NCBI GenBank assembly: GCA_964439255.1 | Contig: CAYTOE010000001.1 | Coordinates: 1-36,549 of the forward strand | Direction: 5' to 3' | Source of the DNA: an uncultured Aquificales bacterium | GTDB taxonomy: Bacteria > Aquificota > Aquificia > Aquificales > Hydrogenothermaceae | Length of the DNA stretch: 36,549 nt | In this document: positions 1 through 36,549 of the stretch, in pieces | How the letters are laid out: each line of letters begins with the position of its first letter | How positions within the stretch are numbered: the first letter of the stretch is position 1 | Position numbers and translations under genes: made by a program | Notes under the pieces: generated by a model | The model's input: the letters and a program-made list of their open reading frames with translations, nothing else | The model's database searches: none | Told to the model about the DNA's origin: nothing

Positions 1-109
1 TTGGGGTTATAACATTCCTGTTAAATGTACCTTTTACAAAACCTTTTATCTGTTCTACAAATTTATCCGCTTTTTCTATATCAACTCCTGCATCTTTGTA
101 TGTTATCAT
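1..109 (-). CDS. purM: Phosphoribosylformylglycinamidine cyclo-ligase (AIR synthetase), N-terminal fragment running off the left edge
   Basis: Not in the ORF track because it is partial at the edge. The reverse complement of 1-109 starts at ATG (109-107) and reads MITYKDAGVDIEKADKFVEQIKGFVKGTFNRNVITP. This matches the conserved YKDAGVDI N-terminus of PurM. A GAGGAG Shine-Dalgarno lies just upstream (111-120, minus strand). Confidence 0.75.
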   Translation of the reverse strand, partial: MITYKDAGVDIEKADKFVEQIKGFVKGTFNRNVITP

Positions 110-128
110 CTCTTCTCCTCTGTAAGTT

Positions 129-908
129 TTATATTTTTCCACTGAAAAGCTCCTTTTGGGAAAAGCATTCCTTTTCAATTCTTTTTTTTGCAAGCTCAAA
201 GTACTCTCTACTTATTTCAACTCCGATACCTTTTCTATTCAGTTTCTGTGCTTCTATCAATGTTGTACCGCTTCCAGCAAAAGGGTCTAATACAGTATCC
301 CCAATATAACTAAACAGTTTTATACATCTTTTAGGGAGTTCTAAGGGAAATGGGGCCGGATGTCCTATCCTTTTTTTGCTTTCCCCTGAGAAAGTCCACA
401 TACCATTTGTCCACTGAATGAATTCCTCTTTTGTTATATCTGATATGCCTTTTTTCTCTTTCTTCCATCTGTTTTTATACAGAATAACTATCATCTCAAC
501 CGGTGCGATAACATAAGGCGCAGAAGCTGAAAGCCATGACCCCCATGCGGTTCTCCTTGAGATATTCTGTTCATTCCACACAACTGTTGATTGATACTTA
601 AAGCCTATTTTTTTAGCTAAAACTGTTATATCTGCATAAACACTTTCCATTCCACCTTTATTTTTATCTAAAGGGATATTAAGACATATTCTTCCATCAG
701 TTTTTAGAATAGATAAAGCTTTACTTAACCACTCTCCAGTCCATTCTAAATAACGTTTGTAGCTGATTTCATCGTTATGAGTTTCATACTCAATACCTAC
801 ATTGTAAGGTGGTGATGTTACAATCAGGTCTATAGAACTTTTTTCTAAATCAACATTCAGGAAATCTTCATTTATAAGAGTTATATTCTCTTTTCTCCAC
901 ACTTCCAT
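129..908 (-). CDS. Beta-class DNA amino-methyltransferase (probably N4-cytosine; N6-adenine not excluded), no partner endonuclease visible
   Basis: 259 aa. Motif IV DLIVTSPPYNVG near the N-terminus precedes motif I VLDPFAGSGTTLIEA near the C-terminus, which is the beta-class order. SPPY rather than DPPY is typical of m4C enzymes. Confidence 0.88.
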   Translation of the reverse strand: MEVWRKENITLINEDFLNVDLEKSSIDLIVTSPPYNVGIEYETHNDEISYKRYLEWTGEWLSKALSILKTDGRICLNIPLDKNKGGMESVYADITVLAKKIGFKYQSTVVWNEQNISRRTAWGSWLSASAPYVIAPVEMIVILYKNRWKKEKKGISDITKEEFIQWTNGMWTFSGESKKRIGHPAPFPLELPKRCIKLFSYIGDTVLDPFAGSGTTLIEAQKLNRKGIGVEISREYFELAKKRIEKECFSQKELFSGKI

Positions 909-909
909 G

Positions 910-1473
910 CTAAAGCCCTAAGTAATGCACAAGTATAAACATAACTATCCATGTGTACACACCTGCAACAATATCATCAGCCATTACTCCAAGTCCGGAT
1001 GGTAATTTTTCAAACCATTTTATAGGAGGCGGTTTGAGAATATCAAAAAACCTGAATATTACAAAAGCAAGAAATAGATGCTGGATACTTGGATAAAAGC
1101 CAATCATAGAAACCATATACCCAGCTATTTCGTCTATTACAATATACTCTGGGTCTTTTCCTTCTTTAAGGGTTTCTATAAGAACTGTTGATGCCCATAT
1201 ACCTATAAGAAAAACAGCCATTGTAATAGCGATCTGATTTATAAGCTGGTACTGACCACCTCTAAGCCAGTATATCAGTATCGGAAATACCCCAACAACT
1301 GTTCCTGCAGTCCCTGGTATTTTAGGAATTTTGCCTACAAAAAGCCCTGTCCCAAGCATATAAGCAATCATGAATTTCAGGCTATCTTCCGGTGCTTCTT
1401 CCTGGTTTTCTTTGTTTTTGTTAATACCTAAAACTTCCTGTTCCTCCACTTCCTGAACCTTTTTTTCTTCCAT
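910..1473 (-). CDS. pgpA: Phosphatidylglycerophosphatase A with an acidic N-terminal extension
   Basis: 187 aa. PgpA signatures are present: GKIPKIPGTAGT, FRFFDILKPPPIKW and GVMADDIVAGVY. GAGGA lies 6 nt upstream of the first ATG (1473). An internal Met at 1371 has only a weak SD. Confidence 0.85.
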   Translation of the reverse strand: MEEKKVQEVEEQEVLGINKNKENQEEAPEDSLKFMIAYMLGTGLFVGKIPKIPGTAGTVVGVFPILIYWLRGGQYQLINQIAITMAVFLIGIWASTVLIETLKEGKDPEYIVIDEIAGYMVSMIGFYPSIQHLFLAFVIFRFFDILKPPPIKWFEKLPSGLGVMADDIVAGVYTWIVMFILVHYLGL

Positions 1474-1516
1474 CTGAATCCTCTTTTTTAAGAATAAAAC
1501 ATTATTATAGCTAAAT

Positions 1517-1924
1517 TTAGATTTTCAAATCTTTTTTCATTCTTTTAATTAAATCTTCTATAAGGTAGTTTCCAAACTCACCTTTGTAGTCTTCCTGACA
1601 TCTGTAAATAAGGTGTTTTCCTTTATAAAGGGAAAATCTAAGATAACCATCAAAATCTGCCCCTGTTGATTTACCTTTTGGACTGTTACACTGGGAAAGT
1701 TTCATAGCATAAACATCTAAAACAAATGGACAGTTATTACTGACTTTAAATCCGTATTTTTCAAGTATTTTAGAAACATCTTTGTTAAGAAAGATATCTT
1801 TTCCTGTTATCTTAAAACAGTCTATCTTTTTTCCTACATAGGATTTATCAAAAACTTTTGAGTACATATTTTTACATGAAGAGAAAAACAGTATAAAAAC
1901 AAATAAAGGCAGTATTTTTTTCAT
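1517..1924 (-). CDS. Hypothetical lipoprotein
   Basis: 135 aa. The N-terminus MKKILPLFVFILFFSSC is a signal peptide with a lipobox-like Cys. The start overlaps the rimI stop by 1 nt. I recognise no family. Confidence 0.55.
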   Translation of the reverse strand: MKKILPLFVFILFFSSCKNMYSKVFDKSYVGKKIDCFKITGKDIFLNKDVSKILEKYGFKVSNNCPFVLDVYAMKLSQCNSPKGKSTGADFDGYLRFSLYKGKHLIYRCQEDYKGEFGNYLIEDLIKRMKKDLKI

Positions 1925-2382
1925 TACTTCACCTCTTTTTTTAGTAAAAGTGCATTTTCTCCATTTTTGTAGTAGTTTTTTCTCTGTCCAACAGGTATAA
2001 ATCCGAGCTTTTTATAAAAATCTATAGCATTTATATTTTTTTCAGAAACCTCAAGGTATATAGCTTTTACACCTTCTTTCTTTGCTAATTTTTCAAAACG
2101 GTTCATAAGTTTTCTACCAACACCTTTATTTTGAAACTCTTTTTTAACTGATATCATAAGGATATTTCCTTCATCTAAAATTATTTCACCATTTAAAAAA
2201 CCGACGATTTTTTCTTCATACAGAGCAACTAATTTTCTTGAAAATGGGTTTGAGGCGTTTATGATTTCAATAGACCATGGATTTTTAAAATTCTCTTTTA
2301 ATATAAAATAAACCTGTTTTGCATACTTATTTTTGTATTCTACAATTTCCAATTTTTCAGTCAAATCTTCTTTCAATTTCAA
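1924..2382 (-). CDS. rimI: GNAT N-acetyltransferase, RimI-like (ribosomal-protein-alanine acetyltransferase family)
   Basis: 152 aa. Contains the acetyl-CoA binding motif QNKGVGRKLM and a GNAT fold pattern (YLEVSEKNINAIDFYKKLGF). The size is typical of RimI. Confidence 0.7.
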   Translation of the reverse strand: MKLKEDLTEKLEIVEYKNKYAKQVYFILKENFKNPWSIEIINASNPFSRKLVALYEEKIVGFLNGEIILDEGNILMISVKKEFQNKGVGRKLMNRFEKLAKKEGVKAIYLEVSEKNINAIDFYKKLGFIPVGQRKNYYKNGENALLLKKEVK

Positions 2383-3283
2383 GAATTTTTTCTTTTATTT
2401 TTTGATGTGATAATTTTCTTTCAAGGATTATATCCACTGAGTCAAAATTTTCAAATGATTTAAATGTTAAAACCCTCTCTTTTTTGTAAAATACAGGGTC
2501 TTTTGGGGTAAACATGTATCTGTCAATATAAACCTCATCATCTTTTTCTTTAAAAATAACTGTCAGGTAAAGCTTAGGTTTTCCGTTGTCTGCTGTTGGG
2601 ATGTTATGGGGAATAGATACATTTTTTATAGTTATAAAAAGCTTCCTGCCTAATTTTTCTGCATCTATCTGTATATCCTGCTCTTTTATTATACCTGTTG
2701 GAAATGAATGATTATGAACCTCTTTTTTTCTGTGGAGATACTCAAATGGAAACTTTTGTATTAAACTTCCTGTTTTTGAAGGCATATGACAGTCCTGACA
2801 TTCTTTTCTTACCCCTGTTTCTTCCCACTGTTTGTAAGTTTTCTGATGACACCCAGAACATATTTTTGAAGTGGAGTAGTTAATATCTTTTGTTGATGGA
2901 TGAGGAGGTGAGAAAACATCGTACTCTCCATGCATTGATTTTGTATCCTCTCTGAAATGGCATGAAACACAGTTTATCCCATCATCCCTGTGTTTTTCTC
3001 TAAAATCCGGTTTTTCACCTATTTTTATCTCATATGGTATATGACAGTTGAAACATTTTGTTTTTCTATAGTTGTTTGTTACTTTTCTATATCCTTCACT
3101 TATCCAGCTTTTGCTGTGTCTTGAGTCTTTCCACTGGTTATATATATTTTTGTGACACTCTCCGCACCTTTTTGCTTCAGGCCTTTTAAGTAAATCCTCT
3201 TCCTGAAAAATTTTGAAAAAACTTTCACAACCACTAAATAAAAAAGAGGCAAAGAGGAGACTAATTATCCTTTTCATCTTCAT
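2357..3283 (-). CDS. Pentahaem c-type cytochrome, predicted lipoprotein
   Basis: 308 aa. The signal/lipobox is [10 protein letters not shown]. There are five CXXCH motifs (CGECH, CFNCH, CVSCH, CSGCH, CQDCH), all in the first ~165 aa. The C..CH......W..S.H pattern is typical of multihaem families. The C-terminal ~140 aa carry no haem motif. Confidence 0.85.
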
Positions 3284-4523
3284 AATCTAACTTACAGCTT
3301 TCACCCTGAAAGCTCTCTATTAAATGACCAAATTTGTTTTTTTTCGTCTCAAGGTAGTTCTGGTTATAAGGGTTTGGCTCTATTATAAGTGGAACTCTTT
3401 CCACAACTTCCAACCCGAAGCCTTCAAGGGCAACTATTTTTCTTGGGTTGTTTGTCATCAATTTCATTTTTCTCACACCAACATCAAGGAGTATCTGTGC
3501 ACCTGTTCCAAAATCCCTGAGGTCTGCCTTAAATCCTAATTTGTGGTTTGCATCTACTGTATCGTAACCTTCTTCTTGAAGTTTGTAAGCCTTAATTTTA
3601 TTTGTAAGTCCTATACCTCTACCTTCATGTCCCCTCATATAAACAAGTACACCTTTTCCTTCTTTGGATATCATCTTTAAGGCTGCATGTAGCTGAGACT
3701 GGCAATCACATCTCAATGAACCAAATATATCTCCTGTTAAACATTCTGAATGAACCCTTACAAGTGTTGGCTCTTCTGGTTTTATATCTCCCATAACGAG
3801 GGCTACATGTTCGGAGCCATCAAGCGTGTTTCTGTAAGCGTATATTTTGAAAGTTCCATATTTTGTTGGAAGGTGAGCTTCAGCTTCTCTTATTACTAAT
3901 TTTTCTTTTCTTAACCTGTATTGAACAAGGTCTGCTATTGTAACAATTTTGAGGTTATGTTCATTTGCAAACTTCATAAGGTCAGGAAGTCTTGCCATTG
4001 TTCCATCTTCTTTCATTATTTCACATATAACCCCTGCAGGATATAACCCTGCTAATCTTGCAAGGTCAACAGATGCTTCTGTATGCCCTGTTCTCTCAAG
4101 AACACCTCCCGGTTTTGCCATTAATGGAAAGACATGTCCAGGTCTCACAAAATCCTGAGGTTTAGCCTCCGGGCTGACAGCTAATTTTATTGTAATAGCT
4201 CTATCATAAGCAGATATACCTGTTGATGTTCCATACTTTGGATGAGCGTCTATAGAAAGACAGAATGCCGTTCCTTTAGGGTCTGTGTTATTGGTGGTCA
4301 TAAGAGGAATATCTAACTCTTTACACCTCTCAGGGAGTAATGAAAGACATATTAGTCCTCTTCCCTCTTTTGCCATGAAGTTTATTATCTCTGGAGTTAC
4401 TTTTTCTGCCGCAACAACTAAATCACCTTCATTTTCCCTATCAGGGTCATCCACAACAATAACCATTTTTCCCTTCTGGATATCTTCTATAGCTTCCTCA
4501 ATGGTGTTGAACTTGAAACTCAT
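3261..4523 (-). CDS. ribBA: Bifunctional 3,4-dihydroxy-2-butanone-4-phosphate synthase / GTP cyclohydrolase II
   Basis: 420 aa. The RibB half shows DRENEGDLV and [13 protein letters not shown]. The RibA half shows [24 protein letters not shown] and [16 protein letters not shown] lies 6 nt upstream of the ATG. Confidence 0.95.
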
Positions 4524-4575
4524 TAACAGCCTCCAGGGAGTTTTGATAATAAATATAGACTATATTTATGATATT

Positions 4576-4857
4576 TCACTGTAGATTTAAAAGCCTGTCT
4601 ATTTCTTCTTCAGCTTTTTTTTCATAATCTTTTTCATCTATAGGTTCAAATATATTTCTTTTTCTCTTTTTTTTACCCATAGCTTCCATTTTTTTGCTTT
4701 TGATAGGTGCAGGTTTTACCTCTTCTGTGTATGTACCTGCAGGGGAACCTAAAAGAGCCTGCTGGATTCTCTTAGCTATTACAGGAAAATAATTCATATA
4801 AAGGTATATTAAAAATCCTATAGCCAAGATTCCCAACAAGGTTTTTATTTTATCCAT
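4576..4857 (-). CDS. Small hypothetical membrane protein (one N-terminal TM helix, Lys-rich tail)
   Basis: 93 aa ORF that leads the ribBA operon. The TM segment is LLGILAIGFLIYLYMNYF and the tail contains KKKRKR. The SD is weak and I recognise no family. Confidence 0.4.
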   Translation of the reverse strand: MDKIKTLLGILAIGFLIYLYMNYFPVIAKRIQQALLGSPAGTYTEEVKPAPIKSKKMEAMGKKKRKRNIFEPIDEKDYEKKAEEEIDRLLNLQ

Positions 4858-5022
4858 AGCTTTTTTCTCTTTCTAATATAATTTTCAACTTTTTTTCTTT
4901 TATAATCAACCTCTATTAATAAAATCTCGCCTAAATGTATTTCGACATATCACCACAAGTAATAAACCGTTATTAACGTAAGATATAATAGTTTTTTCAA
5001 AATTTGATTTCAGGTTTAAAAA

Positions 5023-6204
5023 ATGAAAAAGGTTGTATTGAAAAAAATTGGTGTAGAGAAACTAAAGTCGTTTAATCCATGGATTTACTATAACGAAATA
5101 AAAAAGATTCCTAAAAATATAGAAAAAGGAGAGGTTGTAGAGATATTCTCTCCTGAAGGTAAGTTTTTAGGAACAGGTTATATAAACACAGAAAGTAAAA
5201 TAACAGTCAGAATTCTTTCCTTTTTTAAAAGAGTCAGTTTTGACAAAAACCTTTTAGCTGAAAGAATCAAAAAAGCCTTTAAAAAAAGAAAACCACTTTT
5301 ATCAAAAACAAACAGTTTCAGGGTTGTTCACTCAGAAGCAGATAGTCTGCCAGGACTTATAATTGATTATTACGATGGGTATGTATCTATCCAGATTAAT
5401 ACAGCTGGAATGGAAACTGTAAGACATGAAATTTTAGAAGCTATCTTAGAAGTTTTACCTGTTAAGGGGATATATGAAAAGTCTGATAAAAATTCAAGGA
5501 AAAAAGAGGGTCTTGAAACTTCAGAAAAAGTTCTGTATGGAAATATACCTGAAGAGATTACAGTTAAAGAAAATAATACCAGTTTCATTGTTAATCTAAA
5601 GGAAGGTCAGAAAACAGGATTTTTCTTAGACCAGAGGAAAAACAGGGAAATTGTAGCCTCCTTTATTAAAAAAGGGTTTTCTGTTCTTGACCTTTTTTCA
5701 AACACCGGTGGTTTTGGTATATATGCAGCAAAAAATGGTGCTGAATATGTAAAGTTTGTTGATATATCTGAAAATGCAGTAAAACAGATTGAAAAAAACT
5801 GTGAGATAAATGGCTTATCCTCATATAACATTGTTAAGGCTGATGTTTTTGATTTCCTGAAAGAAGAAAAGAAAAAAGGAGCAATTTACGACCTTATTAT
5901 CATAGATCCTCCATCGTTTGCAAAAACAAAAAAAGAGAAAGAAGGAGCTTTAAGGGGATTTAAATATCTCATACTGAACAGTATAAAACTCCTCTCAGAG
6001 AATGGATTAATAGCTGTTTTCTCCTGTTCCCATCATGTAGGGATGGAAGATTTAAAAAAGGTTACCCTTTCTGCTTCAGTTGATGTAAAAACACCTGTTG
6101 AGATTTTAGAACATCTTTACCAGGATATAGACCACCCTTATATCCTGAACATACCAAACTCCCTTTATCTAAAGGGTTTTGTATTCAGAAAGTCCTCTAT
6201 CTAA
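5023..6204 (+). CDS. rlmI: Class I SAM-dependent rRNA (cytosine-C5) methyltransferase, RlmI/YccW-like (PUA + methyltransferase)
   Basis: 393 aa. Has a PUA-like N-terminus, the GQKTGFFLDQRKNRE motif, the SAM-binding loop LDLFSNTGGFGIYAA and motif IV IIIDPPSFAK. Confidence 0.82.
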   Translation: MKKVVLKKIGVEKLKSFNPWIYYNEIKKIPKNIEKGEVVEIFSPEGKFLGTGYINTESKITVRILSFFKRVSFDKNLLAERIKKAFKKRKPLLSKTNSFRVVHSEADSLPGLIIDYYDGYVSIQINTAGMETVRHEILEAILEVLPVKGIYEKSDKNSRKKEGLETSEKVLYGNIPEEITVKENNTSFIVNLKEGQKTGFFLDQRKNREIVASFIKKGFSVLDLFSNTGGFGIYAAKNGAEYVKFVDISENAVKQIEKNCEINGLSSYNIVKADVFDFLKEEKKKGAIYDLIIIDPPSFAKTKKEKEGALRGFKYLILNSIKLLSENGLIAVFSCSHHVGMEDLKKVTLSASVDVKTPVEILEHLYQDIDHPYILNIPNSLYLKGFVFRKSSI

Positions 6205-7264
6205 TTTTAAGTGTAGAGAGAGCTATAATGGCTAAGATAATAGATATTATCCACATACGCACAACAATTTTAGGCTCTGCCATTCCTTTAAGCTCAAAAT
6301 GATGGTGTAAAGGAGCCCTTTTGAAAAGTCTTTTTCCACCAGTTAGCCTGAAATAAGCAACCTGAAGAATAACCGAAAATGTCTCAACTACAAAAATACC
6401 ACCAACAATGGCAAGGACAATTTCCTGCTTTGTTATTATTGCTATAGTACCTAAAACAGCACCTATAGATAAAGCTCCGGCATCACCCATAAACATTTCA
6501 GCTGGAAAAGAATTAAACCAGAGGAATCCAAGACCTGCACCTAAAAGAGCCATTAAAAAAACCGTCAGTTCACCGCTACCTGATATGTGGGGGATGTGCA
6601 GGTAAGAAGATAGTATTGCATGCCCTGTTATGTAGGCAAATATAGAAAAGGCTGTAGCAGATATAAGAGAAGGTCCTATCGCAAGCCCATCAAGTCCATC
6701 TGTCAGATTTACAGCGTTGGAAGTTCCAACAATTATAAAAATCATAAACAGTACATAAAAAAATCCAAGGTCAAATTGGAGAAATTTTAAAAAAGGCATA
6801 TAAAGATGAGTATCAAATCCAGGATAATAGTAAAGAGCTAAAGAAACAGCCGTTGCAACCAACAGCTGAACTAAAAATTTTGATTTTGTTGAAAGTCCCT
6901 TCTTATTTTTTATTTTTATATAATCATCTAAACCACCAATAATGGCAAAAGAAACAAGAACAAAAAGGGTTATCCACACATAAAAGTTATCTAATCTGCA
7001 CCATAAAAGAGAAGAGATAACAACAGAAAGAACAATAAGAATTCCACCCATTGTTGGGGTGTGTTTTTTTGCTATATGTGTATCTGGGGTGTACTGTCTT
7101 ACATAACCTCCTTTTTTATACTGAAAGATTTTAAGCCTTCTTATAACGTAAGGACCAAGTATAAGAGAAATGCCAAATGAGGTGATAAGGGCATAAAAAG
7201 CCCTGAATGTTATGTATTTGAACAGGTTAATATCAAGAAGTTGATAAAAAATGTGGTATAACAT
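6197..7264 (-). CDS. mraY: Phospho-N-acetylmuramoyl-pentapeptide transferase
   Basis: 355 aa polytopic membrane protein. MraY motifs are present: KKHTPTMGGI, NAVNLTDGLDGLA, MGDAGALSIG and APLHHHFE. Confidence 0.95.
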   Translation of the reverse strand: MLYHIFYQLLDINLFKYITFRAFYALITSFGISLILGPYVIRRLKIFQYKKGGYVRQYTPDTHIAKKHTPTMGGILIVLSVVISSLLWCRLDNFYVWITLFVLVSFAIIGGLDDYIKIKNKKGLSTKSKFLVQLLVATAVSLALYYYPGFDTHLYMPFLKFLQFDLGFFYVLFMIFIIVGTSNAVNLTDGLDGLAIGPSLISATAFSIFAYITGHAILSSYLHIPHISGSGELTVFLMALLGAGLGFLWFNSFPAEMFMGDAGALSIGAVLGTIAIITKQEIVLAIVGGIFVVETFSVILQVAYFRLTGGKRLFKRAPLHHHFELKGMAEPKIVVRMWIISIILAIIALSTLKIR

Positions 7265-7849
7265 TTACAGATTTTCCAGTTCTCTATTTCTTGAAAAAAG
7301 TCTGTCTAAGATAATAGCAGAAGCATTTCTGACTGATAAATGGTTATACTCGCCGGGTCCCAAAATCGGTTCTAAAACATAGTCACAGCTTGAAACAAGT
7401 TCCTCAGGCATTCCCCAACCTGTTCCCATCAGTATAAGATAAACATCTTCCTTTTTTTCAATTTTTCTTCTCATTTCACTGTAAGATACCGTTTGGGGAT
7501 ATTTTTTTGCAGATGTTGCAATCAGTTTTGGCTCTTTTCCAGTCTCTTTTTTTATCTTTTCTATAGCTTCTGTTAGCGATGAAACAAGTCTTACAAGTTT
7601 TGCAGCTTCTGAACGCCTTGGATTAAATCTGCTACCAAAACCCTCAAGCCAGTATTTTATCTGTTCTGAGATAACAAACTGCTGGGCTTCAAGGGGCTGA
7701 ACGATAAAATACCCTCCAAGCTCATAAGTTCTTGCTGGTCTCGCTATATCATGGAAATCAAGGGTTGTAAAAGATGTAACAACCCATTTTTTATCTTTGT
7801 TTACAGCTGGGTAGTGAACAACAGAGATATAAACATGGCTATTTTCCAT
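7265..7849 (-). CDS. Predicted SPOUT-type SAM-dependent RNA methyltransferase (Methyltrn_RNA_4/DUF2168-like)
   Basis: 194 aa. The N-terminus VVHYPAVNKDKKWVVTSFTTLDFHDIARPARTY and the C-terminal GTGWG...NHLSVRNASAIILDRL resemble that family as I remember it. The stop abuts the mraY start. Confidence 0.6.
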   Translation of the reverse strand: MENSHVYISVVHYPAVNKDKKWVVTSFTTLDFHDIARPARTYELGGYFIVQPLEAQQFVISEQIKYWLEGFGSRFNPRRSEAAKLVRLVSSLTEAIEKIKKETGKEPKLIATSAKKYPQTVSYSEMRRKIEKKEDVYLILMGTGWGMPEELVSSCDYVLEPILGPGEYNHLSVRNASAIILDRLFSRNRELENL

Positions 7850-7853
7850 TTAA

Positions 7854-8456
7854 TTACCTCTTGTATCTCACGTACTTTATTGTTCCATCTGAAAAATGTA
7901 CTTCTTCAGGGTAAAATTTTACGATAAGTTCAGATAACGGTTTTTCTTTCACAAATCTGTGTTTTGGATTTTTATTATCATAAGTAAAGTAAACTGTGTA
8001 TCTTACCTTTTCTCCAGGTTTTATATCTGTGCCTTTGAAAAAGTTAAAAGCCTTGTTTATATTTACCTTTGTTTCCATTAAAGGTTTTTCTTTTTTATCA
8101 TAAATAACGATTTTACCTGTTATTGCAGAAACAGGTTTATTTAAGTTACTTTTAAACTCCATTTTAAGAATTATCTGGTCATCCCTTTTCCATAAACTTT
8201 CTTTTAAAGAAGCTTTTTCAAAATACTTTTTTAAGACTCTGTACCACACAATTTCATAAGGTTTTTTTGTTTCTAAAAAAGTCTTGTCTTCAGATATTGT
8301 TTCAACATTTTTAAACTCTTTTTTTCCTTCTAAGACTTTTATTTTTTCCTCAAGGAGTTTTACTTTCTTTTCAAGGATTTCTACCCGTTCTTCTAAACTC
8401 TGAGCATATCCAGATGTGAAGAAAAGAAGAGGAAGTATAAATAAAATCTTTTTCAT
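7854..8456 (-). CDS. Hypothetical secreted protein with an N-terminal coiled coil
   Basis: 200 aa. The signal peptide is MKKILFILPLLFFTSGYA/QS. It is followed by the heptad-like LEERVEILEKKVKLLEEKIKVLEGKK and then a beta-rich region. The start overlaps the secG stop by 4 nt. Confidence 0.55.
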   Translation of the reverse strand: MKKILFILPLLFFTSGYAQSLEERVEILEKKVKLLEEKIKVLEGKKEFKNVETISEDKTFLETKKPYEIVWYRVLKKYFEKASLKESLWKRDDQIILKMEFKSNLNKPVSAITGKIVIYDKKEKPLMETKVNINKAFNFFKGTDIKPGEKVRYTVYFTYDNKNPKHRFVKEKPLSELIVKFYPEEVHFSDGTIKYVRYKR

Positions 8457-8809
8457 TTTTTGCTTTCCCCTTTGTTTTCAGGGATATCAACATTTAAAGG
8501 TTGATTTTGATTAACAGGCTGGGTTTGTTGCTTTGTTTCTGGAATATCTGAAATAACTGTTGATGACTTAATCATATGGTGATGTATAAGGGAAAGTGCA
8601 AGAACTATAGCCATAAATAAACCACCAAGCCAGTAAGTTATTTTTGTTAAAACTGTTGATGCACCAGCTCCTAAAACTGCTGCAGCTGCACCTGCACCGA
8701 AAACAGCACCTACCTCAGCACCTTTTGTTTTTTGCATAAGAACAACAATAACAAGTAAAACCGCTATTATCACAAGAATAACAGATAGTATTGTGTATAA
8801 AAGCTCCAT
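8453..8809 (-). CDS. secG: Preprotein translocase subunit SecG
   Basis: 118 aa with two TM helices. Contains the SecG motif VLMQKTKGAEVGAVFG. It sits in the classic position just downstream of tpiA. Confidence 0.8.
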   Translation of the reverse strand: MELLYTILSVILVIIAVLLVIVVLMQKTKGAEVGAVFGAGAAAAVLGAGASTVLTKITYWLGGLFMAIVLALSLIHHHMIKSSTVISDIPETKQQTQPVNQNQPLNVDIPENKGESKK

Positions 8810-8814
8810 TTATA

Positions 8815-9585
8815 TTACACCTCCAGAACTTCTGTAATTATTTTATAAAATCTTTCCGGGTCTAAACTTGCACTACCAACAAGAAAACCATCAACATTTG
8901 GTTCTTTTATAAGCTCCCTTGCATTTTTTTCATTAACACTTCCACCGTAAAGGATTCTTGTTTTTTCATCTCTACCTTTTGAGATTTCATTTATAAGTGA
9001 ACGGATAAACATATGAACTTCCTGTGCCTGTTCAGGTGTGGCGTTCACACCAGTTCCTATAGCCCATACTGGCTCGTAGGCTATGTCTATAAACTCCATA
9101 TCTTTCTCAACACCGGCAAGACCTTTTCTTATCTGTCTCTCAACAACTGAAAGTGTTTTTCCCTGTTCCCTTTCTTCTAATGTTTCACCTACACACAGAA
9201 TAGGTCTTAAACCGCTTTCCACAGCTGCTACAACTTTTTTATTTATAAGTTCATCCTTTTCTCCAAAAATATGTCTTCTCTCTGAATGACCAAGGATAAC
9301 GTAATCTACATTAAGCTCATTTAACATGACAGGTGATATCTCCCCTGTAAAAGCCCCTTTTTCTGCGTAAAACATATTTTGGGCACCTAATTTCACATTG
9401 TACTCCCCTTCCTTCTTGACTGAGTCGAGTTTTATAGAAGCAGAAGATAAAGCTGTAAATGGTGGTGCAATCATTATTTCAACATTTGTTAAATCTTTTA
9501 CTGAAGGAAGAAAAACCTCTAAGTATTCAAGGGTTTCCCCAACTGTTTTATGCATTTTCCAGTTTGCCGCAATTAAATAGCCCAT
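8815..9585 (-). CDS. tpiA: Triosephosphate isomerase
   Basis: 256 aa. Shows AANWKMHKT, ILGHSERR, CVGETLEERE, AYEPVWAIGTG and YGGSV. AAGGAG lies upstream. Confidence 0.95.
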   Translation of the reverse strand: MGYLIAANWKMHKTVGETLEYLEVFLPSVKDLTNVEIMIAPPFTALSSASIKLDSVKKEGEYNVKLGAQNMFYAEKGAFTGEISPVMLNELNVDYVILGHSERRHIFGEKDELINKKVVAAVESGLRPILCVGETLEEREQGKTLSVVERQIRKGLAGVEKDMEFIDIAYEPVWAIGTGVNATPEQAQEVHMFIRSLINEISKGRDEKTRILYGGSVNEKNARELIKEPNVDGFLVGSASLDPERFYKIITEVLEV

Positions 9586-9660
9586 CCATTAACTCCTTAT
9601 TTATTTTGAAACTTTTATTTTACGAAAAAAATAGGAAGAAAGCTATAGAAGTTGTATTTG

Positions 9661-9685
9661 AAAAAAGCAGGCGTAATGCCTGCTT
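9661..9685 (-). terminator. Rho-independent terminator immediately after nuoI
   Basis: On the minus strand: TAA stop (9688-9686), AA, GCAGGC (9683-9678), ATTAC, GCCTGC (9672-9667), TTTTTT (9666-9661). An A-run on the other side makes it potentially bidirectional. Confidence 0.7.
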
Positions 9686-10387
9686 TTACTGTTGATCAGC
9701 GTAATTTGGTCCAAAGTGAGGTGGATTGTTATCCCAGGCTTTTGCTCTTGCAAAATCGTACTCTGGCCAGAGCTTCTGTGTATCAGGCCAGAAAGACTGG
9801 TCATCAAACTTTTCTTTTCTTCTTCTTGCTATAAAATCATCGGCTATTTTTGATAACTGCTCTTTATTCAGTATATAACCTCTTCTTGTGTATGAAGACA
9901 GGTCATATATGTCTGTGTGGATAATACACCCTGTCGGACATGCAAGGGTACATAATCCACAGAACATACATTTTCCCAAATCCATATCGAACTGGGATAA
10001 AACCTTCAAACCGTGGTGTGGGTGGTCTTCTGGAACATCTAATTTCTGGGCTTTAATAACAAATATCTCAGGAACTGGACAGGCAGCCTGACAGAACTTA
10101 CAGGCTATACATCTGGTTTCTCCCATTTCAGGAGGTTTTATTTTCAGTTTTTTCACCCATGATTGGAAATCTGGCATTTCTGTTCCATCAACATTCCTGA
10201 GACCATGTACGCCTCTAAATCTTGGTGCAGGTGTAATAACCTCAAATGGAAAATCAACAGTGATAACTTTTCTAAATAGGTGTTTTATAGTTGTTTTAAG
10301 CCCTTTCATAAAATCAAGGAAAAATATTTTTTCTATAAAACTCTGTGGGGCTACATTTCTATTTAATCCAACTTTTTTAATTCCCAT
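9686..10387 (-). CDS. nuoI: NADH-quinone oxidoreductase subunit I-like 2x[4Fe-4S] ferredoxin
   Basis: Has two cluster motifs, CIACKFCQAACP and CMFCGLCTLACP, and a NuoI-like N-terminus (FPFEVITPAPRFRGVHGL). I chose the start at ATG 10387 (MGIKKVG) because GGTGGAGG precedes it by 6 nt. The track ORF extends to 10435. Confidence 0.85.
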   Translation of the reverse strand: MGIKKVGLNRNVAPQSFIEKIFFLDFMKGLKTTIKHLFRKVITVDFPFEVITPAPRFRGVHGLRNVDGTEMPDFQSWVKKLKIKPPEMGETRCIACKFCQAACPVPEIFVIKAQKLDVPEDHPHHGLKVLSQFDMDLGKCMFCGLCTLACPTGCIIHTDIYDLSSYTRRGYILNKEQLSKIADDFIARRRKEKFDDQSFWPDTQKLWPEYDFARAKAWDNNPPHFGPNYADQQ

Positions 10388-10403
10388 AGCAATCCTCCAC
10401 CTT

Positions 10404-12140
10404 TTATCTATCAGTTTCCCCAACAACTGGGTCAATCGTTGAAAGTAACGTTATTGCATCTGCGATAGGTCTTCCAATTATAGCTTTTGTAAATATCTGT
10501 AAATTGTAAAAGGCTCCTGAACGTAATCTGAATCTGAAAGGTTTTATACCATCTTTAGGCTGGTATATATAAACCCCTAATTCACCCCTTGGATTATCTG
10601 CAGAAGCGTAAACTTCACCTTTAAATAGTTTCGTTCCCCTTCCATCTATAGTTATCTTCATTTTTTTATCTTCAGGTTCAAAGAAATAAGGGTCATTTTT
10701 AGACATCTTTCTCAATTTTTCTATACACTGGTTTACAATTCTTACAGATTGCCTTATCTCTTCAATCCTTACAAGGTATCTATCGTAGGAATCCCCTTTA
10801 TCACCAACAGGAATGTCAAAATCAACCTCACCGTAGGCATCGTATTTATCAATCTTTCTAATATCATAAGGTACACCTGATGCCCTTGCTACAGCACCTG
10901 TTAGCCCATAGTCATAAACATCTTCTTCAGTTATCACACATACATCCACATTTCTTTTAAGCCATATTCTATTCCTTGTTAAAAGGGTTTCATAATCGTT
11001 AAGTCTCTGTGGAAAATCCCTTAGAAAGTGTTCAATAGCATCAAGGGCACCATAAGGCAGGTCTGCATAAACACCACCAACTCTAAAGTAGTTTATTGTA
11101 AACCTTGCCCCTGTAATACCTTCGAAAATATCCATTATCTTTTCTCTTTCTCTAAATGTGTACAGGAACATTGTTAAGGCACCAAGGTCAAGGGCATAAG
11201 TTCCAAGCCACAGTAAATGTGAATTTATCCTTGAAAGCTCAGCCATCATTGTTCTAATGTACTTTGCTTTTTCAGGTATTTTTTCATGGATACCAAGGAG
11301 TTTCTCTGCGGCAACACACACTGAGTGGTTTTCATTTATAGAAGCGATGTAATCCATTCTATCTGTATAAGGTATTATCTGCTGAACATTCATATTTTCA
11401 GCTAACTTTTCAACACCTCTATGGAGCTGACCAATAATGATATCGCATTCCTGAACATACTCCCCTTCCATATCAAAAAGAAACCATATTGTTCCGTGGG
11501 TACCTGGATGTAAAGGACCCCAGTTCAAGACAACCTGTGATTTTTTATGGGGCATTCTTGCTTTCTGGGTTATCTCTAAGTCTTCAAGAGTTGGAAGGGC
11601 TGTATGCATCCTTGAATAGTTCATAGTACCTTCAAGCTGGTCCATTCTCTCCTTCTCATTTAGAGAAGGAAGCTCTGTATCTTCTATACCCCTCAAAGGA
11701 AAATCTTTTCTAAGGGGATGATATGGATACGTTTCCCATAAAAACATCCTTACGAGGTTTTCATGACCTTCGTACTTTATACCAAACATATCCCAGGCTT
11801 CCCTTTCAGCCCATTTAGCTCCTTTCCACAGTCCTGTTAATGTTGGTAGGGTTTCATCTGTAGCCCAGGATTTAACAATAATCCTTTCTTTATGCTCTGG
11901 AGAGAAGAGAATCAAAACACCCTGGAATCTCGGGTCAGCTTTTTGTCCATGGTCTATAACAGTCCAGTCTATAAACATTTTAAAAGAGTATTCAGGGTCT
12001 GTTTTTAAAAACTTGAGAAAATCTATCAGATTCTCTTTTGGAACTTCTACAGAGTGAAATCCTTTATCATTCTCAATAACATTGACATAGTCGAATTTTT
12101 CACCTAACCTTTTAATCTTTTCTAAACTTATCCAGGACAT
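10404..12140 (-). CDS. nuoCD: Fused NADH-quinone oxidoreductase subunit C/D
   Basis: NuoC-like N-terminal half (ERIIVKSWA...WAEREAWDMFGIKYEGH) and NuoD-like half (LNWGPLHPGTHGT, HRGVEKL, ending DPVVGETDR). The likely start is MSWISLEK at 12140. The track ORF begins at 12209. Confidence 0.9.
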   Translation of the reverse strand: MSWISLEKIKRLGEKFDYVNVIENDKGFHSVEVPKENLIDFLKFLKTDPEYSFKMFIDWTVIDHGQKADPRFQGVLILFSPEHKERIIVKSWATDETLPTLTGLWKGAKWAEREAWDMFGIKYEGHENLVRMFLWETYPYHPLRKDFPLRGIEDTELPSLNEKERMDQLEGTMNYSRMHTALPTLEDLEITQKARMPHKKSQVVLNWGPLHPGTHGTIWFLFDMEGEYVQECDIIIGQLHRGVEKLAENMNVQQIIPYTDRMDYIASINENHSVCVAAEKLLGIHEKIPEKAKYIRTMMAELSRINSHLLWLGTYALDLGALTMFLYTFREREKIMDIFEGITGARFTINYFRVGGVYADLPYGALDAIEHFLRDFPQRLNDYETLLTRNRIWLKRNVDVCVITEEDVYDYGLTGAVARASGVPYDIRKIDKYDAYGEVDFDIPVGDKGDSYDRYLVRIEEIRQSVRIVNQCIEKLRKMSKNDPYFFEPEDKKMKITIDGRGTKLFKGEVYASADNPRGELGVYIYQPKDGIKPFRFRLRSGAFYNLQIFTKAIIGRPIADAITLLSTIDPVVGETDR

Positions 12141-12236
12141 CCTTCTACTCCAAAGTTTAGTTTTTAAAACAGTGTTATAAATTTTATCGGTTAAATAAAC
12201 ATTTATCAACCAATTAACCTGCTGTTTTTCTTTTTC

Positions 12237-12265
12237 TTGCTAAATAATCAACCTTTGCATAGAAT
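12237..12265 (+). promoter_or_regulatory. Candidate sigma70-type promoter for the TonB-like operon
   Basis: TTGCTA (12237-12242), a 17-nt spacer, then TAGAAT (12260-12265). The ATG at 12272 follows after only 6 nt and has no SD, so the mRNA may be leaderless. Confidence 0.3.
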
Positions 12266-12271
12266 ATCTGT

Positions 12272-13054
12272 ATGGAAAATGTTTATATTTCAAAAGCATC
12301 TTCAGGAATAAACAAAACTGTTTTTTCTGTTGCCATAGGAATTGGTATTATTGTCAACCTCCTTTTTCTTTTTTTGCTCCAGTTCTACACCTATGTTAAT
12401 AAAGATGAGATAAATCAGCCAAAAATAACGTATATTCCAGAACCTGTTGAAAAACCTGTGCAGAGGAAGATAGAAAAAGAGAAAAAGAGTGTAAAAAAAG
12501 TAAAGAAAAGGAAAATTACCAAACATATCAAAAGCAAAAAAGGGATTACAAAACCTAAAAAATCCACAGGTAAAACAGTAAAAAAAGAACCTGAAATCCC
12601 TGCTTTTACACCACCTTTACCTGAAAATAAACTCCCAGAAGAAAAAATATCTCTTCCTGAAGAAGAACTACCAGAAGAGAACTTCTCTGATATACCATCG
12701 GAAAAAATAGTAATAAAAGAGTTCCAAGCTGTTTCTCCAGGGAAGTTTAACCCTTCTTTTGGTACAGAGCTTTCAAAACTTGATAGAGGCGTTAAAGGAA
12801 CAGCTAAAAACAGGAAGCTGATTTACAGACCTTCTCCTCCTACTGTAAAATCATCAAATCTACCTCCTCCTATAAAAGTAAAGCTCTGGATAAATAAGGA
12901 CGGTACTGTTGGTAATGTTCAGCTTTTAGAAACAACAGGAAACCCTGATATAGATAAAAAAGTAAGGGAATACGTTTTAAGCTGGAAATTTAACAAAGCT
13001 AAAGAAAAACAGTGGGCAATAACAACAATAAGGTTTAAACCACAAAATAAATGA
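12272..13054 (+). CDS. TonB-family protein (N-terminal TM anchor, Lys/Pro/Glu-rich linker, TonB C-terminal domain)
   Basis: 260 aa. The TM segment is VFSVAIGIGIIVNLLFLFLLQ and the linker includes KPVQRKIEKEKKSVKKVKKRK...PPLPENKLPEEKISLPEEELPEE. The C-terminus KVKLWINKDGTVGNVQLLETTGNPDIDKKVREYVLSWKFNKA fits the TonB_C pattern. Confidence 0.72.
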   Translation: MENVYISKASSGINKTVFSVAIGIGIIVNLLFLFLLQFYTYVNKDEINQPKITYIPEPVEKPVQRKIEKEKKSVKKVKKRKITKHIKSKKGITKPKKSTGKTVKKEPEIPAFTPPLPENKLPEEKISLPEEELPEENFSDIPSEKIVIKEFQAVSPGKFNPSFGTELSKLDRGVKGTAKNRKLIYRPSPPTVKSSNLPPPIKVKLWINKDGTVGNVQLLETTGNPDIDKKVREYVLSWKFNKAKEKQWAITTIRFKPQNK

Positions 13055-14265
13055 TAAAGATACTCCGCCTTATCAAAGAATCTTTTTTAGCTGTAAAAGC
13101 TTATAAACTAAGGACATTCTTTTCTGTTCTTGGAATATCTTTTGGAATAGCATCACTGTCAATAATTGTTGCATCTGTGGAAGGAGCTTTTGATAGAGCT
13201 TACAGAATAATAGATGTTTTCGGTCCTGAAAGTATCATTATTTTTGGGGGTAAAGAGGAAAATAAGGGAGTCAGAGTAAGGGTCAAAACCCTAACAATGG
13301 CAGATTTAAACGCTATAAAAATGAGTTTTCCTGAGATAAAAATTATAATGCCTGTTCTTTTTCTTGATGATATTACTGTTAGATACAGGAAAAATGCTGT
13401 AAAAACAACAGGATACGGTGTTTCTACAGATTTTGAAGAAGCATGGTCATGGTACCTCACAGAGGGAAGGCTGTTTTCGGAAGAAGAGGTGAAAAGAAAG
13501 AAAAATGTTTGTGTACTTGGTAAGTATGTGAAAGTAGAGCTTTTCGGTAAAGAAGATCCAATTGGAAAAACTATCCTTTTTAACCAGATTCCATGCAAGG
13601 TCTTAGGTGTTCTTGGAGAAAGGGGTACAACCCCAACAGGAAGAAACCTTGATAACAGGGTTCTTATGCCTTACACAACAGTCATGAGTAAGATAAACCA
13701 CGATATTTTCTATATAAATGCCATAAGGATAAAATTTTTTAAAGGTACTGATGTTGCTACTGTTGTTGAAGAATTAAGAAATTTTTTAAGGGAAAGACAC
13801 CATTTAAAAGAAGATCAGGATGATGACTTTTTTATACTCTCTCCAAAAGAGATAATAAATTTCCTTGTAGCTCTTACAGGAAGTCTTGTTCTTTTTCTTG
13901 GACTTTCTTCTACTATCTCTTTAACCGTTGGTGGTTTTGTCCTTATGAACCTTTTTCTCCTTTCTGTAAATGAAAGGAAACAGGAAATAGGTATAAGGAG
14001 AGCTTTAGGGGGAAAAAAAAGAGATATAATGTTTCAGTTTTTATATGAGGCTCTTATTATAACTACCTTAGGTGCTGTAGTAGGTTTTTTAATAGGAGTT
14101 TTAGGGGCTAAACTTCTAACATCGTTTGGGAACTTTCCTGTCCATTTCTCATACAGAGCATTTCTCGTTGCTCTTTTTGTTTCCACACTTGTTGGTGTTC
14201 TCTCTGTTTTAAACCCTGCTTTAAGGGCTTCAAGACTAAACCCTATTGAGGCTATCAGGAGCTAA
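13051..14265 (+). CDS. ABC-transporter permease, FtsX/MacB/LolCE family (no nucleotide-binding domain)
   Basis: 404 aa. Architecture is TM1, a ~230-aa periplasmic domain, then three C-terminal TMs. Contains the FtsX-domain motif ERKQEIGIRRALGGKKRDI and ends LNPIEAIRS. The start overlaps the TonB-like stop (ATGA). Confidence 0.85.
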   Translation: MIKILRLIKESFLAVKAYKLRTFFSVLGISFGIASLSIIVASVEGAFDRAYRIIDVFGPESIIIFGGKEENKGVRVRVKTLTMADLNAIKMSFPEIKIIMPVLFLDDITVRYRKNAVKTTGYGVSTDFEEAWSWYLTEGRLFSEEEVKRKKNVCVLGKYVKVELFGKEDPIGKTILFNQIPCKVLGVLGERGTTPTGRNLDNRVLMPYTTVMSKINHDIFYINAIRIKFFKGTDVATVVEELRNFLRERHHLKEDQDDDFFILSPKEIINFLVALTGSLVLFLGLSSTISLTVGGFVLMNLFLLSVNERKQEIGIRRALGGKKRDIMFQFLYEALIITTLGAVVGFLIGVLGAKLLTSFGNFPVHFSYRAFLVALFVSTLVGVLSVLNPALRASRLNPIEAIRS

Positions 14266-14266
14266 A

Positions 14267-15490
14267 ATGGGAAAAGTTCTAAAAGAAAACCTAAAAGTTA
14301 TTTTGAGAATTATGAAGGAGCATAAACTCAGGTCTTCCCTTTCTATACTTGGTATAGCCTTTGGAACATTCGCCCTTATAGTTATGGTTTCTGTCTCCCT
14401 TTCTTTGAAAGAAAAAAGCAAAATTGAAGCGGAGAAGCTTGGAAAAAATGTAATTATTGTAAAATCAGGTCTTGTAAGGGTTTTTAGAAAGAGACAGAGG
14501 ACAATTTCTTCAGCAACAACACTAAAAATAAGAGATGCTATTCTTATAAAAAAACAGATAAGCCATGTTTTAGAGGCTTTACCTTCTTTTACTATAGATT
14601 ACCCTATAAGAAGAAAAGGAACTACTGTTAAAACAACTATTATTGGAACAGAAAGTGAGTATCCTGACATAAGGAGTATAAGAGTTAAAATTGGAAGATT
14701 TTTTACCAGAAAAGAAGAAAAAACAGGGGAAAAAGTTGTTGTTTTGGGGGCAAAAATCAGAGAAAAACTGTTTGGAAATGAAGACCCTATAGGAAAGTTT
14801 ATCCTTATTTTTAGAGTTCCCTGTAAGGTTATCGGTGTTATGGAAGAAAAAGGGGTAGATATATCAGGGACAGATCAGGATATGCTTGTTTATACACCTT
14901 TAAAAACATCTATGAGAAGGTTGGCAAATGTTGATTATATAAATACAATCTTTGTTCAGGTTGATTCAAAAGAAAATATACCTGTTGTAAAAAGAGAAAT
15001 AAGATTCTTACTGAGAAAACTCCACAAACTAAAAAAAACAGATAAAGATGATTTTACCGTTTTAACACCTGATGACCTTATGAGAATGCAAACGCAGGCA
15101 TTAAAAATATTCACTGTTTTAGGAGTTGTTTCAGCTGTTATATCCTTCAGTATAGGAGGAATAGGCATTCTGTCTGTCATGATTCTTATAGTAAATGAAA
15201 GAATTACTGAGATAGGAATCAGAAGAGCCGTTGGTGCCAAAAGAAAAGATATACTTATACAGTTTTTACTTGAAACAGGTTTTCTGTCTTTTTTTGGGGG
15301 TGGAATAGGATTTATTTTAGCCATTTTTCTTATAACTGTTATCTACAAGATATCAAACTTACCAGAAATATACCCAAAGGATTTCATAATATTTGCCGTT
15401 TTTATCTCTATTTTTACAGGACTTGTAGCGGGTATATACCCTGCCCTAAAAGCATCAAATATAAAACCTATAGAAGCTTTAAGAGGCTGA
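14267..15490 (+). CDS. ABC-transporter permease, FtsX/MacB/LolCE family, paralogue of the preceding gene
   Basis: Same architecture as the upstream gene. Shared strings with it include EDPIGK, PCKVIGV, ERITEIGIRRAVGAKRKDI and the ending IKPIEALRG. I chose the start at ATG 14267 (MGKVLKEN), with AGGAG at 14257-14261. The track ORF starts at 14246. Confidence 0.85.
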   Translation: MGKVLKENLKVILRIMKEHKLRSSLSILGIAFGTFALIVMVSVSLSLKEKSKIEAEKLGKNVIIVKSGLVRVFRKRQRTISSATTLKIRDAILIKKQISHVLEALPSFTIDYPIRRKGTTVKTTIIGTESEYPDIRSIRVKIGRFFTRKEEKTGEKVVVLGAKIREKLFGNEDPIGKFILIFRVPCKVIGVMEEKGVDISGTDQDMLVYTPLKTSMRRLANVDYINTIFVQVDSKENIPVVKREIRFLLRKLHKLKKTDKDDFTVLTPDDLMRMQTQALKIFTVLGVVSAVISFSIGGIGILSVMILIVNERITEIGIRRAVGAKRKDILIQFLLETGFLSFFGGGIGFILAIFLITVIYKISNLPEIYPKDFIIFAVFISIFTGLVAGIYPALKASNIKPIEALRG

Positions 15491-17434
15491 TGCGGAAGCA
15501 ATCATATCTTCATACATTCTGTAATATTCCATATCTTTTTTAATTTCTAACTCTATAGGCTTTTTAAGATAAAATCCCTGTCCATATCTTATTCCTATCG
15601 ATTTAACTTTATTTAGAACCTGCTCATTGTGTATAAATTCAGCAACAACATCTATTCCAAGGTCATCTGCAAAAAGTTTTATCGCTTTTACGATAGAAAA
15701 TGCCCTTGGGTCAAGGTCTATATTTTTTATAAGTGAGCCATCTATTTTCAGGTAGTCTGGATTCAGTTCAACTATATGGGAAAAGTTAGAGTATCCTGTT
15801 CCAAAGTCGTCTATGGCAATTTTACATCCTATCTCTTTTATCTTAAACATCTGTTCTTTGAAAAATTCGTAGTTTTCTATCTCTTCAGATTCAAGTATTT
15901 CAACGGTTACCCTTTGAGCCTTTTCTCCGTCAAAGAGCATGGCAAGCATATAGATAATATCTTCATTGTATATATCCATAGCAGAAAGATTTATACTTAC
16001 ATGCATCTTTTTGTACATATCTAAAACCATAGAGTTGTACTCTATGATTTTTTTTGTTAAATCAACATTAACGTATGTTCTTTTTATTGCATCAAGAAAC
16101 TGCCCAGGATAAAGAATTTTTTTGTCTTCTGTCATTATCCTTACGAGGGCTTCGTATTTGACAGGTCTAAGGGTGTTTAAATCAACAATTGGCTGATAAT
16201 GGCATATAACTCTGTTTTCCTCTATAGCTTCCTTTACTATATTTATATTTTTACTCTCAAATTTCAGATTTGTGTTGTAAAGTTCAATCCTGTTTCTTCC
16301 CCTTTGTTTTGCCTTGTAAAGAGCCATATCTGCATGTTTTATTGCTTCCTCTATAGATTTTTCATACTCGTACAGATTTATACCTATTGATATGGTTATT
16401 TTTAACTTTATGCCATCAACATCTATATATTTCTTCATCACAGCATTTTTAATAGACCTTGCAAACTGAACCATATCGTATTTGTATGTTGGGCTGTCAG
16501 GATTTGATTTTACAAAGAGGATAAACTCTTCCCCTCCGTATCTGATAAGAATATCCTCTTCTTTTATACAGCTTTTTATTCTGTTTGCTATCTCCTTAAG
16601 AACTTTATCTCCAACTTCATGTCCGTATGTGTCGTTTATTCTTTTAAAAAAATCTATATCTATTACAAAAACTGTGTATGTGTCTAACTTGAATAAATCC
16701 ATGTTATCGTACATAAAATGTCTGTTATAAACTCCTGTAAGTGGGTCTATGTACATCTTTTCAAGGTCTTTTCTGTACTTCCTTGACTGGTAAAAAAAGT
16801 AAGAAATTACAAGTGCTACGACAGTAAAAAGTCCCCCCAATGTGAATTTTACTTTCCTTGCAAGGGATTCAATACCATAAAACTTCCTAACGGAAAGGTC
16901 TAGAAGTATATATCCTTTTACTTCCTTGTTTATTTTTATAGGCTTTACATACGTTATAAAACGCCTGCCATTTTTTTCTCTTTCTATGATTTTTCTTTTA
17001 GTTGTGTTCAATATTGATTCTATATCTTCAGGATTTCCGTTGTAAATTTCCCAGAATTTTCTTCTTTCCAGGGTTTTGGATACATCAAGTATATACCTGA
17101 GCTTGTTGTCCTTATCCTTGTAAAGGATGTATGCCCTTTTAACATCTTTGTTTAATATAAGCTCAAACTCCTTTTCGAACTGATTTTTTAACCCTGTTGT
17201 TAAAAATAAACTTGCTATATCCTTATTTTCTATTTTTGCTGTTTTAAGCATCTCTTTTTCAAACTTATCTATTTTTGCATTAAGGTCAGGTAGTACAACT
17301 TCATTTATTATTGTGTCTTCTATAGACTGCTCAATTTTTGGAATAGAAAGAAACCCAACTGCAAGGGCAGATAATGTGATAAATAAGACTACTATATATT
17401 TAAAAAATATATTTGTATTGTTTTTTTGAAGCAT
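15479..17434 (-). CDS. Membrane-anchored sensor protein with GGDEF (diguanylate cyclase) and EAL (c-di-GMP phosphodiesterase) domains
   Basis: 651 aa. Two TM segments flank a ~170-aa extracytoplasmic region. The GGDEF domain carries RYGGEEF. The EAL domain carries YEALVR, SINLS, EILESEE, DDFGTGYS, KIDGS and QGFY. Confidence 0.9.
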   Translation of the reverse strand: MLQKNNTNIFFKYIVVLFITLSALAVGFLSIPKIEQSIEDTIINEVVLPDLNAKIDKFEKEMLKTAKIENKDIASLFLTTGLKNQFEKEFELILNKDVKRAYILYKDKDNKLRYILDVSKTLERRKFWEIYNGNPEDIESILNTTKRKIIEREKNGRRFITYVKPIKINKEVKGYILLDLSVRKFYGIESLARKVKFTLGGLFTVVALVISYFFYQSRKYRKDLEKMYIDPLTGVYNRHFMYDNMDLFKLDTYTVFVIDIDFFKRINDTYGHEVGDKVLKEIANRIKSCIKEEDILIRYGGEEFILFVKSNPDSPTYKYDMVQFARSIKNAVMKKYIDVDGIKLKITISIGINLYEYEKSIEEAIKHADMALYKAKQRGRNRIELYNTNLKFESKNINIVKEAIEENRVICHYQPIVDLNTLRPVKYEALVRIMTEDKKILYPGQFLDAIKRTYVNVDLTKKIIEYNSMVLDMYKKMHVSINLSAMDIYNEDIIYMLAMLFDGEKAQRVTVEILESEEIENYEFFKEQMFKIKEIGCKIAIDDFGTGYSNFSHIVELNPDYLKIDGSLIKNIDLDPRAFSIVKAIKLFADDLGIDVVAEFIHNEQVLNKVKSIGIRYGQGFYLKKPIELEIKKDMEYYRMYEDMIASASAS

Positions 17435-17493
17435 AAAATCCCTCCGAGAGATACTTATATTTTAAAGACAAAAAGGCCTATTGTAAATATTTT

Positions 17494-18105
17494 TTACACT
17501 TCAAATTTTTCAAGTAGTTTTTGATATTCTTCAGGGGTGTTTATACTTCTGAAAGTTATTAAGTCTCTGTCATATTCCTTTAGTAATGTTTCGTCTACAT
17601 AAACAGAATCTAAAAAAGTTATCCATTTAAACATTGAATCTATGCCTTTATCATACATCTCCTTAGATTTTTCCACAGCTTCTTTCCTGTAAAATGTGTT
17701 CATAGGCTGAAACTTACCATTTATAACAGGAATTACACACTGGTGGTTTTTTAGATTTTTATACAGGAAAAAAATAGCTTCTTTTTTTATTATAGGTGTA
17801 TCACAGGTTGCTATAAAAACAATCTCTTCTTCTATAAAATCTGAGCAACTCCTTATACCGTTTAAAGGACCTTTAAACGGGTCTATATCTTTAACTACTA
17901 CAGGCTTATTTTTTAGTTTATAAGCTTCTTTTAAATATACGTTTTTATCTTTGTTTCCGGAGATTATAATCTGATTTGAAAATGTGTCCACCGTTTCAAG
18001 TATGAGTCTGAGAAAGGTTTTTCCATTTAAAGTCAGAAATGCTTTGTCTTTTCCCATTCTTTTACTCTCTCCCCCTGCTAATATAATAGTTGTTATACCT
18101 TTCAT
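17494..18105 (-). CDS. mobA: Molybdenum cofactor guanylyltransferase
   Basis: 203 aa. Shows the MobA N-terminal motif ILAGGESKRMGKDKAF and has the NTP-transferase fold size. The start overlaps the upstream stop (ATGA). Confidence 0.82.
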   Translation of the reverse strand: MKGITTIILAGGESKRMGKDKAFLTLNGKTFLRLILETVDTFSNQIIISGNKDKNVYLKEAYKLKNKPVVVKDIDPFKGPLNGIRSCSDFIEEEIVFIATCDTPIIKKEAIFFLYKNLKNHQCVIPVINGKFQPMNTFYRKEAVEKSKEMYDKGIDSMFKWITFLDSVYVDETLLKEYDRDLITFRSINTPEEYQKLLEKFEV

Positions 18106-19271
18106 AGCTCACCTAAAATAGATTTTATTCTCATTTTCTCAAGATTAGATAAAAATATATATCTGTACATCTTTATTTCATTTTCAACAAGCTCTTCAAA
18201 AGGTTTTAACCTTTCTAATATATATCCTTTCTTATTCAGTGTTTCTTTTTTAAGGGATGGTATGAAATTTTTAAGGATTTTTAAAACTTTTTTACTCAAC
18301 TGTATATTGTAAAAACTTCTTTTTATACTGTACTCAAGTTGATTTTTTATAAACTGGAGTTTTTCCTTCTCACCTATGATATCAAGCTGTTTTGAGAGAA
18401 CTTCCTGTTCCTGTCTTACCGTTCTCCAGATTGGAAGTCTAACACCTATACCTAATGAAAGAGCTTTGGTAAGACTTCCTCCAGTATCCACTCTTGCGGA
18501 AATTGTAAAATCAGGATAATAAATCATTTTGGATAATCTAAATATTTCCTTGGATTTTTCTATATCATATTCAACGCTTTTGTAAAAAGGACTTTTATCC
18601 AATCTTTTTAAGATATCCCCTAACTCTGGTAGATTAAAAGGAAAGGATAGAGAAACAGAAACAGTATTAATCTCCTGATTGACTAACTGGCTGAGTTTTG
18701 CGATTTCCTTTTTTCTTTCAAAAAAAAGTTCCTCCTTTTTTATCTCCCATCTGTATATCAGATTTTCCACCCTAAGTTTTTCTTCATCTCTTAAATTTTT
18801 AGCCAGATTTGATACCTTTTTTATATATCTGTTGTACACATCTATGGCCTTTTCTAAAAACCAGATTTTGTATATCTCTCTGTATATATCAGCAAAAATT
18901 TTTTCCTTTTTTGTTAGGAGAAAAAAGTACTCTGACCTGTATTTCTTTTTTTCTATCTCTTTTCTGATTTCAAACTTTTTTGGATATGGTATGTACTGTT
19001 TTATATAGATTTTTCCAGATTCTAAAGGGCTCTTAAATAGTTCCTCTCCTTCTAAAGATAAGGATACTGAAGGGTTAAACAGCCTTTTTGCAACTTTTAC
19101 TTTCTTTTTTATAACAGAAAGTTCTTTTTTTATCTTTATAAGTTCAGGGTTTTTCTTCTCTGCAATAGAGATAATCTCCTCAGGTGTAAGACAGAATCCT
19201 TTTTTTATAAAGATTAAAAAAATCAGTAAAAGGAAACTACGCCTTTTTAGATTCTTCACTGAAACAGTCAT
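18102..19271 (-). CDS. TolC/CzcC-like outer-membrane efflux protein (short form)
   Basis: After the signal-like KNLKRRSFLLLIFLIFI, the sequence LTPEEIISIAEKKNPELIKIKKEL is the usual OEP-family opening, followed by long coiled-coil-like repeats. The start is ambiguous: ATG 19271 or GTG 19259. The track ORF start at 19409 would overlap fur by 173 nt, so I reject it. Confidence 0.55.
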   Translation of the reverse strand: MTVSVKNLKRRSFLLLIFLIFIKKGFCLTPEEIISIAEKKNPELIKIKKELSVIKKKVKVAKRLFNPSVSLSLEGEELFKSPLESGKIYIKQYIPYPKKFEIRKEIEKKKYRSEYFFLLTKKEKIFADIYREIYKIWFLEKAIDVYNRYIKKVSNLAKNLRDEEKLRVENLIYRWEIKKEELFFERKKEIAKLSQLVNQEINTVSVSLSFPFNLPELGDILKRLDKSPFYKSVEYDIEKSKEIFRLSKMIYYPDFTISARVDTGGSLTKALSLGIGVRLPIWRTVRQEQEVLSKQLDIIGEKEKLQFIKNQLEYSIKRSFYNIQLSKKVLKILKNFIPSLKKETLNKKGYILERLKPFEELVENEIKMYRYIFLSNLEKMRIKSILGEL

Positions 19272-19692
19272 TGCAAAGACCGTATATTTCAAGCCTATGT
19301 GAGTAAGGGTGGAATTCAAAGTCACTGCATATTTTATCCTGGAGCTTTTCAAGTTTTTTGTTAAAAAACTCAATAATTTTTCCACAACTAACGCATATAA
19401 GGTGGTCATGGTGTTTTTTCAGACCTATTTCATAAATGGTTTTATTTTTATACTTTATAACTTCTGTTATAACGCCCATTTCTTTCAGTATACTGAGGGT
19501 TCTATAAACAGTTGCTCTTGAGACACTTTTCTTCTTGTTCTTCAGTTTATGAACAATATCCTCCACTTCAAAATGACCCCTTGTCTTTAGAACCTCTTTT
19601 AATATCTCTTCCCTCTGGGGGGTGTACTTTAGTTTTTCCTTTTTCAGATAATCTTTGAATTTTTCTAATATCTTTTTCTTACTTAACCTCAT
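19237..19692 (-). CDS. fur: Fur-family metalloregulator
   Basis: 151 aa. Has a winged-helix region (TPQREEILKEV...SRATVYRTLSIL), the metal site HHDHLICVSCGKIIEF and a C-terminal CNDC. Confidence 0.88.
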   Translation of the reverse strand: MRLSKKKILEKFKDYLKKEKLKYTPQREEILKEVLKTRGHFEVEDIVHKLKNKKKSVSRATVYRTLSILKEMGVITEVIKYKNKTIYEIGLKKHHDHLICVSCGKIIEFFNKKLEKLQDKICSDFEFHPYSHRLEIYGLCNDCFSEESKKA

Positions 19693-20306
19693 TTTTTCTT
19701 ACCTATATCAGGTCTTTTAATTTCAAATGTGTTATCTGCAGATATTATACAGTAATTTGCACCACCTAACCTTCCTGCTATATCTATTTTAGTTGTGTCA
19801 ACGTAGCCTTTTTCGTTTATGAGCTCATCCTTTATATGGAAATTAACAATTTCCCCAAAAACTATCCCCATTTTTCCTATATTTATAATCTCAAACTTTT
19901 TACATTCTATGTTTATAGGTGATTCTTTGACTCTTGGTACTTTTACAACTGTAGATTTTTCAGGTGTTAAACCTGCTTTTTCAAACTCATCTATTTCAGC
20001 ATCAAAAGCTACAGATGATATATTCATCTTATCTAACAGCTCTTTCGTTACGATATTTACAACAAATTCCCCTGTTTCCTCTATATTTTTCCATGTATCC
20101 TTCTTATCACCTGTTTCTTTACTCCCTATTGATACCATAAGTAAAGGTGGAGAGCTTGATACTCCTGCAAAATAGCTAAAAGGTGCAAGGTTGTATATAC
20201 CATCTTTGCTAACAGTTGAAATCCAGGCTATAGGTCTCGGGACAATTGTACTTGTCATAAGCTTGTATATCTGTTTTCTATCTATTTCAGAAACCTTAAT
20301 ATCCAT
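19689..20306 (-). CDS. Flavin reductase-like (FMN-binding split-barrel) protein
   Basis: 205 aa. RPIAWISTVSKDGIYNLAPFSYF is the typical opening of the flavin reductase-like domain. The stop overlaps the fur start by 4 nt. Confidence 0.78.
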   Translation of the reverse strand: MDIKVSEIDRKQIYKLMTSTIVPRPIAWISTVSKDGIYNLAPFSYFAGVSSSPPLLMVSIGSKETGDKKDTWKNIEETGEFVVNIVTKELLDKMNISSVAFDAEIDEFEKAGLTPEKSTVVKVPRVKESPINIECKKFEIINIGKMGIVFGEIVNFHIKDELINEKGYVDTTKIDIAGRLGGANYCIISADNTFEIKRPDIGKKK

Positions 20307-20318
20307 AAAAAATCCTCC

Positions 20319-21083
20319 TTATCCCTGTGCTTTGCTTCTTTCACTTCTCGGATAAAGAATTTTTGCCATAATTATAGATAACTCATAAAAAACGATAAGT
20401 GGCATAGCAAGAAAAACCTGACTTACAACATCCGGTGGTGTCAAAATAGCAGCCATAACAAAAGCGGCAACAACAAAATAAGGTCTGAACTTTGAAAGGG
20501 CATCAGGCGTTACAAGTCCAAGTCTTGCCAATAGGGAGAGTATAACCGGCATCTCAAATGTTATTCCAAAAGCGAGTATAAGCCTTATAACAAAGGAAAT
20601 GTAAGAGCTAACAGATATCATGGCTTCAACATCAAGCTGTGTATAACCGAATGTTAAAAGAAACTTTATAGCAAGTGGTAATACCCCAAAAAAGGCAAAA
20701 AGAGCTCCAAATATAAAAAACAGAGTTGTGAAAAAAACAAAAGGAACAACAAGTTTCTTTTCTTCTTCATAAAGTGCAGGTTCGATAAACTTCCATACCT
20801 GATAAAAAACAAAAGGAGATGCAACCACAAAACCTACTAAGAGGGATATTTTAAATGCTGTGAAGAAAGATTCTGTAGGTGTAAGAGCAACAAGCTTAAG
20901 GTCTGGGAAAACCCTTCTTAAAGGTTCCTTAAATATTTTAAAGAAAAAATCAACCTTCGTAAAAACAGCGATTGTTCCTATAATAACCGCCACAAGGCTT
21001 CTAAAAAGCCTTATTCTAAGCTCAGCAAGGTGCTCTGTTATAGGTGCTTCAAACTCTTCTGGACTTTTATAATCTTTTGCCAT
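20319..21083 (-). CDS. tatC: Twin-arginine translocase subunit TatC
   Basis: 254 aa with six TM segments. Shows ITEHLAELRIRL, the ALYEEEKK loop and ILTPPDVVSQ. Confidence 0.95.
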   Translation of the reverse strand: MAKDYKSPEEFEAPITEHLAELRIRLFRSLVAVIIGTIAVFTKVDFFFKIFKEPLRRVFPDLKLVALTPTESFFTAFKISLLVGFVVASPFVFYQVWKFIEPALYEEEKKLVVPFVFFTTLFFIFGALFAFFGVLPLAIKFLLTFGYTQLDVEAMISVSSYISFVIRLILAFGITFEMPVILSLLARLGLVTPDALSKFRPYFVVAAFVMAAILTPPDVVSQVFLAMPLIVFYELSIIMAKILYPRSERSKAQG

Positions 21084-21094
21084 GAACCCTTCCT

Positions 21095-21424
21095 CTAAGA
21101 TTGACTTTCTTCTTTATTACCCTTTTTGAAAGATATTTTTTCCCTTTTTGGCTGGTACTCTCCTTTATCAGCATTTTTTAGCTCTTCCTCAAACTCCTCT
21201 TCCCATGTATCTTTCTTCTTTTCTGTGTGGGTCTCTTTAGGTATCTGTGGTGGGGTGTAGGTTGGTTCTTCTGTAACAACAGATTTAACCTCATCAACTG
21301 TTGATTTTACTTCTCTGTACAGCCTCCCAAGTGTTTTTGCCAATTCTGGAAGTCTCTTTGGACCTAAAACAAGGAGAGCAACAACAAATATAAGTATAAG
21401 TTCTGAAAATCCTATACCAAACAT
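21095..21424 (-). CDS. tatB: Twin-arginine translocase TatA/TatB-family subunit (TatB-like N-terminus)
   Basis: 109 aa. MFGIGFSELILIFVVALLVLGPKRLPELAKTLG matches the TatB-type FxIGxxEL...LGPxRLP motif. An amphipathic helix and a charged tail follow. Confidence 0.8.
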   Translation of the reverse strand: MFGIGFSELILIFVVALLVLGPKRLPELAKTLGRLYREVKSTVDEVKSVVTEEPTYTPPQIPKETHTEKKKDTWEEEFEEELKNADKGEYQPKREKISFKKGNKEESQS

Positions 21425-21461
21425 AATAAACTCCTGAATGTAATAATTTTTAAATTATATA

Positions 21462-24017
21462 TTAAAATTCTGTGGATATACTGAATTCTATTCTGTACTT
21501 GTCTTCATTTCCCTTTCTGTGAAGGTTATAAGCCACATAAAACATAAAAGAACCAACTGGTGTTGGGACAAAAACACCAGAACCAAGGGAATCCCTGAAA
21601 GATAGGTCTTTTATATAACTCATTTTTTCATACACATTTCCAAAATCATAAAAAACAAACCCGTAAAGGTTGAACCTCCTGTATAAAAGAAACCTTAAAT
21701 CATTGTTAAAAAGAAGAAAAGCTTTACCTCCTGAACCTGACTTTCCTGATACATTTTCATAGGAGAAGCCCCGTAGATTAGATATACCACCTAAGTAAAA
21801 TCTATCTGGCAATGGTATTTTTTTTATGTCCTGCACTATGTATCCTAAACTTACTTTAGGAGTTAATGTGAAAATTTTCCATGAAAGGAAATATCTGTAG
21901 GATGCTATCAGTTTTTGCAGGTTATAATCACCAAAATTTAAAAATACACCGTATTTCAGGTTGTATCCTTTTTTTGGATTTACTTTTGGTATCCCATGTA
22001 TATCTTTGTACCAGTAAGAGATTTTATAAGAAAGGTAATTTTCAGGAAATATACTCTGTTTTGACAATCTATTATCTTTGTAAGATAGGCCAATGCTGTA
22101 CTTTCTGTATTTATCTTTTTTCTTTTCAAATATAATCTCTCCACCTTTCTCTATAAGGTCAAAAATTCTGTGGGACTGGTAATTTCTAAACAGGTTTAGG
22201 AACACAGAATTTCTAAAAGGAACAAATTTATTTCCAAAAGATATCTGGTATGTTGTTCCAAGATTCGAAGTTTCTATATAACTTGATATCTCAAAACCAT
22301 AGTTAAAAAGGTTTTTTAACGTTCCTTGCAGAGAAAGTTTAAACTTCTGGTTTGTATTGTAACCAACAGAACCCTGGAAAAGTCCCCTTTTATCTTCATA
22401 AAACAGGTAAATTTTATCCACTTTTTTATTTTTCTTATCAATCTCAAGGAAAGGGTTAACTGTATCAAATACATACGTTGAGTACAGATAATCTAACTCT
22501 TCATCAAATTTTTCTTTTATAAAAAATCCTTCAGTGTATATGTTCTTTTTTATGACTTTAGGAAAAATATGCCTTGTTCCATATATAAAGGTTATACCTG
22601 TTCTATACCTTTTTCCTTTTTCTATCTGGTAAAGAACCTCAACGTCTGTTGTATCTTTTCCCTCTTTAAACCTGACATTAAGATAGACTTTAGCATCTAA
22701 ATAACCTAAATCCTTATAAAAGTTTTTTATTTTTTCAAGGTAAGAGATAATTAATTGTGGATTATAGGCTGAAGGTATTTTTATATCTAATCTAAACCGG
22801 TTTTCTGACATACTCACTTTTTTTAGAATGTATTTTTTTCCCTTTTTTACTTTTATATACAGCGAAACAGATTTGTTTTTCCTGTCTAAATTTTCATTAA
22901 TGGAATAAGAAAATGATAAGTATCCTTTGCTGTAATAGGAATTAAAAAGACTTTCTAAAAAAACTAATATTTTCTTTCTGTTATATGGCTTGTTTTTGTA
23001 AATATTCAGCCTTTTTTCTATACCTTTAATATCTGAATCAACCTTTATATCTGATATTTTGTATCTGTTTCCCTCTTTTATAAAAAATGTCAGTATAACC
23101 TTATTTTTTGTAAAAATCTCTTTATAATCAGGAAGTACCTGTACATCTAAAAAACCGTAGCTTTTATACAGATTTATAATACTTTCTATAGATTTTGTTA
23201 TCTGGTAGTAATTTACTCCCTGCTGAAAGGTTATATATTTTTTTAAAATCTCATTGGGAAAAAATTTGTTTCCGGAGAAGAATATGTAATACTTAAAACC
23301 AAGACTCAAAAAAAGATTAATATCTATATACTTTTCCTTTTTTTTATCAATACTGTAAAAAATTATAAAATTGTCATAAAATCCCTTTTCTTTTAAATGT
23401 TCAGACAGTTTTTCTATTTTCTTCTGAAGTTTTATAAAGCTGAACTTTTCACCTTTTTTAATATTCAGGAGTTTCCTCAGTTTTTTTTCAAAATCCGTTG
23501 TTATTGTAATATCAGAAAAGAAATTTACATTTCTTATCACACCTCTTTTTCCTTCCTTTATCTTAATGTACATATCTGCATTTCCTATCTCATCTACATT
23601 TACATCTATATACACCTCTGTAAAAGGGTATCCTTTATCCCCGTAGAACCTTTTTATACGGGAAACAATCTGATGTACTGTGTACATATCAAAAGGATGT
23701 CCTTCTATAAGACCAGATATAGCTATTATCTCTCTTCTCCAGAAAGACCTGTTACCGATAATATGTACTCTTTTCAATACAGGTTTTCTTTTTAAATAAA
23801 GAATGCCGTTTTTATACTTAATTTCTTCAAATTCTTCTGTTTTTTTCAGTAGCTTTATAATGTAGTTTATATCTTTTGTCTTTTTATAGATTTCCTGAAT
23901 ATTGTTTTTAGGGAGGGGGTAGTTTGATTTTATAAGTAATGCACCATAAGAAAAACTTATTAAAGACAGAATTAAAGCTTTTATAAAAAAGACCAGTTTT
24001 TTAGTATCTGTTAACAC
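21462..24017 (-). CDS. bamA: Outer-membrane protein assembly factor BamA (POTRA repeats + Omp85 barrel)
   Basis: 851 aa with a signal peptide and repeated POTRA-like units (e.g. IRNVNFFSD, ISDIKVDSD, LKKVSMSEN). The C-terminal barrel shows RFYLGGISNLRGF and the terminal F (STEF). Confidence 0.9.
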   Translation of the reverse strand: MLTDTKKLVFFIKALILSLISFSYGALLIKSNYPLPKNNIQEIYKKTKDINYIIKLLKKTEEFEEIKYKNGILYLKRKPVLKRVHIIGNRSFWRREIIAISGLIEGHPFDMYTVHQIVSRIKRFYGDKGYPFTEVYIDVNVDEIGNADMYIKIKEGKRGVIRNVNFFSDITITTDFEKKLRKLLNIKKGEKFSFIKLQKKIEKLSEHLKEKGFYDNFIIFYSIDKKKEKYIDINLFLSLGFKYYIFFSGNKFFPNEILKKYITFQQGVNYYQITKSIESIINLYKSYGFLDVQVLPDYKEIFTKNKVILTFFIKEGNRYKISDIKVDSDIKGIEKRLNIYKNKPYNRKKILVFLESLFNSYYSKGYLSFSYSINENLDRKNKSVSLYIKVKKGKKYILKKVSMSENRFRLDIKIPSAYNPQLIISYLEKIKNFYKDLGYLDAKVYLNVRFKEGKDTTDVEVLYQIEKGKRYRTGITFIYGTRHIFPKVIKKNIYTEGFFIKEKFDEELDYLYSTYVFDTVNPFLEIDKKNKKVDKIYLFYEDKRGLFQGSVGYNTNQKFKLSLQGTLKNLFNYGFEISSYIETSNLGTTYQISFGNKFVPFRNSVFLNLFRNYQSHRIFDLIEKGGEIIFEKKKDKYRKYSIGLSYKDNRLSKQSIFPENYLSYKISYWYKDIHGIPKVNPKKGYNLKYGVFLNFGDYNLQKLIASYRYFLSWKIFTLTPKVSLGYIVQDIKKIPLPDRFYLGGISNLRGFSYENVSGKSGSGGKAFLLFNNDLRFLLYRRFNLYGFVFYDFGNVYEKMSYIKDLSFRDSLGSGVFVPTPVGSFMFYVAYNLHRKGNEDKYRIEFSISTEF

Positions 24018-25506
24018 GCTTTTCCTCTATACCCTTGAATCCTCTAAGAATGTAGATATAAATCCTGTACACTTCTTTTCCCCTGTAAAAAATCGGGTAT
24101 TCATATTTTTTTATGAATCTTTCGAAAGAGTTTTTCACTACATCAGGTATATGAGAAGCGTATGTAACATAAATTCCATACACATCCTCTCCTGCATGTT
24201 TATTTATGCTTTCCCACAAATCAAACTGGTTCATTCTTCTTCCTAAATTTATACAGTAAGTTCTTGGATGTCCTTTTACATAAAAGGCAAGTTCTGATGA
24301 GATATGGTAGGTATCACTAAATATAATAAAAGGCTTATCTAAAGACTGTGATATATGAGTTACCTTTTCACCTAAACCTTTCCACCCTACAAGTCTTTTT
24401 GTTGGGTCTTTTTCAGGTGGTAAGACCTTTCCTATTCCAGCTTTATCAAGAATAGGAGTATAAAAAAGAATAACAATAGAAACAACAGAAAGGAGAAAAG
24501 CCACTGCAAATCTCTTAAACATATTTTTCTTTACAATTAAAAATGTAGCAAGTATGTAAAGTGTTACATATCCAAATGCTGGCCAGTTAGCTTCGACCCT
24601 TTTTTTAAATGCTATATAGACAAAAAATAGAAAGATAAAAACAGGAAAAATCCATGTATAAAAGATACTCCTGTTTTTCCTTTCCTTTACACCGGTATAA
24701 ACAGCATATACAAAAAATGGCAGGAAAAAGACAGAGTTAATACCAATCTGTCCAAGTATATAATCACCTAAATGTTCAAATGATTTTTTTAAAGAGAAAA
24801 CCTTTACATGGGCACCTTCTAATGTTGATACATGCTTGAATGTAACAAAATCGTGGTTTATGTTCCATATAATAACAGGTAGTGTAAAGATAGAAGCTAT
24901 TAGTATAGATATATAAAACCATTTATTTTTAAAAACCTCTCTTTTATGAATAAAAAGAAATATCAGTACAGGTGGCAGGATTAGAACCATAGAATACTTG
25001 GAAAGAAAACCAAGTCCCGCAGATATACCTGTTAATATCCAAAAAACAGGTCTGTTATTTTCTAAACTTTTCCAGAGGAGATAAACAGTCAAAATCCAGA
25101 AAAAAGCAAGGGGTGTATCTGTTAAGAATAAAACAGATGCCAGCTGGTAAGAGGGAATACCGGCTATAAAAACAGATGACAAAAATGCAAAAACCTCTAA
25201 ATCTTTTTTATTTTCAAAGAAATTTTTGAAAATATCTTTAGAGATGAAATACATAAGGATACCTATTAGAAAGCCTAAAACAATAGCGTTTATCCTTATC
25301 CCAATCTCTGTATCACCAAATACAGATGTGGAAATGGCATTCATATATGCTATTAAAGGTGGTTTTGAATAATAAGAAAGGTCTAAATTTTTAGACCACA
25401 GCCAGTACTGGGCTTCTTCTGTCGATAGGTCTATATGACCAGAAAGAACATAAAGTATCCTTATATCTAAAAGCAGAAAGTGAAAAATAAGAACCCTTTT
25501 TAGCAT
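24001..25506 (-). CDS. ArnT/PMT-like polytopic glycosyltransferase (GT39/GT83-type, PMT_2)
   Basis: 501 aa with ~11 TM segments. Carries the N-terminal loop motif EAQYWLWSKNLDLSYYSKPPLIAYM, typical of undecaprenyl-/dolichyl-phosphate-sugar-dependent transferases. The soluble C-terminal domain is ~130 aa. Confidence 0.78.
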   Translation of the reverse strand: MLKRVLIFHFLLLDIRILYVLSGHIDLSTEEAQYWLWSKNLDLSYYSKPPLIAYMNAISTSVFGDTEIGIRINAIVLGFLIGILMYFISKDIFKNFFENKKDLEVFAFLSSVFIAGIPSYQLASVLFLTDTPLAFFWILTVYLLWKSLENNRPVFWILTGISAGLGFLSKYSMVLILPPVLIFLFIHKREVFKNKWFYISILIASIFTLPVIIWNINHDFVTFKHVSTLEGAHVKVFSLKKSFEHLGDYILGQIGINSVFFLPFFVYAVYTGVKERKNRSIFYTWIFPVFIFLFFVYIAFKKRVEANWPAFGYVTLYILATFLIVKKNMFKRFAVAFLLSVVSIVILFYTPILDKAGIGKVLPPEKDPTKRLVGWKGLGEKVTHISQSLDKPFIIFSDTYHISSELAFYVKGHPRTYCINLGRRMNQFDLWESINKHAGEDVYGIYVTYASHIPDVVKNSFERFIKKYEYPIFYRGKEVYRIYIYILRGFKGIEEKRVNRY

Positions 25507-25514
25507 AAAAAAAA

Positions 25515-26579
25515 TTATACATTAGAGAGCTCTATATTTTTCAGGTCTGGGTCTTGTTTTGCATAATCTTTAAGAGATTTATCTAATAGAAACGCTTTTT
25601 TAAGATATTTTAAAGCCTTTTCTTTATCACCCTTTACAGCATACAGACAACCTCTGTTATACTCAGCAAGAGCCTCCAATTTAGGGTTAAGTTCAACAGC
25701 TTTTTCATAAGCTTTTAGAGCTTCATCAAATCTTTTTAACTCTTTTAAGGCTATTCCCATATCCATATAACAATCCGGGCAATCACTGTTCACAGATAGG
25801 GCTTTTTTGAAAGCTTTTACAGCTTTTTCATATTCACCTAAATCAAGATAAACATTTCCTATATTCTGCCATGCAATATAAAAGTCTGGATTTATCTCAA
25901 CAGATTTTTTATAAGATTTTAGGGCATCCATCAGCTTTCCAAGGTCATAATAAGCATTTCCTAAATTGTTCCATGCCTGGTAAAAATCTGGTTTCAATTT
26001 TATTGCCTGTATGTACGACTTTATAGCTTTTTCAGGTTTACCATCAAGTCTCAAAGCTATCCCTTTATTGTAATAGTAATCAGGGTCTTCCGGGTTTATA
26101 GCTATGGCAAGGTTGTACTGTTTAACAGCCTCTTTATACTTTCCTAATTTTCTTAAAGACAGACCTTTATTGTAATAAGCATCAGACAGGTTAGGATTAA
26201 GCTTTAAAGCTTTTTCAAAACATTTTATAGCTTTATGGTACAAGCCTTTCTGATGATAAGCAAAACCTAAATCATTGTAGTACTCTGCCTTTGGATTGAG
26301 AAAAACAGCCCTTTCTAAAGATTTTATCCCATTTTCTAAATCTCCTTCATCTAAATACATGTTTCCCAGGTTGTAGTAAGCTTCATCATTTTTTGGATTC
26401 AGTTTTACAGCCATTTTCAAAGAATCTATAGCTTCTTTTCTTTTTCCTACTTTGTTTAGAGCTAAACCTTTTAGCAGATATGCTTCATCTGTCGGGTTTT
26501 CCTTTATCACTTTTTCCAATATCTCAAGAGCTTTTTTTATATTTCCAAAAGCCATCTCTTCAAAAGCTTTTCTTAACAT
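25515..26579 (-). CDS. Tetratricopeptide-repeat protein (~10 TPR units)
   Basis: 354 aa built from 34-aa repeats with the pattern A.YN.G..Y...G....A...Y.KA..LNP throughout. The start overlaps the rodA stop by 1 nt (TAATG). Confidence 0.9.
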   Translation of the reverse strand: MLRKAFEEMAFGNIKKALEILEKVIKENPTDEAYLLKGLALNKVGKRKEAIDSLKMAVKLNPKNDEAYYNLGNMYLDEGDLENGIKSLERAVFLNPKAEYYNDLGFAYHQKGLYHKAIKCFEKALKLNPNLSDAYYNKGLSLRKLGKYKEAVKQYNLAIAINPEDPDYYYNKGIALRLDGKPEKAIKSYIQAIKLKPDFYQAWNNLGNAYYDLGKLMDALKSYKKSVEINPDFYIAWQNIGNVYLDLGEYEKAVKAFKKALSVNSDCPDCYMDMGIALKELKRFDEALKAYEKAVELNPKLEALAEYNRGCLYAVKGDKEKALKYLKKAFLLDKSLKDYAKQDPDLKNIELSNV

Positions 26580-27682
26580 TAATCCCCTCTAACTCCTGTT
26601 TTTTCTGTTTTATATACACGTATAACACTTAGAATAACCCCTACAATAAGCAAAAATGTTATTAAAGATGTTCCACCATAACTAATCATAGGAAGGGTTA
26701 TACCTACAACAGGTGCAAATCCCATAGTCATAGCTATATTTATGAACGCCTGAATTGTTATAAGACTACCTCCCATAAAACATATATACCTACCTGATAA
26801 ATCTTCAATTTTTGTTCCCCAGTGGATTATTCTAAGTCCTAAAAGCAGGTAAATAAAAATCAAGAATGCAGAAACAACAAATCCCCATTCTTCGCCTATA
26901 GTTGCAAAAATAAAATCTGTATGTTGTTCAGGCAAAAAGAAAAGTTTAGACTGGGTACCGTGTAAAAAACCTTTTCCAAAAATTTTTCCTGAGCCAATTG
27001 CTATTTCAGACTGTAGTATATGGTAGGCACTGCCAAATGGATCTTCTTCTGGTTTCAAAAAAGCTAAAATCCTCTTTTTCTGGTAATCTTTCAAATGATT
27101 CCATATATACGGGGATAAAAATGCCATAATCAGAATGGAGTAAAAGATAAGTTTTCTACTTATTCCAGCAACAAAAAGGGCTACAATAACAGGAAGTAAT
27201 ATCATAAGTGCTGTTCCCAAATCAGGTTGCATAAGTGTTAAAATAAATGGGATTGAAACAACAAAGATAACTTTTAGTATATCTATGGGATATAGCTTTT
27301 CATGTATATGCCCTAAAATTCTGGCTGTGGTTATGATAATAACAAACTTCATAAATTCAGACGGCTGAATATTAAAAAAACCTAAACTTATCCATCTTTT
27401 TGCGCCCAATATAGTTGTTCCAAACAACATAACCCCTATTAAACTTAAAACACCTAAAGCATAAATGATGTAGGAAAATTTAAGAACCTTTCTGTAATCT
27501 AAAATAGAAAAAATCATCATAATAATAATTCCGATAAAACCAAATATAGCCTGTTTTATATAAAGGGTTTTATACTCATTTATAGTTGCACTGTATATGT
27601 TTAGTATGCTCCAGAGCACTATAAAAACCACAGAAAGGAAAATAAAAATGTCTGTATCTTTAAAAAAATTAATTTTTTTCAT
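26579..27682 (-). CDS. rodA: SEDS-family peptidoglycan polymerase RodA
   Basis: 367 aa with ~10 TM segments. Shows SEDS motifs QPSEFMK, LQPDLGTA, PEQHTDFIFA and YGGTS. I call it RodA rather than FtsW because it follows mrdA in an mre cluster. Confidence 0.88.
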   Translation of the reverse strand: MKKINFFKDTDIFIFLSVVFIVLWSILNIYSATINEYKTLYIKQAIFGFIGIIIMMIFSILDYRKVLKFSYIIYALGVLSLIGVMLFGTTILGAKRWISLGFFNIQPSEFMKFVIIITTARILGHIHEKLYPIDILKVIFVVSIPFILTLMQPDLGTALMILLPVIVALFVAGISRKLIFYSILIMAFLSPYIWNHLKDYQKKRILAFLKPEEDPFGSAYHILQSEIAIGSGKIFGKGFLHGTQSKLFFLPEQHTDFIFATIGEEWGFVVSAFLIFIYLLLGLRIIHWGTKIEDLSGRYICFMGGSLITIQAFINIAMTMGFAPVVGITLPMISYGGTSLITFLLIVGVILSVIRVYKTEKTGVRGD

Positions 27683-29462
27683 TGAAGTACCCTATTTCGT
27701 AAAGTTTGTTAAGGATTGTTTTTGTTATTGGAACAGCGGTTTTACTACCACCAACTCCATGCTCAACAAAAACAGATATAACTATTTTAGGATGTTTGTA
27801 AGGGGCAAAATCTATAAACCAGGCGTGGTTTTGAAGTTCCCATTTGTCTATCTTTGTATTGTGTTCTTTATGTCTGTAAACCTGTGCTGTCCCTGTTTTT
27901 CCACCATTTTTTACAGGAGCATCTCTTAGAGCTTTAGCTGTTGCTCTACTGCCGTAAACAACAAGATAAAGACCCCTTTTTATTGTGCTTAAAAATCTAT
28001 CGCTAACAGGGATTTTTCTAATTATTTCAGGTTTAATCTCTATCAAACGTTTCCTGTCCATATCAAAGTAAGCTTTTAGTAAATGAGGCTTATAAACAAG
28101 TCCACCATTAACAACAGGAGCAAGAATTTTCACACTATCAAAAGGTGTGATAGCTAAGAATCCCTGACCTATACTGTAGTTAACAGTATCACCTAAATAC
28201 CACGGTTCACCTATATACCTTTTTTTCCAATCTGGCGTTGGAATCCTTGAAACTCTTCTCTCTATACGGGGATTTAATTTTTCTCCTAATCCAAAAAGCT
28301 TTGCATACCTTGATATCTTTTCAGAACCAAGCTGTATACCAACCTGATAAAAGAATGTATCACAGGACATCTCTAAAGCCCTTTTTACATCAATCTTTCC
28401 ACAACCGGATAAATCCCAGTTTCTATAACGCCATTTACCAATCTGAATAAAACCTTTACTTTCTATTTTTGTATCAGGTTTTATAACCCCTTCCTGTAAA
28501 GCAGCAGCAGCAACTATTATTTTGAATATTGAACCTGGAGGATATAAACCTTTTAATGCTTTATTAAAGAGGGGTTTGTACTTGTTTTTTACTATCTTTT
28601 CCCATTCTTTTTTTGAAAATCCTTTAACAAACTTTTGAAGGTCGTATATAGGATAGTTTAGAAGGGCAAGTATCTCGTAAGTGTTTGGGTTTAAAAGAAC
28701 TATTGAACCTGATTTCTGTTTTGATTCTTTAAATGCATCATATATAAGCTTTTGAAGTTTTACATCAACAGTAAGGTATATATCTTTTCCCCTTTTTGGT
28801 TCTTTTTCCCAGAGAACATCTTTTATTCTTCCAAAAGCATCAACCATAACAGCCTTTACACCAAACTGGCCTGTCAGATAATCGTTGTAAATCTTTTCTA
28901 TTCCCTGTTTTCCAATAAGCATATCTGGAGGAATCGAAGGATTTTCCTGTAACTCTTTTTTTGTTGGATATCCAACATACCCTATCAGATGTGGCAGGTA
29001 CTTTGCATGTTTTGTATAAACCCTTTTTGGTTGAACCTGAATATAAACATTTGGAAAAAGATATGAATAACTGTACAGAATTTCTATCTGATTTTTATCA
29101 AGACCTTTATATATAATAACTTTTTGGGAATAACCGTTTTTTATTCTGTTTTTTATCTTTTCAGAAAGCTCTATACCAAGGTATTTTTTCAGATTTTTTT
29201 CTAACTCATCTAAATGTTTCTTTACATCGTATGGAAACACATACAGGTTAAAAACAGGTTTATCGTAAGCCAAAAGTATTCCATTTCTATCGTATATCTT
29301 CCCCCTTGGTGGAATAGATATAATGAACCTGAGGTGATTTTTCGTGGAAATGCCCCTAAAATAATCCCCTTTGATTATCTGTAGGTATGCAAGTCTCAGT
29401 ATTAAAACGACAAAAAAACCTATAAGAAAGAAGGATAAAATCCTAACCCTTTGTATGTTCAT
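27669..29462 (-). CDS. mrdA: Penicillin-binding protein 2 (elongasome transpeptidase)
   Basis: 597 aa with an N-terminal TM anchor. The PBP dimerisation domain shows GKIYDRNG. The transpeptidase motifs are SIFK (SxxK), YSIGQG (SxN-like region) and KTGTA. Confidence 0.9.
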   Translation of the reverse strand: MNIQRVRILSFFLIGFFVVLILRLAYLQIIKGDYFRGISTKNHLRFIISIPPRGKIYDRNGILLAYDKPVFNLYVFPYDVKKHLDELEKNLKKYLGIELSEKIKNRIKNGYSQKVIIYKGLDKNQIEILYSYSYLFPNVYIQVQPKRVYTKHAKYLPHLIGYVGYPTKKELQENPSIPPDMLIGKQGIEKIYNDYLTGQFGVKAVMVDAFGRIKDVLWEKEPKRGKDIYLTVDVKLQKLIYDAFKESKQKSGSIVLLNPNTYEILALLNYPIYDLQKFVKGFSKKEWEKIVKNKYKPLFNKALKGLYPPGSIFKIIVAAAALQEGVIKPDTKIESKGFIQIGKWRYRNWDLSGCGKIDVKRALEMSCDTFFYQVGIQLGSEKISRYAKLFGLGEKLNPRIERRVSRIPTPDWKKRYIGEPWYLGDTVNYSIGQGFLAITPFDSVKILAPVVNGGLVYKPHLLKAYFDMDRKRLIEIKPEIIRKIPVSDRFLSTIKRGLYLVVYGSRATAKALRDAPVKNGGKTGTAQVYRHKEHNTKIDKWELQNHAWFIDFAPYKHPKIVISVFVEHGVGGSKTAVPITKTILNKLYEIGYFNEKN

Positions 29463-29898
29463 TTATAATGTAATAAACCCCAAAAATTATAAGATTTAAA
29501 AGTATATATGATATAAAACCCGGGGATATATAAAATATTCCTGTTTTCAGGTATGTAAAAAATATTTTTAAAGAGATATCTATAATAGATAAAATCGTTA
29601 TTATAATCATCTGAAGAACAAAATTTGACACAAAAATAAATCTTTTCACTAAAAGGGTAAATGAAACCATAAGAGTTTTTATCACAAGGTTAAAAAATGA
29701 AAAAGACGGTGAAAAAATATCCTGTAGAAAACCAAGGAAAAATCCAAACTTATAGGAATCATAAAAAGAGTGTCTTATAACATAAATAATAAGAAAAATC
29801 GTTAAAAAATCAGGTGTAAAATCAAAAACAGAAAAGTACTTTATAAAAACAGAAGACTGGATTATTAAAATCAGTACAGCCAGTATGTAAGCTTTCAT
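29443..29898 (-). CDS. mreD: Rod shape-determining protein MreD
   Basis: 151 aa, very hydrophobic, with ~5 TM segments. It lies between mreC and mrdA. The call rests mainly on position and topology. Confidence 0.7.
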   Translation of the reverse strand: MKAYILAVLILIIQSSVFIKYFSVFDFTPDFLTIFLIIYVIRHSFYDSYKFGFFLGFLQDIFSPSFSFFNLVIKTLMVSFTLLVKRFIFVSNFVLQMIIITILSIIDISLKIFFTYLKTGIFYISPGFISYILLNLIIFGVYYIINEHTKG

Positions 29899-30680
29899 TT
29901 CTCTTTTCTTTGAACTATTATTACGTACTCAGTTGAAAATGGTTTTATATCTATAGAAACAAAAACCTTTTTAAAAAACTCACCTTCTTCATACTCAATA
30001 GAAGATATCTTTCCTATAGGAATTCCATCAGGATAAGAACCATCTGAAGATGCAGTTTCAACAGTATCTCCTATCCTTATATCCTGCTCAGGACTAACAA
30101 GGAAAAGAACACCTTTTTTCTGATTATAACCCTGAAAAAAAACAGTTTCCCTCGTTTTTTTTGTCCTTGCTGTTATTTTAAAATTTTTATCAGATATTAA
30201 AAGAACTTTTGATGTTAAATAACCAACGCTTGATACTATACCAAATAACTTTCCATTTGATATAACTAAATCCCCTTTTTTAATACCATTCTTCTTACCA
30301 CCATTTATCAAAACTATATTTGACCAGTTATCCGGGGAATATCCTACTATTTTACTTGTTATAAAAGTATATCCATCCAGAATATTTGAAAAATTTAAAA
30401 GTTCTTTTAACTTTGCATTTTCCAACTCTAAATACTTTAAAGAAACAATTTCCGCTTTTAAAAGTTCTATATTTTTTTTCAAATTCTGATTTTCTTCTAT
30501 AAGCTCATTTTTATCTTTCAAAAACATTGATATTTCAGATATTTCTTCTGAAACTACGGAAAATGTATAAAGAAACGGGTAAAGAACGTCGTAAAAAATG
30601 TTTTTCACTTTAGGTATAAAAAGCAGGGCAATGAGAAATATCCCTGCAAAAATGAGAAAAAGCAATCTTTTAGTTTGCAT
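29895..30680 (-). CDS. mreC: Rod shape-determining protein MreC
   Basis: 261 aa. Has an N-terminal TM, a coiled coil (ENQNLKKNIELLKAEIVSLKYLELENAKLKELL) and a beta-rich domain with the GDLVISNGKLFG and YPDGIPIGKI motifs. Confidence 0.85.
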   Translation of the reverse strand: MQTKRLLFLIFAGIFLIALLFIPKVKNIFYDVLYPFLYTFSVVSEEISEISMFLKDKNELIEENQNLKKNIELLKAEIVSLKYLELENAKLKELLNFSNILDGYTFITSKIVGYSPDNWSNIVLINGGKKNGIKKGDLVISNGKLFGIVSSVGYLTSKVLLISDKNFKITARTKKTRETVFFQGYNQKKGVLFLVSPEQDIRIGDTVETASSDGSYPDGIPIGKISSIEYEEGEFFKKVFVSIDIKPFSTEYVIIVQRKEK

Positions 30681-30703
30681 TTAACCATCCTGTTTTAACA
30701 GGC

Positions 30704-31753
30704 TTAAAAAGAAACTTTTTTTATCAGGTCAATATCCTCTAAAGATATTCCTATACCTTTTGCAACAGCTGTTAAAGGCTCATCGCAGTAATATACTGGA
30801 AGGTTTGTTTCTTCCTTGAGTCTCAAATCTAAACCATGGAGAAGAGAACCGCCACCTGCAAGCACTATACCTCTTTCAACAATATCAGCTGCAAGTTCTG
30901 GAGGTGTTTTTTCAAGAGCTGTTCTAACAGCATTAACAATATTTGAAACAACCTCTTCAAGGGCACCCCTTATTTCATCACCTTTTATAACAGCACTTCT
31001 TGGCATACCTGTCATATCTCTACCTCTGATTTCCATCTCTTCCTTATCCCTTTCTGTCTGGTACGCAGAACCTAACTTTATTTTTATCTTTTCAGCTGTC
31101 TGTTCACCAATCAGTATATGGTGTGCCCTTTTTAAATGCTGTATTATTGCGTTATTCATCTCATCACCGGCAACCCTTATAGATGTTGATAGAACAAGTC
31201 CCGAAAGGGATATAACAGCTATCTCTGATGTTCCGCCACCAATATCAACTATCATGTTTCCGCCAGGTTGCTGGATTGGAAGGTTCGCACCAATAGCTGC
31301 AGCCATAGGTTCTGCAATAAGGAAAACCTCTCTTGCACCTGCCTGTTTAGCCGCATCTATTACAGCTCTTCTTTCAACGGTGGTTATGCCAGAAGGAACA
31401 CCAACAATTATTCTTGGTCTTGGTTTCAAGATATTAGTTATAGTATTATCCTCATGTACCTTTTTTATAAAATATTTCAGCATTTCCTGTGTTACATCAA
31501 AGTCTGCTATCACACCATCTTTCAGAGGTCTTACTATCTTTATATTTTCAGGGGTTTTCCCTATCATAGATTTTGCTTCTTTTCCAACAGCTATGACCTT
31601 TTTTGTATTTCTATCTATTGCAACAATAGATGGCTCTGAGAGAACAATACCTTTACCTTTAACGAAAACAAGTGTATTAGCTGTCCCTAAATCTATACCA
31701 ACATCACTTGAGAACATTCCAAAAGCATAGTCTAAGATATTATGGCCGAACAT
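30704..31753 (-). CDS. mreB: Rod shape-determining actin homologue MreB
   Basis: Shows GIDLGTANTLV, AVGKEAK, RPLKDGVIADF, EPMAAAIGA, VDIGGGTSE and LAGGGSLL. I chose the start at ATG 31753 (MFGHN), which is preceded by AGGAGG. The track ORF starts at 31774. Confidence 0.95.
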   Translation of the reverse strand: MFGHNILDYAFGMFSSDVGIDLGTANTLVFVKGKGIVLSEPSIVAIDRNTKKVIAVGKEAKSMIGKTPENIKIVRPLKDGVIADFDVTQEMLKYFIKKVHEDNTITNILKPRPRIIVGVPSGITTVERRAVIDAAKQAGAREVFLIAEPMAAAIGANLPIQQPGGNMIVDIGGGTSEIAVISLSGLVLSTSIRVAGDEMNNAIIQHLKRAHHILIGEQTAEKIKIKLGSAYQTERDKEEMEIRGRDMTGMPRSAVIKGDEIRGALEEVVSNIVNAVRTALEKTPPELAADIVERGIVLAGGGSLLHGLDLRLKEETNLPVYYCDEPLTAVAKGIGISLEDIDLIKKVSF

Positions 31754-31839
31754 ACTTCCTCCTATAAAAATCATAAAGATAATCGAAAAAATATATTATA
31801 AACTATTAAATAAAATATTTTTCTCAAGTGGAGGACGTA

Positions 31840-32721
31840 ATGTTTAAAGGCTCTTTAGTCGCTCTAATCACACCTTTCAAGGATGGTTCTATAGATAAGA
31901 AATCTCTAAAAAGACTAATAGATTTTCATGTTGAAAATGGAACAGATGCAGTTGTTGTAGCTGGAACAACTGGTGAATCGGCAACATTAACATTTTCAGA
32001 ACATGAAGAACTTATTAATCTTGCAGTTGAATATGCAGATAAAAGAATTCCAGTTGTTGCAGGAACAGGAGCAAACGCAACCCATGAAGCGATAGCTTTA
32101 ACAAAATCTGCTGAAAAAGCAGGTGCTGATGGCTCACTTCAGATAGTTCCTTACTACAACAAACCAACACAGGAAGGAATATACCAGCATTTCAAAGCCA
32201 TAGCAGAAGAAACAAACCTGCCTTTAATTCTGTACAACATCCCTTCAAGAACAGGTGTTGACATGTTTCCTGAAACATTCGCAAGGCTTTACTCAGATTT
32301 CCCAAATGTTATCGGTCTAAAAGAGGCAACAGGGAATGTTGCAAGGGTTTCAGAAACTATATCTCTTACAAACCCGGATGTTATTATACTTTCTGGAGAT
32401 GATGCTCTTACAATCCCAATGATGTCAGTTGGGGCGAAAGGAGTAATATCAGTTGCAAATAATATTGTTCCAAAAGATATAGCTGAGATGTGCAGATTAG
32501 CACTTGATGGAAAATTTGATGAAGCAAGAAAAATCCATGATAAATACTGGAAACTTTTCAAAACTATGTTTATAGAAACAAACCCTATACCTGTCAAAAC
32601 AGCCGCCTATCTTATGGGGCTTATAGATGACCTTGAAATGAGACTTCCCCTTTACTATATGAAACCTGAGAATGAAGAAAAATTAAAATCAGTCTTGAAA
32701 GAGTACGGTTTAATAAAGTAA
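31840..32721 (+). CDS. dapA: 4-hydroxy-tetrahydrodipicolinate synthase
   Basis: Shows GSLVALITPF, VVAGTTGESATL, VVAGTGANAT, QIVPYYNKP, LYNIPSRTG and GLKEATG. I chose the start at ATG 31840 (MFKGS), with GGAGGA at 31830-31835. The track start is GTG 31828. Confidence 0.95.
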   Translation: MFKGSLVALITPFKDGSIDKKSLKRLIDFHVENGTDAVVVAGTTGESATLTFSEHEELINLAVEYADKRIPVVAGTGANATHEAIALTKSAEKAGADGSLQIVPYYNKPTQEGIYQHFKAIAEETNLPLILYNIPSRTGVDMFPETFARLYSDFPNVIGLKEATGNVARVSETISLTNPDVIILSGDDALTIPMMSVGAKGVISVANNIVPKDIAEMCRLALDGKFDEARKIHDKYWKLFKTMFIETNPIPVKTAAYLMGLIDDLEMRLPLYYMKPENEEKLKSVLKEYGLIK

Positions 32722-32852
32722 TTTTCCTATTTGCAAATTTACAAAATTTTTAGCATGAAAGTTTATCTTTTTGTTAGGTTTATTTTTGCAAAAATTAAGG
32801 CATAAATTTTGCTATATTATTCAATCCTGATTAAAATTTTAGGAGGTTTTTT

Positions 32853-33665
32853 TTGAAAGTAGGCATAGTTGGCATAGGAAATATGGGTTCAAAATATATA
32901 AAGAAGTTTGATATATTAGGTTTTGAAACAGTCCTTATAGACAAAAGTCAGACCCAGCTTTCCAAATATTCGGACAAATACAAGAAATATACTGATATTG
33001 ATGAAGCATTAAAAAAAGAAAATTTAGATTTTCTTTTTATAGCCACAGACCCAAAATCCCATATTCCCCTCGCAAAAAAGGCTATAGAAAGAGAAATAAA
33101 CGTTATGGTTGAAAAACCCCCTGCTTTAAAACCATCCCAGCTTGAAGAAGCTATAAACTTAGCAAAAAAGAAAAATGTTTTTTTAGGTGTTTCTGAAATT
33201 GAGTTAAGGTCAAACAGCATAAGAAATCTTTATACAGAAGACAACATTTTTGAGGTTGAAGCTTACAGGTTAAATCTTGGTAGAGGCTATATAAACCCTT
33301 TTTACGACCTTGCATGGCATGACCTCTATATTCTCAACTACCTTTTTGGGAATGTGGTTATCAAAAAAGTTTTAGATAAAGGAGATATTTTTGAAATAAA
33401 AGGAGAGACAGAAAAGAATGAATTTTTCCTTCAGGTTGCCTGGAGCCATGATTTTTTGAGGAGAGAGTGGTTATTAAAAACAGATGAAGGAAACATAACA
33501 TTAAACTTTGTTGAAGATAAAATCATGTACCCATCAGGTAAAACTGTTGAAAAAGACAATGTTGATAAATTGGAACTTATGATAAAACAGTTTATTGAAA
33601 ATCCTTCTTTTGAAAGTTCTTACAGAGCTTTAAACATACTGAAAGAATTTAACAAATTTTCATAA
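32853..33665 (+). CDS. Gfo/Idh/MocA-family NAD(P)-dependent oxidoreductase (short form), candidate sugar-nucleotide dehydrogenase
   Basis: 270 aa. Has the Rossmann opening KVGIVGIGNMGSKY and the family motif VMVEKPPA. It uses a TTG start with AGGAGG 6 nt upstream. It is immediately followed by a DegT aminotransferase. Confidence 0.72.
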   Translation: MKVGIVGIGNMGSKYIKKFDILGFETVLIDKSQTQLSKYSDKYKKYTDIDEALKKENLDFLFIATDPKSHIPLAKKAIEREINVMVEKPPALKPSQLEEAINLAKKKNVFLGVSEIELRSNSIRNLYTEDNIFEVEAYRLNLGRGYINPFYDLAWHDLYILNYLFGNVVIKKVLDKGDIFEIKGETEKNEFFLQVAWSHDFLRREWLLKTDEGNITLNFVEDKIMYPSGKTVEKDNVDKLELMIKQFIENPSFESSYRALNILKEFNKFS

Positions 33666-33672
33666 AGGAGAG

Positions 33673-34734
33673 ATGGCATTGATACCTATAATAAAACCAG
33701 AATTTGGAGCAGAAGAAGAAAAAACTGTACTTGAGATAATAAAAAGTGGTCAGATTACAAGGGGAAAATGGACATTAAAATTTAAAGAATCTTTCAGAGA
33801 TTATATAGGTTCAGGTTTCTGTCATCCTGTTTGTAGTGGAACAGCAGCACTTTATATAGCTCTAAAAGCTCTTGGCGTTAATTCCAAAGAGGATAAGGTT
33901 ATTGTTCCAGCTATGAGTTTTATGGCGACTATAGATTCTGTGATATTAGCAGGGGGAACACCTGTTGTTGTTGATATAGGGGAAGATTTTTGCATGGATC
34001 CAAAATCTCTTGAAGAAGCCGTAGAGAAGTATAGTCCAAAAGTTGTTGTTCCTGTTCATCTTTTCGGACAGACAGCAGATATGGAACCGATAAATAAAAT
34101 ATGTAAGGAAAAAGGAATATTCGTCCTTGAAGATGCAGCTCAGGCTCATGGAGCTCAGTACAAAGGAAAAAAAGCAGGTGCTTTAGGAGATATATCAGCT
34201 TTCAGTTTTTATGCTTCAAAAAATGTTCCAATGGGTGAAGGTGGAGCGATTTTAACAGAAAACCCTGATTTAGATGAAAAGATATCAAACTGGATTGAGT
34301 TTGGAGACCATCCGGCTTTAAATCTGAGAATAACAGAATTTCAAGCTGGAATTGGATACTGGCAGCTACAAAAATTAGACAATATGAATGACAGGAGAAG
34401 AAAAATAGCACATCTTTATTCCAGAGAGTTTAAAGAACTTCCTGGATTGAAAATACCAGAGGAATTTCCAGAAAGAAAACATGTTTACCATATATACACA
34501 CTTAGACACCCTAACAGAGATGAGATTGTAGAAAAGTTAATTGAAAAGGGTATAGGTGCAAGGGTTTACTATGATTACACACTCCACCAGCTGAGAAATG
34601 CGGAACATGTTGACTGTTCTTTTGCAGAAAATCTAACAAAAGAGATTTTTGCAATACCTGTCTATCCTTCATTAAAGGATGAAGAGGTGGAATATATCAT
34701 TGAAACAGTAAAAAAAGTGGTACAAAATGTATAG
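33673..34734 (+). CDS. DegT/DnrJ/EryC1/StrS-family PLP-dependent sugar aminotransferase
   Basis: 353 aa. Shows CSGTAALYIAL, EDAAQAHGA and the Lys-containing FSFYASKNVPMGEGGA, which is the Schiff-base lysine context of this family. Confidence 0.9.
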   Translation: MALIPIIKPEFGAEEEKTVLEIIKSGQITRGKWTLKFKESFRDYIGSGFCHPVCSGTAALYIALKALGVNSKEDKVIVPAMSFMATIDSVILAGGTPVVVDIGEDFCMDPKSLEEAVEKYSPKVVVPVHLFGQTADMEPINKICKEKGIFVLEDAAQAHGAQYKGKKAGALGDISAFSFYASKNVPMGEGGAILTENPDLDEKISNWIEFGDHPALNLRITEFQAGIGYWQLQKLDNMNDRRRKIAHLYSREFKELPGLKIPEEFPERKHVYHIYTLRHPNRDEIVEKLIEKGIGARVYYDYTLHQLRNAEHVDCSFAENLTKEIFAIPVYPSLKDEEVEYIIETVKKVVQNV

Positions 34735-34755
34735 AAAATAGTTAAGGGGTGAATT

Positions 34756-35232
34756 ATGGCTATAGATATAAGAACTGTTGAAGGAAGATTATCTGCAGAA
34801 GGTCTGAAATTTGCCATCATTGTAGGTAGATTTAACAGTCTTATAACTGAGAAACTTGTGGAAGGTGCTGTTGACTGTATTATAAGACATGGCGGTTCAG
34901 AAGACAGTATAACAATTATAAAAGTTCCTGGCTCATTTGAGATTCCCCTTGCTGCAAAAAGAGCAGCAAAATCAGGAAGCTATGATGCTGTTATCTGCCT
35001 TGGAGCTGTTATAAGAGGTGCTACACCCCATTTTGATTATGTCGCAAATGAAGTTACAAAAGGTATAGCCCAGGTTGCCCTTGAAACAGAAGTTCCTATA
35101 GCCTACGGCATATTAACAACAGATACTATAGAACAGGCTATTGAAAGAGCAGGAACAAAAATGGGTAATAAAGGTTTTGATGCTGCTCTTACAGCTATAG
35201 AAATGGCAAACCTTATAGATGAGATAGACTAA
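34756..35232 (+). CDS. ribH: 6,7-dimethyl-8-ribityllumazine synthase
   Basis: 158 aa. Shows [46 protein letters not shown] and [13 protein letters not shown]. Confidence 0.95.
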
Positions 35233-35666
35233 TGGGAAGATTCAGAAAAAAGGCAAGAGAAATAGCTTTAAGAACTCTATATACGTATGATATTTTAGGT
35301 GGTGGGGATATATTCCAGATTTTAGAAGACCATATAAAAGATATAAGAAAAGACCTATCCTCAAAAACTATTGAGTATGCCTATAACATAGTAAAAGGTG
35401 TTGAAGAACATTTAGATGAGATAGATAGTTTAATAAAAAATCATTTAAAAAACTGGAGACTTGAAAGACTCGGTTTCCTCGAAAGAGCTTTACTCAGAAT
35501 TGGTACATACGAGCTTGTATTTTCAAATGTTGAAGACAAAGGAAGAGTTTTTATGGATATTCTTGATTTAACAGACTGTTATCTAAATAACAAAGACACA
35601 ATAAAGTTTATAAATGGTGTACTGAGTGCCATTTACAATGATATGAAAGAGGAAGTCCCTAAATGA
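35232..35666 (+). CDS. nusB: Transcription antitermination factor NusB
   Basis: 144 aa. Shows KAREIALRTLYTYD and WRLERLGFLERALLRIGTYEL. It sits in the classic ribH-nusB arrangement. Confidence 0.9.
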   Translation: MGRFRKKAREIALRTLYTYDILGGGDIFQILEDHIKDIRKDLSSKTIEYAYNIVKGVEEHLDEIDSLIKNHLKNWRLERLGFLERALLRIGTYELVFSNVEDKGRVFMDILDLTDCYLNNKDTIKFINGVLSAIYNDMKEEVPK

Positions 35667-36400
35667 GAATAGCCTATATTTCTGATATACATTCAAACTT
35701 TTTTGCCATTGAATCCCTTGAAAAAGACCTTAAAAATGAAGGTGTCGATGAAATAAGATGCCTTGGAGACATTCTCAATTTTGGTTCAAAGCCTGTAGAA
35801 ACGCTTCAGTGGGTAAAAGAAAGATGTAGCATTATCTTAAGAGGTGAACATGATTCTTTTATAGCTGGAATAGAAGGATTTTATTTATCGAATCCTCTTG
35901 CTATAAGGGCAGCTGACTGGACTTTTGATTTTTTAAAAGATGAGGATTTTGAGTTCATAGAAAAATTACCTGTTGATTATGAGGATAAAGAGGTTATACT
36001 TACCCATGATGAACCTTCTGTTCCGGGAAGTATGGCATTTATCTCCTCTGTTAAATCAGCAAAAGACGCTATGACCTGTTACTCAGATAAAATCTGTTTT
36101 TACGGACATATTCATATTCCACTTATTTTTGTAAAGAATCTGAAAACAGGAGAAGTTTTTTTATCAGAAAAGCATGAGTACAGTCTTAAAGAAAATGAAC
36201 AGTACCTTATATCTGTAGGTAGTGTTGGACAACCAAGAGATAAAGACAAAAGGCTGTCTTACGTTATTCATGATACAGAAGAAAAGAAAATCTACATAAG
36301 AAGGATTGAATATCCTTACGAAAAAGCCGCAAAAGATATAAAAGAAAAAGGTCTTCCAGAAGTATTTGCGAATCTTCTAACAAAAGAAATTATCAGGTGA
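35663..36400 (+). CDS. Calcineurin-like metallophosphoesterase (YfcE/MJ0936-type)
   Basis: 245 aa. Metal-binding motifs appear in the expected order: ISDIHSN, LGDILNFG, RGEHD and YGHIHIP. The C-terminal tail is YPYEKAAKDIKEKGLP. The stop TGA is at 36398-36400. Confidence 0.8.
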   Translation: MRIAYISDIHSNFFAIESLEKDLKNEGVDEIRCLGDILNFGSKPVETLQWVKERCSIILRGEHDSFIAGIEGFYLSNPLAIRAADWTFDFLKDEDFEFIEKLPVDYEDKEVILTHDEPSVPGSMAFISSVKSAKDAMTCYSDKICFYGHIHIPLIFVKNLKTGEVFLSEKHEYSLKENEQYLISVGSVGQPRDKDKRLSYVIHDTEEKKIYIRRIEYPYEKAAKDIKEKGLPEVFANLLTKEIIR

Positions 36401-36406
36401 CATCCT

Positions 36407-36426
36407 CCCCTAACTTTAGTTAGGGG
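36407..36426. repeat. Perfect 8-bp/4-nt-loop hairpin resembling an IS200/IS605 subterminal palindrome
   Basis: CCCCTAAC (36407-36414), TTTA, GTTAGGGG (36419-36426). On the minus strand it is followed by AGGATGTCAC. From memory, the IS608 right end is CCCCTAGCTTTTAGCTATGGGG AGTATGTCAA. Confidence 0.5.
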
Positions 36427-36549
36427 CTTCCTGCTTCACAGAGGTATAGCTTACACGGATATAAGGATTATTTCCAAATATCCGTGCAGTGGCTTGCTCC
36501 TCTTTGAGTCGCCACTTTGCTTCGCAAATGTCCCTCTCCACAGGCGTTA
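36416..36549 (-). CDS. Possible C-terminus of an IS605 OrfB/TnpB-like protein (partial, upstream part outside the window)
   Basis: A minus-strand frame is open from the edge to TAA (36418-36416). It reads TPVERDICEAKWRLKEEQATARIFGNNPYIRVSYTSVKQEAPN*. I associate a ...KQEAP tail with TnpB C-termini. Three of its four Arg codons are CGN, whereas the window's other genes use AGA/AGG. 43 open codons alone are not statistically compelling. Confidence 0.3.
   Translation of the reverse strand, partial: TPVERDICEAKWRLKEEQATARIFGNNPYIRVSYTSVKQEAPN

Follow-up and report, generated by a model that had tools for sequence, protein, structure and literature searches.

In the established model of TnpB function, the guide is taken from the DNA that flanks the element, the ribonucleoprotein cuts the empty donor site on excision, and the break is repaired from an element-bearing copy. 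In ISDra2 of Deinococcus radiodurans (TnpB structures 8bf8, 8exa and 8h1j), the scaffold of the guide RNA shares sequence with the 3' end of tnpB and stops at the right-end boundary, with the guide coming from the flank. IS608 of Helicobacter pylori, which moves by Y1 TnpA in a 'peel and paste' manner, has a right cleavage site (CR) TCAA 10 nt 3' of the hairpin foot, a right guide tetranucleotide (GR) GAAT, CL TTAC and GL AAAG (PMC3201880, PMC5934647). HgcC (RF00062) and the sotRNAs of archaeal IS1341-type tnpB genes are sense RNAs overlapping the 3' end of stand-alone tnpB (PMC4615843). RAGATH-18 (RF03064) has been shown experimentally to be the guide-RNA scaffold of IS607 TnpBs such as ISFba1; elements of that family have a serine-recombinase TnpA, an AG-rich TAM and a reRNA that lies apart from the coding sequence (PMC11061315). 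The key positions of the RAGATH-18 kink-turn are C:G at -1b:-1n, A:G at 3b:3n and G:U at 4b:4n (Table 1, PMC8191799).

The window, which is the whole 36,549-nt stretch of DNA analysed here, ends in a segment related to these systems. Read on the minus strand, 36397-36549 is very probably the right end of an IS200/IS605-family insertion sequence, and the element leaves the window at its edge. The element can be classed as IS1341-like, with close relatives that carry tnpB without tnpA. The tnpB tail, the guide-RNA scaffold and the transposase-recognition hairpin are three overlapping functions in one 153-base stretch. The find is real but of a common and well-understood kind, one more TnpB/omega-RNA element, here in thermophilic Aquificota. 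It explains the contig end (a repeated mobile element), the jump in G+C and codon use, and a phosphoesterase TGA stop that comes from foreign DNA. Comparison with related sequences shows homology, the element boundary, covariation and the domain content of the relatives, and it shows that orthologous loci lack the element.

The right end and the element boundary

The features of the DNA end are as follows.
36397..36549, minus strand: right-end portion of the element, placed by the divergence point of ten copies and the match to covariance model R1
36407..36426, minus strand: subterminal palindrome (IPR), a perfect hairpin CCCCTAAC-TTTA-GTTAGGGG, in RNA CCCCUAAC-UAAA-GUUAGGGG
36397..36400, minus strand: right cleavage site CR, TCAC, the last four element bases, where resemblance among copies ends
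36427..36430, minus strand: putative right guide tetranucleotide GR, GAAG, immediately 5' of the hairpin foot, the position of the IS608 GR

The hairpin, already described as perfect in a first-pass annotation of this DNA, was recovered by direct reading and in the minimum free energy (MFE) fold. It occurs nowhere else in the window, where shuffles lead one to expect 0 matches, and its arms covary among copies (CCCCTAAC/GTTAGGGG, CTCGGGTT/AACCCGAG and CCACCTAA/TTAGGTGG). In single-stranded DNA it would serve as the transposase-binding hairpin, and in RNA the same bases would also be the stem that closes the guide-RNA scaffold at its 3' end. Ten close copies, taken from Aquificota MAGs and from metagenomes, share the sequence up to ...GGGGAGGATGTCAC or ...GAGGATGTCAC and have unrelated flanks beyond window position 36397; the start coordinate proposed in the first-pass annotation is the exact point where conservation stops. 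IS200/IS605 elements lack terminal inverted repeats and end a fixed short distance 3' of the foot of a subterminal hairpin. In agreement with this, the hairpin here is followed by a short stretch (AGGATGTCAC, 10 nt), and the copies diverge after TCAC.

The comparison with IS608 was made by published motifs and spacing. The right-end hairpin, a CR that terminates 10 nt 3' of its foot and a guide tetranucleotide immediately 5' of the foot are common to both; the likeness to an IS608 right end cleaved after TCAA had been proposed in the first-pass annotation, and the published right end agrees (PMC3201880). The motifs themselves differ, being TCAC and GAAG here and TCAA and GAAT in IS608. The change from GAAT to GAAG is paired with that from TCAA to TCAC, in the last base of each, and the two may be compensatory. 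The hairpin here is perfect and the close copies carry tnpB only, whereas the IS608 palindrome is imperfect. The left ends of the ten related copies have TTTAC in front every time, which answers in relatives the search for a TTAC-like target that had been suggested, and a hairpin foot with AAAG on its 5' side follows after about 18 nt. This again resembles IS608, whose left end comes after (T)TTAC and has its hairpin foot, with AAAG on the 5' side, some 18-19 nt further on, and in both cases no target duplication is seen, here in the flanks of L002 and L003. The corresponding ISDra2 left-flank motif, TTGAT, differs from TTTAC.

A Y1_Tnp (HUH) tnpA lies directly upstream of tnpB in two relatives of 37-38% identity, L015 and L017 (1e-41 and 3e-43). 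No tnpA was found beside the close copies L002, L003, L005 and L006, in keeping with the tnpB-only IS1341 group. Since these copies have no tnpA, they could move at present only with a transposase provided in trans.

The segment might instead be read as an ordinary intrinsic terminator, or as an unrelated convergent gene, downstream of the phosphoesterase. It does have a perfect GC-rich hairpin just past the stop codon, and one terminator-like site is called at 36489-36512 on the plus strand. A single such site is not notable against shuffles that average 0.4 terminator-like hits, and there is no T-run behind the 36407-36426 hairpin. The same 150 nt are found at many unrelated loci joined to tnpB, and orthologous loci are without the feature. 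The multi-copy distribution and the attachment to tnpB refute this reading, and its probability is negligible.

The exact phosphoesterase protein, used as a query, retrieved one 2.8-kb metagenome contig (L001) with the same flank as the window. It runs 75 nt deeper into the element, so that the visible portion is 153 nt in the window and 228 nt in L001. A pattern scan of the genome collection with the right end gave two real copies and one chance match, the latter a Moraxellaceae contig (L004) without the left arm of the hairpin and without tnpB.

The TnpB tail and the 36-nt module

The coding features of the segment are as follows.
36419..36549, minus strand: 3' end of tnpB, last 43 codons (...TPVERDICEAKWRLKEEQATARIFGNNPYIRVSYTSVKQEAPN, then stop), frame open to the window edge
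36498..36533, minus strand: polymorphic in-frame 36-nt module with two extra hairpins, peptide DICEAKWRLKEEQ

The G+C count rises from 48/150 in 36250-36399 to 71/149 in 36401-36549, in a window of 33% overall; a recount gave figures identical to those of the hand count made earlier. The shift in arginine codons noted at the same time also holds, with 3 of 4 in the tail being CGN and 435 of 454 in the 30 long ORFs of the window being AGA or AGG. The minus-strand frame is open throughout, from the edge to a TAA (36416-36418) within the hairpin loop, and reads TPVERDICEAKWRLKEEQATARIFGNNPYIRVSYTSVKQEAPN before the stop, as first proposed. Full-length TnpB relatives of 434-471 aa have the same tail at their C-termini. 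The L001 contig carries the ORF on to ...CGLVIDRDLNSAINILKIGL / GLVIDRDLNSAINILKIGL, which includes the RuvC-III motif (DRD).

The window codes only for 43 residues past RuvC-III, and the TnpB domains were judged on full-length relatives. Pfam OrfB_IS605 matches the L003 protein (471 aa) at 7e-15 and the L002 protein at 5e-15; the values for Cas12f1-like_TNB are 2.5e-13 and 1.7e-13. NCBIfam guided_TnpB gives 143-146 bits for the L003 and L005 (446 aa) proteins, with a cut-off of 100. The best natural PDB match of the relatives' protein is ISDra2 TnpB (8bf8, 4e-18). The similarity covers the homologous RuvC/Zn-ribbon half, and GIDFG, IQEEQ and DRDLN of the relatives align to the ISDra2 stretches that bear D-E-D. 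Protein identity to ISDra2 is only about 25-30%, and the tail here has the polymorphic module. With the L001 ORF reaching RuvC-III, and with L002, L003 and L005 being TnpB by Pfam, NCBIfam and the ISDra2 alignment, the proposal of a TnpB tail stands, and an RNA-guided nuclease activity would be expected of the whole protein. At E <= 1e-30 there are 1977 homologues. Persephonella, Hydrogenivirga, Hydrogenothermus and Desulfurobacterium contribute many of them, under the names RNA-guided endonuclease TnpB or IS605 OrfB. A literature search for TnpB in Persephonella found no papers.

The window, L005 and L011 each have a single 36-nt module and L003 has two, and the module also occurs in several full-length proteins. 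L001, L002, L006, L008, L009 and L018 have none. The GAGAGG/AGAGGAG repeats on its flanks leave a few bases of ambiguity in where the module begins and ends. This natural polymorphism marks the place at which insertions are tolerated in the scaffold and in the protein tail.

The locus might instead hold a mere remnant, decayed or truncated: a right end on its own, two ends fused in the manner of a PATE/MITE, or a tnpB that has become a pseudogene. The features would then be true IS200/IS605 relics, but this copy would give no nuclease and at most an orphan RNA. The window ends 153 nt into the element, and some close copies do decay, L008 being frameshifted and L006 lacking a stop codon. RNAs derived from PATEs with fused left and right ends are known in archaea (PMC4615843). 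A remnant is nevertheless unlikely. All 43 visible codons are open, and the L001 frame is open for 70 codons, up to the catalytic DRD. All RNA helices are intact with a high R1 score, and many full-length proteins share the tail, including the module. A short fusion of left and right ends within 36 kb is opposed by the search for the left-end motif, which was not found anywhere in the window. The copy at this locus may be intact.

The predicted RNA scaffold

The elements of the RNA, 5' to 3' by helix, are as follows.
36540..36544, minus strand: P1 5' strand, CCUGU, where CCU GUG GAG gives the invariant P-V-E of the TnpB tail
36430..36434, minus strand: P1 3' strand, GCAGG, partner of 36540-36544
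36533..36539, minus strand: non-bulged strand of a predicted kink-turn, GGA and the P2 5' strand GAGG
36434..36444, minus strand: bulged strand of the predicted kink-turn, CCUC (P2 3' strand), UGU loop and GAAG
36452..36488, minus strand: helix P3, a long hairpin of 11+3 bp in the window copy, from the MFE fold

The minus strand folds with an MFE of -62 kcal/mol, compared with -40.8 +/- 4.0 for 200 shuffles (z = -5.3, 0 shuffles equal). The nested helices listed in the first-pass annotation can all be read in the sequence and are all reproduced by the fold. They are a stem of CACGGATAT/ATATCCGTG plus GGA/TCC (36454-36486), GTGGC/GCCAC (36489-36493/36511-36515), TTTGC/GCAAA (36516-36520/36524-36528) and a closing helix AGAGG/CCTCT (36440-36444/36533-36537). 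The outer helix P1, pairing CCUGU (36544-36540) with GCAGG (36434-36430), had been missed. In the predicted kink-turn, GAAG supplies G.A, A.G, A:G and G:U.

Among 20 relatives, with the window left out, 17 of 22 pairs show compensatory changes. P1 pairs are kept in 20/20, with a compensatory CGUGU/GCACG in the alignment; a further variant, CUUGU/GCAAG in L053, was found by anchored scan only. P2 takes the forms GAGG/CCUC, GACAA/UUGUC and GAGGACG/UGUCCUC, and in P3 all 8 of the 8 consensus pairs are changed on both sides. Paired cells amount to 89%, compared with 37-46% when partners are slid, and the covariation score is 0.645 compared with 0.08-0.14. Where a residue is conserved, the codon is identical with a frequency of 0.82-0.95 in the tail, compared with 0.70 for the body of the gene, and this raised synonymous conservation is further support for the structure. 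The conserved PVE and KQEAP peptides are mere translations of RNA helix P1 and the hairpin foot.

The covariance model R1 was built from the 20 relatives, with the window and the module-bearing copies left out, the latter because MAFFT misplaced their 5' ends. It has a single real match in the window, at 36397-36508 (57.8 bits, E 1.5e-12); a second match at 32503-32561 (10 bits, E 0.58) was put down to chance. Covariation and the model both bear out the omega/reRNA-like scaffold of the earlier reading. As judged from aligned sequences, the assignment to a TnpB omega RNA (reRNA) is supported, that is, a structured RNA that overlaps the tnpB 3' end, with a variable flank beyond the boundary. A tRNA scan gave no gene, and no promoter-like site was found in 36000-36549.

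At gathering thresholds, the Rfam search of the window and 32 related loci gave nothing relevant, and no family reached its cut-off. RAGATH-18 and HgcC are the only sub-threshold matches with a biological link, both being TnpB-associated RNAs (PMC11061315, PMC4615843); snoRNA matches below threshold were dismissed as chance. For HgcC, whose gathering score is 50, the window scores 18.1 bits and L001 scores 23.3 bits. The aligned part takes in the right-end hairpin and the GAGGAnGUCA behind it; at 18-23 bits only the 3' third aligns, and HgcC is archaeal. For RAGATH-18 the window scores 22 bits, L001 and L018 score 28-29 bits, and none of the 32 related loci reaches the gathering score of 44.9. 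The likeness is in the outer helix, the kink-turn and the second helix, which share the consensus CCUGUGGAG...(C)N3GAAGCAGGAA, and window 36434..36444 matches the RAGATH-18 consensus gACaCGaUGAAgcAGgAA. As a sequence signature only, the key kink-turn positions of the window, CCUC-UGU-GAAG-CAGG opposite CCUG-UGGA-GAGG, are those of RAGATH-18, including the crystallised oligonucleotide (PMC8191799). The interior of the RNA differs.

The identical kink-turn signature and the weak RAGATH-18 matches would fit an IS607-family element, in which TnpB has a true RAGATH-18 reRNA and a serine recombinase mobilises the element, and NCBIfam IS607_TnpB does score 82-85 bits. IS200_TnpB scores higher, at 113-124 bits, and RAGATH-18 matches of 22-29 bits are far under the gathering score. 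The scaffold here overlaps the coding sequence, which IS607 reRNAs do not (PMC11061315). In its ends, its target motif and the transposase that goes with it, the element is of IS605 type, with subterminal hairpins at both ends in IS608-type spacing and with IS608-type tetranucleotides, a left flank of TTTAC and not AGGAG/GAGGG, and Y1_Tnp and not a serine recombinase in relatives. Membership in the IS607 family is therefore very improbable.

The predicted kink-turn core is common to RAGATH-18 and this clade, though one paper reported RAGATH-18 to be exclusive to IS607 TnpBs. Across the clade it is embedded in coding sequence, and the distant members L015 and L017 carry Y1 tnpA of IS605 type. 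It is possible, if rather doubtful, that the core (P1, kink-turn and P2) is not specific to IS607 TnpBs and belongs to an omega-RNA module of greater age and wider distribution, which this clade uses too. The clade would then connect the IS605 omega RNAs, which overlap coding sequence, to the IS607 reRNAs, which stand apart from it, and the coding-embedded module would dictate the conserved PVE...KQEAP tail. Aquificota might then also be a source of TnpB/RNA pairs that are thermophilic by nature and use a TTTAC TAM. The current view of TnpB systems is not changed by the kink-turn core of the clade or by the 36-nt module. The ISDra2 scaffold is not known to have been described with a RAGATH-18-type kink-turn.

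Host gene, insertion site and putative guide

The flank carries two features.
35663..36400, plus strand: host metallophosphoesterase gene, with its stop codon within the element end
36377..36396, minus strand: putative guide segment of the omega RNA, CUGAUAAUUUCUUUUGUUAG, host flank immediately 3' of the element boundary

The first-pass annotation had the segment begin directly after the phosphoesterase stop. The TGA (36398-36400) instead sits inside the terminal GTGA of the element, which is TCAC on the minus strand. The ancestral stop was probably the TAA of the TTTAC target. Orthologous loci in L022, L023 and L024 keep the ribH-nusB-phosphoesterase synteny and have other genes downstream and no tnpB (77-81% protein identity). 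The element is thus absent at orthologous loci and present in many unrelated flanks. An empty site at the nucleotide level was not found, the nearest orthologous loci being those of other species, at this same protein identity and with different C-termini.

The flank segment CUGAUAAUUUCUUUUGUUAG occurs only once in the window and runs antisense to the final codons of the phosphoesterase gene. The earlier suggestion of a guide from the antisense of the 3' end of this gene agrees with its position directly 3' of the boundary, and by analogy with the TnpB model it may act as the guide. A guide antisense to the 3' end of the adjacent host gene could also suggest a domesticated, TldR-type TnpB-like regulator aimed at the phosphoesterase gene. 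In any mobile TnpB element, however, the guide is by construction whatever adjoins the right end. The relatives have D-E-D intact, with conserved left and right ends in many unrelated flanks, and the orthologous loci are without the element; domestication is extremely improbable.

The element sits exactly at the stop codon of the metallophosphoesterase gene in a Hydrogenothermaceae-like Aquificota genome, and the following sequence of events can be proposed for it. As single-stranded DNA, the 36407-36426 hairpin, GAAG and the terminal TCAC would be the site recognised by a Y1 (HUH) TnpA, which, as in IS608, would cut after ...TCAC. The stretch codes for the C-terminal 43 residues of TnpB, which belongs to the RNA-guided RuvC nucleases. 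If transcribed and processed, its RNA would be the 3' part of the omega/reRNA scaffold, in the order P1, kink-turn, P2, P3, right-end hairpin and GAGGAUGUCAC, and the transcript would read about 16-20 nt into the flank (36396 downward) to give the guide. After excision the donor site would read TTTAC and then CTGATAATTTC..., with TTTAC as the putative TAM, and the ribonucleoprotein would cut there. Since the break would be repaired from a copy still holding the element, the element would be retained. Two different element variants were found at exactly one site in two populations of 99.7% identity; as a weaker possibility than that of the kink-turn core, they may reflect natural homing or replacement rather than an assembly artefact.

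The edge segment and its tnpB tail

The window holds 153 nt of an IS200/IS605-family element at its edge (36397-36549), read on the minus strand. The G+C content changes from 48/150 at 36250-36399 to 71/149 at 36401-36549 (window mean 33%), in agreement with the first-pass annotation. That annotation put the jump directly after the stop codon of the metallophosphoesterase gene (35663-36400, forward strand). The jump stands, with the TGA at 36398-36400 inside the foreign segment. All five helices that it had drawn are present in their places and recur in the minus-strand minimum free energy fold (-62 kcal/mol versus -40.8 +/- 4.0 kcal/mol for shuffles; z = -5.3; 0/200 shuffles equal). An outer helix, CCUGU (36544-36540) with GCAGG (36434-36430), was absent from its list. 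The perfect 20-nt palindrome at 36407-36426 occurs once in the window, with none expected by chance. The minus-strand frame was also read correctly; it is open from the window edge to a TAA (36416-36418) in the hairpin loop and translates as TPVERDICEAKWRLKEEQATARIFGNNPYIRVSYTSVKQEAPN followed by the stop. The arginine codon contrast holds as well, with CGN at 3/4 positions in the tail and AGA/AGG at 435/454 across 30 long ORFs of the window.

This frame is the tail of a tnpB gene. L001, a metagenome contig with an identical phosphoesterase protein and the same flank, extends 75 nt deeper into the element, and its ORF continues as GLVIDRDLNSAINILKIGLQKVEKTTIKNL..., which is the TnpB RuvC-III motif. 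When species-representative genomes were scanned for the right-end pattern, two Aquificota MAG contigs came up. In both, the window-type 3' sequence closes a full-length ORF, one of 444 aa (~432 aa if counted from the ATG used in the codon comparison) and one of 471 aa. The proteins of the related loci L003 (471 aa) and L002 match the Pfam families OrfB_IS605 (7e-15 and 5e-15) and Cas12f1-like_TNB (2.5e-13 and 1.7e-13), and those of L003 and L005 (446 aa) score 143-146 bits for NCBIfam guided_TnpB (cut-off 100). The best natural solved structure match is ISDra2 TnpB (8bf8, E 4e-18). GIDFG, IQEEQ and DRDLN of the relatives align with the ISDra2 stretches containing its catalytic D-E-D residues. 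The family comprises 1977 proteins at E <= 1e-30, many of them from Persephonella, Hydrogenivirga, Hydrogenothermus, Desulfurobacterium and Thermovibrio, and existing names are 'RNA-guided endonuclease TnpB family protein' or 'transposase IS605 OrfB'. The L001 extension and the domain content of the full-length relatives bear out the earlier TnpB assignment; both the observation and its interpretation were correct. As a mobile element this one is routine: its class is very abundant and well characterised, and its protein family has already been named by the NCBI annotation pipeline.

It is unlikely, although conceivable, that the copy in the window is truncated or pseudogenised, as happens among close copies, where L006 has lost its stop codon and L008 is frameshifted. 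The tnpB of L008 (L008:246-1546) is broken into two ORFs (319 and 131 aa); this copy is a pseudogene, with its left and right ends still intact.

The proposed guide-RNA scaffold and its 36-nt module

The proposed omega RNA/reRNA-like scaffold is a conserved structure. The alignment runs from the first helix (P1) to the right terminus in 20 relatives, a set that includes close copies and copies on viral contigs, with protein identity as low as ~31%; the window and module-bearing copies were left out. The RNAalifold consensus consists of P1, P2, a central hairpin (P3) and the hairpin of the right end. Pairing is kept through two-sided changes in 17/22 pairs. On this structure 89% of cells are paired, versus 37-46% with partners slid by 1-3 columns, and the covariation score is 0.645 versus 0.08-0.14; in pair counting, 0/500 shuffles are as high as the observed value. 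P1 varies in the alignment as CCUGU/GCAGG, CCUGU/ACAGG and CGUGU/GCACG (CUUGU/GCAAG in L053 comes from an anchored scan only). P2 varies as GAGG/CCUC, GACAA/UUGUC and GAGGACG/UGUCCUC. The covariance model from these relatives, R1, was run over every window position. Its single significant match (57.8 bits, E 1.5e-12) is the minus-strand segment 36397-36508. The runner-up at 32503-32561 (+), with a CUUGAUGGA...UGAAGCAAGAA outline, is probably a chance match (10.1 bits, E 0.58).

Just 5' of P1, upstream of the window edge, relatives have a small hairpin, CCUAC-GGACU-GUGGG (L001:2670-2700, L002:7147-7180, L003:5120-5150), with compensatory changes in L001 (CCGCU/GGCGG) and L002 (GGGUU/GGCCC). Therefore, the scaffold is probably larger than the portion in the window. 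The last 550 nt of the window yielded no sigma-70-like promoter; if an RNA is derived from tnpB, its promoter would be expected upstream of that gene anyway.

The scaffold overlaps the coding sequence. PVE is the translation of CCU GUG GAG (P1 5' strand and kink-turn), and KQEAP that of AAG CAG GAA GCC CCU (P1 3' strand, right guide tetranucleotide and hairpin foot), which explains the KQEAP-type tail pointed out in the first-pass annotation. Among four intact genes, 82-95% of identical residues over the last ~80 codons also share the codon, versus 70% in the gene body, as an overlapping nucleic-acid constraint predicts, and this is only indicative since the pairs are non-independent.

The 36-nt module is a polymorphic insert, found solely within tnpB tails.

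Copies of the 36-nt module
Window ~36498-36533, minus strand: one in-frame copy, GGGACAUUUGCGAAGCAAAGUGGCGACUCAAAGAGGA, encoding the peptide DICEAKWRLKEEQ
L003:5149-5190 and 5206-5247: two copies
L005:1399-1434: one copy
L011:536-571: one copy

The window-type tail, DICEAKWRLKEEQ included, closes several full-length family members. The dosage is 0, 1 or 2 among otherwise close tnpB copies. A second site follows another CTGTGG ~55 nt upstream and is the sole site in the related protein P0122. The module is predicted to contribute two hairpins to the scaffold, and its polymorphism in scaffold and protein tail is of modest interest. It may have arisen by slippage between GAGAGG-like repeats, or by something else.

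No Rfam family of relevance reached its gathering score in the window or 32 related loci. Of the weak matches, two alone had a biological link. RAGATH-18 scored 22 bits in the window and 28-29 bits in both L001 and L018, against a gathering score of 44.9, and HgcC scored 18-23 bits, against 50. Experiments have established RAGATH-18 as the guide-RNA scaffold of IS607 TnpBs, and it is reported to co-occur with these only (PMC11061315). HgcC is reported to hold the right-end-like hairpin of IS1341-type tnpB 3' transcripts (PMC4615843). RAGATH-18 matches P1, the internal loop and P2. The window strands CCUC-UGU-GAAG-CAGG / CCUG-UGGA-GAGG give -1b:-1n C:G, tandem G.A/A.G, 3b:3n A:G and 4b:4n G:U, and at these key positions they equal the RAGATH-18 kink-turn that was crystallised (PMC8191799). 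This sequence signature suggests that the scaffold core works like RAGATH-18, while it is not a member by the Rfam criterion. Nor is the element IS607-like, given the overlap of scaffold and coding sequence, element ends that are hairpins with TTTAC, and the Y1 tnpA of relatives. A RAGATH-18-type kink-turn in a coding-overlapping omega RNA, in a clade whose distant members carry IS605-type Y1 tnpA, is of modest interest as a small extension of the IS607-only picture.

Element ends and the insertion site

Ten close copies share the 3' region (window, L001, L002, L003, L005, L006, L008, L009, L011 and L018) and enter unrelated DNA exactly 3' of ...GAGGATGTCAC, so the right terminus is window position 36397. 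Remoter copies terminate in GUAGnUCA(C/T) at the same spacing from the hairpin. In each of ten left ends that were compared, TTTAC stands immediately before the end and AAAG lies 5' of a hairpin foot ~18 nt downstream. IS608 has the cleavage sites TTAC 19 nt 5' of the left hairpin foot and TCAA 10 nt 3' of the right foot, with the guides AAAG and GAAT (PMC3201880, PMC5934647). In the window, GAAG precedes the hairpin foot on its 5' side and TCAC ends 10 nt beyond the foot on its 3' side. The anatomy of both ends is shared with IS608, the left side being seen in related copies, and the likeness of the right end drawn in the first-pass annotation was sound. The last bases differ (T to G in the guide, A to C in the cleavage site), and these paired changes look compensatory. 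No tnpA was found next to the close copies L002, L003, L005 and L006. In L015 and L017 (37-38% identity), tnpB is directly preceded by a Y1_Tnp gene (1e-41 and 3e-43). Therefore, the clade belongs to IS200/IS605, as had been proposed for the right end, and the close copies are tnpB-only (IS1341-like).

At the orthologous locus of three related genomes, whose phosphoesterases are 77-81% identical, the gene order ribH-nusB-phosphoesterase is conserved; no tnpB was found after the phosphoesterase in these three, which have other genes there instead. The element is an insertion at this locus. No nucleotide-level empty site was found among the related genomes searched. Since IS200/IS605 elements go in 3' of their target and leave no duplication (PMC3201880), the pre-insertion forward strand would have read ...ATC AGG TAA A (reverse complement of TTTAC + CTGAT). 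The ancestral phosphoesterase stop was probably the TAA of this target motif. The present TGA belongs to the terminal GTGA of the element, which would supply a stop at the same codon and leave the host protein unchanged.

Between window 33839-36549 and L001:1-2786 the host DNA differs at 8/2558 positions. The element tail differs at 10/117 aligned positions, by the 36-nt module and by a flipped hairpin loop (TTTA vs TAAA). These tails may be two element variants at one site in two populations, through replacement or homing. The difference may also come from gene conversion between paralogous copies, or assemblers may have joined different copies at a repeat.

Following the established TnpB and IS200/IS605 model, the tnpB transcript would be processed to an omega RNA with the scaffold ending in ...GAGGAUGUCAC. 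The guide would be the next 16-20 nt of flank from 36396 downward (CUGAUAAUUUCUUUUGUUAG), antisense to the last phosphoesterase codons. After TnpA-mediated excision and resealing of the donor site, the TnpB ribonucleoprotein would recognise TTTAC beside the guide-matching sequence and cut there, favouring repair from a copy still carrying the element. TnpA, for its part, would use the hairpin, GAAG and TCAC in single-stranded DNA.

Some related loci have other features. In the left ends of L007 (270-345) and L012 (950-1025) the hairpin loop has an extra ~35-nt segment, itself containing TTTAC, which may be a nested-insertion scar or a variant left end. The tnpB of L006 (1501-3720) lacks a stop codon in the loop of the right-end hairpin, and its frame passes the element boundary for ~300 further codons into a downstream gene with a sugar-nucleotidyltransferase-like start, MKGIILAGGSGTRL. 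On the viral contig L027, a related tnpB is followed ~480 nt downstream by a tRNA gene (3220-3293, 73.6 bits).
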